The translations under genes were made by a program, and so were the position numbers. Below are positions 1 to 64,000 of a stretch of 64,000 bases of DNA, piece by piece. How positions within the stretch are numbered: position 1 is the first letter of the stretch; each line of letters begins with the position of its first letter. The notes below the pieces were generated by a model that saw nothing but the letters and a program-made list of their open reading frames with translations, had not been told where the DNA came from and did no database searches. Source of the DNA: an uncultured Chloroflexia bacterium (GTDB lineage Bacteria; Chloroflexota; Limnocylindria; Limnocylindrales; CSP1-4); NCBI GenBank assembly GCA_963794525.1, contig CAWCEC010000002.1, positions 25,364 to 89,363 of the forward strand. The letters are read 5' to 3'.

Positions 1-239
1 GTGTGGGTGCTTCCGCTGAACGCCGTGACGGCCGTGCCGGACACGGTCGCGCCATCCGCGACGAGGTCGACCTCCGTCGTGGCGGCGGCTCCGTCGAGCT
101 TGTACTGCACGGTGCCCCCGAGCGCCCCGCTCGGGCTCGGCGAGGCGGACGCGACTGGCGCCTGCGTGCCGGTGGCGCCGCCGCAGCCGACGACGAGGAC
201 TCCGATGACGAGGACACTGAGAATCGTTCGCATGTTCAT
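1..239 (-). CDS. secreted lipoprotein, 5' portion (runs off the left edge of the window)
   Basis: Reverse-strand ATG at 239-237 translates to MNMRTILSVLVIGVLVVGCGGATGTQAPVASASPSPSG: signal peptide ending in a lipobox (VVGC), then a Ser/Pro/Ala linker. Read by hand; not in the ORF track. Confidence 0.5.
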   Translation of the reverse strand, partial: MNMRTILSVLVIGVLVVGCGGATGTQAPVASASPSPSGALGGTVQYKLDGAAATTEVDLVADGATVSGTAVTAFSGSTH

Positions 240-425
240 CCCTCCTACTTGCTGACGATGTGGAAGGAATGGCCCCAGAAAGTTCCATCCTTGTTCTTGC
301 CGACGGTCTACACGACGGAGGTGCTGCTGTCGCCGACTGTCCCGAACCGTCGGGTGTCTCGCACGCTTTCACATTCCGGGCCGCCATCTCGTCTTGGGTG
401 CAGAGACGAGAAAGGAGGTCCAACC

Positions 426-1412
426 ATGCGGGTCTTTGTTGCAGGCGCAGGTGGCGCTGTTGGACGCCGGCTCGTTCCGATGCTGGTCGCTCGTGGCCAC
501 CAGGTGACGGGAACAACCTCGCGGCCGGAGTCGGCGGAGCAGATCCGACGACTCGGCGCGGAGCCGGTCGTGGTCGACGGCCTCGATGCCGTCGGTATCG
601 GCCAGGCCGTGGCCCGATCCGAGCCGGACGCGATCATCCACCAGATGACGGCCCTCTCGGGCACGCCCGACTTCAAGCACTTCGACCGCTGGTTCGCACA
701 GACGAACCGGCTGCGGACGGAGGGCACGGAGCACCTCCTGGCGGCCGCGAAGGCCAGCGAGGTCAAGCGGTTCGTCGCCCAGAGCTTCACCGGCTGGAGC
801 AACAGCCGCGAGGGCTCGTGGGTCAAGACGGAGGACGATTCGCTCGATCCGCACCCGGTCAAGGAGCAGACCGAGACGCTCGCAGCGATCAGGTTCCTCG
901 AGCGCGCCGTGCTCGAGGCGCCGCTCGAAGGGATCGTCGTCCGCTACGGCGGCCTGTACGGTCCGGGCTCGTCAGAGAAGCTCGTCGAGATCCTGAACCG
1001 GCGGATGTTCCCGGTGATCGGGAACGGCGCCGGCATGGTCTCGTCGACCCACATCGACGATGCTGCCGGTGGGACGCTCGCCGCCCTCGAGCGCGGCCGG
1101 CGAGGCATCTACAACATCGTCGACGACGAGCCCGCGCCTACCCGCGAATTCATCCCGGCCATCGCCGAGGCAGTCGGCGCGAAGCCGCCATTCCGAGTCC
1201 CGGCCTGGCTGGGCCGGCTGTTCGCGGGCGAGGTCGCGGTGACCATGATGACCGAGGGCCGCGGGTCATCGAACGCCAAGGCGAAGCGCGAGCTTGACTG
1301 GCAGCCGATCTGGCCGAGCTGGCGGGACGGCTTCCGGCACGGGCTCGACACGCCGGTTCCGCTGCCGCCGCGTGCACCAGACATCGAAGGTGAGGCAATC
1401 TCGGCAGCGTGA
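426..1412 (+). CDS. NAD(P)-binding epimerase/dehydratase-family oxidoreductase
   Basis: Internal ATG of ORF 3..1412. Starts MRVFVAGAGGAVGRRLV (Rossmann GxxGxxG). 328 aa. Stop overlaps the next start (GTGA). Confidence 0.8.
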   Translation: MRVFVAGAGGAVGRRLVPMLVARGHQVTGTTSRPESAEQIRRLGAEPVVVDGLDAVGIGQAVARSEPDAIIHQMTALSGTPDFKHFDRWFAQTNRLRTEGTEHLLAAAKASEVKRFVAQSFTGWSNSREGSWVKTEDDSLDPHPVKEQTETLAAIRFLERAVLEAPLEGIVVRYGGLYGPGSSEKLVEILNRRMFPVIGNGAGMVSSTHIDDAAGGTLAALERGRRGIYNIVDDEPAPTREFIPAIAEAVGAKPPFRVPAWLGRLFAGEVAVTMMTEGRGSSNAKAKRELDWQPIWPSWRDGFRHGLDTPVPLPPRAPDIEGEAISAA

Positions 1413-2350
1413 ACCGTGACGTCGAGGCGGGTGTTACCGAGGCCTACGTCGACCTTCGCCCGCTGCTGTTCTCGATCGCCTACCGGATGCTCGGGAGCGT
1501 CAGCGAGGCGGAGGACGTCGTGCAGGAGGCGTTCGTCCGCTACCAGGATGCGCTCAGCCACGAGACGGCCGTCGAGTCGCCGAAGGCATATCTCTCGGCG
1601 GTCGTCACCCGTCTGGCGATCGATCAGCTCAAGTCGGCCCGGGTCAGGCGCGAGACGTACGTCGGCGAGTGGCTGCCGGAGCCGCTCGTGACCGACGAGC
1701 GCGCTGGCGACCCGGCCGAGCACGCCGAACAGACCGACTCCCTGTCGATGTCGTTCCTCGTCCTGCTCGAGCGGTTGACCCCGGTCGAGCGAGCGGTATT
1801 CCTGCTCCACGACGTGTTCGACTACGACTTCGAGGAGGTCGGCCGGATCGTCCGCAAGTCCCCCGCCACATGCCGTCAGCATGCGGTGCGGGCGAGGCGC
1901 TTCATCGCCGAGAACCGTCCTCGATTCGACGCGGACCGGGTCGAGCGCGACGAGCTCATGCGTCGGTTTATCTCGGCGGCCGAGTCGGGCGACGTCGACG
2001 GCCTCATCGAGGTTCTCGCGGAAGACGCGATCGTGCACGGCGACGGCGGCGGCAAGGTCCCGCAGTGGTTTGCCCCGATCGTCGGGGCGGGTAACGTCGC
2101 CCGGCTGTTCGCGAGGCTGGGGAGCCAGCTCCGGCGATTGGGCTCGACGTTCGAGTCCCATGAGATCAACGGCCAGCCCGGCGCGATCTTCCGCGGCCCG
2201 CGCGGCGGCATCATGTCCGTCATGTCATTCGAGGTCGTTGACGGCCGGGTCGCGACGATCCGCTCCGTCGTCAACCCGGACAAGCTCGCGCATCTCGGCC
2301 CGGTCGAAAGCCTTCGCGAGGTCATGGACGCGGCGCGACCGCTCGACTAG
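1409..2350 (+). CDS. ECF-type sigma-70 family factor with C-terminal SnoaL-like extension (SigJ-like)
   Basis: ORF 1409..2350. Region 2 (LLFSIAYRMLGSVSEAEDVVQEAF) and region 4 (VFLLHDVFDYDFEEVGRIVRKSPATCRQHAVRARR), plus a ~120-aa extra C-terminal domain typical of SigJ/ECF41-type factors. Confidence 0.8.
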   Translation: MNRDVEAGVTEAYVDLRPLLFSIAYRMLGSVSEAEDVVQEAFVRYQDALSHETAVESPKAYLSAVVTRLAIDQLKSARVRRETYVGEWLPEPLVTDERAGDPAEHAEQTDSLSMSFLVLLERLTPVERAVFLLHDVFDYDFEEVGRIVRKSPATCRQHAVRARRFIAENRPRFDADRVERDELMRRFISAAESGDVDGLIEVLAEDAIVHGDGGGKVPQWFAPIVGAGNVARLFARLGSQLRRLGSTFESHEINGQPGAIFRGPRGGIMSVMSFEVVDGRVATIRSVVNPDKLAHLGPVESLREVMDAARPLD

Positions 2351-3195
2351 CCGTCGCGAACGGCGGATGTCGGTGCGAACGCGGGACCGTACCGAGTCAC
2401 CAGGTCCGAGTCGGGTTCGTAGCGATAGCATCGCGCGGACGACCCGCCGTCCACGCCGATCACCTGCCCGCTGATCGCGCTCGCCTCGGGAGCCATCAGG
2501 AACGCGATCAACTCGCCGACCTCGGCCGGCTCCGCCATCCGCCCGCTCGGCGCGAGATTCTCCGATTCCCAGCGCGTTCGCGCAGGATCGGGGCTGGTGG
2601 CGATAAACCCCTCGACGGCCTTGGTCCGGACGGCGCCCGGAGCGACCGCATTCGCCCGGATCCCCAACGGTCCGTACTCCACCGCCAGATAGCGGGTCAG
2701 GGCCTCGACCCCGCCCTTGCACATGTCGTACACGGCGCAGCCCGGAAACGCGAAGCGGCCGTGCACGGACGAGACGTTGACGATCGTCCCGGCGGTGCCG
2801 TGGGCGAGGAACGACTGGATCGCGAGCTGCGACCCGCGGAAGGTGGCCATCAGAGAGACGTCGACGATCCGGCGGACGACGTCGGGCTCCACGAGGTCGA
2901 TCCGCCGGCGCTGATTGATCCCGGCGTTGTTGACCCAGCCTGCGAGGCGTCCGAGTCCCTCCGCGGTCTGGCGAGCTTCCACGAGGACATCGTCGGATGC
3001 CACGTCACCGACGACGGTGGCCGCGCATGACCCGCCCGACGAGAGCTCCTCGAGTCCGTCTGCGTCGATATCCACGGCCACGACCTGCCAACCCGCGGCT
3101 GTGAGCGCCGTGGCGGTCGCCGCGCCGATGCCGGCTCCGCTAGCGGTGACAACCGCGACTCGCTGGCTCGACGTCCCGTCCATCTCTACTCCCAT
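2347..3195 (-). CDS. short-chain dehydrogenase/reductase (SDR)
   Basis: ORF 2347..3297 trimmed to ATG 3195, which has AGGAGGGGG 4 nt upstream. TASGAGIGAATA cofactor motif, NNAG, catalytic YDMCK (YxxxK). Confidence 0.85.
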   Translation of the reverse strand: MGVEMDGTSSQRVAVVTASGAGIGAATATALTAAGWQVVAVDIDADGLEELSSGGSCAATVVGDVASDDVLVEARQTAEGLGRLAGWVNNAGINQRRRIDLVEPDVVRRIVDVSLMATFRGSQLAIQSFLAHGTAGTIVNVSSVHGRFAFPGCAVYDMCKGGVEALTRYLAVEYGPLGIRANAVAPGAVRTKAVEGFIATSPDPARTRWESENLAPSGRMAEPAEVGELIAFLMAPEASAISGQVIGVDGGSSARCYRYEPDSDLVTRYGPAFAPTSAVRDG

Positions 3196-3217
3196 CCATC
3201 CCCCTCCTGGGTTCGCA

Positions 3218-4459
3218 CTAGTTGAACGCTGCAGCCACGCGCGACCACGCGGCGCGGCTTGCGAGGTTGAGGTGATACAGGCCCAGCCCGACCGCACCGG
3301 CGTTCGTCGCCGTCGTCATATGGGCGGCGAGGTCGCGGGCCGTGCGCACGTCCGGGGCCATCGGTCTGAGGATGACGTCCATCCGGCCATCACGCCCGAT
3401 GCGCGAGCGATAAGCCTCCAGCTCACTGGCCAGACGGGCGTCATCTGCGACATAGCCGAGAACGCCGACGATGGCGCCTCGGCGAGCCACGCTTGCGGCA
3501 TCGAGACCCGAGCGCCAGCCAAGCTCCGCGGCGACGGCGGCCGGATCCGGGCGACCCGTCGCGTACCCGAGGATCCCACCGGCCTGGTCGAGGATCGTGA
3601 CCCGCTGGATACCCTCCACCCTCGCTGCCTCCACGATCCGTGACACGAGCTCGCCGACGATGCCCTGGCGCGCGTCGAGGAACCGGCCCTGCTCGCCATC
3701 GGCAACGCGTTCGACCACATCCCGCGTGACCGCACCGATCGGGGCACCACCGCCAAGCTCGCGGCGCCCCAGCTCGATGATCCGCCGGCGGAGCGACGCC
3801 ACGTCGACCCCCGCCGAGCGCCCGGCCGCATCGCACCACTCGCAGAGGCAGATCCCCAGGATGAACCGCAGCCCCGCGGAGGTCTCCACGACGGACCGCT
3901 CGTGGTGGTAGCCATGGTCGAGCTCACCGAACCCGACCGCCTCGACGACGATCCCGGCGGCGCCCTGTCGGGCAACGGCCCGCACGAGCCGCTCCGCCAG
4001 GTCGACGACCTGTGGGTTTCCTGGACACAGGGCGTACTCGATCCGGTCGCCGAACGCGTTGCGCACGGTCGCCGTCCGATACCTGGCACCGACGCGGCTG
4101 TTGTGGGTCAGGACGATCCACGGGAACACGGCCAGGCCGTGTCGACCGGCCCGCTCGACGATCTGCTCCAGCGGGCGGCGCGCCGCGAGACGTGTGGGCG
4201 CCACGCGGATGCCGCCAATCTTCGGCGGCTCGACGGCGACATGACTGGCACCTCCGTCGTGAAACCGGACGACTCGCCGCGGATTGTTGGGCAGGATGTC
4301 GCGTCCGTGGTGATAGAGGACCGCCGGCGCGACGGCAGTGAACCCGTCCCTCGCCAGGCCTTCGAGCGTCGGCTCGATGCCCTCGTCGAACAGGTCGTCG
4401 ACGAAGGCGAACGCATAACGCTCGACCGGCCGGCGCGAAGGCCCGTCCGTCGAGCTCAC
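3218..4459 (-). CDS. hypothetical protein, possibly a TIM-barrel glycosidase-like fold
   Basis: 413-aa ORF, translationally coupled to the GntR gene (ATGA at 4456-4459). No family signature I can name. The alternating beta/alpha pattern and operon context suggest a sugar-acting enzyme. Confidence 0.55.
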   Translation of the reverse strand: MSSTDGPSRRPVERYAFAFVDDLFDEGIEPTLEGLARDGFTAVAPAVLYHHGRDILPNNPRRVVRFHDGGASHVAVEPPKIGGIRVAPTRLAARRPLEQIVERAGRHGLAVFPWIVLTHNSRVGARYRTATVRNAFGDRIEYALCPGNPQVVDLAERLVRAVARQGAAGIVVEAVGFGELDHGYHHERSVVETSAGLRFILGICLCEWCDAAGRSAGVDVASLRRRIIELGRRELGGGAPIGAVTRDVVERVADGEQGRFLDARQGIVGELVSRIVEAARVEGIQRVTILDQAGGILGYATGRPDPAAVAAELGWRSGLDAASVARRGAIVGVLGYVADDARLASELEAYRSRIGRDGRMDVILRPMAPDVRTARDLAAHMTTATNAGAVGLGLYHLNLASRAAWSRVAAAFN

Positions 4460-5199
4460 CGCCCGCGCCGGGCCGGACCTCCGCCACCCGGCGTTGCCCG
4501 GCGACGGACGAGGACATCGACCGCCTCATCGAAGTGCGCGAGCATCGCCTTCTGCGCGCCGCGCGCATCGCCCGCCACGACTCGGCGGCAGAGCTCCTCG
4601 TGAAGCTGCTGGACACGCTCGAACTGCGCCTTGCTCTGGCGCGCACGGAGGCCCTCGCGGATCGTCTCGTGGAGCGCACCGCGGAGCGACGAGACGAGGT
4701 GCCGGATCATCCGGTTATGACTCGCCGCGGCGACGGCGAGGTGGAACTCGACATCGAGCTCGGCGTAGGCGTCCGGGTCATCGATGACGCGCCGCATCCG
4801 CTCCGCGAGCTCGGCGAGCACGATCCCCTCCTCCTTGGTCCGGCGCGTGGCGGCCAGCCGAGCGCTCTCCAACTCGATCCCTCGCCGAACCTCGACGAGC
4901 TCGACGATCGAGTCGATGTCCATGCTCGCCGCGCGGTCGAAGAAGACGAGGAGCGGGTTCGCATCGATCGGCCGGACGACGGACCCCTTGCCCTTCACGA
5001 TCTCGATCAGACCAGTGCCGGCGAGCACGCGGAGGGCCTCGCGGATCACCGGCCGGCTGACACCGAACTGCTCGGCAAGCTGGCCCTCGGACGGCAGGAG
5101 GCCGCCCGGCTGGATGCCCTCGGTGACGATGTAGGCCGACAAGGCCTCGGCCGCCTGGTCCGCCAGCGACCGATACGTCAGCTTCTCGACCCGCGTCAT
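4456..5199 (-). CDS. GntR-family (FadR-subfamily) transcriptional regulator
   Basis: N-terminal wHTH LPSEGQLAEQFGVSRPVIREALRVLAGTGLIEIVKGKGSVV plus a helical FCD-like C-terminal domain. ATGA overlaps on both sides. Confidence 0.88.
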   Translation of the reverse strand: MTRVEKLTYRSLADQAAEALSAYIVTEGIQPGGLLPSEGQLAEQFGVSRPVIREALRVLAGTGLIEIVKGKGSVVRPIDANPLLVFFDRAASMDIDSIVELVEVRRGIELESARLAATRRTKEEGIVLAELAERMRRVIDDPDAYAELDVEFHLAVAAASHNRMIRHLVSSLRGALHETIREGLRARQSKAQFERVQQLHEELCRRVVAGDARGAQKAMLAHFDEAVDVLVRRRATPGGGGPARRGR

Positions 5200-6248
5200 G
5201 GCAGTCGTCCCGCGACGCCGGCCAGCGCCTCACCCCGGCCGTCGCGCGACAGCGCCCCGGCCGGGAACGCGATCAGGCCGCCCGCCGCCGCCCACGCCGC
5301 CCGTGCCACTTCCTGCCACTCCTCGGGCGGGACGGGGGGTCCCCAGTCCGCATCGAACGCCGGCCCGTCCGCTGAGTCGACCTGGACGACGGGCACGACC
5401 CGGCAGTCCGCGGCGGCGGCGATCGCCTCCGTCGTGTCGCGGACCCACGCGGGATCGCGATGGAGGATGGCGTGGTACGTCATCGGCGCAAGCAGGTCGA
5501 CGATCCGGCTTAGCGCCGCCACGTCCTGGCCGACAGCCTCGGCGAGCTCGGCGGGCGGCAGCGGGACCACGAACGCGCCGAGCATGACGTCGGGGCGGAT
5601 GGCGCGCACTCGGCGGGCGACCTCATCGACGAACGCCGTCACCACGGCACAACGGTACGCCGTCCACTCGTCGCGGGCATGCCGCAGGATCCAGGCAGCG
5701 GCGGACGCCGGCCCGTCCGCGTCAGGCGGGAGCGCCGCCCCGCGCCAGCGCTGGAAATCGTCGAGCGTGACCGGGTCGAACGAGCTCGCCGCCGGTCGGG
5801 GCGCGTCAGGCCGGAGCTCGAGCTCCCAGTGGAGCGGCCAGCGGACGAAGTCGAGCATGAGCCCGTCGACCTCGTGCTCGCGAACGATCGCCTCGGCGGC
5901 CCGGGCCCGCGACTCCCGGTGATCCGCGATCGTCGGCGTGACGCCGATGTACCACTCGATCCGGGGTCGCGGTCGCCCCGTCTCGTCGATCGGGTGGAGG
6001 TCGGGCCGGGTCTTGAGCAGCGCGTTTCCGTTCGCATGGTCCGAGAACGCCGAGAGGCCGGCGATGAAGCGCATCCCCGACTCCCGGACGCGCCGGATGG
6101 TGTCGGCGTCGTAGACATCTCCCTCGGTCACCACGGTGTCCACGCCCCACGAGCGCAGTTCTCGCAGGTCGGCGTCGGACATCTCCTTCACCGCTTCGGC
6201 GAACTGGAAGGCTCCGACGATCGACCGCGTCGATGGCGGCGACGTCAT
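5196..6248 (-). CDS. hypothetical protein, glycoside-hydrolase-like TIM barrel (GHL/DUF4015-like)
   Basis: 350-aa ORF. The segment VDGLMLDFVRWP and overall pattern resemble the uncharacterised GH-like family. Coupled to the flanking genes by 4-nt overlaps. Confidence 0.55.
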   Translation of the reverse strand: MTSPPSTRSIVGAFQFAEAVKEMSDADLRELRSWGVDTVVTEGDVYDADTIRRVRESGMRFIAGLSAFSDHANGNALLKTRPDLHPIDETGRPRPRIEWYIGVTPTIADHRESRARAAEAIVREHEVDGLMLDFVRWPLHWELELRPDAPRPAASSFDPVTLDDFQRWRGAALPPDADGPASAAAWILRHARDEWTAYRCAVVTAFVDEVARRVRAIRPDVMLGAFVVPLPPAELAEAVGQDVAALSRIVDLLAPMTYHAILHRDPAWVRDTTEAIAAAADCRVVPVVQVDSADGPAFDADWGPPVPPEEWQEVARAAWAAAGGLIAFPAGALSRDGRGEALAGVAGRLP

Positions 6249-7085
6249 TTGAGGCCTCCGAACGACAGGCCGCGCATGAACTGACGCTGGAGCAGGAGGT
6301 AGAGCAGGAGCACCGGCAGCGAGAAGGCGAGCGTCGCGGCGTAGATCGCGTTGTACGGCACCTGCACGTTCGTCTGGAGCAGCGAGACGCCGACGGCGAG
6401 CGTGTAGCTCGCTTGGTTCGATGTCGCGACGAGCGGCCAGAGCAGCGAGTCGAATTGGAGGAGGAACGTGAAGATCGCCAGCGTCAGGGCTGCGTTCCGC
6501 GTGAGCGGCAGCGCGATCGTCGCGAAGATGCGGAACTCGCCCGCGCCTTCGACCCGAGCCGCCTCGAAGTACTCGCGCGGGATCGTTCCCATGAACTGGC
6601 GCATCAGGAAGATGCCGAACGGAGACACGAGGAACGGGATCGCCAGCGCCGGCAGGGTGTTGGCGAGCTGCAGCGCGACGACGAGCTCGAAGAGCGGGAT
6701 GATCAGCACGATCTGCGGCACCATCAGCATCGCCATCACGAGGATGAACAGCAGGTTCCGCCCAGGGAATCGGAAACGGGCGAACGCGTAGCCGGCCATC
6801 GAGGCGAGCAGCACCTCCGCGACCGTCACCGCCCCACTCACCAGCAGCGAATTGATGAAGAACGTCTCAAGCGGGTAGAGATCGAACGCCCTCGCGAGGT
6901 TCTCGAAGAACTGGAACTCCGACGGGATCCAGGTCTCGATCAAGCGGCTTGCTGACCAGGCCGGCCGAGCCGCGCACCGCGTAGCTCACCCACCAGGCGA
7001 TCGGCAAGAGGAAGAGGACCGCGACGAGCGTCAGGGCCGTCAGGATCGCGATCCGCGTGACGCGGTCCGACGCGCCGGCTCTCAC
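6245..7085 (-). pseudogene. CUT1 sugar ABC transporter permease (MalG-like), frame-disrupted near 6947
   Basis: The N-terminus (ORF 6867..7085: RVTRIAILTALTLVAVLFLLPIAWWVSYA) and the rest (ORF 6245..6943, with the EAA loop YFEAARVEGAGEFRIFATIALP) are in different frames. The paralog at 16591-17440 aligns across the break. Confidence 0.8.
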
Positions 7086-8005
7086 AGCACCGCCTCCGTG
7101 GTGTCGGAGCGGAACAGCCGGAACTGGACGAGGCTGAGGACCGCGATGATCAGGAACATGACCATCGCGAGCGCCGAGGCGTAGCCCATCCGGAAGAATT
7201 CAAAGCCCGACTCGTACACGAGGATCGGGAGGATCTCGCTTGCGTCGCCGGGCCCGCCCTTCGTCGACGTGAACACGATCGCGAAGTTCTGGAATCCGTA
7301 CACGAGGCTGATGACCGCGGCGAACAGGAAGATCGGCCGCAACAACGGGATCACGATATGGCGCAGCGACTGCATGCGGCTTGCGCCATCGACTCGGGCG
7401 GCCTCGACCACATCGGTCGGGAGCGTCTCGAGGGCTGCCAGGAAGATCACGATGTAGATGCCCATCCCCTTCCAGGCCGAGAACAGGATCAAGCCGGGCA
7501 CGACCAGCTCCGGCGTTCGGTACCAGTTCGCGTCGGAGAGGCCGAACGGTAGCGGGAGGAGCTTGAGCACGCCGCCGAACGGATGGAAGACCGACACGAA
7601 CAGAACGCTGGCGATGACGGTCGACAGGACGACCGGCGCGAAGAAGATGGCCCGGAACAACGCCTGGAAACGGCCGATGGACCGCAGCGCAAGGGCGAGG
7701 AGGAAGGCCGACGGGATCACCACCACGGTCGTGCCGAGGACGTAGTAGAGCGTCACCAGCAGCGAGTTGTGGAACGCCGGGCTGGCAACGATCTCGAGGT
7801 AGTTGTTCGCTCCCACGAAGTCTGGCGAGCTGAGGAAGTCGTAGTCCGTGAAGCTCAACCAAACGGACCTGATCGTGGGGTACACCAGGAATACGCCCAC
7901 AACGACGAGGCTCGGCGCGAGGAACAGGTACGGCCAGATGACAGGCCGCCGGCCGGCCGCAGTGGAGCGGATCCGGGAGCGCATCTCTTGTGATCGGGCG
8001 GACAT
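7082..8005 (-). CDS. CUT1 sugar ABC transporter permease (MalF/UgpA-like)
   Basis: ORF 7082..8209 trimmed to ATG 8005 (MSARSQEMRSRIRS...). Six TM segments. EAA loop VVEAARVDGASRMQSLRHIVIPLL. Confidence 0.88.
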   Translation of the reverse strand: MSARSQEMRSRIRSTAAGRRPVIWPYLFLAPSLVVVGVFLVYPTIRSVWLSFTDYDFLSSPDFVGANNYLEIVASPAFHNSLLVTLYYVLGTTVVVIPSAFLLALALRSIGRFQALFRAIFFAPVVLSTVIASVLFVSVFHPFGGVLKLLPLPFGLSDANWYRTPELVVPGLILFSAWKGMGIYIVIFLAALETLPTDVVEAARVDGASRMQSLRHIVIPLLRPIFLFAAVISLVYGFQNFAIVFTSTKGGPGDASEILPILVYESGFEFFRMGYASALAMVMFLIIAVLSLVQFRLFRSDTTEAVL

Positions 8006-8097
8006 CAGGAGACCGCGATCGTAGGCGACGCGGGCCACCGGGATGGGGGCATTCCCGGTGACCCGCGGTGGAGGAGCCCGGTCTCGGTCGGCGGCGC

Positions 8098-9442
8098 CTA
8101 CCGAGCCAGGATCGCGTTGATCTCCTGTTCGGCCGAGGCCAACCCGGCGGCGATGTCCGTCGACTGGTCGGTCTCGAGCGCCTTGAACAGGTCGGTGACC
8201 GGCGCCCACACCTCGTTGAACTTCACGCTAGGTCGGATCGGTCGCGAGTTCGCGAGCGATTCCATGATCTCGGTGTAGTCGTCGAGCACATCGGGCTCGA
8301 CGCTGTCACGCCAGCCGGTGCGCGGGTTGATCAGGCCGGCCTCCGCCAGCTCGGTCGCACCCTGCTGCGACAGGTAGTCGAGGAGCATATGTCCGGCGCG
8401 GTTCTGGTCCGCCGTGTTCTTCGCGTTCAGGGTCCAGTTCCACGCGTAGCTCACGGATTGCTTGTCCGATCCATCGAACGTCGGAAGCAATGCGATATCG
8501 AATTGCTCGCCGTTCTTGTATCCGGCCGGCGCAAGGATCGAGTTCGCCCAGACCAGCATGAAGCCCATCGCGACCTTGCCCTGGCCGAACTCCTCCGTGT
8601 AGAAGGTCGAGGTGAACGAGGGCGAGGTCGCCCCGTACTTCCAGATCGCATCCCGCCACAACTCGAAGACCTGGGTCGCCTCGGGTCGGTTGATCGCCGC
8701 GGCCGACCCGTCCTCGTTGAGGACGTCGACCCCAGCCTGATTGAACAGCGTCGTGCCTTGCAGCTGGTAGTAGACGTCGATGTTGTGGACGAACGCGAAG
8801 CCGGATGTGCTCAGGTTCGGACCTTCCTTGACCGACATCGACTGCGCCGCGGTCATCAGGTCCGCCCAGGTCTCGAAGGACGCGTGGGTCGACGCCCTTG
8901 TCGCCCGTCAGGCCGGTGCTGTAGCCCACGACCGGTGCCTCCCAGTCATAGGGCAGGCCGTAGACGGTCCCATCCGCGGTGACGAGCCCGAGCGAATTCG
9001 GCTCGTAGGCGGCAGTCAGTGCAGCGACGTCGGCGAGTCCCAGCAGCGTCGGGTCGATGGGCGCCAGCGCGCTGTTCTCGGTGAACTGGGCGAAGGTGTA
9101 GTCGTCTGACTCGAAGACGTTCGGTGCCTGACCGGCAGCGAGCGCCGTGAGGATCTTCTGGTTGTATTCCTCGAACGGCACCAGTTCGAAATTCACCGTG
9201 ATATTCGGGTTCTCCGCCTGGAACGCCTCGATCTGCTTCTTCGTGAAGTCATTGAGCGGCGGGTACGAGTGCTGCCACATCGTGAGCGCCACGTCGCCCA
9301 GCGGCGCCGCGCTCGCATCGGGCGCCGTCGTTCCGCTGACACTCGGCGCCGGGCTCCCAGAAGGTGCTGCGCCGCTGGCGCACCCCATGAGGGCTACAGA
9401 AACGATGACGACGAACCACGTTCGCGCGGCCTTCGAGCGCAT
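8098..9442 (-). pseudogene. CUT1 sugar ABC transporter substrate-binding lipoprotein, frame-disrupted at 8886-8888
   Basis: ORF 8306..9442 gives the lipoprotein signal (VALMGCASG) and the N-lobe. ORF 8098..8856 gives the C-lobe. Removing one G from GGG 8886-8888 restores GVDHASFETWADLMTAAQ, which is colinear with the paralog. Confidence 0.82.
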
Positions 9443-9556
9443 CGCTGCCTCCTCCTTGTGCCGCCCACCGGAGCGCCACGATCACATCTCGCCACGGTAG
9501 GCGCCACATGTCATGATGTCAACGTGTCTTACACGACGTCTGCTCGAGGCCTCGGC

Positions 9557-10695
9557 GTGAAGATCGTCCGGGTGGTTGCGACCGAGGTGGTCGTCCCGGC
9601 GCGCCCCGGTTCCATCAACAGCCCGGGGGACGACCGCGCGCTCCATCGCGAAGCGTGGGCCGGGCACCAGCCGTGGAGCGTCCAGTTCGACGATGTCCCG
9701 AAGCTCATCCTCGAAGCGGAACTCGACAATGGGCTCGTCGCGCTTGGCGAGTGTCACCGCGGCCACGACTGGGCGACCGTTCGCGGCATCGCGATGGGCA
9801 TGATCGGCGTGCCACTTGACCGGCTCGACCGGCAGGATCCGCCGCTCCCCGACGGTCCCGAACGGACCGGCTTCGAGTGCTTGCTGTGGGACAGCGTCGC
9901 GAAGTGTCACGACCTGCCGGTCGTGGAGCTACTTCGGTGGCCGGGCCAGGGACCACGTGCCGGTGGCGGCCTGGTCAGGCCATCGGACCAGCGATGACAT
10001 CGTCGGCGTCGTCGAGTCGTTCGCCGAGATGGGCTACACGCACCTGAAGCTCAAGTGCGATCTCGACGACGACATCGTCGGCGTGTGCGCTCGGATCGCA
10101 TCCGTGGCTCCTGCACATGCGAGTGACGGTCGACCCGAATGAGCGCTGGCTCGATCCGCAGCAGGCCGGACTGCGCCTGGCGCAGCTCGAAGCCCTGGGC
10201 AACGTCCAGTGCGTCGAGGACCCGATCCCGCGCACGATGCTCGAGGAGTATCGCGGCCTTCGGCATCCGGGCGGGATCGCCATCGCCCTCCACATCGCGC
10301 TGCCATTGCGATCCGCCGGCCACCGGATCAGCGACGCGATCGACGCGATCTGTGCCCGGGCGGTCGACGCCTTCAATCTCACGGCAGGGCCCGCGGCGTT
10401 CCGGCGTCTCGCCAACGTGGCGACCGCGGCCGACCTACCGTTCTGGGTCGGCTCGCAGATCGACCTCGGCATCCTCGAGGCGCTCTATCTCCACATGGCC
10501 ATGGCGACCCCCGGAACGCTGTGGCCGAGCGACATCTTCGGACGCCTCATCCGCACGCACGATCTGCTCGAGACGCCCCTGCCGATCGAGCCGCCCGTCG
10601 CACGGGTCCCGGATGGGCCCGGACTTGGTGTCGTCCTCGACCGGGAAGCACTCGATCGCCATGCCACCAGGAAAGAGGAGTTCAAGGCAGCGTGA
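9557..10695 (+). pseudogene. enolase-superfamily enzyme (mandelate racemase/muconate lactonizing family), two frame breaks (~9932, ~10110)
   Basis: Three ORF pieces (9269..9997, 9816..10142, 10117..10695) join colinearly: VKIVRVVATEVVVP..., HLKLKCD, VDPNERW, VEDPIP metal-ligand motifs. GTG start at 9557. Confidence 0.75.
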
Positions 10696-10711
10696 CGATG
10701 GATGACCAGCC

Positions 10712-11479
10712 GTGCTCTGGGCAGATCTGACCTCGGCGGCGCACGCCGCGATCGACCGCGACACGCCCGTCGTCGTGCCGGTCGGCTCGATCGAGCAGCA
10801 CGGGGCCTACCTGCCCGTCAGCACCGACGCGTTCCTGGCGACGCGGTTCGCCACGCTCGTCGAGCGCGCCATCCCAGAGCGCGTGCTCGTTCTGCCGACG
10901 GTCACGGTCGGCATGTCCGAGCACCACATGGACTTCCCCGGCACGCTGACCGTCGAGCACCGCGTGTTGTTCGACTACCTCACCGGCGTCCTCGAATCGG
11001 TCGCGAAGCACGGGTACCGCCGCGTACTGGTCCTCAACGCGCACGGTGGCAACCAGGCGACGGCAACGGCGGTGGTCGAGCGGTTCGGTCGCCGCAACCC
11101 CGACTCGCGCGTCGTCCTCACGAGCTGGTGGGTGGTCGCCGGCCCAGAGCTCCTGGCGATCTCGGAGGCCTCGCCCGGTGGAGTCGGCCACGCCGACGAG
11201 CTCGAGACATCGCTGATGCTCCATGCCGCCCCTGAGCTGGTCGACGCAGCGGCGATCCGCGACCCGGACCCGAACGCGGTACCGGATTGGGCGTCCGGCG
11301 ACATGCTCGGATCGGCCCGGGCCTTCCTGTACCGAACGGCCCGGGACTGGTCGAAGGCTGGTGTCCTCGGGCGTCCGTCGGCGGCGAGCGCCGCGAAGGG
11401 CGCCGCAGCCGAGGCCGCGATCGTCGAGCGACTCGTCGAGATCGTCGAGACCCTTCCCGATCGAGCGGAACGGCCATGA
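10712..11479 (+). CDS. creatininase-family amidohydrolase
   Basis: ORF 10712..11479. VPVGSIEQHGAYLP, NAHGGN and HADELETS motifs are typical of the creatinine amidohydrolase / MftE-like fold. Confidence 0.85.
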   Translation: MLWADLTSAAHAAIDRDTPVVVPVGSIEQHGAYLPVSTDAFLATRFATLVERAIPERVLVLPTVTVGMSEHHMDFPGTLTVEHRVLFDYLTGVLESVAKHGYRRVLVLNAHGGNQATATAVVERFGRRNPDSRVVLTSWWVVAGPELLAISEASPGGVGHADELETSLMLHAAPELVDAAAIRDPDPNAVPDWASGDMLGSARAFLYRTARDWSKAGVLGRPSAASAAKGAAAEAAIVERLVEIVETLPDRAERP

Positions 11480-12207
11480 CGATGGAAGAGCGGGACGGAT
11501 CACCCGATCTCAGAGAGCACCCGATGGGCTCCCGAGCCCGAGCTGCTCGAGGACGTGCGGAAGCGGCTGTTCAGCTCCGTCCTCGGCGACGTCATGGACG
11601 CGCTCGGGCTACAGCGCCAGTTCCTGCCGCCGCGGATCCGCCCGTTGAGCGAGGACATGGTCGTCTTCGGCCGTGCGATGCCCGTGCTGGAGGCCGACAT
11701 CGAGCCCGACGACGCTGACAGCACTGGCGACGGTCGGCTCGACAACCGTTCGGCCTCATGTTCGAGGCGCTCGACAGCCTCCAGCCCGGCGAGGTGTACG
11801 TCGCGACGGGCGCCTCGCCGTCGTACGCGCTGTGGGGCGGCCTGATGAGCAACCGAGCGATCGTCGTCGGGGCGGCGGGTGCCGTCCTCGACGGCTATTC
11901 GCGCGACACACGCGAGATCCGGTCGCTCGGGTTCCCGACCTTCTCGTACGGCGGGTACGGCCAGGACCAGCGGCCGCGCGGCCGCGTCGTCGCCTACCGG
12001 ACGACGGTGACGATCGGCGCGGCCACCATCCATCCCGGAGACTTCGTGTTCGGCGACCTCGACGGCGTCTGTGTCGTCCCGCAGGACGCGGCCGAGGAGG
12101 TCCTCCGCCTGGCGCTCGAAAAGGTCGACACCGAGAGCCTCGTCCGTCGCCACATCGTGGGCGGGAGCAGCAGTGCCGACGCCTTCGAGCGCTTCGGTGC
12201 GATGTGA
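11476..12207 (+). pseudogene. RraA-family protein (RraA / HMG-aldolase-like fold), frame-disrupted
   Basis: ORF 11555..11845 (LFSSVLGDVMDALG) and ORF 11758..12207 (MFEALDSLQPGEVYV...GGLMS...LDGYSRD) are consecutive parts in different frames (break ~11730). ATG 11476 overlaps the creatininase stop (ATGA) but needs a further shift near 11530. Confidence 0.7.
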
Positions 12208-12224
12208 ATCGCGGTTTTGACGTC

Positions 12225-13163
12225 CTACAGGGTGCCGCCACCTGCAGAACGAACGGCGCCGAGGTGACCGAGAGCTTCACGCGGGCGCCCACCGGCCAGC
12301 TCGAGCGCACGAGCCGCGATCGCTTCGTTCTCGGCGCCCATCAGCGTCAGGAGCGCGATCTTGATGCGCCCCCCGCTCCGCTCGAGATGATCGCTGCAGT
12401 CGATCTCGCTGCGACCGGTCGCCTCCATGAGCAACCGGAGCGCGCGCGCACGGAGCTTGTCGTTCGTCTGCGCCATCTCGACCATCAGATTCGAATACGT
12501 CATGCCCAGGCGGACCATGAGGGCGGTCGAGAAGCCGTTGAGGACGAGCTTCTGCGCGGTCGCCGCCTTCATCCTGGTCGATCCCGCGATCGGCTCCGGT
12601 CCGGTGTCGACGTGCAGATAGTGGTCGCAGACCGAGCGGAGTCGGGGATTGTCGTTGCTGCTGACGACGGCGCACAGCGCACCCGTGGCGTGGGCCGCGG
12701 AGAGCGCCCCGATCACGTACGGGGTGGTCCCGCTCGCCGTGAGCCCGATGACGACGTCTCCGCCCCGCACCTCCGCGGCGTCGCGGATACCAGCGTCGTA
12801 GTCGTCCTCGAGCTCCTCACGCGACAGGGAGAGGGCGTCGATGCCGCCGGCGAGATGGGCCACGACGCGCTCCCCGGGGATCGAGAAGGTCGGTGGCAAC
12901 TCGGCGGCATCCAGGGTTGCGATGCGGCCCGAGGTGCCGGCCCCGAAATAGTGGATCGTGCCGCCCGCCCGGAAGCGGTCGACTGCGCCGTCGACGACGC
13001 GGCTCAGCTCGGGCAGGACGGCCCGCACCGCGACAGCGACCAGGCCGTCCTCGTCGTTGAGCATGGTCAGGATGTCGAGCGTGTCCTTGAGATCGATGTC
13101 GAGCGTGCGCGGGTTGCGCTGCTCCGTGGCGAGCTGTTCGGTCATCCCCATGGCGAAAATCAT
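12225..13163 (-). CDS. murQ: N-acetylmuramic acid 6-phosphate etherase
   Basis: ORF 12225..13163. TEQRNPRTLDIDL start region, SIS domain GAGTSGRIA, and GSTRMKAATAQK are typical of MurQ. The start could be 13163, 13151 or 13145. Confidence 0.9.
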   Translation of the reverse strand: MIFAMGMTEQLATEQRNPRTLDIDLKDTLDILTMLNDEDGLVAVAVRAVLPELSRVVDGAVDRFRAGGTIHYFGAGTSGRIATLDAAELPPTFSIPGERVVAHLAGGIDALSLSREELEDDYDAGIRDAAEVRGGDVVIGLTASGTTPYVIGALSAAHATGALCAVVSSNDNPRLRSVCDHYLHVDTGPEPIAGSTRMKAATAQKLVLNGFSTALMVRLGMTYSNLMVEMAQTNDKLRARALRLLMEATGRSEIDCSDHLERSGGRIKIALLTLMGAENEAIAARALELAGGRPREALGHLGAVRSAGGGTL

Positions 13164-13206
13164 CGTAGCCTAAGAAGGGCAGGTTAGAAAATATCTATCT
13201 ACGTCG

Positions 13207-14180
13207 GGATCGATGCCGGCGGGACGAGCATGACGGCGGCCGCGATCGATGCCGACGGCCGACTCATCGCGTTGCATCGAGGCGCGGGCGCGAGCGCCTT
13301 CGCTCCCCCGTCGACGCGAGGCGTCGTTGCCGGAGCTCCTCGATGGGGCGCTCCGCAACGTGCTCGACCGATCCGGGCCGTCGCAGGTCGGCGGCGGTCC
13401 GCGGCATCGCGATCGGTCTCGCCGGCGGGATCGTCCGACCCGACGTGGAGGACACGGTCGCGGACATGGTCGCCGCCCGGGGGGTCCGCCAGCCACCGCT
13501 CGTCGTCAACGACGCCGAGACGATCTTCGCGTCCGGGACATCCGCGTCGGACGGGTACGTGCTCGTGGCCGGGACCGGGGCGATCGCGCTTGCCATCCGG
13601 GACCGCCGGGCGGTCGCCCGAGTCGATGGCCACGGCTGGCTCCTCGGGGATCACGGCTCGGCCGTGTGGATCGGGTTGAACGCCGTTCGGTCCGTGCTCG
13701 AGGCGCTCGACGGTCGTTCCCGGGCCACCAGCCTCGTCGATGCGGTCCCTGCTGCCCTCGGTGACCTGGCGGGCCACGGCATGTGCGGTCGACCCGCGCG
13801 AGATCGTCGTGACCGCGCACGAGCTTCCGCCGGCGGACATCGGTCGGCTGGCCCCGCTCGTCGATGACCATGCGCAGCGCGGCGACGCCGTGGCGCGGGA
13901 CCTCCTCCGATCTGCGGCCAGGGCCCTCGTAGTCACGCTCGGCACGGCAGTCGAGCAGGCGGGCGACCGGCGCGGCCTCCCGATCGTCATCGGCGGCTCG
14001 GTGGCCCACGACAACTCGACGGTTCGCCGCGCCCTCATGCGGTCGTGCCGGCGGCGCTGGCCGCGGGCGCCAGTGCAGGCCGTTCGCGGGGGCGTCGCAG
14101 GCGCGGCGTTATGGGCACGACGGTCGGATGGCCACGATCACGACGACGACCTACTTAGGGCAGGCTCAGGGCAGAGATAG
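13207..14180 (+). pseudogene. BadF/BadG/BcrA/BcrD-type ATPase (GlcNAc/MurNAc kinase-like), at least 3 frame breaks
   Basis: YVGIDAGGTS (13210-), AIGLAGG...VVNDAETIF...VLVAGTGAIA...DGHGWLLGDHGSAVWIG (ORF 13343..13867) and the C-terminal part (ORF 13740..14180) are colinear but in different frames. No canonical start in the first frame. Confidence 0.7.
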
Positions 14181-14192
14181 AAACATCCGCTC

Positions 14193-14222
14193 TTGACGTT
14201 CGCACACGGCAGTAAATATCAT
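14193..14222 (+). promoter_or_regulatory. candidate sigma-70-type promoter of the second sugar-transport operon
   Basis: TTGACG (14193-14198), 18 nt, then TATCAT (14217-14222), in an unusually AT-rich patch 63 nt upstream of ATG 14285. Confidence 0.3.
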
Positions 14223-14231
14223 CGAAACTAG

Positions 14232-14267
14232 GCCGCTGAGAGATCGGGATCGGTCGATCTCAGCGGC
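14232..14267 (+). promoter_or_regulatory. strong hairpin / inverted repeat just upstream of the RBS of the binding-protein gene
   Basis: GCCGCTGAG(A)GATCG ... CGATCTCAGCGGC: 14 bp with one bulge and an 8-nt loop. It ends 4 nt before GGAGGG and 17 nt before the ATG. Confidence 0.45.
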
Positions 14268-14284
14268 AGACGGAGGGCTCCTCG

Positions 14285-15657
14285 ATGAGTCATCAGAGAC
14301 TGACAACCGCTGTCGCGCTGACCATCGCGGGGCTGATCGCTGCCTCGTGTGGCACTCCCCAGACGTCCCCGGCCCCGTCGTCGCCGTCCGGCAGCGCTGC
14401 GGCGAGCGCTGCTCCCTCGCCCTCCGCGGCACAGACCGTCGACGACATCGGCGATATCACGATCGAGATGTGGCAGCACACCTACCCGCCGCTGCAGGCA
14501 TGGACCGAGGCACGGCTCGCCGAGTTCAAGGCCGACCACCCGAACGTCACCGTGGAGCTCCAGGCCATCCCGTTCCAGCAGTACCTGGACGTGCTCTTCA
14601 CCGCACTCGCGTCGGGCGAGGCGCCGGCATTCTTCGAGACGAACGAATGGACGATGACGCAGTTCGTCGAGGCGAAGATCCTCGCCCAGCTCGACGCAAG
14701 CGCACTCGGCTTCGATTCGCTCGATGCGATGGGCGCGGAATACGAGAGCGGTTCGCTCGCCGGCGCGACCTTCGATGGGGCCCTGTACGGCAGTCCATAC
14801 GACTGGAGCGCGCCGGTGCTCGGCGTGAACAACAAGCTCCTCGCGGACGGCCGGCGTCGACAAGGCGTCCCTGACGACCTGGGAAGCGACCCTGGACACG
14901 ATGGCGGCGATCTCCAAGACCGACGCCAACGGCAACCTCGTGACGAGCGGCTTGTCGTTCGTCCACGGGATCGACAACTACTACAAGCACCAGGGCAACT
15001 CGCTGTTCGCCCAGGCCGGCGCCCGGATCATCAACGAGGACGGCGCCGCCGCCGCGATCAACAGCCCTGAGGCTCGCCGCGTGTTCCAGTTCTGGCACGA
15101 CGCGATCCACGAGAAGCGCGTCACGCAGCCAGGCTTCACATCGACCTTCTACACGAACGAGTTCGGCGAGGGCCGAGTCGCCTCCGGCTTCATGCTGACG
15201 TGGGCGAACTCGATCCTCGCCCCCTTCGAGTGGCAGTTCGGGCAGGAGTACGACATCCTCGACCTGCCGACGTTCGATGGCGGCACCGACCGACTCGCCT
15301 CGTACGCCTGGTATTGGACACAGAACGCCCAGGCTTCGCCCGAGGAGTCGATCGCCGTCCACGCGCTCATCGCGCACCTCTCGCGAGAACAGCGCGAGCA
15401 TGCTCACCGAGGCCGGCCTCGTCCTGCCCAGGAAGGACTGGTTCGAGTCGCAGCCGGCCGACGTCCAGGCGTCATACGCGACGATCCGAGACGCACTCCT
15501 CCGTGCCGACCCGCTGCCGAAGCATCCGCGCTACAACGAGCTGTGGGAGCCGGTCATCAGCGTGTTCGAGGCCGTCGAGTCGAATCCCGAGGCCGACATC
15601 GACGCGCTGCTGACCGCGGCCGAGCTCCAGATCAATGGGGTCATCAATCGTCCGTAG
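14285..15657 (+). pseudogene. CUT1 sugar ABC transporter substrate-binding lipoprotein (paralog of 8098-9442), two frame breaks
   Basis: ORFs 14285..15070, 14901..15728 and 15277..15657 are colinear. Lipobox IAASCG. Removing one G at 14849-14850 restores LLADAGVDKASLTTWEATL. Second break ~15388. Confidence 0.82.
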
Positions 15658-15714
15658 CGGAGCGGGCGTGGGCCGGCGCGGCCGGCCCACAACGTCTGGA
15701 ACGAGACCAGCCGA

Positions 15715-16594
15715 GTGAACTGGCGTAGGCGGACCGTCGGCCTCTGGTTCGTTGCCCCCGCCGTCGTCGTCATCACCATCACGACGGTCTACCCGCTGGT
15801 CCGCACGATCTATCTCAGCTTCACCGGCGGCTCGTTCCTCAGCGGCACGACGTTCGTCGGGCTCGCCAACTTCGCCGAGGCGTTCGGCAGCCCGGTCGTC
15901 CACCAGTCGCTGGCTGCGACGCTCGTGTATGTCCTCGGGACGACGGCCGTCACGGTCCCGGCCGCGTTCCTGGTGGCCGTCGCGCTCGAGCGCGTCGGGC
16001 GCCGCCTGAGCCGTGCGGCGACATGGATCAAGGCGGCGATCTTCCTGCCCGTCATCCTGTCGACGGTCATCGCGGCGATCGTCTGGATCTCGGTCTACCA
16101 CCCGTTCGGCGGCGTCTTCCAGCTGCTGCCCCTGCCGTTCGGGCTGGCCGATGTCAACTGGTACCAGGACGAGCGTCTCGTGATCCCCGGGCTGATCATC
16201 TTCACGGTCTGGAAGCGGCTCGGGCTGTTCGTCGTGATGTTCCTGGCGGGCCTCGCCGAGCTCCCCCGGGAGACGCTTGGAGGCGGCAGTGGTGGACGGC
16301 GCCAGTCCGTGGCAGCGGATCCGCTACGTCGTCGTCCCGTTGCTCCGACCGGTATTCCTGGCGGCCATCGTCGTGAGCACCGTCTTCGCCTTCCAGTCGT
16401 TCGCGATCGCCTACACCTCGACCGGCGGCGGTCCCAACGGTGCGTCGCGGATCCTCCCGATCCTCATCTACGAGGAGGGGTTCCGGAACTTCCGCCAGGG
16501 CTACGGCTCGACCCTCGCACTGGTCACCCTCGTCGTGATGGGCCTGGTCAGCCTGCTCCAGGTCCGCGCGTTGCGCGACAGGACCGACGGATGA
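15715..16594 (+). pseudogene. CUT1 permease (MalF-like, paralog of 7082-8005), frame break in C5 run 16263-16267
   Basis: ORF 15715.. continues in ORF 16277..16594. Removing one C from CCCCC gives LAELPGRRLEAAVVDGASPWQRIRYVVVPLL, length-colinear with the paralog's EAA loop. Confidence 0.82.
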
Positions 16595-17440
16595 GGGCGA
16601 GGTCGTTCGGTCGCGAGCGCGGCACGACGCTCCTCCTGTTCGCGCTCGTCCTGCTGACCGCGCTGATGATGCTTCCGCTGCTCTGGTGGGTGTCGCTCGC
16701 GTTCCAGGACACGGCCGGCCTGCGCGCGCCCGGGTCCCTCGCGGAGACCTGGATCCCGGACGGGATCTACCTGTTCGACAACCTGGAGCGGGCGATGGAG
16801 CTCACGTCGCTCGATCGGCTCGTCACGAACTCGCTCGTCGTGACCATCTCGATCACCGTCCTCGAGGTGACGCATCGCCACGCTCGCGGGGTACGCGCTG
16901 GCGCACATCGACTTCCCGGGCAGGCGGCTGGTCTTCCTGGCGACCGTCGTCCTGCTGTCGGTGCCCCAGCTCGTCCTGGTGATCCCCCTGTTCCAGCTGA
17001 TCGCCGCGCTCGACTGGGTCAACACGTATCAGGCGCTGATCCTGCCGTACATCGTCACGCCGTTCGGGGTGTTCATGATGCGTCAGCTCCTGCAGCACAT
17101 CCCGCGGTCGCTGCTGGAGGCGGCCCGGATCGACGGGGCCAGCGAGCTGCAGATCTTCCTGCGCATCGTCGTCCCGCTCAGCCGGAACGCGATGCTCACG
17201 CTCGGGATCTTCACGTTCTTCCTGCAGTTCGACAACCTGCTCTGGCCGCTGATCGCCGCGACGGACGAGGAGATGCACACGCTCCCGGTCGGCTTCCAGG
17301 CGATGAACACGAACATCGCGACGCCGTATAACGCGCTGTTCGCCGTCACACTGGTGGTCTCGATCCCGTTCGTGATCGTCTACCTGTTCGCACAGCGACG
17401 CATCATGGAGAGCTTCGCGACGTCCGGACTGAGGGAGTAG
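16591..17440 (+). pseudogene. CUT1 permease (MalG-like, paralog of 6245-7085), frame break ~16870
   Basis: MRARSFGRERGTTLLLFALVLL... (in the frame of ORF 15715..17331) continues in ORF 16961..17440 (LLEAARIDGASELQIFLRIVVPL). ATGA overlap with the upstream gene. Confidence 0.82.
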
Positions 17441-17443
17441 CCG

Positions 17444-18391
17444 ATGACCGCTCCGCGGGGCAGAAACCCCGGTATCGGATCGACGGACGGGAGTGAGGCG
17501 TTGCCGGCCAGGTCGGCGGCCCTGCCGACGGCGTTCCTCAGCGCCGAGCTGAACCTGCTGCCACCCGCCGAGCGACGCGTTGCCGAGCACATCCTGGATG
17601 ACCCGGCCGCGGCGTCCCTCATCACGATATCGACGATGTCGGATGCGACGGGCGCCTCCCCGGCCACGATCGTCCGACTCGCCCGGCGCGTCGGCTTCGA
17701 CGGCTACCGCGACTTCCGGATCGCCCTCGCGACCGAGGTCGGCCGCGCACAGGGTCGCGAGGCACCACTCACCGGAGTCGACATCAGTCCGACCGACGAT
17801 CTCGAAGCCCTCATCGCGAAGGTCGCGGCGGCGGACGTCGCCGCGATCCGCAACACGATCGACGGGCTCGACATGGCCAGTTTCTCGGCCGCCGTCCGAG
17901 CTCTCAGCGGTGCGCGGCGCAGCGTGATCATCGGCGTGGGCGCGGCCGGGCTCGTCGCGCGGGATCTCCGGGACAAGCTGTATCGCCTGAGAAAGGATGT
18001 GGTCGTCGCCACGGACCGGCATGCCGCGTTGACCGGCGCCGCGATGCTGACCGCGCAGGACGTCGCCCTCGGGATCTCGCACAGCGGCGAGACCGATGAC
18101 GTCGTGGGGCCGATCGCGCAGGCGGCCGAGGTTGGCGCCACTACCATCGCGCTGACGAACTACCGGGACTCGACGCTCGCCAGACAGGCCCAGATCGTCA
18201 TCACCACCGCGGTCCCCGACTCGTCGATACGCTCGCGCGGCATGGCCAGCCGGACGGCGATGATGACGCTGATCGACTGTCTGTTCATCGCGGTCGTCCA
18301 GACCAACTACGACGCGTCGCTGCACTCGCTCGAGCTGACCAATCGCGCCATCGAGCGGGCCGGCCCGTCGCGCCGGCCCCGGACCTCCTGA
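17444..18391 (+). CDS. MurR/RpiR-family transcriptional regulator (HTH_6 + SIS)
   Basis: ORF 17444..18391. RVAEHILDDP...ISTMSDATGASPATIVRLARRVGFDGYRDFR HTH, then a SIS domain (IIGVGAAG...SHSGET). Confidence 0.88.
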   Translation: MTAPRGRNPGIGSTDGSEALPARSAALPTAFLSAELNLLPPAERRVAEHILDDPAAASLITISTMSDATGASPATIVRLARRVGFDGYRDFRIALATEVGRAQGREAPLTGVDISPTDDLEALIAKVAAADVAAIRNTIDGLDMASFSAAVRALSGARRSVIIGVGAAGLVARDLRDKLYRLRKDVVVATDRHAALTGAAMLTAQDVALGISHSGETDDVVGPIAQAAEVGATTIALTNYRDSTLARQAQIVITTAVPDSSIRSRGMASRTAMMTLIDCLFIAVVQTNYDASLHSLELTNRAIERAGPSRRPRTS

Positions 18392-18542
18392 AGGGTCGGG
18401 CGACCAGCGTTTTCACACTAGGTTCGTCGCTCACGTGGTACGGTAGGCGCTCGCCACCTCTTGTGGCGGAGCTCCGCGTGGTCGCCTTCTCTCGAACGGA
18501 CCGTGCGCCGGCAAGCCAGTTCGAGAATATTGGGAGGTCACT

Positions 18543-18746
18543 GTGGCCACCGGTACCATCAAGCGCGTCGTCGCCGATCGTGGATTCGGCTTCATCGCCA
18601 CCGAGGGTGAGAAGGAATACTTCTTCCATCGGAACAGCCTCGAGGCATCGCTCGACTTCGACCGCCTCGCTGGCGGCGAGCGCGTCGAGTTCGACGTCGA
18701 GGAAAGCCCCAAGGGTCCGCGCGCCAATAAGGTGCGCGCCGCCTAG
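18543..18746 (+). CDS. cold-shock protein (CspA family)
   Basis: 67 aa. GTIKRVVADRGFGFI (RNP1-like) and YFFH (RNP2-like). GGGAGG RBS. GTG start. About 150-nt upstream untranslated gap, as is common for csp genes. Confidence 0.92.
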   Translation: MATGTIKRVVADRGFGFIATEGEKEYFFHRNSLEASLDFDRLAGGERVEFDVEESPKGPRANKVRAA

Positions 18747-18754
18747 GACGGCTC

Positions 18755-18785
18755 ACGCGGGCCGATCAACGGCCCGCGTTACTTC
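18755..18785 (+). terminator. intrinsic terminator-like hairpin after csp
   Basis: CGCGGGCC-gatcaac-GGCCCGCG perfect 8-bp GC stem followed by TTACTT. A second palindrome (GACCCGGG...CCCGGGTC) follows. Confidence 0.55.
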
Positions 18786-18850
18786 GAAACCTTCGACCCG
18801 GGTCGTCTGACGGCCCGGGTCGATCGATTCCACGCGTCTAGGATGCTGCG

Positions 18851-19774
18851 ATGACGGTCTCCGTCCGGCGGGTCGCGAACCGCGATGAGGAAGAGCTCTC
18901 ACTCGCGCTCTACAACGAGGTCTGGCCCCGCCACGCGGTCTCGATGGACCAGGTCGACTCGTTCAAGGCGTCGGTCCTCGCATACCTGGATCTGGGGGTC
19001 GACATCGACGGCGACCCCGCAGGCTCGGCATTCATCGCCGTGCAGCCCCATCGACCAGACGTTTGTTCTGCCATGGTCACGGTCCTCGCCGCATGTCGAG
19101 GTCAAGGGGCGGGGACTGGCCTCTACGACGAGATCTCGCGATGGTGCCGTGAGCAGGGCATCGACACGATCGAGGCCGAGGCTGAGGAAGACGACGTCGA
19201 TAGCCTGGCCTACGCGGAGCGGCGCGGCTTCATCGAGATCGGTCGGAACGGCGGCATGGAACTCGAGCTGGCCGCGATCGAGGTGCCCGCGCTCGATCCC
19301 CCGCCGGGCATCGAGATCGTCACCTGGTCGGAGCATCCGGATGTCGCGCGGGGCATCTACGAGGTCGCGGTCGAGGCCTATGCCGACGTCCCGGGCAACG
19401 AGGGTGACGCCATGGAACCCTATGAGGACTGGCTGGCCCACGACATGCGCGGTTCAGGAGATCTTCCGGAGGCCACGTTCGTGGCGATCGCGGGGGACGA
19501 GGTCGTCGGCTACGCCAAGTTCTCGTTGACCTCCGCACAACCGACCGTTGCGTTCCACGACATGACCGGCGTGCGGCGTGCATGGCGAGGTCGCGGCATC
19601 GCCGGTGCCCTGAAGCGCTCGCAGATCGGCTGGGCAAAGGCCCGCGGTTACGAGCGCCTTCGGACGGGCAACGAGATCCGTAACGAGCCGATCCGACGGC
19701 TCAATCGGCGGCTCGGGTACCGAGCGACGCCTGGCCGTGTCCTGCTACGGGGCCCACTCGCCGCCGCATCGTGA
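18851..19774 (+). CDS. GNAT-family N-acetyltransferase (two tandem GNAT-like halves)
   Basis: ORF 18851..19774. Acetyl-CoA loops CRGQGAGTGL and WRGRGIAGAL in the two halves. Confidence 0.8.
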   Translation: MTVSVRRVANRDEEELSLALYNEVWPRHAVSMDQVDSFKASVLAYLDLGVDIDGDPAGSAFIAVQPHRPDVCSAMVTVLAACRGQGAGTGLYDEISRWCREQGIDTIEAEAEEDDVDSLAYAERRGFIEIGRNGGMELELAAIEVPALDPPPGIEIVTWSEHPDVARGIYEVAVEAYADVPGNEGDAMEPYEDWLAHDMRGSGDLPEATFVAIAGDEVVGYAKFSLTSAQPTVAFHDMTGVRRAWRGRGIAGALKRSQIGWAKARGYERLRTGNEIRNEPIRRLNRRLGYRATPGRVLLRGPLAAAS

Positions 19775-20491
19775 TCACGCTTGGTGGTCGATGAACGCCA
19801 ACGACATCGCGTTCACGATGCCGCCCTGGGTGCTTGATGCACCAGCGAACGATCGAAGCAGTCCGTCAAGGTCGGTCTGTGCCGCATCGACGTCCCGGCG
19901 CGCATCGTCATGGTGGCCTTCGTCGGTGACGAGCACGTCCGTCGTCGACCCCGAGCTCGCGCTCTCGGCCGATTGGCGCCAGCACCAGCGTCGAGCCGCC
20001 ACGTGACCAGCCTCGTCGATGAAGATCACCTCGCCCGGCTCTGGCCGCTCGGTCGCGCCGGAGCCGAGGTCGGTGAACGGCTCGTCGCCGGCTGCGAGAC
20101 GGACCGTCAACCCGCCCGTGATCGACGCCAGATCGAACATCGCCACCGGTAGCCCGTACCGGATACTCACGAGGTTGCCGATGTCGACCAGCGTGTTGAT
20201 CGACGGGATCGAGCCCTGCTTCGTCAGTCGACGCAGCAGCGCCTCTGCGGCTGAGCGATAGGCGGTCGGGTCGACGCCGAAGGAACGGAACGCCCGCCGC
20301 CAGGCGGCGAGGCTCGGCACCTCCGACAGCGGCGTGTCGCCGAGCCGCTCCAGTACCGCGCGCTGTTCCGTCGCGAACGCCTCGGCAAGTGCCGGCGACG
20401 AAGGCCCGTTCCGGACGCCCTCAACGTGCAGCACGCCCCCGACGATCGCGGGGAACCGCTCGATGATCTCGGAGTCGTACCGAAACAGCAC
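19775..20491 (-). CDS. B3/B4 tRNA-binding-domain protein (PheT B3/4-like)
   Basis: ORF 19775..20491. SAAEALLRRLTKQGSIPSINTLVDIGNLVSIRYGLPVAMFD matches the B3/4 domain pattern. Confidence 0.78.
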   Translation of the reverse strand: MLFRYDSEIIERFPAIVGGVLHVEGVRNGPSSPALAEAFATEQRAVLERLGDTPLSEVPSLAAWRRAFRSFGVDPTAYRSAAEALLRRLTKQGSIPSINTLVDIGNLVSIRYGLPVAMFDLASITGGLTVRLAAGDEPFTDLGSGATERPEPGEVIFIDEAGHVAARRWCWRQSAESASSGSTTDVLVTDEGHHDDARRDVDAAQTDLDGLLRSFAGASSTQGGIVNAMSLAFIDHQA

Positions 20492-20514
20492 GATGCGTAC
20501 GCTACCCTCCGAGC

Positions 20515-21684
20515 GTGGCGCGGCGAGTGAGGGGCAGCATGCGCGCGGCGAGCGCGCAATCGGTGACGTTCGTCGAGCTCTTCTTCGACCTCGTGTTCGT
20601 GTTCGCTGTCACGCAGCTCACCGTGCTGACCGCCCACGACCTGACGCCCGACGGGATCCTCCGCTCCATCCTCCTCGGCTGGCTGATCTGGTGGGCATGG
20701 ACGCAGTTCACCTGGACCCTCAACCCGGCCGACACGACCCATTCGACCGTGCGGATCATCACGCTCGCGGCCACTGGCGTTGCGCTCGTCATGGCCGCCT
20801 CGGTCCCGCGGGCGTTCGCCGACGATGCACTCTGGTTCGCCGGACCGTACGTCCTGGTCCGCCTGCTCGGGCTCGGTCTCCAGGTCTGGGTCGATCGCGA
20901 ACGAGTCGACGACGGCAGTCATGCCGGAGTCGTGAGGTGGGCCGGACTATCGACCATCGGGCTGGTGCTCGTGCTGGTCGGTGCGGTCCTCGATCCGACC
21001 TTGCGACCCTGGGTCTGGTTGCTGGCGATCGTCGCCGACGTCGTGGCCGCGGTGATCGCCGGCCGTAACACGGTCTGGGACTTGAACCCGGCACACCTAT
21101 CCGAGCGACATGGCCTGTTCGTGATCATCGCCATCGGCGAATCCCTCATCGTGGCAGGGACCGCCGTCGCCAACGACGAGCGGTCGTTCGCCCTCGCGTC
21201 GGCGGCTGCCGCCGCGATCGTGGTCGCCGCCCTCCTGTGGTGGACGTACTTCGGCTGGTTGAAGGAGGCCCTCGAGGACGCCTACGCGGCGGCACCACCA
21301 GAGCGGAACGGGCCGCTCGCCCGGGACGCGTTCAGCCTCGGCCATTTCCCGCTCGTCGCCGGCATCGTCGGGTTCGCGGTGGCGCTCGAGGAGATCGGAC
21401 TCCATCCGGACGAGCCGGCTCCGGCCGCGGTGCTCGCCTCGCTCGGAGTCGGTGTGGCGCTCTTCGTGGCCAGCTCGGCGGTGTCGCTGCGGGTCTGCGG
21501 CGGGCCGCTTCTGGTCCGACGCTTGGCGATCCTGTCGGTGATGCTCGTCGGGCTCATCGTCGTCGCGCCTATGGCGCCTGTGTGGCCGCTGACGGTCGTC
21601 GCCGTGGCGCTACTGACGATCGTCCTGATGGAGGGCTCCGGGCCAGCGACGGAGCCGGCGCCACACGCGGTGAGCGCGGCCTAG
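20515..21684 (+). CDS. ltrA: low-temperature-requirement A (LtrA) family membrane protein
   Basis: ORF 20515..21684. N-terminal signature VTFVELFFDLVFVFAVTQL and about 10 TM segments. The start may be ATG 20539. Confidence 0.85.
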   Translation: MARRVRGSMRAASAQSVTFVELFFDLVFVFAVTQLTVLTAHDLTPDGILRSILLGWLIWWAWTQFTWTLNPADTTHSTVRIITLAATGVALVMAASVPRAFADDALWFAGPYVLVRLLGLGLQVWVDRERVDDGSHAGVVRWAGLSTIGLVLVLVGAVLDPTLRPWVWLLAIVADVVAAVIAGRNTVWDLNPAHLSERHGLFVIIAIGESLIVAGTAVANDERSFALASAAAAAIVVAALLWWTYFGWLKEALEDAYAAAPPERNGPLARDAFSLGHFPLVAGIVGFAVALEEIGLHPDEPAPAAVLASLGVGVALFVASSAVSLRVCGGPLLVRRLAILSVMLVGLIVVAPMAPVWPLTVVAVALLTIVLMEGSGPATEPAPHAVSAA

Positions 21685-22439
21685 CGACGCTGGCGATCCA
21701 GGAAGGCCTGCATCCGCTCCCGTGTTTCGGGGGACCGGAAGCAGTCGATCTCGGCTTCGGTCTCGAGCCGCATCGCCCCGTCGAGATCGAGGTCGAGGCT
21801 TTCGTGGAACGTGCGCTTCGTCCACCCGGTGCCGACCCGTGGATACTCGGCGATCTGACGGGCGAACGCTTCGGCTTCGTCGAGGAGCGCATCCGGCTCG
21901 ACCACCCGGCTGACGAGGCCGATCCGTCGGGCCTCGTCGGCGTCGATGTTCTCGGCGCTGAACGCCATGTAGAGGGCGCGGCCGAGCCCGACGATCCGCG
22001 GCAGCAAGTACGTCATCCCGCTGGTCGGGTTCAGTCCGAGCGGTGTGTCGGGCAGGCCGAACTGCGTGCCGACGGCTGCGAAGCGGACATCGCACATCAA
22101 CGCCAGCTCGAAGCCACCCGCCAGGGCGTAGCCGTGGATCGCGGCGACGATCGGCTTAGGACAGGCGCGGAACGCCGCGGAGAGGCGCATGTACCGTCCG
22201 ATCGTGTCGGCGAACAGCCGCTCATCCATGGCGTGCATCGCCGTGATGTCGCCACCCGTCGAGAACGCGCGGCCGCGGCCGGTCAACACGGCTGCGCCGA
22301 TCATCTCGGAGCGCGCGATGGCGTCGACGGCGTCATGAACGCCGTCCAACATCTCGACGCTGATCGCGTTCAGCTTTTCGGGGCGGTTGAGGGTGATGAG
22401 CGCCACGTCGCCTCGGTTCTCGATCTCAACGACGCCCAC
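21681..22439 (-). CDS. enoyl-CoA hydratase/isomerase (crotonase) family protein
   Basis: ORF 21681..22439. ITLNRPEKLNA, FSTGGD, AAIHGYALAGGFELALMCD oxyanion-hole motifs. Confidence 0.9.
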   Translation of the reverse strand: MGVVEIENRGDVALITLNRPEKLNAISVEMLDGVHDAVDAIARSEMIGAAVLTGRGRAFSTGGDITAMHAMDERLFADTIGRYMRLSAAFRACPKPIVAAIHGYALAGGFELALMCDVRFAAVGTQFGLPDTPLGLNPTSGMTYLLPRIVGLGRALYMAFSAENIDADEARRIGLVSRVVEPDALLDEAEAFARQIAEYPRVGTGWTKRTFHESLDLDLDGAMRLETEAEIDCFRSPETRERMQAFLDRQRR

Positions 22440-23794
22440 TAGACGACCTCCCCTTGAAAGGTACGCATGACGCGACGCGTCTTGCCCTCCCCGGCGACCG
22501 AGCCCGGCCCGACGAGCGTGACGCTGGCCGTGAAGTTCACGTCGCGCCGCAAGCGCTCGACGATTTCGCGTGCAAGCGCCTCATGGCGGCCAGCAGGGAC
22601 GTCGGCGGCGACCTCGACCAAGATGGGGACCGGATAGTCGATCGGCGGCGGTCGATCGAGGTCGACGCGGAACTCGCCGGTGGTTTGCGGGGCGAGCGTC
22701 ATCAGCGAGGTCTGGATCGCGAGCGGGAAGACGTTGACACCCTTGACGATGAACATGTCGTCGGATCGTCCGAGGATGCGGAACCGGAAACTCGTCCGAC
22801 CGCAGCGGCACGGGTCGGTGAAGACCTGCATGACGTCGTGCGAGCGCATCCGCAGGAGGGGACTCGCCTCGCGACGGATCGAGGTATAGACCACCTCACC
22901 CTGCTGTCCATCCCTGAACGGTAGGACGTCGCCTGTATCGGGATCGATCAGCTCGGCGATGGCGAACCCGGTCCCACCGAAATGCACGCCGGCAAGTTCC
23001 TCGCACTCGCCAGAATGGAGCCCGAGCTCGCCGGTTCCGTACTGGTCACGCGCGACCATGCCCCAGATACCCTCGACCCGCTCGCGGTAACCAGGGACCT
23101 GAAGGCCGGCTTCGCCAGAGAAGTACCCCTTCCGCAGGCCGAGCTCCCGCGGATCAAGACCCATCCCGCGAGCGACCTCCGCCAACCGGACGGCGTACGA
23201 CGGTGTCGCCCAGATGCCGACCGGATCGGTCATCTGGGAAATCATCGTCAGCAATCGCTCTGAGTGACCGACGCCGAACGGGATCGTCGCCGCGCCCAAC
23301 GTCTCGAAGGTCAGGTGATCGCTCAGACCGCCCGCGTACAGGTTGTAGTTCATGCATTCGAATACGATCTCGCGCGGTCGGCAGCCCATCGCCCACAGCG
23401 AGCGCGCCCCCATCTCGCCGTAATCCTCGATGTCGCGGCGAGTGAGCCCGATACGGATCGGCTGGCTGGTCGTTCCGCCTGTCGCCTGGATGCGGACGAT
23501 CTGGTCGAGCGGTGCGCACTGGTTGACGCCGAGGAGCGCGCCGTCGGCCTGGGATTCAGCGACCTCGCTCTTCTCCATGAACTTGATGCGGGCGAGGTCC
23601 TCGACGTGCCGGATGTCGGCGGGCTTTGTGCCGGCTTCGTCGAGCTTCGCCCGGTAATACGGACTCGTCTCGTAGTCGTAAGCGATCTGCTCGGCGAGCC
23701 GCTCGTCCTCGAGGCGGCGGAGCTCGGCCGGCGAGAGCGTCTCGATCCCCTCGTTCCAGAATCGCTTGCCACTCACCGCGACAGCTTCGCGCAT
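22439..23794 (-). CDS. phenylacetate-CoA ligase (PaaK)-like adenylate-forming enzyme
   Basis: ORF 22439..23794. FWNEGIETLSPAELRRLEDERL start, ATGGTTSQP (AMP-binding P-loop) and a C-terminal ACT-like tail. 1-nt overlap with the crotonase start. Confidence 0.85.
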   Translation of the reverse strand: MREAVAVSGKRFWNEGIETLSPAELRRLEDERLAEQIAYDYETSPYYRAKLDEAGTKPADIRHVEDLARIKFMEKSEVAESQADGALLGVNQCAPLDQIVRIQATGGTTSQPIRIGLTRRDIEDYGEMGARSLWAMGCRPREIVFECMNYNLYAGGLSDHLTFETLGAATIPFGVGHSERLLTMISQMTDPVGIWATPSYAVRLAEVARGMGLDPRELGLRKGYFSGEAGLQVPGYRERVEGIWGMVARDQYGTGELGLHSGECEELAGVHFGGTGFAIAELIDPDTGDVLPFRDGQQGEVVYTSIRREASPLLRMRSHDVMQVFTDPCRCGRTSFRFRILGRSDDMFIVKGVNVFPLAIQTSLMTLAPQTTGEFRVDLDRPPPIDYPVPILVEVAADVPAGRHEALAREIVERLRRDVNFTASVTLVGPGSVAGEGKTRRVMRTFQGEVV

Positions 23795-23876
23795 CGGCGG
23801 CCACCGGCGCTCAGCGACGCGCGCTGGTCACGACCCAGGACCGCGCGGTCGTGGCGCGAGTACGGGTCGGGTCGGG

Positions 23877-24407
23877 TCAGATCCCGCCGAAGTCGCCGCC
23901 GCCGAAGTCTCCCCCGCCGAAATCGCCGCCACCGAAGTCGCCGGCGTCCCCGCCCATGTCGCCGCTCGCGACGTCGCCTTCGCCGAACTCGCTACCCGAG
24001 TCGCCGGTGTCGGCCGTGTCGCCACCCTGGTCGGCAGTCTCGCCGCTCGCGCCGGCGTCATTGTCGAAGAACGTCTGCGCCGCGGCAGTCCCGATGAAGC
24101 TCGCTGCTAGGGTGGCGAAGAAAAAGCTGCCGAGGCCGAAGCCGGCCCCGCCGCTGCCCCACGCTCGCTCGATCGTGCCGGGCTGCCGGACCTCCGCCCG
24201 CGTCGCCGTCCGGGCGAGCGACGTCGGATCGTCGCCGCGGATCTCACTTGGTGGCACGACCTGGGCGAGTGCCGCGAGGGCCTGGCGGCGCTGGTCGGGC
24301 GTGAGCCTGGCGAATGCTTCCTCGTGGGCGCGCTCGATCTCCTCGGGCGGCGCGGTCTGCAGCATGTATCGGTATCGGGCGAGCGCCTGCTCGTCGGTGC
24401 GGTCCAT
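23877..24407 (-). CDS. hypothetical membrane protein with C-terminal (GDFGG)n tail
   Basis: ORF 23877..24407. Helical N-domain (ALARYRYMLQTAPPEEIERAHEEAF), one TM (FGLGSFFFATLAASFIGTAAA), then an acidic Gly/Asp tail ending GDFGGGDFGGGDFGGGDFGGI. Confidence 0.7.
   Translation of the reverse strand: MDRTDEQALARYRYMLQTAPPEEIERAHEEAFARLTPDQRRQALAALAQVVPPSEIRGDDPTSLARTATRAEVRQPGTIERAWGSGGAGFGLGSFFFATLAASFIGTAAAQTFFDNDAGASGETADQGGDTADTGDSGSEFGEGDVASGDMGGDAGDFGGGDFGGGDFGGGDFGGI
23883..23942. repeat. 4 x 15-bp in-frame tandem repeat encoding the GDFGG tail
   Basis: Units at 23883, 23898, 23913 and 23928 (cccgccgaagtcgcc and variants). Confidence 0.9.
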
Positions 24408-24511
24408 GACAGTTCCTCCTTGGTCGATCGGGATGCACCGACCGCCGCGACCAGTGTGCGCTCGACCACCAGAACTCGCCCGCAGGCTATGCCCGGACTC
24501 TGCTTGCCTGA

Positions 24512-25420
24512 CTACTTGGGCGTCGCCTGGATCGACGCCGGCGATGACCCCGCCGATGGCGACGCGGCCGGCGCCCAGAGTCCGAGTGCGGCGGTCTTCG
24601 CCGAGTCCTGGGCCTGTGTCAGGAGGCTCGCATACTTCTCATCAGGCGGGATGGTGGTGGCCTGGGCGAACCCGCGGCGCACGAGCTCGAGGTTGGCGAG
24701 CACCATCGTGCCACCAGGTCCGACGAACCACACGTGCCGAAGCAGGCGGCCGAACTGGTCGGTGTCCGAGACGTCCTGCTCGAGGTACACCTCGCGGCCA
24801 TCGATCAACGACCGATTGGCGGCGGTGGCCGCGTCGGCCCAACCCTTGATGGTCGGGTCCGTTGCGTCGGGCTCGGGCGCGTCGATGCCGATGTAGCGAA
24901 GCGCGTATTCCTCGCCGTCGACGTCGACGCGGATCGTGTCGCCGTCGGTCACGCTCATGACGATCGCGTATCGAGTCTCGCCGGTGGGACCGAAGGTCGG
25001 TGCAGCCGGCGAGCCGGACGCGCCGGACGCCGGTAGTTCACCGACGAGCGGCGAGCCGATCGCCGTACTGGGCTGTGCCGTCGACCCGCTCCGCTGGCCG
25101 AGCGCATTCGAGATCGCGCTCAATGCCAGCACGCCGGCCAGGGCAACGATCGCGACGCGAACGACGGCCCGTTCGCGGGACTTCGGCCGCTCCGCGACGA
25201 CCGTTTCCGGTCGAACGGTCGTGACGATATCGAACATCGACGGTGCGTCCGAGATCGGCGGGGGTGCCTGCGGCAAGGCCACCTGCCCAGGCACCGCGGA
25301 CGCCGCCCGAGCAGCCGGCGTCGTGAGCTCGTCGAAGTCGAACCCACACTTGCTGCAGAAGCGGAAGAACCCAGTGCGTTTCGTCCCGCAGGTCGGGCAG
25401 AAACGTCCCTCGGTAGTCAT
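24512..25420 (-). CDS. membrane-anchored thermonuclease (SNase-like) with N-terminal zinc ribbon
   Basis: ORF 24512..25489 trimmed to ATG 25420. CPTCGTK...CSKCG zinc ribbon, a TM (VVRVAIVALAGVLALSAI), then an SNase fold (VTDGDTIRV...LRYIGIDAPE...GRLLRHVW...LELVRRGFA). Confidence 0.82.
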   Translation of the reverse strand: MTTEGRFCPTCGTKRTGFFRFCSKCGFDFDELTTPAARAASAVPGQVALPQAPPPISDAPSMFDIVTTVRPETVVAERPKSRERAVVRVAIVALAGVLALSAISNALGQRSGSTAQPSTAIGSPLVGELPASGASGSPAAPTFGPTGETRYAIVMSVTDGDTIRVDVDGEEYALRYIGIDAPEPDATDPTIKGWADAATAANRSLIDGREVYLEQDVSDTDQFGRLLRHVWFVGPGGTMVLANLELVRRGFAQATTIPPDEKYASLLTQAQDSAKTAALGLWAPAASPSAGSSPASIQATPK

Positions 25421-25529
25421 GAAGTGGCGGTGCGGCGGAGGTGCATGCTCGGAACCCCGGAGTCGCGTCAGTCGGGCGACGGACCCCAATCCTACGGGCT
25501 CGGTCCAGTCCGCACATTGGACCGTCTAA

Positions 25530-25933
25530 CCACCAGGGCCCGCGTCCCGCCGCGAGGGACACCCGACGAACGGGCCGGTCGCCACGGGCTGGTTGTCCCG
25601 CCGCGAGGACACCCGACGAACGGGCCGGTCGCCACGGGCTGGTTGTCCCGCCGCGAGGGACACCCGACGAACGGGCCGGTCGCCACGGGCTGGTTGTCCC
25701 GCCGGGAGGGATACCCGACGAACGGGCCGGTCGCCACGGGCTGGTTGTCCCGCCGGGAGGGACACCCGACGAACGGGCCGGTCGCCACGGGCTGGTTGTC
25801 CCGCCGGGAGGGACACCCGACAACGGGCCGGTCGCCACGGGCTGGTTGTCCCGCCGGGAGGGACACCCGACGAACGGGCCGGTCGCCACGGGCTGGTTGT
25901 CTCGCCGCGAGGGACACCCGACGAACGGGCCGG
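25530..25933. repeat. intergenic tandem array, about 7.9 units of 50-51 bp (MIRU-like minisatellite)
   Basis: Unit starts (GTCCCGCC) at 25544, 25595, 25645, 25696, 25747, 25798, 25848 and 25899, i.e. spacings 51, 50, 51, 51, 51, 50, 51. Units differ by a few SNPs/indels. Each unit contains GGGACA...TGTCCC and CCCG...CGGG pairings. Confidence 0.95.
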
Positions 25934-25950
25934 ACGTCCGTCCCGAGCGA

Positions 25951-26412
25951 CTAGGCCCGCCCGGACCGTCCCGTTTCCACGATCCGCTTCAGCCGCTTCA
26001 GGTCGCCCTGGACGGACCGCCGGACCATCCAGCCCATGAGCGCGCCGGGCATCGCCCCGTACATCCCCTTCGCATCGCCGCGGATCCGGATGCTTGCTCG
26101 TGTTGCGCGACCGCCGTCCATCGGCTCCAGGTGGTAGTCGACATCCATCGGGAACGGGCTCTCCAGGGCGTGCATCCCCACATGGCGGGCGGGCTCGAAC
26201 GCCTCGACCTGCATCAGCCACTCGATCGGCCGACGCATGAAGCCGCCGATGCGGCGCACTCGGGAGCCTTGCGCGATGGGCAGGTCCGTGACGAGCTCGA
26301 CCCGGTCGACGCCGCCGATCCAGTGAGGGTCCCGGCGAGGGTCGAATTGGACGGCCGCGACCGCCTCGGGTGCGGCCGCGATGTCGGTGGTGGCTGTGAC
26401 ATCGATGGCCAT
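25951..26412 (-). CDS. SRPBCC-superfamily protein (polyketide cyclase/dehydrase-like)
   Basis: ORF 25951..26493 trimmed to ATG 26412 (MAIDVTATTDIAAAPEAV...). Size and pattern match the START/Bet v1-like fold. Confidence 0.7.
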   Translation of the reverse strand: MAIDVTATTDIAAAPEAVAAVQFDPRRDPHWIGGVDRVELVTDLPIAQGSRVRRIGGFMRRPIEWLMQVEAFEPARHVGMHALESPFPMDVDYHLEPMDGGRATRASIRIRGDAKGMYGAMPGALMGWMVRRSVQGDLKRLKRIVETGRSGRA

Positions 26413-26420
26413 CGGTCGAC

Positions 26421-26843
26421 TCAGAAGTCGAAGAACGGCTGGGGCGTGCCCGTCTCGGCGTACCCCTTGAGCCGCAACAGGATCTGCGCCCACGCCGGCG
26501 TGATGATCGGGATCACCGGGTTATCGGGCTCGTAGTCGCGGTGGCTGAACAGCAACCGGGTGCCCGGGCCGTCCGGGTTGCCACCGATGTCGAACCGGAT
26601 CGTCGTGCCAGCCCACCATGGCGGGAAGCTGCCCGTCACCCATTCGACGCGGTCGGGGGTCTCGCGGACCGCGAACTCGAACGGTTGCGTGGTGTCAGGG
26701 AACGAGGTCTCCAGCTTGCCATCCCCGAGGTCGGAGTGGGTCGTCCACCACGACCTGATGCCGTCCTCGGTGTGCAGCGCACGATGCACGGCATCCGCCT
26801 CCGCATCGATGTCGAACTGCATGACCACGTGGTAGTCGCCCAC
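26421..26843 (-). CDS. SRPBCC/AHSA1-domain protein
   Basis: ORF 26421..26843. VHRALHTEDGIRSWW and a C-terminal WAQILLRLKGYAETG are typical of Aha1-like SRPBCC proteins. Divergent from the ArsR gene. Confidence 0.75.
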   Translation of the reverse strand: MGDYHVVMQFDIDAEADAVHRALHTEDGIRSWWTTHSDLGDGKLETSFPDTTQPFEFAVRETPDRVEWVTGSFPPWWAGTTIRFDIGGNPDGPGTRLLFSHRDYEPDNPVIPIITPAWAQILLRLKGYAETGTPQPFFDF

Positions 26844-26922
26844 GAATGTGTCCTCCTCGACCTCCGTATTTTAGCCATCGCTATAGTACGCGCGGTGCAG
26901 CGCTATTTCAAGGGAGACTAAA

Positions 26923-27255
26923 ATGCCGTCGATGGATGGCCTGCAGGTTGTCGGCGACGCGACTCGGCGCGAGATCCTCCGGCTGGTGTGGGATCGCGAG
27001 CGGTCAGCCGGCGACATCGCCGACCGCTTTCCCGTCACGTTCGGGGCGGTGTCGCAGCACCTCGGCGTGCTTCGGGAGGCGGGCTTCGTGACCGTTCGCC
27101 CTGAGGGCAATCGACGCTTCTATCGCGCCGACCATTCGGCGCTCGGGCCGCTTGCCCGGGTGCTCGAGGCGATGTGGACGACGTCCCTCGATCGACTCGC
27201 GACTGCGGTCGAGGCCGATCCCCACCCCAAACCAAAGCGGCGAACCCGACGATGA
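26923..27255 (+). CDS. ArsR/SmtB-family transcriptional regulator
   Basis: ORF 26923..27255. GDATRREILRLV...SAGDIADRFPVTFGAVSQHLGVLREAGFV wHTH. Confidence 0.9.
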   Translation: MPSMDGLQVVGDATRREILRLVWDRERSAGDIADRFPVTFGAVSQHLGVLREAGFVTVRPEGNRRFYRADHSALGPLARVLEAMWTTSLDRLATAVEADPHPKPKRRTRR

Positions 27256-27686
27256 CCGCTGAAGGCGACACCATCCGGGTCGAGCGCCGCATCGATGCGC
27301 CGCCGAGTGCCGTGTACCGCTACCTGACGGAGTCGGAGCTGTGGTCGCGCTGGCAGGGCGAGTCGGCCGATCTCGACCCGGTCCCGGGTGGTCGGTTCCA
27401 GGTGCGAATGGGCGAAGACCAAGTCGTGGAAGGCACGTTCGTCGCCGTGGAACCCGGCACGCGCGTGGTGATCACGTGGGGATGGCGTGGCCACCCGCGG
27501 ATGCCGCCCGGCACCACCACCGTCGAATTCGAGCTCGTCGCGGACGGCCCGGGCACGATCGTTCGGCTGACCCACCGCGGCATCCCGATCGACGACCTGC
27601 CGCTCCATCGCCAGGGCTGGGCGGTGTTCCTCCCGCGTCTGGCGACAGCGGTCACCGGTGGCGATCCGGGCCCGAACCCGAGCTGA
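27252..27686 (+). CDS. SRPBCC/AHSA1-domain protein
   Basis: ATG 27252 inside ORF 27174..27686, ATGA overlap with the ArsR stop. RIDAPPSAVYRYLTESELWSRW, LTHRG...GWAVFLPRLA. Confidence 0.8.
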   Translation: MTAEGDTIRVERRIDAPPSAVYRYLTESELWSRWQGESADLDPVPGGRFQVRMGEDQVVEGTFVAVEPGTRVVITWGWRGHPRMPPGTTTVEFELVADGPGTIVRLTHRGIPIDDLPLHRQGWAVFLPRLATAVTGGDPGPNPS

Positions 27687-27695
27687 CGTCAGTCG

Positions 27696-28577
27696 ATGGA
27701 ACTCGGGCTGAACCTGCCATACGTCGAGGGTGCGATGGACGGGCGGACGCCGCGCTGGACCGACATCCTCGCGATGGCGCAGACGGCCGAGGCGATCGGC
27801 TTCGATGCGTTGTGGGTGTCGGATCACGTCGGGTTCGGGGATCCGGACGGTGACTGGCGCGGCGCATGGGAGTCGTGGACGGTGCTCGCCGCGTTGGCCG
27901 CCTCGACCCGGCGTGTCGCGCTCGGCCCGTACGTGCTGGCGGTCCCGCTCCGAAGCCCGGCGCTGCTGGCCAAGATGGCCGAGACGCTCGATGAGGTCAG
28001 CGGCGGACGGCTGATCCTCGGCATCGGCGCCGGCTGGAACGAGCCCGAGTTTGCGAGCTACGGGATCCCACTTGCCGATCGGTTCCGGCGGTTCGAGGAA
28101 GCCCTGCGGGTGATCACGGACATGCTGCGGACCGGGCGATCGACGCTCGACGGGAAGACGGTCCGGACGCGGTCGGCGCGGCTCGAACCACGCGGCCCGA
28201 GACCGGACGGCCTGCCGGTGATGGTCGGCGCGAACGGACCGCGGATGCTGCGACTGACCGCGGAGCTGGCCGACCACTGGAACGGTGGCCTGCGCTCGAT
28301 CGACGAGGTGCCGGCGCAGCTCGAGGCGCTGGACCGGGCGTGCCGCGAGGTCGGTCGGACGGCTCCCATCACGAAGTCGGTGGAGGTGCTGGTGCGTACC
28401 GTGTCCTCAGGCGCGCCACCCGAGGCGAGGGAGATCCGGGGCGATCCGGCGACGGTCGCCGCCGAGCTGGGGCGGTTCGCCGAGCTGGGCATCGACCACC
28501 TCCAGGTCCAGCTCCGGCCGAACTCCCTCGAGGGCGTCCAGGCGTTCGCGCCAGTGATCGAGCGACTGCAGGACTGA
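27696..28577 (+). CDS. LLM-class (luciferase-like) flavin/F420-dependent oxidoreductase
   Basis: ORF 27696..28577. GFDALWVSDH, GGRLILGIGAGW, LRLTAELADHWN patterns. Confidence 0.88.
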   Translation: MELGLNLPYVEGAMDGRTPRWTDILAMAQTAEAIGFDALWVSDHVGFGDPDGDWRGAWESWTVLAALAASTRRVALGPYVLAVPLRSPALLAKMAETLDEVSGGRLILGIGAGWNEPEFASYGIPLADRFRRFEEALRVITDMLRTGRSTLDGKTVRTRSARLEPRGPRPDGLPVMVGANGPRMLRLTAELADHWNGGLRSIDEVPAQLEALDRACREVGRTAPITKSVEVLVRTVSSGAPPEAREIRGDPATVAAELGRFAELGIDHLQVQLRPNSLEGVQAFAPVIERLQD

Positions 28578-28592
28578 CGCTCTGCGAGGCCT

Positions 28593-29189
28593 CCTCAGAC
28601 CTTCCAGGCGATGGGTGCGCGCGGGTCCGGTGTGTACGAGCAGAAGGTGCCGGTCCGGATCGTGGCGTCTAGATGATCTGCGAGGGCGACGTTCTGCTCT
28701 CGGATGCGTGCCAATGCGGAGCGGATCGCGCGCGTCACGCTCACGCGGGCACGCTCGGCGGCCGACGCCGCTACCCGATCGCGGCCGCCTAGGCCGACTG
28801 CCGCTGCGAGCTCGTCGGTGAGCGCCTGTCGCTCGTCCTCGAGCCGCCTGACGCGCTCCGGATCGTTCCAGCGCTCGGCCTCGGCGAGTTCCTCGCGGAT
28901 CTCGGTCAAGCGCGCGCGGTAGGCGGCCTTGGCCTCCGGGTCGAGGATCGCGCCGGCGTCGCCGAGGCCATCGATGGGCTCGAGTTCGCCACGGGCGACC
29001 GCTCGCGGCGTGCCGCCATCGGTCGATGCCAACTCGAGGGCATGCAACTCGCGGCCTGGCACGGCCAACAGTCGAGCGAGGTGTCGCATCCCTTTCGAAT
29101 CCCTGACGCGCAGGGTTTCCCCACCGAATCCGACGGTCCAGTACTCACCTTCGCGGTGGAACACGGCGGGCATCGAAATGGCGGCTTCG
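28593..29189. repeat. 597-bp tract identical to 31987-32583 (3' ends of the two STAND genes)
   Basis: Compared base by base (offset 3394). First mismatches at 28592 and 29190. Confidence 0.93.
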
Positions 29190-31973
29190 GAGACAGGGTC
29201 CGTCGTCGCCCCGAGCTCGCCGATCTGGTCGGCCAGGATCATCCCCAGGGAAACTGCGGTCGATCGTGCCTTCGCGTCGAGAGCGTCCGCCTTGCCCCGG
29301 TCGCCGCGAGCGTCGCGCCGACGCAAGACGATGGCGAGATCGTGCTGGCTGTGGGCAGTCCATGGCCGCGCACCCATCGCGTCGTTCGCCGCGATCGCCG
29401 CCTCGAGGTGACCGACGGCCGCATCGAGGTCGCCGCGAGTTGCAGCGAGCAGCCCGAGATAGCGGTCGGTCGCGCCGACGCTGCCCTCCGCATGCCCGAT
29501 CGCGTGTCGACCCACATACGGCGCAAGCTGTTCGTAGAGAATCACAGCCGCATCGGCATCGCCGAGTAGCGCGCAGGCGTCGCTCGCCAAGCTCATCCCA
29601 AGCAACCATTCGTTGTCCTGATACAGAGCGCTGAAATCGGTCGACCGCGAGATCGTCGAATACGACCCGAGCTTCGTCGGTTCGGCCGAGGTCGGCAAGC
29701 AGGCACGCGAGCGCTGCGCGATGGAGGGGATACCACGGGAAATCCTCGACGGATTCTCGTACGGTGGCTTCTTCCTCCTCGATGCGACCCTGCTCGCGGC
29801 GAAGCAGGAACCGATGAAATCGAGCGGTCGAGACGTCGTCGCGAGCAGGGGTCCAGCGGGATTCGGACTCCACCTCTCGGTCGAGATAGGCCTCGGCCTC
29901 GGCGTAATCACCGGCTAGGAGAGCGAGCACGACCGCGCTCTCATGCACGAGCCACAGTTCGGCAGGCTGACGCAATTCTTCGATCACCCGACCGAGCGCC
30001 TCGATCTCGCGCCGCGCTTCGGCGGTGCGACCGTGTTCGGTCAAGGTCACGAATTTCATGAAGTGGCTGTCCGCGAGCCAGGTACCTTCCGCGAGCGCCA
30101 TCCCGACCGCCTGCGCATCTGCGGCGATCGATGCGCGCTCGTCGGGGTTGTCCGGCCAGAACGTCGCCCAGAAGCGGCCGACGAGCGCATCGATGAGGCT
30201 GGCTGGGTCGTCCAGCCCACGGGCGATCTCGACGGCTCGGCGGCTGAGCGTTTCGCTGTCGCTGCGACGATCCGGTGCGCCCCGCCACGCGCATGCCAGA
30301 CGCGTCAGCAGTCGGACTCGTAGACGCTCGTCGGAGCCACCGAGCATGACCAGCGCGTCCTGAAGCATGGAGATGAGCCGAGTGTCCTTGCCTGCGCGCG
30401 TCCACTGTTGACCGCCACCCCACCCGAGGGCCGCCCGTGCCAGCTGACTCCCGTTGCCCGTCTTCTTCGCCATCGACGCCGCGTCGAGGAACATGGCTCG
30501 AGCCGTATCGAGGTCGCCAGCCTTTGCTTGGACGTCGCCGCGGGAGAGCAGGACCTCGACTCGGACATCGTCATGACCGTGACCTGTCCGGCCCATGACG
30601 GCAAGGCTCATCGCATAGTGGCGCGCGGCTTCTTCGTAGGCCAGTGAGCGGGCCGCCTGGTCGCCCGCTCGCCGGGCGTACTCGATGGCCTTGTCTGCCA
30701 CATCGCCATCGATGCCTGACTCGGCCGGGGCACCCCAGCCTTGCTCCGATGCTTGCACGAAATGGAATGCCAACTCCGCCAGGAGCGGGGCGTCCGATTC
30801 GATATTGCGCGCCTCTAAGACGTCGGCGATCCGTCGGTGCACAGCGGCACGGCGCTGCCCAGACAGCTCGTCGTACAACGTCTCGCGGACGAGATCGTGG
30901 GAGAACCGGTACCGGCCCGGTACGCCAGGCATCGCTTGAAGCAGGCCCGCCTGCACGGCCTCGCTGACGAGGTCTACCCCACGATCTCGGGGCTCATCCG
31001 CGACGGCCCGGAGGACGTCGAGACCGAATTCGGGCCCGATCACGGCTGCCAGCGTGAGCGCCCTCGTCGTGGCGTCGCTTAGGTGGCCGATCCGACGTCC
31101 GATGACGGCGCGAATCCCAGCAGGCACGGCGACGTGTAGCGATTGCGCGTCCTCCACATCGGTGAGCTGCCCGTCGGCCGACAGCAGCCGCACGGCCTCC
31201 CCCACGAACAACGGGTTGCCATTCGTCGCCCGCCAGACGGCCGCGACCAACGGATCGTGCGTCGAGAGGTTCGCCGCGCCGCCGATGTATTCGGCAACCG
31301 CCGCGACGGGCAGGCCGGTCAGCGTCAGCAGCCGGGCGCCTGGGATGCGCGCGACCTCGGCGATGGCCGAGGTCAGCGGGTGCTCGGGTGTCAGCTCGAC
31401 GTCGCGATACGTCCCGAGGACCATGACCGCCATGTCGACGAGTTGACTGGCGAGAAACTGAAGCAACAGGATCGACGGCGCATCCGCTGCCTGCAGGTCG
31501 TCGATGACGAGGAGTGTCGGACGTTCAAGAGCAGCATTGCGGAGGAGCAACGCAGTCGAGTCGAACAGGCGGAACCTGGCCGAATCGGATATCGAGTCCG
31601 GCGGCGGCGGAAGGTCCGCGAAGCGCTCCCGGAGCTCGGGCAACATCTGCGCGACGTCGGTCGCGCCGGAACCGAGTTGCCGGCGCACCTGGTCGGTGGG
31701 CGTGGCGCGGAGATAGGCCCGCAGCACCTGGACCCAAGGCCAGTACGGCGGTGCTCCGGCGTCCTCCCATCCTCGGCCCCAGAGCACCAGAAAGCCCCGC
31801 TCCCTCGCCCGATCCGAAAGCTCATCGGCCAGGCGGCTCTTGCCGATGCCGGGCTCGCCGCCGACCAGAACCAGGCGGCCGCGACCGCGAGCGGACTCGT
31901 CGAGCAGGTCCGTCAGGTCGCTGAGCTCGCGATCGCGACCGACGAACCGAGTCCCGACCTGCTCCACGGTCAT
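28595..31973 (-). pseudogene. STAND-type P-loop NTPase (AAA_16-like) + TPR-like repeats + unassigned C-terminal module; single frame break in an A3/T3 run at 29634-29636
   Basis: ORF 29145..31973 (FVGRDRELSDL..., Walker A GEPGIGKS, LLVIDDLQ) continues in ORF 28595..29911 after ...DDLAVDRF|SALYQDNEWLLG. Copy 2 reads through the homologous point. Removing one T restores the frame. Confidence 0.8.
31174..31490. repeat. 317-bp tract identical to 34559-34875 (inside the NTPase domain of both STAND genes)
   Basis: Compared by eye line by line (offset 3385). Flanks carry scattered substitutions. Confidence 0.9.
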
Positions 31974-31986
31974 CTGCGGTCCCCTC

Positions 31987-32583
31987 CCTCAGACCTTCCA
32001 GGCGATGGGTGCGCGCGGGTCCGGTGTGTACGAGCAGAAGGTGCCGGTCCGGATCGTGGCGTCTAGATGATCTGCGAGGGCGACGTTCTGCTCTCGGATG
32101 CGTGCCAATGCGGAGCGGATCGCGCGCGTCACGCTCACGCGGGCACGCTCGGCGGCCGACGCCGCTACCCGATCGCGGCCGCCTAGGCCGACTGCCGCTG
32201 CGAGCTCGTCGGTGAGCGCCTGTCGCTCGTCCTCGAGCCGCCTGACGCGCTCCGGATCGTTCCAGCGCTCGGCCTCGGCGAGTTCCTCGCGGATCTCGGT
32301 CAAGCGCGCGCGGTAGGCGGCCTTGGCCTCCGGGTCGAGGATCGCGCCGGCGTCGCCGAGGCCATCGATGGGCTCGAGTTCGCCACGGGCGACCGCTCGC
32401 GGCGTGCCGCCATCGGTCGATGCCAACTCGAGGGCATGCAACTCGCGGCCTGGCACGGCCAACAGTCGAGCGAGGTGTCGCATCCCTTTCGAATCCCTGA
32501 CGCGCAGGGTTTCCCCACCGAATCCGACGGTCCAGTACTCACCTTCGCGGTGGAACACGGCGGGCATCGAAATGGCGGCTTCG
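31987..32583. repeat. 597-bp tract identical to 28593-29189
   Basis: See partner entry. Confidence 0.93.
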
Positions 32584-35359
32584 AGACGGGGCTGCGGTGT
32601 CTGGCTGATCGATCTGATCGGCGAGGGCCATGCCGAGTGTGGCCGCGACGGAACGGGCATTCGCGTCCAGCCGTCCGCATTGGCCCGGTCACCACCGAGG
32701 TCGCGGCGGCGCAGGACGACGGCCAAGTCATGCTGACAATGGGCCGACCAAGGCCGCGCACCCATCGCGTCGTTCGCCGCGATCGCCGCCTCGAGGTGCT
32801 CGACGGCTACGTCCAATTCGCCGCGCGTTGCGGCGAGCAGCCCGAGGTAGCGGTCGGTCGGCGCCGACGCTGCCTTCCGCGTGTCCTACCGTGTTCCTTC
32901 CGGCGAAAGGCGCGAGCTGCTCGTAGAGCACCGCCGCAGCGTCCGCATCGCCGAGTAGCGCGCACGCGTCGCTCGCGAGGCCCATCCCGAGCAACCATTC
33001 GTTGTCGCCATACAGGCTGCTGAAACGATCGGCAGCAAGGTCGTCGAACACCACGCGGGCTTCATCGGCCCGGCCGAGGTCGGACAGGAGGCATGCGAGG
33101 GCCGCGCGATACAGCGGGTACCACGGGAATTCTTCTATGGACGCGCGGATGGTCGTCTCTTCCTCTGCGAGCCGGCCCTGCTCGCGGCGGAACAGGAACC
33201 AATTCGTGCGGCTTGCCGCCACATCGTCGCGACCGGGCGTCACCAGGGTCCCTGACTCGATCCTGAGGCCGATGAGTGCTTCGGCCTCCGCGTAATCGCC
33301 GGTGAGCAGGGCGAGGCCCTCGCGATTGTTCTTAACGAGCCAGTTTTCGGCAGGTTGGCGCAACGTCTCGTTGACGCGGCCCAGCAGCTCGATCTCGCGC
33401 CGTGCCTCGGCGATGTCGCCCCGTTCCGACGACGAGATATATGCGATGAACAAAGCGTCGGCCAGCAACTCGTCGTCGGCGAGTGCCTCCCCGATCCGCC
33501 GCGCCTCGGTTGCGATCGATTGCCGGTCGGCCGGGTTCTCCGGCCAGAACGTCGCCCAGAAGCGGCCGACCAGCGCCTCCATGAGGCTAGCCGGGTCGTC
33601 GAGCCCGCGGGCGATGTCGACCGCCTGCCGACTAAGCGTGTCGCTGTCGCCCCGCCGCTCCGGTGAGCTGCGCCAAGCACACGCGAGCCGGGTCAGGAGC
33701 CGGGCCCGGAGGCGTTGATCGCCTTCGCCAAGGACGACCAGAGCGTCCTGGAGCATCGGGATGAGACGCGTGTCGCTGCCTGCTCGCGCCCACTGCTGGC
33801 GACCGCCGATCCCGAGCGCAGCCCGAGCCAGTTGGCTCCCGACACCCGTCCGTTTCGCGATAGTGGCGGCGTCCAGGAACGCCCCTCGAGCGGCGGTGAG
33901 GTCTCCGGCCTTCGATTGGACATCGCCATACGCGAGCAGGACCTCGGTCCGGAGGTCGTCGTCCGTGAAATCGGTCCTGTTCATGACCGCAAGGCTCATG
34001 CCATACAGGCGCGCGGCCTCCTCGTAGGCCAGCGAATGCGCCGCCACGTCGCCGGCTCGCCGTGCATAGTCGATCGCCTTCCGAGCAATATCACCAAGGC
34101 CGGGCTCGCCTCCCGCATCGGCGCCTTGCTGGGCAGCCTGGCCGAAGTGGAACGCCAGCTCGGCCAGATGCGGCGACGCCGAATGGGAGTGACCCTCCTC
34201 GAGAACGCCTGCGATCCGTCCGTGGATCGCGGCGCGGCGATCGGGCCCCAGCTCGTCGTACAGGGTCTCGCGAACGAGGTCGTGCGAGAACCGGAATCGT
34301 TTGGACGACCCGGTGATCGGTTGCAGCAGGCCAGCCTGCACGGCCTCGTCGAGGTGATCGAGCGCTCGATCACCGTCCTGATCGAGCACCCGACGCAAGG
34401 TGTCGACGCCAAACTCGGGCCCGATCACCGCCCCGACCGAGAGGGCGGCCGTAGTGGAGATGCCCAGGTGACCGACCCGGCGCGCGATGACGGCGCGCAC
34501 ACCGGCGGGCACGGCGACCCTGAAGGAGGACAGGTCCGCCACGTCGCCGAGTCGACCCTCGGCCGACAGCAGCCGCACGGCCTCCCCCACGAACAACGGG
34601 TTGCCATTCGTCGCCCGCCAGACGGCCGCGACCAACGGATCGTGCGTCGAGAGGTTCGCCGCGCCGCCGATGTATTCGGCAACCGCCGCGACGGGCAGGC
34701 CGGTCAGCGTCAGCAGCCGGGCGCCTGGGATGCGCGCGACCTCGGCGATGGCCGAGGTCAGCGGGTGCTCGGGTGTCAGCTCGACGTCGCGATACGTCCC
34801 GAGGACCATGACCGCCATGTCGACGAGTTGACTGGCGAGAAACTGAAGCAACAGGATCGACGGCGCATCCGCTGCTTGCATGTCGTCGATGACGATGAGT
34901 GTCGGACGGTCAACAGCGGCATCGCGGAGGAGCAACGCCGTCGAGTCGAACAGGCGGAACCGGGCTGAATCGGATATCGAGTCGGGCGGCGGCGGCAGGT
35001 CCGGAAAAAGGTCGCGTAGCTCGGGCAACATCTGCGCGACATCGGTGGCTCCGGAGCCGAGATGGCGGCGGACTTCGGTCGGGCGGCGTGGCGCGGAGAT
35101 ATGCGCGCAGCGCCTGGACCCAAGGCCAGTACGGCGGCGCCCCGGCGTCCTCCCAGCCTCGGCCCCAGAGCACCAGAAAGCCCCGATCCCTGGCCCGATC
35201 CGAAAGCTCATCGGCCAGGCGGCTCTTGCCGATACCGGGCTCGCCGCCGACCAGAACCAGTCGGCCGCGACCGCGAGCAGTTTCGTCAAGCAGGTCGGCC
35301 AGGTCGCTGATCTCGGAATCGCGACCAACGAACCGAGTCCCGACCTGCTCCGCAGTCAT
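31989..35359 (-). pseudogene. STAND-type P-loop NTPase paralog (copy 2), several frame breaks (35081-35083, 32860-32861, and a compensated pair near 32590/32670)
   Basis: ORFs 34910..35359, 32728..35328 and 31989..32816 are colinear with copy 1 over the whole length. A 28-codon linker stretch is read in a different frame from copy 1. Confidence 0.78.
34559..34875. repeat. 317-bp tract identical to 31174-31490
   Basis: See partner entry. Confidence 0.9.
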
Positions 35360-35523
35360 CCGCTGGCCCTCCCTGATGAGAGCATACGGTCTCCGCTATC
35401 GCGGCCAGCCCGTCCGTCACGGCCTATCCCAAGTTGTTCCATCGGACCGTACGGTCGTGCCGTCGTTTCTCACGCCTTCAGGTCACAAGCACCAGCAAGG
35501 TGCGGTCACCGGAGGTATGGAAG

Positions 35524-35894
35524 ATGAGCGTCGCGAAATCAGACAAGCAAACAGACCACGTTGTGGCATGGACGTGCGGCCTGGCCCGCGATCGCAGCGG
35601 GCGCGCTCGTGCTGATCCTGGTCACGGCACTGATCACGTCGATCGCCCTCGGGAGGCCTGGCGCCCCGGATCGGTACCACCGCGCCGGCTGCTGTTGGCG
35701 ACCCGACGAATGCGGGCCTCGTCGAGTTCCGGCGGGGCGAGCACGGCCTCGAGTCCGTCATGTTCGCCGCCCCGAACACGTCACTCGAGGAGTTCCGCCG
35801 CGGTGAGCAAGGCGGTTCGGCCGGCGCCGTGACCTTCGACGCCAACCCGGACCCCGCGCTGGTGGAGTTCCGCCGAGGTGAGCGCGGCTCGTAG
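35524..35894 (+). pseudogene. small membrane-anchored protein with three (L/E)EFRRGE repeats, read across three frames
   Basis: GGAGG 8 nt before ATG 35524 (MSVAKSDKQTDHVV). TM WPAIAAGALVLILVTALITSIAL in frame 2. The tail NAGLVEFRRGEHG...SLEEFRRGEQG...ALVEFRRGERGS* is in frame 3 (stop 35892-35894). Confidence 0.45.
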
Positions 35895-35956
35895 ATCGAC
35901 CTGGATCGACAAGAGCGCCCGCGTCACGCGGGGTGACGCGGGCGCCTTCACGTGGT

Positions 35957-36406
35957 CTAGAGACTCCGACCCTCGCCGAACCGACCCCGGTGCTCGACCG
36001 GGATCAACGGCTTGTCGCCACGGACCTTGAGCTCCTGGACGGCCCACGTGTTGCCATCCGGATCGCTGAAGCCGAAGAAGGTGCCGCCGTCATCGGGCGA
36101 GAACTGCATGATCTCGCTGGCTTCGACGCCGCGGTCGACCAGCTCCTGCCGAGCGGCTTTCGCGTCCGGTACGACGAGCTGGAGGCCACGCATCGAACCC
36201 GGCGTCATCTCTCGCTGCGGCGGCAGGTCGCCGAATACGATCGAGCAGCCCGAGCCCCGCGGGGTCAACTGGACGACGTGCATCTGGTCTGTCTTCGTGT
36301 CGTGGTCGAGGTCGAAGCCGACCTGGTCACGGTAGAACTTGACCGCACGGTCGATGTCGCTGACCGGGAGGATCACGACTTCCAGGGTCCAATCCATTGC
36401 GGGCAC
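35957..36406 (-). CDS. VOC-family (glyoxalase/bleomycin-resistance fold) protein
   Basis: ORF 35957..36406. LPVSDIDRAVKFYRDQVGF...FSDPDGNTWAVQE. Confidence 0.85.
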   Translation of the reverse strand: MPAMDWTLEVVILPVSDIDRAVKFYRDQVGFDLDHDTKTDQMHVVQLTPRGSGCSIVFGDLPPQREMTPGSMRGLQLVVPDAKAARQELVDRGVEASEIMQFSPDDGGTFFGFSDPDGNTWAVQELKVRGDKPLIPVEHRGRFGEGRSL

Positions 36407-36466
36407 TCCTAGGTCCGGCGCGTTGGCGGTGGGCCCGAAGCGTACCGCCGTTTGCGGGAGATGCCG

Positions 36467-36907
36467 TCAGCCTGCCGGCCGGTCCAGGGTCACCTCGATC
36501 ATCGGCGAGTAGGCGGTCATCGCATCCACATCCATGCGCGGCCACGCATGGTCGACGATCCACTGGGCCGTCGCCGCCCGCTCGACTGCGTCGCTGATGA
36601 CGCGGGCGGTCGCCGGCAGATCCGCGGCCACCAGTCCTTTGAGATGGACGGTCATCCGGGGGTCCGCCTCGAGATTATGGATCCACGCCCGCGTGCGCCG
36701 GCTGGGCATGCCGCTGATGACGATGTGCCCATCGACGTTGTGGAAGACGATCTCGATGCGGCGTGGACGGCCGCTCCGGCGGCCGATAGTGGTGATGTCG
36801 ATGAGGCCGCCACGTGCCAGCAGTCGCTCGATCGCTTGGGTCTTCGGATCTTGGTCGATGGACGGATCTGACGTCGGCGGTTGGTTGCATGTGCAACAAC
36901 ATACCAC
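36467..36907 (-). CDS. deazaflavin (F420)-dependent nitroreductase/quinone-reductase family (DDN-like) protein
   Basis: C-terminal 125 aa of ORF 36467..37150 (LLARGGLIDITTIGRRSGRPRRIEIVFHNVDGHIVISG...) fit the split-barrel family. The long ORF overlaps the divergent DUF1918 gene, so I trimmed it to in-frame GTG 36907. Start uncertain. Confidence 0.55.
   Translation of the reverse strand: MVCCCTCNQPPTSDPSIDQDPKTQAIERLLARGGLIDITTIGRRSGRPRRIEIVFHNVDGHIVISGMPSRRTRAWIHNLEADPRMTVHLKGLVAADLPATARVISDAVERAATAQWIVDHAWPRMDVDAMTAYSPMIEVTLDRPAG
36884..36897. promoter_or_regulatory. palindromic operator candidate GTTGCA-TG-TGCAAC
   Basis: Perfect 6-bp arms in the region between the divergent genes 36467-36907 (-) and 37016-37219 (+). 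The locally AT-richer flanks extend it imperfectly (TTGGTTGCATGTGCAACAA). Confidence 0.4.
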
Positions 36908-37015
36908 GTCGCTTGCGGATTGCAAGTAACGAATGGCGGTGTCGCGTTGGCGCCCGAAGTCGGACAATAGGACCTCGACCAGACGACAGACCAGTGCAGA
37001 ACGGAGGAGCAGCGC

Positions 37016-37219
37016 ATGACGGCCAATGTCGGCGATCGCATCGTCATCGAGTCGAACAAAGTGGGGATCGCGGCCCGACGCGGCGAGATCGTCGAGGTCA
37101 TCGCGCACGAGGTCCGACCCGAATACCGCGTCCGCTGGGACGACGGCCACGAGTCGGGCATCCGACCGTATGCCGGGACGTTCAGCATCGAGGCCGCGGC
37201 CCGCAAGTCACGGCGCTAG
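37016..37219 (+). CDS. DUF1918-domain small protein
   Basis: ORF 37016..37219. GDRIVIESNKVGIAARRGEIVEV...YRVRWDDGHES is the SH3-like DUF1918 pattern. Confidence 0.8.
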   Translation: MTANVGDRIVIESNKVGIAARRGEIVEVIAHEVRPEYRVRWDDGHESGIRPYAGTFSIEAAARKSRR

Positions 37220-37222
37220 GCC

Positions 37223-37561
37223 GTGGAGACCGTCACGGTCGTCCTCAACGTCCGCGAAGACCAGGTGGATGCGTTCGAGCGCGGCTTTCGCGAACACGAG
37301 CTGCCGGTCTGGAACGACCTCAAGGATCGCGGGCTGCTGATCGCGGCGACGCTCAATCGGCTCGACATCTCGTCGCGGCCGGTCAATGGCGCGGTCCAGT
37401 ACCTGGTGGCGGTGATCTTCGCGTCAGGCGAGGGACACCATGTCCACGACTCGCACCCGGGCTTCGCGGCATGGAACGAGATCGCCGACGCCTACCAGAC
37501 CGGCGACCCGATGGCGTTCGGCGGTGAGACCGTCGTGCAGCTGGGCGTGCCGGACGCCTAG
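37223..37561 (+). CDS. hypothetical protein (possibly a dimeric alpha/beta-barrel fold)
   Basis: ORF 37223..37561 (GTG start), 4 nt after the DUF1918 stop. No motif I can name. Confidence 0.5.
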   Translation: METVTVVLNVREDQVDAFERGFREHELPVWNDLKDRGLLIAATLNRLDISSRPVNGAVQYLVAVIFASGEGHHVHDSHPGFAAWNEIADAYQTGDPMAFGGETVVQLGVPDA

Positions 37562-37992
37562 GTCCCGGGCTTCGATGTCCAGGTCGGATCGGGGCCGGCC
37601 AGCCATTCGGTATCGAAGCGGCCGGCGCCGTGGATCGCGGTCAATCGCAGCTCGCCGGTGCCGGTGTTGGTGAACCCGTGGGCTTCGCCCGGCGGGCTGA
37701 CGACGACATGGCCGCCCTCGACCACCACCGTGTCGTCCCCGATGCGGAACGTGGCCTGACCCGACTCGACGATGAAGACCTCGCTGTACGGATGTCGGTG
37801 GAGCTTCGGCCCGACACCCGGCCGCGAGTGGACGAGGATCACGCAGAACGGGACGTCGCCGTGGTCCGCCCCGACGAACTCGTGCGAGTGCTCGCTGTGT
37901 TCGAGCTCGTCGAACGGGACGATGTGACCCCTCGCGCTGCATCGGTCACCGCCAGCTCGACCAGCGCCCACCCGAGAGGATGTCGGGTGCAC
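37558..37992 (-). CDS. cupin-domain protein
   Basis: ORF 37558..37992. GPKLHRHPYSEVFIVESGQATF...VVVSPPGEAHGF cupin motifs. An alternative start ATG 37942 (MQRE) joins the frame if one C of CCCC 37928-37931 is removed. Confidence 0.75.
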   Translation of the reverse strand: MHPTSSRVGAGRAGGDRCSARGHIVPFDELEHSEHSHEFVGADHGDVPFCVILVHSRPGVGPKLHRHPYSEVFIVESGQATFRIGDDTVVVEGGHVVVSPPGEAHGFTNTGTGELRLTAIHGAGRFDTEWLAGPDPTWTSKPGT

Positions 37993-38027
37993 CCGCAGGC
38001 ATGAAGCGCGGCGCGCTCGTCGTCGCG

Positions 38028-38498
38028 TCAGTCGCTCGGTGCACGTCGGGCATCCGCCGACCGGCGAAGCGTCTGGGCGGAGTATCTCGGATCCTCGGAT
38101 ACCGCGAGCGCTCGCCTGCGCGGCGCTGACGACAGGATCAACATCGAGGCGTCCTCACCTGATTCGTTCCGGAAGCCGTGGATGCCCCCCTCCGGGACGA
38201 ATAGGAAATCGCCGGGCTTGGCGTCGACCCAGGTCTTGCCGTCATACAGCTTGATCGCGCCGGAGATCACGAAGAACGATTCCGAGATCGACCGGTGAAA
38301 GTGCGGGTCGGGACCGCTGACGGCGGGCGACATGTTCCAGCGGTACAGGCCGAACTGGCCGTTGGTGGAGTCACCCGTCGCCAGGTACTCGGCCGTGCCG
38401 CCGTTCTTGTAGCGGACGTCGGGCTCGCTGCCCGCGCGGCGCAGCCGCGCGTTGACGAGCCCGGGCTCGCCGTCGTACTTGGGTGGCGGGTAGCTCAT
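38028..38498 (-). CDS. cupin-domain protein
   Basis: ORF 38028..38693 trimmed to ATG 38498 (MSYPPPKYDG...). PHFHRSISESFFVISG...FLFVPEGGIHGFRN. The C-terminal ~35 aa look atypical (possible further frame error). Confidence 0.72.
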   Translation of the reverse strand: MSYPPPKYDGEPGLVNARLRRAGSEPDVRYKNGGTAEYLATGDSTNGQFGLYRWNMSPAVSGPDPHFHRSISESFFVISGAIKLYDGKTWVDAKPGDFLFVPEGGIHGFRNESGEDASMLILSSAPRRRALAVSEDPRYSAQTLRRSADARRAPSD

Positions 38499-38514
38499 CC
38501 GACGAGTCTGTCGA

Positions 38515-38907
38515 TCAGGCGGGCGGTTCCTCGTCGCTGTGGACGGCAAGGATGTTGCCGGCCGGGTCGCGGAACCAGGCGATCGTCGGGCCGCCACCAC
38601 CGCGGGCGATGCCCTTCTCGTCCTGATCGAAGCCGTCGAAGCGCGCCATCTGGACGCCCGATCGGGTGAGCTCGTCGACCGCCGCGTCGACATCGGGGAC
38701 CGGGAAGTTCAGCACGGTGTAGGTGGCCGGCACGAAGTCGTCCTTCGAATAGATCAGGACGCGCTTGTCGCCGCCGAGCCGAAGCTCGAGCAGGCCTCCG
38801 TCGTACATCTCCTCGACCTTGATGCCGAGGGTATCTCCGTAGAACTTCTTCTCGGCCGCGATGTCCTTCGCGGCGAAGCTCGAATAGCTGTGGGTCGTGG
38901 GCAACAT
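38515..38907 (-). CDS. VOC-family (glyoxalase-like) protein
   Basis: ORF 38515..39051 trimmed to ATG 38907, with GGAGG 7 nt upstream. FYGDTLGIKV...WFRDPAGNILAV. Confidence 0.82.
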   Translation of the reverse strand: MLPTTHSYSSFAAKDIAAEKKFYGDTLGIKVEEMYDGGLLELRLGGDKRVLIYSKDDFVPATYTVLNFPVPDVDAAVDELTRSGVQMARFDGFDQDEKGIARGGGGPTIAWFRDPAGNILAVHSDEEPPA

Positions 38908-38993
38908 GAACGACCTCCATTTCGTCGCCTTGCATGGTTGGGTGTGGAACGTTACGGCGGCATCAACGTCGCGGCCGTTCGCGCTTCGGTGCT

Positions 38994-40044
38994 CTAGGCG
39001 CCTGTCTCGGTCACCACGACCAGTTTGTCCACCGCGGACTCGGCGCCCCACAGCTCACCGGGCCTGCCCAGCAGCTGGCGTACGGCAGCGTCCGGGCTCG
39101 GCAGCTCGATCGCGTCGAAGCGCTCGGTCGCTGGGTCGAACCGCACGATCGCGTTGGCGCCGAAGTCGGTCAGCCACACGATGTCGCGTTCATCGACGTA
39201 CACGGCGTAGGCCTGCGGGCCATCGCCGGGCAGCTTACTCTCCTCCCATTCGCCGGTCGCGGGGTCGTGGACGCCGACCTGGCCGGCATTCCACTCCGCT
39301 GACCCAGATCCGACCTGTCGAGTCGGACCAGACACGGCGGGCGCCCTGGCCACTGGTCGGGGGTTCGACGACCTGAGCTTCGCCTGTCGACCGGTCGATG
39401 TGTGCGATATGGCTGCCGGCGAGCGACGCGTACCAGATCTCGCCGGCGGGCGTGGCGGCGATGCCGTACGGGCCGCGACCATCGGGGTCATCGAAGACCT
39501 TCATCTCACCGGTCTCAGGGTCCACGCGGCCGTAGATGCCGGATTGTCCGGTGAACCACAGGATCCCGTCGCCATCGAAGGCCGCGGTGTTCAGGTTGGC
39601 GCCCGGACGATCGGCCGGAAGCGGGAACGCCGTGACCTCATCCGTGGCCGGATCCACGCGGACGATCGCGTTGCGGCCACCATCGGTGATCCACGGGGCG
39701 CCGTCCGGCCCGACGATCACGCCGTGCGGCGCTGAGCCGCTGCCGAGCGGGATCTCGCGGATCGTCCCCGTGGCGGGATCGAGGTGGCCGAGTGTGCCCA
39801 CATGCTGGCCCGTGTACCAGACGCCGCCGTCGGCAGCCGGCGCGACGTCGTGCGGATGCGACCCGGCGGGCACGTCGAATTCGCGGATGGCGAGCGTCGG
39901 GGGCTCCGCGGGAGCCGATGTGGCCGGGACCTCCGTGGCGGGCGCCGTCGAACCACTCGCGGTCGGTGCCGTACTGGGGGCGGGACTCGGGCTGCTGGCC
40001 GGCGCGCAGGCAACGAGGACAAGGAGCACTGTCGTCACGAACAC
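38994..40044 (-). pseudogene. Vgb-like (virginiamycin B lyase family) beta-propeller lipoprotein, frame break ~39300
   Basis: ORF 39235..40044 (signal VLLVLVACAP; repeated PHG/PYGI...GPDG..W.T blades) continues in ORF 38994..39491 (RVWSDSTGRIWVSEWNAGQVGVHDPATGEW...). ATG 40060 (MAR) may be the true start after one more indel. Confidence 0.72.
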
Positions 40045-40135
40045 CAGGAGGCCGCGCCATCTGGGTCAGTCTGGCACGAAGAAGCCGAGCGCCCTGTCGG
40101 ACGCTCGGCTCCCCTGCGCGGGAGGATCAGGAGGA

Positions 40136-40264
40136 TCAGGCGATGGTCGAGCGGTGCCAGTCGTCGCCGATGCGATCGCGCGAGTCGCTGCCCTTGCGGA
40201 GTGCCGCGACGTCGAGGAGGACCAGGCTGGCCAAGACGGTGATGATGATCGTGAGGAGTTCCAT
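40136..40264 (-). CDS. 42-aa hydrophobic peptide divergent from the MocR-type regulator
   Basis: Last 42 codons of antisense ORF 40136..41332: MELLTIIITVLASLVLLDVAALRKGSDSRDRIGDDWHRSTIA. AGGAGA 6 nt upstream of ATG 40264. One TM. Confidence 0.45.
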   Translation of the reverse strand: MELLTIIITVLASLVLLDVAALRKGSDSRDRIGDDWHRSTIA

Positions 40265-40348
40265 GTCGCTCTCCTGGATGAAGGGTCTTCGTCGAGTTCG
40301 TTGGCACCATGGTGACGCCAGACTGGTCATCTGGTAAGGTCCGCTTCG

Positions 40349-41755
40349 ATGCCCAGAACGAGGACCAGATTCCCGACGGAGCTGCTCGTCGAGCTCCGCA
40401 AGGACGATCCACTGCCCCTCCATCGACAGCTCGAACAGGAGCTGCGTGGCGCGATCCGCGTGGGGCGGCTGGCGCCCGACTCGCCGCTTCCGTCGACGCG
40501 GGTCCTCGCCGAGCAGCTCGACCTGTCGCGCGGCGTGGTCGTCGAGGCCTACGAGCAATTGGTTGCCGAGGGCTACCTCACGAGCCTGCCGGGCGGTGCC
40601 ACACGGGTCGCCACGCGTGCCACCGTCCCGACGCCCGAGCGCCCGGCACCCGCTCGGGCACCTGAGATCCGGATCAACTTCGCCTACGGCCGCCCGGACG
40701 TCTCGCAGTTCCCGCGCCAGGTCTGGCTGCGGTCGATGCGACGCGTGCTCATCGAGGCGCCCAACGATCGCCTGACCTACCTGGACCGCCGCGGCGCGGA
40801 GGAGCTCCGAGAGGCGCTCGCCGAGTATCTCGATCGGGTGCGTGGCACGCACGCGAATGCCGAGCGCATCGTGATCTGCAACGGCTTCGCTCAGGCGATC
40901 GACCTCATCGTCCAGCTGGTCAAGGCCCGCGGCGGTCGACGGATCGCGGTCGAAGATCCGGGCGACTTCGACGGGCGGACCGCGGTACATCGACACGGGC
41001 TGGAGACCATCCCGATCCCGGTCGATACGGGTGGCATCTCGATCGACGCGCTTCGCCGCTCGGACGCCGATGCGGCCTTCCTGACGCCGGCGCATCACTA
41101 CCCGACCGGCGCCGTGATGGCCCCCGATCGCCGCGCCGACCTGCTGGCCTGGGCCGACGAGCGTCGCGCGCTGATCCTCGAGGACGACTACGACGCGGAA
41201 TACCGCTACGACCGGGAGCCGATCGGCGCGATCCACGGGCTCGCGCCCGAGCGGGTCATCTATGCCGGTTCGGCGAGCAAGACGCTCGCTCCGGGTCTCC
41301 GGCTGGGCTGGATGATCGTGCCGGCCGAACATGTCGACGCAGTAGGGGCCCTGAAGGACGCCAATGACCGCGGGTCATCGAGCCTCGACCAGCTGGCGTT
41401 CGCCGACTTCCTGTCACGCGGCGAGTTCGACCGGCACCTCCGGCGAATGCGACCGATCTACCGCGAGCGCCGCGACGCGCTGCTCGAGGCGTTGGCGCGG
41501 CACCTGCCGGAGCTCCGACCGACCGGTGCATCGGCCGGGTTGCACGTCATGGCGCGACTGCCGGATGGCGTCGACGAAGCGGCCCTCATCGAGGCTGCCC
41601 TGGCGCGCGGCGTCAAGGTCACGGGGCTATCCCACACGTATCACGATGCGAGCAGGGCGCCGGGTGGGTTGATCCTTGGCTACGGCACCGTCACGCCCAG
41701 CGAGATCCATCAGGGCGTGCGGCTCGTGGCTGAGGCGCTCGCGACGCTCGACTGA
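40349..41755 (+). CDS. MocR/GabR-type regulator (GntR wHTH fused to a fold-type-I aminotransferase domain)
   Basis: ORF 40349..41755. LPSTRVLAEQLDLSRGVVVEAYEQLVAEGYL HTH. The aminotransferase-like domain has the SASKTLAPGLRLGW PLP-lysine motif. Confidence 0.9.
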   Translation: MPRTRTRFPTELLVELRKDDPLPLHRQLEQELRGAIRVGRLAPDSPLPSTRVLAEQLDLSRGVVVEAYEQLVAEGYLTSLPGGATRVATRATVPTPERPAPARAPEIRINFAYGRPDVSQFPRQVWLRSMRRVLIEAPNDRLTYLDRRGAEELREALAEYLDRVRGTHANAERIVICNGFAQAIDLIVQLVKARGGRRIAVEDPGDFDGRTAVHRHGLETIPIPVDTGGISIDALRRSDADAAFLTPAHHYPTGAVMAPDRRADLLAWADERRALILEDDYDAEYRYDREPIGAIHGLAPERVIYAGSASKTLAPGLRLGWMIVPAEHVDAVGALKDANDRGSSSLDQLAFADFLSRGEFDRHLRRMRPIYRERRDALLEALARHLPELRPTGASAGLHVMARLPDGVDEAALIEAALARGVKVTGLSHTYHDASRAPGGLILGYGTVTPSEIHQGVRLVAEALATLD

Positions 41756-41940
41756 GGGCGGATCCCGCGGGTCAGCGCCCGGCGGATCCGGCGCAGCGGC
41801 GACTCGGTGGGCCGGGCGGCTCGGGCGGCTCGGGCGGCTCGGGCGGCGCGAGCCTCGCGGATGAGCCGCCAGTTCGCGGCCTCGCGGAGCCGCTCGGCCT
41901 GGATCTCATCGGCTCGAAGCTGCAGGTAGGACTCGTACAT
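41710..41940 (-). CDS. small Arg/Ala-rich hypothetical protein containing an (ARA)n repeat
   Basis: ATG 41940 with GGAGG 8 nt upstream: MYESYLQLRADEIQAERLREAANWRLIREARAARAARAARAAR... The 3' end overlaps the convergent MocR gene by 46 nt, so the tail may be mis-framed. Confidence 0.45.
   Translation of the reverse strand: MYESYLQLRADEIQAERLREAANWRLIREARAARAARAARAARPTESPLRRIRRALTRGIRPQSSVASASATSRTP
41814..41849. repeat. 4 x 9-bp tandem repeat (GGGCGGCTC)
   Basis: Units at 41814, 41823 and 41832 are perfect; the unit at 41841 is GGGCGGCGC. Encodes ARAARAARAAR on the minus strand. Confidence 0.9.
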
Positions 41941-42084
41941 CGGGATGACCTCCGTGTTGGTGTCGTGGAGGTAGCATCGTGCCAAACCGGACCGTTGGAC
42001 AGGTCCGGTTCATGTGGTCGCGTGGGGGCCAGAATGGTTGGCGTGCCACCCGGTGACTGAACGGACGGCTGAACGTCCGCTGGG

Positions 42085-42372
42085 CCTGTCCCGCCCGTCG
42101 TTTCGGTCGTGGGGTGATTGGGGCGACGGCTACGCCGCGACGGGCGGCCGTTCGTTCGTCGGTTCGGTCATGGGGTGACCGAAGGGCGTGCCTGTGCCGG
42201 CCGGTGGGACACACGACCGACGAGATGCGCTCCGTTGGTCGGTTGTCCCGCCCGGCGGTCCATACGACCGACGAGATGCGCTCCGATTCGTCGGTTGTCC
42301 CGCCCGGCGGGTCCATACGACCGACGAGATGCGCTCCGTTGGTCGGTTGTCCCGCCCGGTGGGAACGTGAGC
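42085..42372. repeat. intergenic tandem array of about 51-bp units related (in inverse orientation) to the 25530-25933 array
   Basis: Three well-conserved units between 42200 and 42372 (…ACGACCGACGAGATGCGCTCCGTTGGTCGGTTGTCCCGCCCGGCGG…) preceded by degenerate copies from ~42085. ACCGAC...GTCGGT and GGGACA/GGCGGG...TGTCCC/CCCGCC stems. Confidence 0.85.
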
Positions 42373-42435
42373 GTGGGCGCGGATGCGCCCCGAGCCTATC
42401 GAGGGCCCGGGGCGCGGTTTGTTCGAGGGAGTCGA

Positions 42436-43227
42436 TCAGCGGGCGAAGAACTCGGCCAGGGCGGGTCCCAGCACCGCCGGATCGACGTTGTGCTCCTGGC
42501 CCTCGAGAGTCTTGACCTCGGCGCCGGGTAGCGCCTCGGCGATCGCCTGAGCTGTCGGGCCGAAGAAGTCGAAGCTGGCTGCCCCGACGAGCACGATGGT
42601 CGGCACGTTGACCCGCTTGATCGACGCGACCGGCAGTGAGTAGTCGCCCATGATCTCGGCGTCGTAGGCGAGGGTGTGGGCCAGGGCTTCCTGCCACGGC
42701 CACCATGGCTGCGTCTTCGCCGATGCGACGAACTCGTCCGGCATCCCGACGACCTTCGACATGAAGTACTCGACTGCGTCGCCGCGGCGATCCTCGGCGA
42801 CCAGCTTCCGATAGGTCGAGGCCGTGTCGGCGGGCGGCCGGCGTGCTTCGTCGAGGATCCAGGGCGGCTCCCACATCGCGAGCTTGCTGACCGGCGAACC
42901 GGCCGCCGTCGCCAGCAACGCCAGCGCAGCACCCGACGACGAGCCGTACAGCCCCGCCGAGCCACCAGCCGCACCGATGACAGCATCGATGTCCTCGATC
43001 TCGCGGTCGATCGCGTAGGGCTGGGTGTCACCTGAGGGTCCGCGGCCGCGGCGATCGTAGTTGTAGACCGTGAATTGGCCGGCCAGCTGGTCGGCGAGGC
43101 CGGCGTTCGACGAGCGGTCGACCGAGCCGCCGCTCACGAGGACGATGGGTGGACCGTCGCCCACTCGGTCGTAGGCGATCGTCGTGCCGTCCTTCGAGGT
43201 CACGTACTGGAGTGTCGTGGCGTTCAT
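42436..43227 (-). CDS. alpha/beta-fold hydrolase
   Basis: ORF 42436..43227. VLVSGG, nucleophile elbow GSSSGA, C-terminal EGQEHN (His). Confidence 0.85.
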   Translation of the reverse strand: MNATTLQYVTSKDGTTIAYDRVGDGPPIVLVSGGSVDRSSNAGLADQLAGQFTVYNYDRRGRGPSGDTQPYAIDREIEDIDAVIGAAGGSAGLYGSSSGAALALLATAAGSPVSKLAMWEPPWILDEARRPPADTASTYRKLVAEDRRGDAVEYFMSKVVGMPDEFVASAKTQPWWPWQEALAHTLAYDAEIMGDYSLPVASIKRVNVPTIVLVGAASFDFFGPTAQAIAEALPGAEVKTLEGQEHNVDPAVLGPALAEFFAR

Positions 43228-43269
43228 CGGGTCCTCCTTGTCATCGACTTCGATTGTCGCGACTTTCGG

Positions 43270-43815
43270 CTAGTCGGCGGGCGCGTAGGTCATCGCCTGC
43301 ACGCCGGTCGTGAACGTCGTCGCCCCCACGAGGCGGAGCGGGATGGGGTGCTCTTCGGTCTCGAACAGCCGCTTGCCGTGTCCGACCACGATCGGATGGA
43401 CGAGCAGGCGGAGCTCATCGAGCACTCCTGCGCGCAACAGCGATCGCACGAGGGTCGGGCTACCGGTGATGGAGATGGCCTTGCCGGGCTGCTCCTTGAG
43501 CCGCTTGAGTGCCTCCACGACGTCACCCTCGATGAGCGTGGAGTTCTGCCACGCGACCGACGTGAGCGTCGTCGAGGCCACGAGCTTCGGCGTACCGTTC
43601 ATGACGTCGGCAAATGGCTCCTCGCTCGACTGGCTCGGCCAGAACGCGGCGAATTCCTCGTACGTGTTGCGGCCGAGGAGCATGGTGTCGGCGGCCTCGG
43701 CCTGGGCGGTCACGGCCTCCCCCATCTCGTCGTTGAAGTATGGGAAGTGCCAGGTCTCCGGTGCCTCGACGACGCCGTCGAGGGAGATGAAGAGTCCGGC
43801 GATGATCTTGCGCAT
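43270..43815 (-). CDS. dihydrofolate-reductase-like (RibD C-terminal domain) family protein
   Basis: ORF 43270..43866 trimmed to ATG 43815 (AAGGAG upstream). MRKIIAGLFISLDGVVE...LLGRNTYEEF...ITGSPTLVRSLL...LVHPIVVGHGKRLF. Confidence 0.88.
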   Translation of the reverse strand: MRKIIAGLFISLDGVVEAPETWHFPYFNDEMGEAVTAQAEAADTMLLGRNTYEEFAAFWPSQSSEEPFADVMNGTPKLVASTTLTSVAWQNSTLIEGDVVEALKRLKEQPGKAISITGSPTLVRSLLRAGVLDELRLLVHPIVVGHGKRLFETEEHPIPLRLVGATTFTTGVQAMTYAPAD

Positions 43816-43988
43816 TGCTTGGCGCTCCTTGTGGTTCCGGGCGGTCCTTGTCGGGTCCGTCACCATGCAGTCGGAGCCGCCGGACGGTTCTCGACATCGA
43901 TCTCAACGAAAATGTCGAGACTCGCTCCACGGCCACGACCTTCCTGTGACGGGCCCACGAGTGGCCCGCGCGCGCAAGGAGTCCCACG

Positions 43989-44339
43989 GTGAAGTACGTG
44001 CTCTTGATCCATTCCGATATCGCGTTCTGGGAGTCCCTCCCGAAGGAGGACACGGACCGCGTGCTCGGCAACCATTTCAAGCTGATGGACGAGCTGAGGG
44101 CGTCCGGCGAGCTGATCCGGGTCGACGGCCTCGCGCACGACCGCACGTTCGTCGAATTCCGCGACGGCGCCCCGGCGGTCACCGACGGCCCGTTCGGCGA
44201 GGTCAAGGAGCAGCTGGCCGGCGTGTTCGTGGTCGATGTCGATAGCTTCGAGCGGGCCAAGGAGGTCGCAGGTCCGATCTCCGAGTACGGCGTGGTCGAG
44301 ATCCGCGCGCTGATGGAGGACGCCGGGACGGAGATGTGA
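43989..44339 (+). CDS. YciI-family protein
   Basis: ORF 43989..44339 (GTG start). MKYVLLIH...TDGPFGEVKEQLAGVFVVDVDSFERA. Stop overlaps the next start. Confidence 0.85.
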   Translation: MKYVLLIHSDIAFWESLPKEDTDRVLGNHFKLMDELRASGELIRVDGLAHDRTFVEFRDGAPAVTDGPFGEVKEQLAGVFVVDVDSFERAKEVAGPISEYGVVEIRALMEDAGTEM

Positions 44340-45583
44340 CGACCGAGATCGCCATCGAGGAGCTGCTCCGACAGCTCGCGCCGCAGGTCCTCGCAGCGCT
44401 GACGCGGCGAAACGGGCACTTCGACCTGTGCGAGGACGCCGTCCAGGAGGCGTTGCTGGCGGCCGCGCAGCAATGGCCCGCGGACGGCATCCCGGACAAC
44501 CCGCGCGGCTGGCTGATCACGGTCGCCTCGCGACGACTGCTCGACCAACTGCGTGGCGATACGGCGCGGGAGCGGCGCGAGACGGCCGCCATCGCGCTCA
44601 TGCCACCCGAGGCGTGGCAGGTCCCCGCTCCGGACAGCGACGCGATCCCGGAGCACGAGGACGACGCGCTGACGCTGCTGTTCCTGTGCTGCCACCCGTC
44701 CCTGTCGCCCGCCTCCCAGCTTGCCCTGACGCTCCGGGCGGTCGGCGGCCTGACGACGGCCCAGGTGGCCGCGGCGTTCTTCGTGCCGGAGGCGACGATG
44801 GCCCAGCGCATCAGCCGCGCGAAGGCCACGATCAAGGCTGCGGGGGCACGGTTCGAGCTGCCCCCTGATGCCGAGCGCGCCGATCGCCTGCGAGTCGTCC
44901 TCCATGTGCTGTACCTCATGTTCAACGAGGGCTACACCGCCTCGTCCGGTGACGATCTGCAGCGGCCGGAGCTCGCCGCGGAGGCGATCCGGCTGACTCG
45001 CGACCTGCGGCAGCGACTCCCCGGGGACGCCGAGGTCGCCGGGCTGCTGGCACTCATGCTGCTGACCGATGCGCGGCGGCCGGCACGAGCTCTGACCGAC
45101 GGCAGCCTCGTGCCGCTCGCGGAGCAGGATCGCTCGTGCTGGGACGCCGGCCTGATCCGGGAAGGCGTCGACCTGATCACCGCGACCCTTCCCCTCGGCG
45201 CGATCGGTCCGTACCAGCTCCAGGCGGCGATCGCCGCGATCCACGATGAGGCGCCGCGAGCCGAGGACACCGACTGGCCCCAGATCCTGAGCCTCTACCG
45301 GCTCCTGGAGCAGATGTCGTCGAACCCGATGATCACGCTCAACCACGCCGTCGCGGCGGCGATGGTGAACGGGCCTGCGTCAGGCCTCCGGATGCTCGCC
45401 TCGCTCGAGGACGATGCGCGGATCGCGCGGCACCACCGGCTCGAGGCGGTCCGAGCCCATCTCCTGGAGATGGCCGGGGACCGCGAGGCCGCACGAGCCG
45501 CCTATCGACTCGCCGCGCGGCGGACGACCAGCCTGCCGGAGAAGCGCTATCTCGAACTGCGGGCTTCCCGCCTCACGGTGTGA
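44336..45583 (+). CDS. sigma-70/ECF-like sigma factor with long C-terminal helical (TPR-like) domain, YciI-associated type
   Basis: ORF 44336..45583. Region 2 (EDAVQEALLAAAQQWP), region 4 (LTLRAVGGLTTAQVAAAFFVPEATMAQRISRAK) and a ~200-aa C-terminal extension. Confidence 0.82.
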   Translation: MTTEIAIEELLRQLAPQVLAALTRRNGHFDLCEDAVQEALLAAAQQWPADGIPDNPRGWLITVASRRLLDQLRGDTARERRETAAIALMPPEAWQVPAPDSDAIPEHEDDALTLLFLCCHPSLSPASQLALTLRAVGGLTTAQVAAAFFVPEATMAQRISRAKATIKAAGARFELPPDAERADRLRVVLHVLYLMFNEGYTASSGDDLQRPELAAEAIRLTRDLRQRLPGDAEVAGLLALMLLTDARRPARALTDGSLVPLAEQDRSCWDAGLIREGVDLITATLPLGAIGPYQLQAAIAAIHDEAPRAEDTDWPQILSLYRLLEQMSSNPMITLNHAVAAAMVNGPASGLRMLASLEDDARIARHHRLEAVRAHLLEMAGDREAARAAYRLAARRTTSLPEKRYLELRASRLTV

Positions 45584-45595
45584 GGCCGCCGCGGA

Positions 45596-46573
45596 TCACT
45601 GGACGGTGACGCCGCCGACCATCCCCAGCGCAGCGTGCGGTTTGCCGCTCGCGGGATCCGGCACGAAGCAGATGAACGCGTACTCGCCCGCTTCGACATC
45701 GATCTCCATGGTGGCCGACGTACCGGTCGCGATCGCGGCGATCCCGCCGGCGCTCGTCCAGGGCGGCGGGCCACTCGGCGGCTCGGTCGACGTGAAGAAC
45801 TGGACGACCTGCTCGGCGGTCGTCCCGTCGTTGAGCTTCACGAGAGTCGCCTCGTGCGGCTGGGGGCCGGCGTTGGTCACTGCGACGATGTGCTCGCCTG
45901 GGGTAAGCGTCGTGAGACCGACATACGCCATGTCCTGGAGCGTCACCTCGGCGTCGCCGGCGGGCAGCGGCACGTCGGCGGCGGTACCGGTCACCTCGAG
46001 CTGACCGACCATGCCCTTCGCCAGGTGCGGGACGCCGTCAGGCGACTCGATGAAGCACAGGAACGCATGAGTCCCAGGCTGGAGGTCGACAGTCGTTGCC
46101 ACCGACGCGCCCGGCACGACACCCGTCGGCCCACCGCTGAACGTGAAGAGGGCGAAGGCGGCGTTGGGATCGGGTCCCTGGAGGGCGGCTGTCAGATCCT
46201 CGAACGTATTGCCCTCGTTGAGGCGGACGATCTGCGCCTGGTGCTCCTCTTGCCCGGTGTTATTGACGGTCACGCGCGTCGGCCCGGCGCCGGTCTCGGC
46301 CGGTGCGGCGAACGCAAAGTCGCTGGCCTCGATCTCGAGCTCGCCGACCTCACCGGCCGCAGTCGCCGATGGCGACGCTTCCTCGCTCGGTGACTCGCTG
46401 GCCTCCGGGCTCGCCGACTCGCTCGGCTCCGTGCTCGCCGAAGCGGCAGGGCTCGACGTGGCCCCCGGCTGGCCGTCGCGCGGCATCAGTAGGAAGATCC
46501 CCACCAGTGCGATGGCCGCGATCACCGCGATGGCGAGGCCCTGAGTGGTGCGCGAGCGCGGTTCGACGGTCAT
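45596..46573 (-). CDS. membrane-anchored protein with two cupredoxin-like (type-1-copper-like) domains
   Basis: ORF 45596..46573. N-terminal TM and a Ser/Glu/Pro linker. Two repeats each carry H...C-x8-H-x4-M: EEHQAQIV...HAFLCFIESPDGVPHLAKGM and QPHEATLV...YAFICFVPDPASGKPHAALGM. Confidence 0.7.
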   Translation of the reverse strand: MTVEPRSRTTQGLAIAVIAAIALVGIFLLMPRDGQPGATSSPAASASTEPSESASPEASESPSEEASPSATAAGEVGELEIEASDFAFAAPAETGAGPTRVTVNNTGQEEHQAQIVRLNEGNTFEDLTAALQGPDPNAAFALFTFSGGPTGVVPGASVATTVDLQPGTHAFLCFIESPDGVPHLAKGMVGQLEVTGTAADVPLPAGDAEVTLQDMAYVGLTTLTPGEHIVAVTNAGPQPHEATLVKLNDGTTAEQVVQFFTSTEPPSGPPPWTSAGGIAAIATGTSATMEIDVEAGEYAFICFVPDPASGKPHAALGMVGGVTVQ

Positions 46574-46649
46574 GGTTCACCTCCGCAGGTGAGTCATCGT
46601 GCTGGCCCGGTCATCACGCGAGGGCATAACGCGCCGACGGCGTGATGTA

Positions 46650-47789
46650 TCAGGTTCCTTTCGGTATCACGCCCTGGCGGATCGACCGCTGCGCGATACC
46701 GCTCGCATCGACACGGTCGGCCCCGAGGAACGTTCGCATCCGCTCGATGCCGCGGGCGAACGCTTGGATGAACCCATCATCGGTGGCGAGTGCGTCGTCT
46801 TCGAGCCACAGACCCAGGATCGCGAAGGTCGACGCCGCGCGGTCGAACCGGCCGTCGAACCGTGCCACCAACCGGTCATCCCACAGGACCGGGAGCGCGT
46901 AGTAGCCGAACTTGCGCTTCGGGGCCGGCGTATAGACCTCCCAGATGTAGTCGAAGTCGAAGAGCGGTTTGGCGCGTTTGCGGGCGCTCACCGGATCGAG
47001 CGGCGCGAGGAAGGTGGCCTCCTGGGTGGTGGTCGTCTCCTTGGGCTTCCAGCCGCGCGGGACCCGACCGGCGGAGACCGTCTCGATCGCCTCCCGATCC
47101 TCCGCGAGCGCCCAGCGGGGACCGCGCCAGCCCTCGACGGTCAGCTCGACGAGCTCGCCCTTCTCGACAGCACGATCACGCCAGGCGATCGCGGCCGGGC
47201 GCCCGCCCTTCTCGTAGATCGTGTAGGACGTCCCGGTCACGGCTGAGATGCCCTCGAATGCGACGTGCTTGCGGCGCATGAAGTCGTCGGTCTCGGCGTC
47301 CGACGCCTCCTCGAGCAGCTCGGGCGGCACGATCGACTCGGTCAGCGCGTAGACCCGCTCGAACCGCTCACGGTGGTGGACCATGGCTTCGCCAACCCGC
47401 CACAGGTAGTACAGCGCAACCGCGCTGTCCTTCCGACCGCGATAGCTGTCGGTCCGCTTGCGGCTCGCCATCGTGAAGTCGCGGTTGGCGATGGTCCCGC
47501 GCTCGGCGAGCTCCTTGCGCATCTCGACGATCGTCGCGTGGTGTTCGTGCTCGACTTCGCGCCAGTGGCCGTTCTGTCGTTCCCTGCGCATGAGATTGCG
47601 CCAGTACGGCAGCTCGTCGATCGGCCGGACGGCGAGCCAGCCACCCCAGTCGAAGAACCGCCGCTTCTCGTAGGTCAGGCGTGCCCAGTCGTCAACCTGG
47701 TAGTCGATGACCCGGCTGTGGAGCATCAGGTCCTGGGCGCGGGCCATGATCCCGAGCGGATCGAGCTGAAGATGCTCCATCGCGCGCAT
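46650..47789 (-). CDS. winged-helix DNA glycosylase YcaQ/AlkZ-like (DUF1006) protein, N-terminus probably truncated by a frame error
   Basis: ORF 46650..47789. The in-frame upstream 37 codons (to 47900: ...ARQTARRFILGRQGLWPGRRWRGLSGTERA) look like genuine family N-terminus but contain no start codon. A GTG at 47890 lies in another frame. Confidence 0.78.
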   Translation of the reverse strand: MRAMEHLQLDPLGIMARAQDLMLHSRVIDYQVDDWARLTYEKRRFFDWGGWLAVRPIDELPYWRNLMRRERQNGHWREVEHEHHATIVEMRKELAERGTIANRDFTMASRKRTDSYRGRKDSAVALYYLWRVGEAMVHHRERFERVYALTESIVPPELLEEASDAETDDFMRRKHVAFEGISAVTGTSYTIYEKGGRPAAIAWRDRAVEKGELVELTVEGWRGPRWALAEDREAIETVSAGRVPRGWKPKETTTTQEATFLAPLDPVSARKRAKPLFDFDYIWEVYTPAPKRKFGYYALPVLWDDRLVARFDGRFDRAASTFAILGLWLEDDALATDDGFIQAFARGIERMRTFLGADRVDASGIAQRSIRQGVIPKGT

Positions 47790-47952
47790 GGCTCGCTCGG
47801 TGCCGCTGAGACCCCGCCATCGACGGCCGGGCCAGAGGCCCTGCCGCCCGAGGATGAACCGGCGGGCCGTCTGTCGAGCGAGATATCCACGGTCCGAAGC
47901 CTACGTCGGCGATCTCGTCGCTGAGCGACGAGATCGCCGCTAGGCTGTCGGC

Positions 47953-48348
47953 ATGACGACCGAATCGAACCTCCGCGACATCGCGGACGTGCCGGCTCGC
48001 GACGTGTGGGGCGACACCGTCCAGGCGCGGGTGATCGTCGGGAACAACGCCAGTCTGGCTGTCGTGGAGCTCGGTCCGGGCGCGATCGTGCCGGAGCACC
48101 GCCACGAGCACGAGCAGCTCGGGCTGTGCATCGAGGGGTCGATCACCTTCACCATCGACGGCGAGCGGCGATCGCTCGGTCCGGGTGGGACGTGGCGGAT
48201 CCCGTCGAACCTGCCGCATGACGCGGTCGCGGGGCCGGACGGCGCGGTCGTCGTCGACATCTTCGCGCCGGTCCGTGCCGATTGGGAGGCGCTTCCCCGC
48301 TCGGAGCCGCGGTCGCCGCGGTGGCCTTCGACCGCGACCGAGGCCTAA
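47953..48348 (+). CDS. cupin-domain protein
   Basis: ORF 47953..48348. GAIVPEHRHEHEQLGLCIEGSITF...WRIPSNLPHDAV. Confidence 0.82.
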   Translation: MTTESNLRDIADVPARDVWGDTVQARVIVGNNASLAVVELGPGAIVPEHRHEHEQLGLCIEGSITFTIDGERRSLGPGGTWRIPSNLPHDAVAGPDGAVVVDIFAPVRADWEALPRSEPRSPRWPSTATEA

Positions 48349-49271
48349 CGCAGCGCGGCGGCGAGCGTCAGCTGCTCCGCGCCCGGCGGGCGGGGCCGGA
48401 CGTCTTCTGAGTCGGGCGCCTGGCGGGGGCGGCGGTCCGCGATGCCGTGCTTCTTCGCCAGCTCCCTGACCCGCTGCCGGACGGGCTCGACGACATCCTT
48501 CGCGACATACGCGCGGCCTCGGTAGAGCTGTTCGTATGTCGGCAGCAGCTCGGGCCAGTCGCGCGCCAGGTTCTCGAGAAAGTGCTCGCGCGTGCCGGGG
48601 CGCAGGTACAGGACGTTGGCCCAGACCGCGGTCGCACCGGCGTCACGGGCCGCGCGGATCACCTGGGCCATCTTGCGCGGGTCGTCAGACAGGCCGGGCA
48701 GGATCGGCGCCATGCCGACGCTGGCGTCGACGCCCGCGTCGATGAGCGTGCGGATGGCCCGCAGGCGCTGCCGTGGGGCCGCCGTGCCAGGCTCCGTCAG
48801 CCGCCAGATCTCGGGATCAAGTGTGGGGATCGAGAACGTCACGCCGACCTTGACGCGGCGCGACGCCTGGGCGAGGAGGTCGACGTCGCGGACGATCAGC
48901 GGTCCGCGCGTGATGATCCCGAAAGGCGTCGACGCGTCCATGAGCGCCTCGATCGAGCCACGGGTCAGCCGGAACCGGCCCTCTGCCGGCTGGTACGGAT
49001 CGGTCGCCGTGCCGACGACGACGTGCTCACGCTGCCACGACCGGCGGCCCAGCTCGCGTCGCAGCACCTCGACGATGTTGGTCTTGACCCGGATCGACGT
49101 GCCGTACCGGGCGTCGAACGGCCGATCGGCGACCTTCTCGAACGCGCGGACGAAGCAGAAGGTGCATTGGTGGACGCAGCCCATGTACGGGTTGAGCGAC
49201 CACTTGAAGCTCATCTTGCGCACGCAATTCAGAGCGGAGCGGCAGGGCTCGTCGCGGTAGGTCGGCCGCAT
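48345..49271 (-). CDS. Rv2578c-type radical-SAM protein (COG1533 'DNA repair photolyase'/SplB-like)
   Basis: ORF 48345..49271. CxxxCxxC cluster motif GCVHQCTFCFV. 308 aa. Confidence 0.88.
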   Translation of the reverse strand: MRPTYRDEPCRSALNCVRKMSFKWSLNPYMGCVHQCTFCFVRAFEKVADRPFDARYGTSIRVKTNIVEVLRRELGRRSWQREHVVVGTATDPYQPAEGRFRLTRGSIEALMDASTPFGIITRGPLIVRDVDLLAQASRRVKVGVTFSIPTLDPEIWRLTEPGTAAPRQRLRAIRTLIDAGVDASVGMAPILPGLSDDPRKMAQVIRAARDAGATAVWANVLYLRPGTREHFLENLARDWPELLPTYEQLYRGRAYVAKDVVEPVRQRVRELAKKHGIADRRPRQAPDSEDVRPRPPGAEQLTLAAALR

Positions 49272-49284
49272 GGTGGCTTCAGTA

Positions 49285-49300
49285 TAGAACTAATGTTCTA
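49285..49300. promoter_or_regulatory. LexA/SOS-box-like palindrome TAGAAC-TAAT-GTTCTA overlapping a -10-like TATACT
   Basis: GAAC-N4-GTTC core with matching flanks, 14 nt upstream of ATG 49271. On the coding strand the right half runs into TATACT, which ends 9 nt before the ATG (near-leaderless transcript). Confidence 0.6.
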
Positions 49301-49326
49301 GATCGTCTCGTCATGCCGAGCGCGGG

Positions 49327-49457
49327 CGCTTGCTGTTCATTCGTGAGGCGACTACGGATTCGCCTGGAGGGGCGATCTCCTTGCTGTGGAGTCTCCCGGC
49401 GAATGAGCAGGAAGCGAATCGGCCAGATCGTGCCTCGGCTAGTCGCCTGAGGACTAG
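49327..49457. other. about 130-nt element of nested inverted repeats (candidate structured RNA; strand unknown)
   Basis: CGCTTGCTG (49327-35) / CAGCAAGCG (49449-57). AGGCGACTA (49345-53) / TAGTCGCCT (49439-47). ATTCGCC (49357-63) / GGCGAAT (49398-404), or alternatively GCGAATCGG (49412-20). Competing local hairpin CTAGTC...GACTAG (49438-56). Confidence 0.35.
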
Positions 49458-49515
49458 GCAGCAAGCGTCCGGCGGCGGGGTCCGCCGCGGGCCGGGTCGC
49501 GGGCGGGTCGCCGCG

Positions 49516-50436
49516 TCAGCCCCGGCCGGCCGGCGCCTTGCGTGCCTCGAAACCCAGCTCGCGTGCCTCCCGCACCGTCAGCCGCTCCGTCCGCTTCCAG
49601 GTGAACGCCGTCGCGATGGCGTCCCACACCGGCCCGAGGTCCCAGTACGCGCTATGCGACCGCGGGAAGTCGCGGCCCGAGTGGACGCGCAGGTCGACCA
49701 CGCTGGCCAGCCCGTCGCTGCGCCGGAATAGCGGTTCCGCCACGAACGACAGGAAGTCGCGGCTGTCGTAGATGTTCAGCCACGGGACGGGGAGATGCGG
49801 CGGGTCGGCCTCGTCGTACGGCATCGATGGGATGGCATCGAAGGCGTACAGCAACGGCGCCTGCGAGCCCACCGTGACGCAAGCATCGACCGGCGCGTCA
49901 GGCCAGGAGGCCAGCAGGTCGACCAGCGCGATCCCGCCCAGGCTGAGCCCGACCGGGAGGATCGGCTTGCCGCGGGCCGCCCGCCGAGCCTTCTCGAGCT
50001 CGTTACGCAGCACCGCATGGATCGACGCGCGGTGCTGGTGATAGCCGATGACATCGGCCAGGAGCTGCGCCCCCATCGTGTCGAGCAGCGCCTCGCGCCG
50101 GCCCTCGAAGTAGTTCGTGACGAGCCGGAGGACGCCTGCCCGGCCGACTCCTGTCGGCAGGCTGGCGAGCGAGATCGGCGTCGGTCGTGCCTGGCGGTAG
50201 AGCGCCTTGCGCCAGTTACCCAGGCGCAGGCCCGATCGACGCCGCCACTCTGGCGCCACGACGCGGACGTCCCATCCGTGCCCGCGGATCTGATCCTCGA
50301 TCCGGGCGAGGTTGCGGGCGAGGCCCTCGGACGTCTCGTTCGCGCCGTGCACGAAGAACAGCAGCCCGCTCGGCGGCGGAGGCGGCGGTGCGGTCCGCTG
50401 GCGGGCGGTTGGGCGTGCGGTTCGTCGGCTGGCCAC
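49516..50436 (-). CDS. alpha/beta-hydrolase-fold protein (lipase/esterase-like)
   Basis: ORF 49516..50436 (GTG start). LLFFVHGANE, nucleophile elbow GLSLGG, later D and H candidates. Confidence 0.7.
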   Translation of the reverse strand: MASRRTARPTARQRTAPPPPPPSGLLFFVHGANETSEGLARNLARIEDQIRGHGWDVRVVAPEWRRRSGLRLGNWRKALYRQARPTPISLASLPTGVGRAGVLRLVTNYFEGRREALLDTMGAQLLADVIGYHQHRASIHAVLRNELEKARRAARGKPILPVGLSLGGIALVDLLASWPDAPVDACVTVGSQAPLLYAFDAIPSMPYDEADPPHLPVPWLNIYDSRDFLSFVAEPLFRRSDGLASVVDLRVHSGRDFPRSHSAYWDLGPVWDAIATAFTWKRTERLTVREARELGFEARKAPAGRG

Positions 50437-50523
50437 GCCCTGAGGGTAGCGCCCGGAAACCGACGGGATGCGACGTGACGTAGGGGAGGTTGGACCCTAG
50501 CGATACCTGGAGGAGACCACCCG

Positions 50524-51069
50524 ATGACCATCGACCCGCGTCGATCCCTGTTGCTCCCTGTCCTGCTGGCCGCGACCGCGGTCGTGGCCGCCTGTTCGAG
50601 CGGGGGTGGTGCCACTGCGGCACCCTCGGTCGCCGCCCCATCCGTCGCGCCGTCCGAGGCGCCCTCGGCGGCCGCTTCAGAAGCTCCATCAGCCTCGGCT
50701 CCGGCCGCCGCTGCCGCCGAGATCGCGCTCGCTGACAGCTCGCTCGGCCAGATCATCGTCGACGGTGAGGGCAAGACCCTGTACATGTTCCAGCCCGACG
50801 AGGCCGGCACGCCGACCTGCTACGACGACTGCGCGACGGCGTGGCCGCCGCTCCTGGCGGACGACGCGGCGTCGGTCACCGCCGGCACGGGCCTGGATGC
50901 TGCGAAGATCACGGTCGTCGACCGGACCGACGGCGGCAAGCAGGTCAAGTACGGGAACTGGCCGCTCTACTACTTCGCCAATGACGCCGCCGCCGGCGAC
51001 GTGAACGGCCAGGGGCTCAACGACGTGTGGTACGTCGTCGGGGCCGACGGCGAACCGATCAAGAGCTAA
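50524..51069 (+). CDS. lipoprotein of the COG4315 / 'secreted repeat' (Yx(FWY)xxD) family
   Basis: ORF 50524..51069. Lipobox VVAACSSG, Ala/Pro/Ser linker, then GKTLYMFQPDEAG...CYDDCATAWPP and GNWPLYYFANDAAAGDVNGQG repeats. Confidence 0.82.
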   Translation: MTIDPRRSLLLPVLLAATAVVAACSSGGGATAAPSVAAPSVAPSEAPSAAASEAPSASAPAAAAAEIALADSSLGQIIVDGEGKTLYMFQPDEAGTPTCYDDCATAWPPLLADDAASVTAGTGLDAAKITVVDRTDGGKQVKYGNWPLYYFANDAAAGDVNGQGLNDVWYVVGADGEPIKS

Positions 51070-51133
51070 GCCAACCCCGGGGTTCGGGGGGCACGAGGCC
51101 GGCGGCGCGAGCCGTCGGCCTCGTGATTTGCCG

Positions 51134-53239
51134 TCAGGCAGCCTCGTTCGAGGAGCTCGCTGCGAGTCGACGCGTCAGCTCATCGCGAGCGGCCACCGCG
51201 GCCGGGCTGCGCTCGACTGAAGCGTCGCTCACGTCCACGCCGGCGCGCTCCGCGAGCAGGATCGCCAGCAGTGCCTCGAACACACCGCCGCCCATCGGCA
51301 TCGGGGAGCCGTCACGCCCCCCATCCGTGGCGCCGTGGCCGTCGCGTGACCCGATCACGACTCGCGGGACGATGTCGACTCCGGCGTGCTCGATCGCCTC
51401 GGCGAACCGCGCCATGACCTGCTGCGTGAGCTGGTAGCGCGGCCCACCGTAGGCACGGACCTGCTCCTCGGTCGCCATCGCCTGGGCGATGCCGACGCGG
51501 GCGGCCCGCTCGGCCTCGGCGCCGGCCAGCGCGGTGATCCGGTCGGCCTCGCCAGCGCCGAGCAAACGGGTCTGCTCGGCCTGCGCCGTCGCCAGCGCCG
51601 TGATCTGCGCGGCCTGCTGCTGGGCACGTGCCAGGTCGGCACGGCCCTGGTTCGACTGGATGGCGATCGACAGCTCCGACTCGGTGATCGTCGCCTGCTG
51701 CTTGGCGCGCGCCTCCGCTTCCCGGAGCTCGCGCTCCTGGACCGCCGCCGCCTGCTGGCGGCTGTACGTCTCGACCTGCTCGAGTGCGACCTGCCGCGAG
51801 CGAAGCTGGGTCAGGATCGTCTCGAGGTCGGTCCCGCCACGGCCCTCGGTCGGCGTGCCGATCAGCACCTCCTGGAGCTCGAGGTTGTAGCGGTCGAATT
51901 TCTCGCGCATCTCGTCGCCCGAGTGGTCCTGGATCGCGGCGCGATCGTGGATCAGCTCGATCAGCGTGCGGGTCTGCGCGATGTTCTTGAAGTAGGCAGA
52001 CACCATCGGGTCGAGCGTCTGCTCGACCAGGCGCTTGACGTCCCCGAAGCGCTGGACGACCAGCGGCGCCTTGCGGTAGTCGATGTGGACGACGACCGAC
52101 AGGGGCAGGCTCGGCTCGAAGGCGTCCTTCGTGATCAGGTCGACCTCGGCCAGGTTCTCGTCGAACCGGTGCGAGCCCGTCTCCGACTTGTTCCACTTCA
52201 GGATGAAGTTGGTCGTCGGGACCATGACGATCTTGCCGGCGAACGTGTTGAAGGCGTACTTGCCCGGCAGCAACGGCATCGCCCAGACACCCCGCTCGCC
52301 GCGCTCGACGAGCTCGCCGTGGCCATAGGTGTCACCGGACAGGTCGGTGCCCGCCTCGCCGGTGTAGGACACGACGACGCCGACCGTGCCGACCTCGACG
52401 ACCGCCTTGGGGATGTACTCCACGGTCGCGAACAGCCGGTTCAGGTAGTAGGTGCCTTCGACGAGCACCTGGAGCTGGCGGCCGCGGCGACCGCCGGCGG
52501 CCAGGAACCGCTCCGGATCCTGGAAATCGTTGTGATAGGTCGCAGCGTCGGCCGGATCGTGGCCGACCGTCGGGGCGATGATCTCGCCCGGATCGAGCGA
52601 CGGGCCGTCGTGGATGGTGACCACGCCCAGCACGTCGTCGTGGCCGGTCAGCACAACGGGTCGGAACCCCTCGCGCTCGGCGATCAGACGCGCCATCGCG
52701 TCGAGCAGGGCGACCTCCGACCGCTCGAGCGCGAGCGCGTACACGCGGTCGGCGGTGATCACCACGAACTGCACGAGGTTGATCGCGTAGGTGCCCTCGC
52801 GCAGGATCCGGCGCTGTGGACCGCGCTGGCCGCCACCGGCCAGGAACGCGCTGACGTCGCCGTAATCCGCGTCAACGGGGAACCGGGCGAGTGTCTGGGT
52901 CGGCGGCAACGGCGAGCCGTCACGCGCGAACACGTACCCGATCTGACCCTGCGGGATCGTCACGAGCGGCAGACCATGGATCCGGTACTGGAACGGCCGG
53001 AAGAAGTGGAGGCCGCCGCGGAGGACGTCGGGCTGGTAGCCGGCCTCGCCGTGGAGCGCGATCAGGCCGTCCGGCACCGAGCCTCGACGGCTCCAGAGCT
53101 TCTCCACGATCCCGACGCGGTTGTTCGGGATGTAGCGGACCGATCGGGTCGCCCACGTGACGAGGAGGACCGCGAGGCCGACCAGGACGCCGGCCACGAC
53201 GGGCGCGGCAACCGACAAGACCTGCTCGATCGCAGGCAT
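51134..53239 (-). CDS. flotillin-like SPFH/Band-7 domain protein (702 aa)
   Basis: ORF 51134..53287 trimmed to ATG 53239 (AAGGAG upstream). N-terminal TM, split SPFH domain, and a long Ala/Glu/Gln-rich coiled coil (flotillin-type EA repeats). Confidence 0.85.
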   Translation of the reverse strand: MPAIEQVLSVAAPVVAGVLVGLAVLLVTWATRSVRYIPNNRVGIVEKLWSRRGSVPDGLIALHGEAGYQPDVLRGGLHFFRPFQYRIHGLPLVTIPQGQIGYVFARDGSPLPPTQTLARFPVDADYGDVSAFLAGGGQRGPQRRILREGTYAINLVQFVVITADRVYALALERSEVALLDAMARLIAEREGFRPVVLTGHDDVLGVVTIHDGPSLDPGEIIAPTVGHDPADAATYHNDFQDPERFLAAGGRRGRQLQVLVEGTYYLNRLFATVEYIPKAVVEVGTVGVVVSYTGEAGTDLSGDTYGHGELVERGERGVWAMPLLPGKYAFNTFAGKIVMVPTTNFILKWNKSETGSHRFDENLAEVDLITKDAFEPSLPLSVVVHIDYRKAPLVVQRFGDVKRLVEQTLDPMVSAYFKNIAQTRTLIELIHDRAAIQDHSGDEMREKFDRYNLELQEVLIGTPTEGRGGTDLETILTQLRSRQVALEQVETYSRQQAAAVQERELREAEARAKQQATITESELSIAIQSNQGRADLARAQQQAAQITALATAQAEQTRLLGAGEADRITALAGAEAERAARVGIAQAMATEEQVRAYGGPRYQLTQQVMARFAEAIEHAGVDIVPRVVIGSRDGHGATDGGRDGSPMPMGGGVFEALLAILLAERAGVDVSDASVERSPAAVAARDELTRRLAASSSNEAA

Positions 53240-53378
53240 GGGACACGCTCCTTGGCGTGAGCACTCGGAGCGCGACGTCGGAAGCACACCCGGCGTCGTG
53301 ACGGATGCAGGGCTGATTCTACTGCGATTGTCACGATATCCGAGGCGTAATCCGGTTTAGGAGCACGGATATCGTTCC

Positions 53379-53406
53379 GACTCCGGTGCGAGAACGCACC
53401 GGAGTC
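53379..53406 (-). terminator. perfect 12-bp hairpin downstream of the sigma/PD40 operon
   Basis: GACTCCGGTGCG-agaa-CGCACCGGAGTC, 35 nt after the stop at 53441. No U-tract (common in high-GC actinobacteria). Confidence 0.5.
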
Positions 53407-53440
53407 GAGCTTGCGAGGTCCCAGCGCGTTTCGCCTTGGA

Positions 53441-54781
53441 TCAGGGCGCCACCCGCTGGAACCCGACGACATCGATGTCACCCGGTCCCCCGGCGACGGC
53501 CTCACCGAACGCTGGGATCGGGATCCTCGCGTGGGCCGTCCTCGACACGACGTCGATGATCCAGACCTCGTTCTGGGGATCCGCGCCCGGGGTCTCGGTC
53601 GTCGCCGTGACGAACCTGGCGTCCGGTGACCAGCGCGGCGTGCGCCACACATATATCTGGGTAGGTTGGTCGATCGCCGGGTGCGCGTCGGACCCGTCGC
53701 CAGCGGCGATCATGAGCGTCGCGAGCTGCTCGCGTGGAGCGACCAGGTAGGAGATGGAGCGCCCGTCCGGCGCGAACGTCGCCCCGAATTCATGGAGCGG
53801 CGACGTCGCGATCGGACTGTCCTGCGACCCGGGCGCGAGGTCGATGACATAGAGGTCATGGGCCTCTTCCTCGCCGGCGGCGAACAAGATCGCGCTGCCG
53901 TCCGGCTTCCAATGGAAGCCGAGGCTACCGCGCTCGCTGCCGCCGATGTCGTAATAGCGCCCGGTCGTCAATCTGCGAGCGTCCGACCCGTCGGACCTGG
54001 CCAGCCAGAGAGCCTGACCGTCCGTGAAGGTCCCGGTCTCGTAGACGATCAGCGTGCCGTCCGGCGAGTAGCTCGCACCGACGGCGAAGCCGGGGTCATG
54101 CGTGAGCCGGGCCGGTGGCGTCGAGCCATCCGCGGGCGCCACATACAGGCGCTCCGACAGATCGGCCCCGTCAGCGCTGTACGCGAACAGCAGGTTCCGA
54201 CCGTCTCGCGACCACGAGGGCACCGACGCGTCCCAGACGTCGGCGGCGATCGTGACCTGGTGGGTGCCGTCGGCGTCCGCCACGATGACGCTTGCCTGTC
54301 GGGCGGACGCCGGATCGGTAAACGCCTTGAATGCGAACCTGGTGCCGTCGTGCGACCAGACAGGTTCGCCCAGGACGCGGTCGATGTCGATCAGCGGCCG
54401 GACGTCGGTGCCAGCGTCGTTGGCGCTGACGAGATTCCCGCCGACGACGTACACCAGCCGGCCGTTGGCAGCCAAGCCGTCAGGCAGCAGCGAGGGACCC
54501 GGCTGACCGACACCGATCAACAGGAGCCCCACAGCGAGGGCGATGAGGAGCGTGAGAACCGCGAGGATCGGGGCGGCGCTTGCGAGCGCCGATCTCCGCA
54601 TCGTGAGTTGCATGGGGATCCACCTTTCGGGGAGCCGCCAGGCCGGGAGCGGTCGCGTTCGAGCGGTCCGCGCGAGCGCGGCCTCTACGAGCCCGTCGGG
54701 CTCGCGCGTCGGTGCATCCACTTCGAACCAGGCGGTGAGGAGGGCGCCGACGTCGGTCGAACGCGGATCGTTCGTCGTCAT
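53441..54781 (-). CDS. single-pass membrane protein with periplasmic TolB-like PD40/WD40 beta-propeller (anti-sigma candidate)
   Basis: ORF 53441..54781. About 75-aa cytoplasmic N-region, a TM (AAPILAVLTLLIALAVGLLLIG), and repeated S(W/Y)SxDG..(I/L) blades. ATGA overlap with the ECF sigma gene. Confidence 0.78.
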   Translation of the reverse strand: MTTNDPRSTDVGALLTAWFEVDAPTREPDGLVEAALARTARTRPLPAWRLPERWIPMQLTMRRSALASAAPILAVLTLLIALAVGLLLIGVGQPGPSLLPDGLAANGRLVYVVGGNLVSANDAGTDVRPLIDIDRVLGEPVWSHDGTRFAFKAFTDPASARQASVIVADADGTHQVTIAADVWDASVPSWSRDGRNLLFAYSADGADLSERLYVAPADGSTPPARLTHDPGFAVGASYSPDGTLIVYETGTFTDGQALWLARSDGSDARRLTTGRYYDIGGSERGSLGFHWKPDGSAILFAAGEEEAHDLYVIDLAPGSQDSPIATSPLHEFGATFAPDGRSISYLVAPREQLATLMIAAGDGSDAHPAIDQPTQIYVWRTPRWSPDARFVTATTETPGADPQNEVWIIDVVSRTAHARIPIPAFGEAVAGGPGDIDVVGFQRVAP

Positions 54782-55332
54782 GCCAGCCTCCCTCCGGGGA
54801 GTCGTCCGGGACGGGCGTCGGCTTCGAGCGCAGCGCGCATCGCCTGCGTCGCCCGGTGTAGTCGTGATCGGATCGTGCCGGGCGGGTGGCCCAGGACCTG
54901 GGCCACCTCATCGAGGCGCAATCCGACGTAGTAGTGCAGGACGAGGATCGATCGCTGATCGACGTCGAGCCGGGCAAAACCGCGCTCGAGCTGATCACGG
55001 TCGGCGAGATCGAGGGATCGATCCGGTTCCGAGAGTTCGAGGATCCCGACGCTGACATCCAGGCTTCGCAGTGAGCGGTGTCGACGCGCTTCGCGATAGC
55101 ACGTCCGCACCAGCACCTGGTGAAGCCAGGCATCGAACCGATCGGGGTCGCGCAAGGCCCGGATGTGGCGCCAAGCGGCGACGAGCGCCTCCTGCGTCGC
55201 ATCCTCGGCCTGACCCTCATCGCGGAGGATCAGGCGGGCGACGGCGTAGAGCCGGCCGGCCGAGACGCGCGCCAGCTCACTGAACGCGTCATGGTCGCCC
55301 GCCATCGCTCGCTCCACGAGATCCCGATCCAT
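54778..55332 (-). CDS. ECF sigma factor
   Basis: ORF 54778..55332. Region 2 (EDATQEALVAAWRHIRALRDPDRFDAWL) and region 4 (SILVLHYYVGLRLDEVAQVLGHPPGTIRSRLHRA). GGAGG RBS. Confidence 0.9.
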   Translation of the reverse strand: MDRDLVERAMAGDHDAFSELARVSAGRLYAVARLILRDEGQAEDATQEALVAAWRHIRALRDPDRFDAWLHQVLVRTCYREARRHRSLRSLDVSVGILELSEPDRSLDLADRDQLERGFARLDVDQRSILVLHYYVGLRLDEVAQVLGHPPGTIRSRLHRATQAMRAALEADARPGRLPGGRLA

Positions 55333-55424
55333 CGGGCCTCCGGGTGATGCACGACCTGGGTGGTCGTACTACAGCCTATGAGCGGGCTGTCGCGGATCCA
55401 GTTCCGGATTCGCGCGAGTCGATG

Positions 55425-56269
55425 TCAGGCCGCCGCCACGTGTCCAGCCGCGAGCATGTACACGGCGGCTTCCTCGACGCCGTCGACGCCGAGCATCTCG
55501 TTCATCGCGTCGTCCATGAACGCACCCACGCCGCAGGCCCCGAGTCCGATCGATGTGGCCGCGAGATAGGCGTTCTCTCCGAGATGACCGGCCTCGAGCA
55601 GCCCGTAGCGGTAGCTCCGGTCCTGATACTTCGGGCGCATGCGCTGCATGATCATCGTCAGATACAGCACCACGCCGCATTCGCCGAGGAACTGCTGGGC
55701 GATGCCGTGATCGACGACGTGCTGGCGGAAATCGCCGGCCCGGACCTGCTCGAGGGCGTGCTCCCTGTACGCGTAGTGGTACACGCCGGGCTCGACGCCG
55801 TCGACGCGGTGGACGACCGCATAGACCTCGATCGGATACAGCGCGCCGGATGATGGTGCCGTCCGCCGGGCATTGCCGTACTTGTCGGCCGCGATCCCGC
55901 TGGTCAGGTACAGCAGCCTGGACAACTCGGCCGATGTCATCGGCGTCGGGACGTAGTCACGCGTCGACCGACGACGCGCGATCGCCGTCGCGGCCGACAA
56001 CCCACCGTCCAGGTCGCGGCTCCGGCAGTTCGACGACCTGTGCACCCGGGTACTTCTTGTACAGGTCGACAGGCGGGCCCCAATTGGCGACCGAGCCGAG
56101 CGCGTCGATGATCCCGGGCTTGCTCCACTGGTGGTAGATGACGCCGACGTCGGAACCCGCCTCGATCGGCGGCGCCGGCCGGAGCCCGCGGCCGAGGGCG
56201 ACACCGGCGATCCCGCCCATCGTGAGCCCGAAGAGCCCGCGACGCGACAGCACGGCGCGAGCCGAGCAT
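55425..56269 (-). pseudogene. SagB/ThcOx-type nitroreductase-fold dehydrogenase with Tat-like signal, two frame breaks (~56250, ~56020)
   Basis: ORF 55425..56384 C-terminal part has RRSTRDY and APSSGALYPIEVY (SagB hallmark PSxGALYP). The upstream part lies in the frame of ORF 55957..58536 (SRRGLFGLTMGGIAGVALG twin-arginine motif). ATG 56269 (MLGSRR) is in a third frame. Confidence 0.65.
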
Positions 56270-56580
56270 CGATGCCAGGCTGGGCCGGCTCGACGGCACG
56301 GTCCGGCACGGCGCGTCGGAGTGGCACGCGGCACCGGGGCGGGCGGCCTCGGCTGCCGCAGCGACCGCCACCGGAACCGCCCATAGGCGATCAAGCGGTC
56401 CTGGTTCAACAGGACATGGGCCGCCGCGAAGACGCCCATGGCATAGCCGGACACGGTGTGATACCAGAAGTCGTTGAGATCCCAGAGGTCGGCGATGACG
56501 CCGGTCAGGGCTGTGGCGACCACGGTCGCCAGGAGCGCTACGGTCGTCACGAAGTCGATGTCGTGGCGGAGTCTGTTCAT
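56270..56580 (-). CDS. small two-TM membrane protein with conserved His residues (DUF4405-like?); 3' boundary unclear
   Basis: ATG 56580: MNRLRHDIDFVTTVALLATVVATALTGVIADLW...HTVSGYAMGVFAAAHVLL. No in-frame stop before the SagB-like gene in this assembly. Confidence 0.35.
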
Positions 56581-56651
56581 GGCCGTGCACCGTGAAAGAC
56601 GGGCGGCGCGACCGACCCCTCGCGGGCCGTCGCGGCCCCGCGAAACGGATT

Positions 56652-58350
56652 CTAGGCCCGGGAAGCCACCTTCGCCTTGCTCGCCCGTCCTCGCGCGGTC
56701 CTTGAGGATCTGTCCGGCCGCCAGCTTGCCCGGCGCGCCCATCACGCAGCCGCCTGGGTGCGTGCCCGATCCACACTGGTAGTAGCCGTCGATCGGCGTG
56801 CGGTACTGCGACCAGCCGGGGGCCGGTCGGAAGAAGAACATCTGCGGCGCGAAGAACTCGCCCGCGAAGATGTTGCCCTCGGACAGCCCGACGGTCCGCT
56901 CGATGTCGAGCGGCGTCCGGACCTCCCGCTGGATCACGAGATCGCCGAAGCCCGGGAAGAATCGCTCGAGCGTCGCCTGGACGGTGTCGCCGAGATTCTC
57001 CTTCTCCGTGTCCCAGTCACTCTCGCGCAGCTTGTACGGCGTGTACTGGATGAAGCACGACAGGACGTGCTTGCCGGGGGGCGCCATGTCGGCGTCGATG
57101 GTCGACTGGATGGCCATGTCGATGTAGGGGTGCTGCGAGTACCAGCCGTATTTGGCGTCGTCGAACGCGCGCTCGAGGTAGTCCATCGACGGGCCGATGT
57201 TGGTGAAGCCACGGAACTGGTCGCCGCGATCGCCAAGGGTCGGGAACTTCGGCAGGCCGTCGAGCGCGAAGTTGACCTTGGACGATGTGCCCTGGAAGCG
57301 GAAGCGCTGGATGTTCTCGACGAGGTCGTCGGGCAGCTCGCGCGGGTTGACCAGCTCGAGGAACGTGCGTCGTGGATCGAGGGCGCTGACGACGACGTCG
57401 GCGTAGAACTCCGTGCCGTCCTGCAGCGCGACGCCCGTCGCCTGGCCGTCCTTCGTGATCACCGCCTCGACCGGCGACTCCAGCCGGATCTCGGCCCCGA
57501 ACGACTCCGCGGCCCGGGCCAGCACCTGGGTGAACCCGCCGTTGCCCTTCTTGTGGAAGGCCCACGATCCGAACTCGCCGTCGTGCTCGCCGATCGAGTG
57601 GTAGAGCAGCACGAGGCCGCTCCCCTGCGACCGGGGCCCGACCTTGGTGCCGATGATGCTCGACGAGGCGAGGTAACCCTTGAGCAGCTCCGACTCGAAG
57701 TAGTCGTCGAGGAAATCGGCGGCGCTGCCGGTCAGCAGCCGGACCGCGTTGTGCAGCACCCGCTTGTCCATCTTCTTGAAGCGCGACCCCAGGCTGGCGA
57801 GCGCGATGAGCTCCTCCGGGTCGTCGCTGAAGATGTCGGGCGGAACCATGTCAAGGAGCGGCTTGATGGCCTGGCAGACCATCTCCATGTCGTGGCTGTA
57901 CTGGTCGTAGGCGTCGGCGTCGTGCTTCGAGTGCCGCGCGATCTCCTGCAGGTTCTGGGCGTGGTCCTGGGTGAACAGCAGGTAGTCGCCATCGAGCCCT
58001 GGCGCGAAGGTCGTCGACATGAGCAGCGGCATGAACCCGTGCTTGGTCAGCTCGAGGTCATGGATGATCTCGGGCCGGAGCAGGCTGAGCGCATACGAGA
58101 ACGTCGTGAACCAGAAGCCCGGTCGGAGTTCCTCGGTGATGGCCGCCCCGCCGACGATGTCGCGCCGCTCGAGGACCAGCGTCTTGAGACCGGCCTTCGC
58201 GAGGTAGGCGCCGTTCACCAGGCCGTTGTGTCCGCCACCGATCACGATCGCGTCGTAGGTCCGGTCGCCGCGGCTCGTGGCCTTGGTCGACTTCGGTCCG
58301 CCATTTTTCCGGGTGGTCGCCTTGGTGGGCTTGGGCGCGGTGATCGTCAT
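56652..58350 (-). CDS. phytoene-desaturase (CrtI)-family FAD/NAD(P)-dependent oxidoreductase; natural stop not in frame in this assembly
   Basis: ATG 58350 inside ORF 55957..58536. YDAIVIGGGHNGL dinucleotide motif. About 550 aa of CrtI-like sequence ending ...GAPGKLAAGQILKD. The reading frame then runs on into the next gene. A TAG at 56652-56654 is reached after a 1-nt shift. Confidence 0.75.
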
Positions 58351-58351
58351 A

Positions 58352-59554
58352 TCAGGCCGTCTTTCGCTCCGGGTTGTAGAGCGGCAACCGCGCGACGTGC
58401 GCAGCGACCTGCTCGTAATGGTGATCGACGGTGAACTCCAGGTTGACCTTCGTCCCGAGCTTCGCGAAGTCGGGGCGCACGCGCGCGATCGCGATGTGTC
58501 GCTGGAGCATCGGTGAGTACATGAAGCTCGTCGCATAGCCGACTCGCTCGTACTCGTCGTCGTAGAGCATCCAGTCCTCGACCACCGGGGCGTGGTCCTT
58601 GGGCGGGATCAGTCCCGCCTCGTTGTAGACGCGATCGTAGTCCCGCCAGTCCACGAGCAGACCGCGCAGCGCCCAGCGCGACGTCTTGTCGGTGATCTCC
58701 TTCTCGAGCGCCTTGCGACCGATGAAGGCGCGATCGTCGGTCTTGAGGTCCTTGAACATCCAGCCCCAACCGAGCTCGATGGGGGTCGAGCGGTGGGCGT
58801 CGTTCCAGGCGAACCGGCTCGAGTCGAAGTCGGCCTCCATGAGCAGCAACCCGGCCTCGATGCGGAGCATGTACAGCGCGGCCAGCCCGAACGGCAGTAC
58901 GCCGTGGCCCTCGACCGATTCCCAGAGCGTGTCCCAGACGTGGAGCGCGTCGGGCGTGTCGATCCAGATCTCGTAGCCGAGGTCGCCGCTATAGCCGGTC
59001 CGGCTGACGGTCACGCCTGCCCCGCCGATCTCGCCCTTGGCGACGCCGAAGTACGGGATGTGCTCCATCTGCGGGACGAGCCGCTTGAGCAGGTTGCGGG
59101 AGCGCGGTCCCTGCAGCGCGAGCGCGCCCATCTCCTGGCTGACGTCCTCGATACGGACGTCGTCGCGGCCGATCCGGTCGGCGAAGTAGGCGAAGTTCGG
59201 TTCGGCGCAGGTGAGGAGGTACTCGTCCTTGGCCAGCCTGAGGATCACGCCGTCCTCGACCACGAAGCCGCGGTCGTCGAGCCAACAGGTGTACTGCGCG
59301 TGGCCTGGCTCGCACGCACGGATGTCGCGCGCCAGGACGCCGCTCAGGAACCGCTCGGCGTCGCGACCGGTGATCCGGTACTTGAACAGCGGGCTGGTGT
59401 CGAAGATGCCGGCCGCGTTGCGGACCGCGAAGTACTCGAACTTGTCCGACATCTGGTAGCGGTCCGCGGCCAGGTAGCCCGACCAATGGCTCCACAGCTG
59501 CGTCTCGTTGAGCGCGTTGGTCCGCTCGTGGAACGGGGTGCCGCGGATCGCCAT
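58352..59554 (-). CDS. aminomethyltransferase (GcvT/folate-binding) family protein
   Basis: ORF 58352..59554. AAGIFDTSPLFKYRITG, VSRTGYSGDLGYEIW motifs of the glycine-cleavage T-protein family. Confidence 0.85.
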   Translation of the reverse strand: MAIRGTPFHERTNALNETQLWSHWSGYLAADRYQMSDKFEYFAVRNAAGIFDTSPLFKYRITGRDAERFLSGVLARDIRACEPGHAQYTCWLDDRGFVVEDGVILRLAKDEYLLTCAEPNFAYFADRIGRDDVRIEDVSQEMGALALQGPRSRNLLKRLVPQMEHIPYFGVAKGEIGGAGVTVSRTGYSGDLGYEIWIDTPDALHVWDTLWESVEGHGVLPFGLAALYMLRIEAGLLLMEADFDSSRFAWNDAHRSTPIELGWGWMFKDLKTDDRAFIGRKALEKEITDKTSRWALRGLLVDWRDYDRVYNEAGLIPPKDHAPVVEDWMLYDDEYERVGYATSFMYSPMLQRHIAIARVRPDFAKLGTKVNLEFTVDHHYEQVAAHVARLPLYNPERKTA

Positions 59555-59560
59555 GGCCTC

Positions 59561-59599
59561 GGACGATACCCGCTATTGGACGTCTGCGCAATATCGTCC
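59561..59599. promoter_or_regulatory. inverted repeat GGACGATA-N23-TATCGTCC between the divergent gcvT-like operon and tetR (operator candidate)
   Basis: Perfect 8-bp arms at 59561-68 and 59592-99 in a 57-nt divergent intergenic region. Confidence 0.45.
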
Positions 59600-59611
59600 T
59601 ACGCTGCGGGC

Positions 59612-60214
59612 GTGAAGCGGATGACGCCGGCGGAACGGCGCGAGGCGATCGTGGCGGCGACGGTCGACGTGGCCCGGCGCAAGGGGCTGGCATCGACGAC
59701 GGTCCGCGACGTTGCCGCGGAGATGGGGACGTCGTCTGGCCTCATCCACCACTACTTCACGTCGATGGACGAGGTGCTCGCGGCGGCCTTCGAGGTGGTG
59801 GCTCGTCAGGACCTGGAGGTGTCGGCGCGGCTGATGGCCGAGGCTGCGTCGCCCGTGGACGCGCTTCGGGTGTTCTTCCGGACGTACACGCCGTCGGACA
59901 AGGACTGGGCGTTCCAGCTCTGGCTGGACGCGTGGGCCGAGGCGGCGCGACGGCCGGCGGTCCAGGCGACGTCCCGGCGGCTGAACCTCGAATGGCAGGG
60001 ATTGCTGGAGCGGACGATCGCTGCGGGTGTTTCGTCCGGCGCGTTTCGCTGTGCCGACCCGGGTGGCGCTGCGTGGCGGATCCTGTCACTGCTCGACGGG
60101 CTGGCGTTGCAGGTCGTCGCCCACGGCACGACGATCAGCCGCGACGACGTCGTGGCCTGGTCGACGGCCGCGGCGGAACGGGAGCTGGGGCTGGCTGCGG
60201 GGACGCTGGCCTAG
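59612..60214 (+). CDS. TetR-family transcriptional regulator
   Basis: C-terminal part of ORF 58592..60214. GTG 59612 or ATG 59621. HTH ASTTVRDVAAEMGTSSGLIHHYF. Confidence 0.88.
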   Translation: MKRMTPAERREAIVAATVDVARRKGLASTTVRDVAAEMGTSSGLIHHYFTSMDEVLAAAFEVVARQDLEVSARLMAEAASPVDALRVFFRTYTPSDKDWAFQLWLDAWAEAARRPAVQATSRRLNLEWQGLLERTIAAGVSSGAFRCADPGGAAWRILSLLDGLALQVVAHGTTISRDDVVAWSTAAAERELGLAAGTLA

Positions 60215-60419
60215 GCCGGTAAATTATCCGAAACCGTCATCCGCTCTTCAAGTGGTCCTTCGTCAGCGTCATCCCCGGCAACGCGCATCAGGCGGTCATC
60301 TGACACGGATCGTGGCGCAGGGCCGTGCGTGGCGTCGACGACTGCCGGTCCGAACCTGACGAGTGCCCGGCTGACGAACATCTGCCTCTTTCCGGCGGTA
60401 CACACCGACGATCGGGTCT

Positions 60420-61467
60420 CTAGGCCCGGACTTCCTGGCGCATGAACAGCACGTACGCGAGGGCGAAGCAGGCGACGGTCAGGCCGACCAGCGCCACCAC
60501 CTGCGGCCACACGAGGATGAAGCTCTGGTCGAGTGAGAACACGGACGCGATCCGCTGTTGCGCCTGGGCGAACTCGCCGATCGTTGCGGGTGTCGACACG
60601 GTCGTGACCTGCGGGTTGAGCAGCGTCAGCGACGCCTCGCGGTAAAGCGTGTCGGGCAGGAAGCGCTGAAGGCGTCTCGGTCATCGAGGCGTTGCGGAGA
60701 AGGTCTTCGCCGGATTGGGGGACCTGGACGAGCACGCCACTGACCAGGGACACGATCAGCCCACCGAAGATGGACAGCAGCAGCCAGACACCGAACCCGA
60801 CCAGCGCCGACGTCGCGGCACGGCGGATCGCCACCGACAGCAGCATCCCGAACGCCAGCCACAACGCGATGTAGGTCAACGTCACCAGGACCCACAGCGC
60901 GACGCGGAGGATCTCGGCCGGTTCGGGAACGATCCCGAGGCGGATCATCGCGAACGCGCTCACGCCGAGCACCATCACGACTACCACCAGGGCGATCACC
61001 GCGAGCCCGGCGGCGAATTTGCCGTTGATCACGTCGTCGCGGTGGATCGGCTGCGACAGCAGCCGTGGCAAGGTGCCGGTCGCGCGCTCGCCGTTGATAG
61101 CGTCGAATGCGAACGCGAGCCCGAGCAATGGCCCGACAAGCCCTAGGAATCCGACGACCGACGGCAGCGTGATCTGGTCGTTGGCGGACGGGGCGAGCCA
61201 GAACAGCGCGATGAAGAGCGCGGCGATCTGGTCGCCGACGGTCGGCGCATCGCGGATCTGGCCGCTGAGGAAGTACAGCGGCACGGCCGCGGCGAGGGCC
61301 ATGATGATCGCGAGCACGATGAACCGCGACGAAAGGAGATGGTCGCCGAACTCCTTGGAGGCGACCACCATCCAACCCGCGCGCGGGAACGAGCGTTCAC
61401 GCACCGCAGGCAGCGCCGGCTCCTGCTGGGCGGGGGTAGCGGTCGGGTCGGCGGTGGCGCCCGTCAT
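60420..61467 (-). pseudogene. ABC-2-type transporter permease, frame break ~60675
   Basis: ORF 60211..61467 is membrane-like up to ...VPQSGEDLLRNA. A shifted frame continues LQRFLPDTLYREASLTLLNPQ...LVGLTVACFALAYVLFMRQEVRA* (stop 60420-60422). Confidence 0.75.
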
Positions 61468-62573
61468 GCCGGCACCTCCTTCTGCGTCCGGCGACCGGGA
61501 TCGCGAGGTGCCGTCGAACGTGGACCCGACACGGCCCGCCGGTAGATGTCTTCGAGCGACGGGACGATCGCCCGGATCGATGTCAGCGGCAGGTGCTCGC
61601 GCGCGACCGCGGCAAGCACCGCGGACCGGACCGCGGCGGGATCGGCGCTCGGGTCGATCGACATGTGCCAGGGATCGCCCGGCCGGATGCTATCGCGCAG
61701 ACTGGTGACCCCAGGGACGGCGCGCAGAACCGATCGCGCTCGTTCCACGTCCTCGGGGGTATGCACATCGAGCCCGATCTCGAGCTCCTTCGGTCCTTCG
61801 CCGAACCGCTCTGCGAGCTGCTCCATGGTGCCCTGCCCGATCAGCCGCCCGGCGGCGAAGATGCCGATCCGGTCGCACACGGACTGGACCTGATTGAGCA
61901 GATGGGACGACAACAGGATCGCCATCCCCCGCTCGCGCACAAGACCGCGGAGCAGCTCGAGGATCTCGCTGACGCCGAGCGGGTCGATCGCGGTCGTCGG
62001 CTCGTCGAGGATCATGACGTCCGGATCCTTGACGAGGGCATCGGCGATGCCGAGTCGCTGGATCATGCCGCGCGAATACTCGTCGACCCGATCGTCCGCG
62101 CGATCGGTCAGGCCGACCTGCTCGAGCACCGCGGCGATCGTGGCCTCGGTCTCGTCTCGCTCCAGTCGGTTGAGCCGCGCGGTGTAGCGGAGGTTCTCGC
62201 GCCCCGTCAGGTCACCGTAGAAGCCGACACTGTCGGGCAGGTAGCCCACGCGACGCTTCACCTCGAGCGGGCCGCGTGACGGATCGAGCCCGACCACGCG
62301 GGCGGCACCTTCGGTGATCTCCGTGAGGCCGAGGAGCATCAGGATGGTCGTGGTCTTACCCGCGCCGTTCTGGCCGAGGAGTCCGAAGATCTCACCGGCG
62401 CGGACGTCGAGATCGAGATGGTCGACGGCGACGAGGTCGTCGTAGCGCTTGGTCAGGCCGCGCGTCTTGATCCGGATGGGGCTGGTCGGCGTCGCGGCGT
62501 CCGCCCGTGGCGCGGCTCCTTCACGCCTCCCCGAGCGGCGCTTCGACGCGATCCGTCCCGGGCTGCTGCTCAT
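61464..62573 (-). CDS. ABC transporter ATP-binding protein with C-terminal extension
   Basis: ORF 61464..62573. Walker A GQNGAGKTT, signature YSRGMIQRL, Walker B VMILDEP. ATGA-type overlaps on both sides. Confidence 0.9.
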   Translation of the reverse strand: MSSSPGRIASKRRSGRREGAAPRADAATPTSPIRIKTRGLTKRYDDLVAVDHLDLDVRAGEIFGLLGQNGAGKTTTILMLLGLTEITEGAARVVGLDPSRGPLEVKRRVGYLPDSVGFYGDLTGRENLRYTARLNRLERDETEATIAAVLEQVGLTDRADDRVDEYSRGMIQRLGIADALVKDPDVMILDEPTTAIDPLGVSEILELLRGLVRERGMAILLSSHLLNQVQSVCDRIGIFAAGRLIGQGTMEQLAERFGEGPKELEIGLDVHTPEDVERARSVLRAVPGVTSLRDSIRPGDPWHMSIDPSADPAAVRSAVLAAVAREHLPLTSIRAIVPSLEDIYRRAVSGPRSTAPRDPGRRTQKEVPA

Positions 62574-63745
62574 CGACGGCCGTACGTCCGGAAGACGTAG
62601 AACAGGCCGCCGAGGATCAGGATGATGAGCCCGATCCCGACGATCGCCCAGATCGGCGACGTCTCGACGGTGAACCGGATCTGTGCCGTTTCCCCGCCTT
62701 CGTTCTCCGTGGCCTTCGAGGTCACCTCGACGAGATAGTCACCGGCCACGGCCTGGCCGGATGGCGTGATGGTGGCCGTGATCTTGCCGGTCGCATTGGG
62801 TTCGATCGACGGGATTCCGCCCTCGGGGCTCACGGTCATCTCCCAGCCGCTCGGCGGGTCGGCTTCGAGGACGACGTTGGTGAGTGGGGCCGTGCCGGTG
62901 TTCGTGATCTCGAATTCCTGGGTCGTCGCCGACCCGGCCGACCCGCGCGCGGACAGAACGCCGCCCGGGGTCGAAAGCGTCATCGAATAGGTGCCGGTGA
63001 CGGCGATCGCCAGGTCGGCCTGGACGGTCCGGTCACCGGCCGTCGCCGTCACCTGGATCGGATAGGTCTCGGCGGGCGCGCCCTCCGCGGGCGTCACCGT
63101 CACGCTGATGTTCTGCGTTGCACCGGTCTCGACCACGGTCGAGGCCGCATCGGTCGCCCCGACCAGCGCCGTGTCGACCGTCCAGCCAGCCGGCCCAGTG
63201 GCCGCCGCCGAGACGGTCACGTCCTGGGCGGTGTCGTTCTTGAGCTGCAGATCGAACTTGAATTCCTTGTCGGAGGCGCCTGTCAGCTCCGGTGTGTTGG
63301 TCGTCAGCGTGAGCGTCCCGGCGGCCTCGGCGTTCACGCGGATGCTCACCGGCAGGATGTCCTGAGCACCGCCACCGCGAGCCTGCACACGGATCGTCGA
63401 GGTGCCGGCGGCGGCGTCGGCAGGCACGGTCACGTCCAGGCGCACCTCGCCGTTGGCACCCGGACCAACCGCGACCGCGTCGACGACGAACCCGCCGCCC
63501 AGCAGGCTGGCGGTCCAGCCGCTCGGGACGCCGACCAGCGTCAGGTCGATGTCGGCCCGGCGTACGGAACTGACCTCCAGGTCGAAGCTCACCTTGTTGC
63601 CGGGAGCGACGACGACGCCCGGGAACGGGGTCGTGACTTCGAGACCATCGGCCGCACGGGCGATGGGCGCGAATGCGACGAGGCCGAGTGACGAGATGAC
63701 GAGCGCGGCAATGACGGGGGCACGCCGCGCGACCCGAGTGCGCAA
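62570..63745 (-). CDS. secreted, C-terminally anchored protein with repeated NEW3/CARDB-like Ig-fold domains (COG1470-like)
   Basis: ORF 62570..63898 trimmed to TTG 63745 (AGGAGGG 5 nt upstream). Signal peptide ...LVAFAPIARA. Four repeats of the type 'xGxxxxFxLxVxNxG...PxGW'. C-terminal TM IWAIVGIGLIILILGGLFYVF. Confidence 0.75.
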   Translation of the reverse strand: MRTRVARRAPVIAALVISSLGLVAFAPIARAADGLEVTTPFPGVVVAPGNKVSFDLEVSSVRRADIDLTLVGVPSGWTASLLGGGFVVDAVAVGPGANGEVRLDVTVPADAAAGTSTIRVQARGGGAQDILPVSIRVNAEAAGTLTLTTNTPELTGASDKEFKFDLQLKNDTAQDVTVSAAATGPAGWTVDTALVGATDAASTVVETGATQNISVTVTPAEGAPAETYPIQVTATAGDRTVQADLAIAVTGTYSMTLSTPGGVLSARGSAGSATTQEFEITNTGTAPLTNVVLEADPPSGWEMTVSPEGGIPSIEPNATGKITATITPSGQAVAGDYLVEVTSKATENEGGETAQIRFTVETSPIWAIVGIGLIILILGGLFYVFRTYGRR

Positions 63746-64000
63746 GGTTTCCCTCCTGGGTATCGAGCGGTGGTCGGTCTGGACCGCCGACGAGTCTGAC
63801 GAGTCGGCCGAGACGATACAACCACGCACCGATTCACGGTTGATTTGGATTATTGAATCATGAGAATGCCGAGGCCGTCGCGCGGAACGGGTCCTCAAGG
63901 TATGCCCGCGTAGACTTTCGTGCGTGAGCCTTTACACGCTGGCCGGGCCGGGCAGTCCGGGCGATCCTGGCGACCTGATCGCACCCACGTTCGTGGCCGC

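Follow-up and report, generated by a model that had tools for sequence, protein, structure and literature searches.

The locus of interest lies in a window of 64,000 nucleotides, the term denoting the whole stretch of DNA that was analyzed, and comprises a tandem repeat array (array A) flanked by two genes on the minus strand. The features are listed below in window coordinates.

24512–25420, minus strand: gene for a zinc-ribbon/TM/staphylococcal-nuclease-domain protein, downstream of array A (PF00565, E 3e-14)
25421–25515, minus strand: upstream region of the nuclease gene, about 84% identical in congener G021 (blastn, alignment)
25517–27693, unstranded: lineage-specific 2.17-kb segment of which array A is the left edge (synteny blast, junction alignment, Pfam)
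25539–25933, plus strand: tandem array A, made up of eight tailed palindrome cores and seven full linkers (TRF, unit listing, covariance model)
25742–25792, plus strand: example of a full unit (unit 5), organized as GG, palindrome, tail and linker (sequence, unit listing, covariance-model matches)
25744–25766, plus strand: example of the 23-nt palindromic core, GTTGTCCCGCCGGGAGGGACACC, with outer GTT/AAC-type ends and the center CCSGG (sequence, family covariation)
25767–25777, plus strand: example of the conserved tail, CGACGAACGGG, the reverse complement of which bears a CGTC tag adjoining the stem (near-invariant columns, alignment A5)
25951–26412, minus strand: SRPBCC (Polyketide_cyc2) gene (PF10604, E 4e-11; ORF list)
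42151–42368, minus strand: second locus of the same repeat family (TRF, sequence, model matches at C2:67514-67731)

A single array was called by TRF at 25544–25933 with a period of 51, 7.7 copies, 97% matches and a score of 724, and eight matches to the covariance model R1 were located at C2:50902-51292, which corresponds to window positions 25539–25929. An earlier sequence-only reading had described an intergenic 51-bp array with sub-variants and two 50-bp units. The TRF and unit listings agree with this description, and all eight unit starts that it gave proved correct when the sequence was re-read. The 50-bp units are units 2 and 6: the former is short by one G of GGG, with GCCGCGAGGA instead of GCCGCGAGGGA (a homopolymer deletion), and the latter is missing the G of GACGAAC. 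The variant GCCGGGAGGGA is present in units 4–7, GATACCC is found in unit 4, and unit 8 is partial and starts with GTCTC. Several reading frames are open across the array, but none displays gene-like codon-position GC and none matches Pfam. Thus, array A is non-coding, and the earlier view of an intergenic, non-coding array of minisatellite-sized, palindrome-bearing units is upheld. Rfam searches yielded nothing relevant in window 24000–27500 at E values up to 1 and no match at the gathering score for four related loci, and ARAGORN found neither tRNA nor tmRNA. Coding, integron attC, parS/DnaA-box and tRNA-like readings of the array were rejected or were mere resemblances.

The earlier reading also had predicted that a transcript of the array would form a string of hairpins. 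On neither strand did the 421-nt array stretch fold better than shuffles that preserve dinucleotides (z +0.5 and +1.4), and linkers, in which a second hairpin had been suspected by eye, folded with a mean z of 0 relative to shuffles. The palindromic stem is backed by covariation across the family described below, whereas unusually stable transcript hairpins are not supported by folding energy.

The flanks are as first read, with the nuclease ATG at 25420 on the minus strand and the next minus-strand stop at 25951 (Pfam PF00565 and PF10604). Array A lies in the 3′ region of the SRPBCC gene, the stop codon of which is 18 nt away, and starts directly beyond the conserved stretch upstream of the nuclease gene. 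Orthologs of the nuclease gene are found in congeners, with 79% identity in G021, and the synteny comparison was anchored on this gene; the ortholog search with the SRPBCC protein as query found no syntenic ortholog. The 2.17-kb segment contains, in order, array A, two SRPBCC-type genes on the minus strand and, on the plus strand, genes for an ArsR regulator and an SRPBCC/AHSA1 protein. This segment is missing from congeners G021 and G024 (synteny blast, junction alignment), in which the nuclease gene and a luciferase-like oxidoreductase gene are divergent neighbors about 100–125 bp apart. Array A lies between the ArsR/SRPBCC cassette and the conserved nuclease upstream region. The same four-gene cassette is present on an independent Logan contig of 2123 bp, assembled from short reads, that stops 47 bp beyond the SRPBCC stop codon and just inside array A, which is the expected effect of the repeat on short-read assembly.

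Array A is a member of a family, as the earlier reading had proposed; that reading also flagged a second array at about 42.1–42.4 kb. About nine intergenic loci with about 30 units were detected with the covariance model in the host genome, and include six TRF arrays plus solitary cores. The second locus in the window (42151–42368) consists of a solitary core (TTCGGTCA...TGACCGAA plus CCGACGAACG) and a 52-bp × 2.9 array in the orientation opposite to array A. A loose genome-wide search for a hairpin with a one-mismatch tail was swamped by chance matches, and the counts given here rest on exact-tail and covariance-model searches. In a genome collection with one genome per species, the same core was found in 34 of 131 congeners, and the family was spread through 131 of 401 genomes and 33 of the 49 genera of the host's family. 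Stems vary even within one genome (GTTGTCCC, GTTCGTTC, TTCGGTCA and TTGGAAC). An exact-pattern scan of 185,579 species genomes produced no match to the GTTGTCCC-type core and one match, in a congener, to the TTCGGTCA-type core. This near-absence indicates that individual stem variants are species-specific.

Arrays of the family are head-to-tail with two to eight copies, and all cores within an array are co-oriented. Arrays persist in three or four species at certain intergenic positions (C5:88 kb, the array D site and after an FtsH-like gene), and are cleanly missing from some orthologous, otherwise syntenic sites, which shows that each single array is dispensable. At orthologous sites, the number of copies, the stem sequence and the period turn over rapidly. 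The genes flanking other arrays are unrelated and include a hydrolase gene, uvrA/uvrB, a carbamoyltransferase-like gene and an FtsH-like gene. As classified with a crude GC3-based gene caller, 36 of 43 loci are non-divergent and only seven lie in divergent regions. Many arrays begin 3–40 nt after a stop codon, and in 29 of 43 loci the 5′-side gene is co-oriented. Overall, arrays point either way with respect to genes, and at 11 loci the scores of the two strands are about equal. The Y1 transposase domain (Y1_Tnp, PF01797) was absent from the 131 genomes of the genus, whereas six positive controls were matched. Several arrays were seen at synteny breakpoints.

The palindrome of the unit spans 23 bp and is composed of GTT, covarying bases, CAC-CSG-GTG, further covarying bases and AAC. 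Covariation was scored on an alignment that was not fitted to a model. In the 10-bp stem, 86.7% of cells are paired compared to 71.2% in shuffles, none of 500 of which reached the observed value, and to 26–43% when slid. Compensatory changes were observed in seven of the ten stem pairs, and conserved bases (C10, G18, CCSGG and the tail) adjoin the freely covarying ones. A weaker dyad symmetry reaches about 43 bp: offsets 13–15 and 20–21 from the center are complementary in 76–96% of units, and the overall mean for the extended dyad is 0.60 versus 0.20–0.54 when slid.

The spacing of these palindromes is restricted. Among loci in an unselected listing, 25 of 26 fall within 1 bp of 51, 61, 72 or 82 bp compared to 5.6 expected, and the best modulus is 10.3 bp with R = 0.90 (0 of 3000 null trials). 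The 36 curated arrays give R = 0.95 at 10.45 bp. Clustering of linkers into independent lineages merged almost everything (single linkage, with a high background in short GC-rich linkers), and a conservative four-class test of the period lattice was chosen in its place, yielding a P value of about 0.001. A palindrome-center finder for periods was noisy in GC-rich DNA and was used as a cross-check only. Other genera (g9, g11 and g22) possess the same length classes. Moreover, the units at one orthologous site measure 61 bp in G021 and 72 bp in G024, and two unlike linkers that are mixed at locus L042 both yield 82 bp. Off-class units of 50, 55–60, 63, 70 and 98 bp exist inside or between arrays. 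The idea in the sequence-only reading that the array might be a site of phased protein binding, 51 bp being about five helical turns, thus gains strong and unexpected support from the family-wide periods, which are more suggestive of a docking lattice for protein than of simple slippage. Linkers of the same length share 0.6–0.75 identity compared with a mean of 0.47 and a 95th percentile of 0.65 for shuffled linkers. Judged by this weak similarity, each length class may be one old lineage, and the 10-bp steps could reflect ancestral duplications of about 10 bp instead of selection for phase.

Among known elements, the family fits grouped REPs of the CGTC type, with differences. Grouped REPs are REPs that are reiterated in tandem together with flanking DNA (PMC3733652; Di Nocera et al., 2013), and the family likewise is built of a palindrome and its flank reiterated in tandem. 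CGTC REPs have stems of 8–9 bp with A·T pairs at positions 1–2, a loop of 4–5 nt and the tag variants TGTC and CCTC; they reside mostly between unidirectional or convergent ORFs, near 3′ ends, and have no dedicated transposase (PMC3733652). The family similarly is a short GC-rich intergenic palindromic stem-loop (10-bp stem, 23-nt core), with a candidate unpaired CGTC-type tag at one end and, toward the outside of the stem, A·T pairs that may correspond to those of CGTC REPs. Its stems are heterogeneous, its loci follow ORFs in most cases, in gaps between unidirectional or convergent genes, and no dedicated transposase accompanies it. GACG, which is CGTC on the reverse strand, occurs in 23 of 36 representative cores and GRCG (CGYC on the reverse strand) in 31 of 36. 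The differences are several. One or two extra bases separate tag and stem, and the stem of 10 bp with a 3-nt loop contrasts with 8–9 bp and 4–5 nt; the family stem comprises G·C, T·A, T·A and seven further pairs, and with the outermost and innermost pairs open becomes an 8-bp stem that begins T·A, T·A and has a 5-nt loop. The flank after the stem is CCG/CGG, whereas CGTC REPs have the 3-nt unpaired tail CCA. The copy number of about 30 units at nine loci compares with tens to thousands for CGTC REPs. Furthermore, arrays here are head-to-tail, whereas head-to-head dimers predominate among CGTC REPs, in which head-to-tail dimers are "negligible" and clusters are "rare" (PMC3733652). CGTC REPs are unreported from the host phylum in that survey, and quantization of the period is undescribed for REPs.

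Other systems share parts of this organization. BIMEs are described as regular palindromic units between genes that are both protein-binding sites on DNA and 3′-end structures in RNA (PMC2817692; PMC3333891). The family resembles BIMEs in its regularly spaced intergenic palindromes, but its units are direct repeats instead of the alternating, RAYT-linked REPs with defined linker motifs that make up BIMEs, and it has low copy number and no Y1 transposase in the genus. The dRS3 element of Neisseria is classed as CGTC-1 and is among the few CGTC families found in large clusters (PMC3733652). Like dRS3 and the NIME arrays that contain it, the family forms intergenic arrays in which palindrome and spacer alternate, but its sequence is unrelated to the dRS3 motif ATTCCC-N8-GGGAAT. 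In NIMEs the 20-bp dRS3 palindrome alternates with spacer repeats of 50–150 bp drawn from several repeat families, whereas spacers here are identical within an array. Unlike dRS3, which is an integration target for phage and IS elements, family arrays showed nothing of that kind. For a docking lattice, the closest mechanistic analogy is with centromere-like arrays such as sopC of the F plasmid, which comprises 12 repeats of 43 bp with one SopB-bound inverted repeat in each. Both are tandem units spaced by whole turns with one dyad-symmetric protein site each, putative in the present case, but the family arrays are chromosomal, occupy multiple loci, have no adjacent partition genes and possess variable stems.

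REP-type repeats are common yet poorly understood, and whether they represent RNA hairpins, protein-binding DNA or parasites is debated. The best explanation for array A, to which we assign a probability of roughly 45%, is that it is one locus of lineage-wide REP-type dyad-symmetric elements, arranged head-to-tail with a linker, that forms a phased docking lattice on double-stranded DNA. Successive palindromes would be 5, 6, 7 or 8 helical turns apart at 51, 61, 72 and 82 bp, or about 10.2–10.3 bp per turn, a value typical for DNA wrapped on a protein surface. This whole-turn spacing would place all sites on one face of the helix, open to cooperative binding, and we infer that a putative dyad-symmetric protein binds the palindromes in this manner. 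By analogy, the BIMEs of E. coli, to which DNA gyrase and IHF bind, offer a possible model for such a lattice. As most arrays are located just after stop codons, the palindromes probably also are transcribed and might additionally buffer or end transcripts. Growth and shrinkage of the arrays might proceed by slippage or unequal recombination without a dedicated transposase. The varied stems within one genome are awkward for a single sequence-specific protein, unless only the conserved outer and central bases are read. Additionally, the strict complementarity at variable stem positions points to an intrastrand hairpin (in RNA, single-stranded DNA or a cruciform) at some stage, and not to duplex recognition alone. 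The off-class units, the low copy number and the clean lack of arrays at some orthologous sites likewise count against the lattice. If the docking lattice is correct, a protein is predicted to bind the duplex palindrome and half-turn insertions to abolish cooperativity. A broader proposal, which is possible but doubtful, is that the family constitutes an undescribed chromosomal architectural element that is set by geometry more than by sequence and that, in conjunction with a putative reader protein, would insulate adjacent transcription units or organize local supercoiling at gene boundaries. With low copy number, no transposase and one palindrome at orthologous sites in many species, the family is a natural experiment in which spacing changes only in whole turns while the linker drifts, a pattern that is hard to explain by RNA function or slippage alone.

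The foremost alternative to the docking lattice is that the elements act solely as REPs at the RNA level, with 3′-UTR hairpins that block 3′-to-5′ exonucleases or that terminate or insulate transcription, the spacing having no function on DNA. The position of arrays near the 3′ ends of ORFs and their scarcity in divergent regions, as for REPs (PMC3733652), accord with this explanation, as do the compensatory changes in the stem, the frequent co-orientation of the 5′-side gene (29 of 43 loci), and the placement of array A, which has co-oriented genes on both sides and lies immediately before the conserved nuclease upstream region. There also is a slight excess of G·T over A·C mismatches on the tail-3′ strand (46 versus 32), but the asymmetry is weak and the counts are not independent. 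The array possesses no T-tailed terminator and folds no better than shuffles, orientation is mixed with 11 loci near-equal on both strands, and RNA hairpin function leaves period steps of about 10.3 nt unexplained. An exclusive role in RNA appears unlikely.

The arrays might instead be neutral or selfish minisatellites, seeded at a few sites, that expand and contract by functionless slippage, with the four classes as old sub-lineages whose lengths were frozen by concerted evolution. Clean presence or absence between species at syntenic sites, rapid changes in copy number, stem and period between orthologous sites, low copy number, small deletions in units inside arrays and the weak residual similarity among same-length linkers all are in keeping with neutrality. 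However, four arbitrary lengths match a 10–11-bp lattice this well only about once per thousand trials, and lengths remain exact in at least four genera while linkers diverge to near background identity. The persistence of arrays at matching intergenic positions in three or four species, and the juxtaposition of conserved bases with freely covarying ones, further weigh against neutrality, which we likewise regard as unlikely.

An assembly artifact, or a repeat that was collapsed or expanded in a long-read MAG, would render the copy number incorrect and the 50-bp units indel errors. The genome is a six-contig MAG that is 80% complete, and the missing base of unit 2 is a homopolymer deletion. 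Nevertheless, comparable arrays occur at many loci, orthologous sites included, in dozens of independently assembled genomes, and the short-read contig breaks exactly at the array edge. Thus, the existence of the array is beyond doubt and only the copy number and the 50-bp units are in question; an artifact overall is very improbable.

The sequence-only reading had termed the array MIRU-like. As in MIRU/VNTR loci, tandem intergenic units of 40–100 bp with internal variants lie between co-oriented genes (51 bp × 7.7 in array A), and copy-number variation is presumed. The small ORFs of MIRUs reportedly overlap flanking stop and start codons and are oriented with the genes, and MIRUs are said not to be defined by a covarying palindrome. 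In contrast, a covarying palindrome is the defining feature here, units have no ORF, start codon or RBS, and the nearest stop codon is 18 nt outside array A. Moreover, the 50-bp units break the reading frame, most family periods are not multiples of three (52, 61 and 82 bp, for example), orientation to genes is mixed, and the host belongs to another phylum, probably Chloroflexota: its genome has no WhiB, it is no mycobacterium and it probably falls outside the actinobacteria. The likeness therefore survives as a loose analogy only, and membership of, or direct homology to, the MIRU/VNTR family is scarcely credible.

Equally remote is a type III toxin–antitoxin system, in which a ToxI-like antitoxin RNA array is processed by a nuclease encoded downstream: array A does lie directly upstream of a nuclease-domain gene on the minus strand, but the product is a zinc-ribbon/TM/SNase fusion (PF00565) and not a ToxN/AbiQ/CptN/TenpN endoribonuclease, the array is missing beside its orthologs in G021 and G024, and other family arrays are located beside unrelated genes. 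A CRISPR array was rejected as the "spacers" are identical within an array, ends are shared between arrays and no cas-like gene is among the neighbors. In practical terms, arrays of this type break short-read assemblies and flag places where an abundant uncultured soil lineage has gained or lost gene cassettes.

Tandem Repeats Finder (TRF) delineated a single array at positions 25544-25933 of the window with a period of 51 bp, 7.7 copies (as assembled) and 97% matches. Inspection of the sequence bore out the eight unit starts listed in the sequence-only reading, as well as two units of 50 bp (units 2 and 6, each one base short as assembled) and the sub-variants GCCGCGAGGGA and GCCGGGAGGGA plus one GATACCC unit. 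The array, denoted array A, is very probably a tandemly reiterated palindromic repeat of the REP type (probability roughly 0.85). It is placed between two minus-strand genes identified by Pfam. The features of the locus, and a second array in the window, are as follows.

25420 (ATG), minus strand: zinc-ribbon/TM/staphylococcal-nuclease gene (PF00565), downstream of array A
25951 (stop), minus strand: SRPBCC gene (PF10604), upstream of array A
~25517-27693: 2.17-kb segment with array A, two SRPBCC-type genes, an ArsR regulator and a further SRPBCC/AHSA1 gene
42151-42368: the window's second array, one of five further TRF arrays in the host genome

The host MAG comprises six contigs (3.17 Mb, 69.5% G+C; window at C2:25364-89363), and the five further family arrays detected by genome-wide TRF have periods of 51, 52, 61, 61 and 73. 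All host arrays share the hairpin followed by CCGACGAACG, and the remainder of the unit is array-specific. A genome-wide search, of the kind proposed earlier for a 29-nt core, recovered further copies: a covariance model built on the 36-nt core, which includes a 23-nt palindrome and a tail, matched ~9 loci in the host genome with no other convincing match. The same core is carried by 34 of the 131 species genomes of the genus. With a broader model, 131 of the 401 genomes in the family were positive, as were 33 of its 49 genera, and a second family of the same class produced a few single matches. The likeness to mycobacterial MIRU elements drawn previously is an analogy only, as the host, in whose genome a WhiB gene was not found, very probably is not an actinobacterium.

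Representative cores from 36 different arrays aligned without gaps, and without fitting to any model, to give the consensus CCGTTCGGTCACCCGGTGACCGAACCGACGAACGA. The 10-bp stem was paired in 86.7% of cells of this alignment, compared to 71.2% in column shuffles (none of 500 reached the observed value) and 26-43% with a slid partner. Compensatory double changes were evident in seven of the ten stem pairs; pair 9-19 was U-A in 18 sequences, C-G in 17 and unpaired in none. Conserved beside these covarying bases were the outer GTT/AAC, an invariant C-G pair, the central CCSGG and the tail CSGRCG..GA. Dyad symmetry extended beyond the core, with offsets 13-15 and 20-21 from the center complementary in 76-96% of units, and thus the element is an imperfect palindrome of ~43 bp. 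The arrays differ chiefly in the length of the linker that makes up the rest of the unit (~8, 18, 29 or 39 bp). A second hairpin in the linker, suspected by eye, was unsupported (mean z = 0). The commonest core, cGTTcggTCACcsgGTGAccgAACc, occurs for example at window 42151-42186 and at L029-L030. The chromosomal parS palindrome is tGTTtCAC-GTGaAACa; the commonest core has three extra bases per arm, and the resemblance is superficial.

Several frames are open as ORFs across array A. Genes of the host have GC3 values of 0.84-0.88 and GC2 of ≤0.57, whereas all frames of the array are flat at 0.71-0.82. As no ORF spanning the array had gene-like codon-position GC, and none of the array ORFs matched Pfam, the array is non-coding despite its open frames, as had been thought. 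Rfam, ARAGORN and a promoter/terminator scan also gave no match at array A. The predicted fold of the 421-nt array stretch was not more stable than dinucleotide-preserving shuffles (z of +0.5 and +1.4 for the two strands); at 76% G+C, the formation of hairpins is no evidence by itself. The suggestion that a transcript would form a string of hairpins draws support from stem covariation in the family, but not from fold energy on either strand.

A superfamily of CGTC-tagged REP elements has been described that is located after ORFs and has no transposase (PMC3733652). Of the 36 cores, 23 have CGTC on the reverse strand of the tail, 1-2 bases from the stem, and 31 have CGYC. Several traits that define the superfamily (stem and loop length, the CCA tail, a high copy number and dimers in head-to-head arrangement) are matched here in part or not at all, and therefore the family is best labeled REP-like, with a tag of the CGTC type, and not placed in CGTC-1 to CGTC-4. 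The strand of array A that reads hairpin and then tail is antisense to both flanking genes; under the REP convention, which puts the CGTC tag first, the array is sense to them. Gene context was assessed with a crude GC3-based gene caller at 47 loci, 43 of which were classifiable. Divergent gaps hold just seven of these 43. With the element read as hairpin and then tail, the gene to its 5′ side has the same orientation at 29 of the 43, and a stop codon lies 3-40 nt before the start of many arrays. The reported distribution of REP elements is the same (PMC3733652). The orientation calls are soft: at 11 loci the two strands have nearly the same score, as a long palindrome should. A Y1/IS200/RAYT transposase domain was found in none of the 131 genomes of the genus; six control genomes were positive.

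The spacing of the elements is quantized, with four classes of center-to-center distance (51, 61, 72 and 82) that correspond to 5, 6, 7 and 8 × 10.2-10.3 bp. For 36 curated arrays the best modulus was 10.45 bp (Rayleigh R = 0.95). Linkers of the same length are weakly alike (0.6-0.75 identity vs. 0.47 in shuffles) and the arrays therefore may not be independent, so the classes also were treated as just four data points: four random lengths matched a 10-11-bp lattice equally well in ~1 in 1000 trials. An unselected listing of 46 same-strand neighbor spacings comprised 51 (7), 60-61 (15), 71-72 (13), 81-83 (6) and five larger values, with a best modulus of 10.3 bp and an R of 0.90 that none of 3000 null trials reached. 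In this listing 25 of 26 loci were within 1 bp of 51, 61, 72 or 82, compared to 5.6 expected. Off-lattice units (50, 55-60, 63, 70 and 98 bp) are rare. Array L042 mixes two very unlike linkers and has a period of 82 bp with either, and classes are shared with other genera (51 in g9 and g11; 61 in g9 and g22).

Quantized spacing is the observation that discriminates between models. A putative protein that would bind the dyad on duplex DNA and interact with neighboring bound copies would account for steps that equal one helical turn, and such a phased docking lattice is proposed tentatively, at somewhat less than even odds. Stem sequences vary within one genome, which counts against the docking lattice, as does the strict complementarity at variable stem positions, which implies that a hairpin forms within a single strand at some point. 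A role as an RNA hairpin accommodates that pairing but offers no reason for one-helical-turn steps; an additional RNA-level role beside the lattice is possible. Alternatively, each of the four classes might be an old lineage, set apart from the others by ancestral duplications of ~10 bp. Plain slippage leaves the steps without a reason.

Turnover was assessed by mapping the flanks of relatives' arrays onto the host genome. The sites orthologous to host arrays C and D also hold arrays in other species, but with different stems. Family elements are present in four species at an intergenic site that precedes a carbamoyltransferase-like gene (C5:88206-88631; L033, L034 and L054): the units are 61 bp long in G021 and 72 bp in G024, G124 has a single unit, and the host has ~4 degenerate ones. 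Stem sequence, copy number, period and apparent orientation all vary at this site. At three sites that bear arrays in other species, derived from four fetched loci of which two share one site, the host interval is short (48-112 bp) with no remnant. One flank of the 82-bp array L056 (G017:C1:858412) is shared with the gene next to host array F (C3:363781-363930), but the other maps to a different host contig (C2:138 kb), so that a rearrangement breakpoint coincides with an array. In three species (L041, L043 and L048 in G097, G135 and G098, respectively) an array is directly 3′ of the same gene, which encodes an FtsH-like membrane ATPase of ~650 aa. Short pieces of these flanks match two host places (C3:367.5 kb and C5:279.3 kb) that probably are paralogous genes. 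In G097, ~1 kb between uvrB and uvrA (L050; C5:406300-411000) may be what is left of a large cluster after decay; core matches there, weak to good, are numerous on either strand, and a small membrane-like ORF of 103 aa is also present.

In the congeners G021, whose nuclease is 79% identical to that of the host, and G024, a gap of ~100-125 bp lies between the nuclease gene and a divergently oriented neighbor, a luciferase-like oxidoreductase gene. The 2.17-kb segment separates these genes in the host, and its left edge is array A, which abuts a nuclease upstream region conserved with G021. An independent Logan short-read contig includes the four cassette genes, reaches into the beginning of the oxidoreductase gene at one end and stops inside array A, 47 bp past the SRPBCC stop. 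The four-gene ArsR/SRPBCC cassette cleanly illustrates how a cassette can be gained or lost within a promoter region.

Other repeats were apparent in the host genome. The gene that adjoins the nuclease gene encodes a 176-aa protein with a (GDFGG)4 C-terminal tail specified by an in-frame 15-bp × 4 repeat (window 23884-23943). Outside the window, long near-perfect tandem repeats of coding size at C2:855622-856789 (285 bp × 4.1, 99%), C4:294488-295957 (378 bp × 3.9, 97%) and C6:80821-87144 (282 bp × 10.6) probably correspond to repeat-domain surface proteins.
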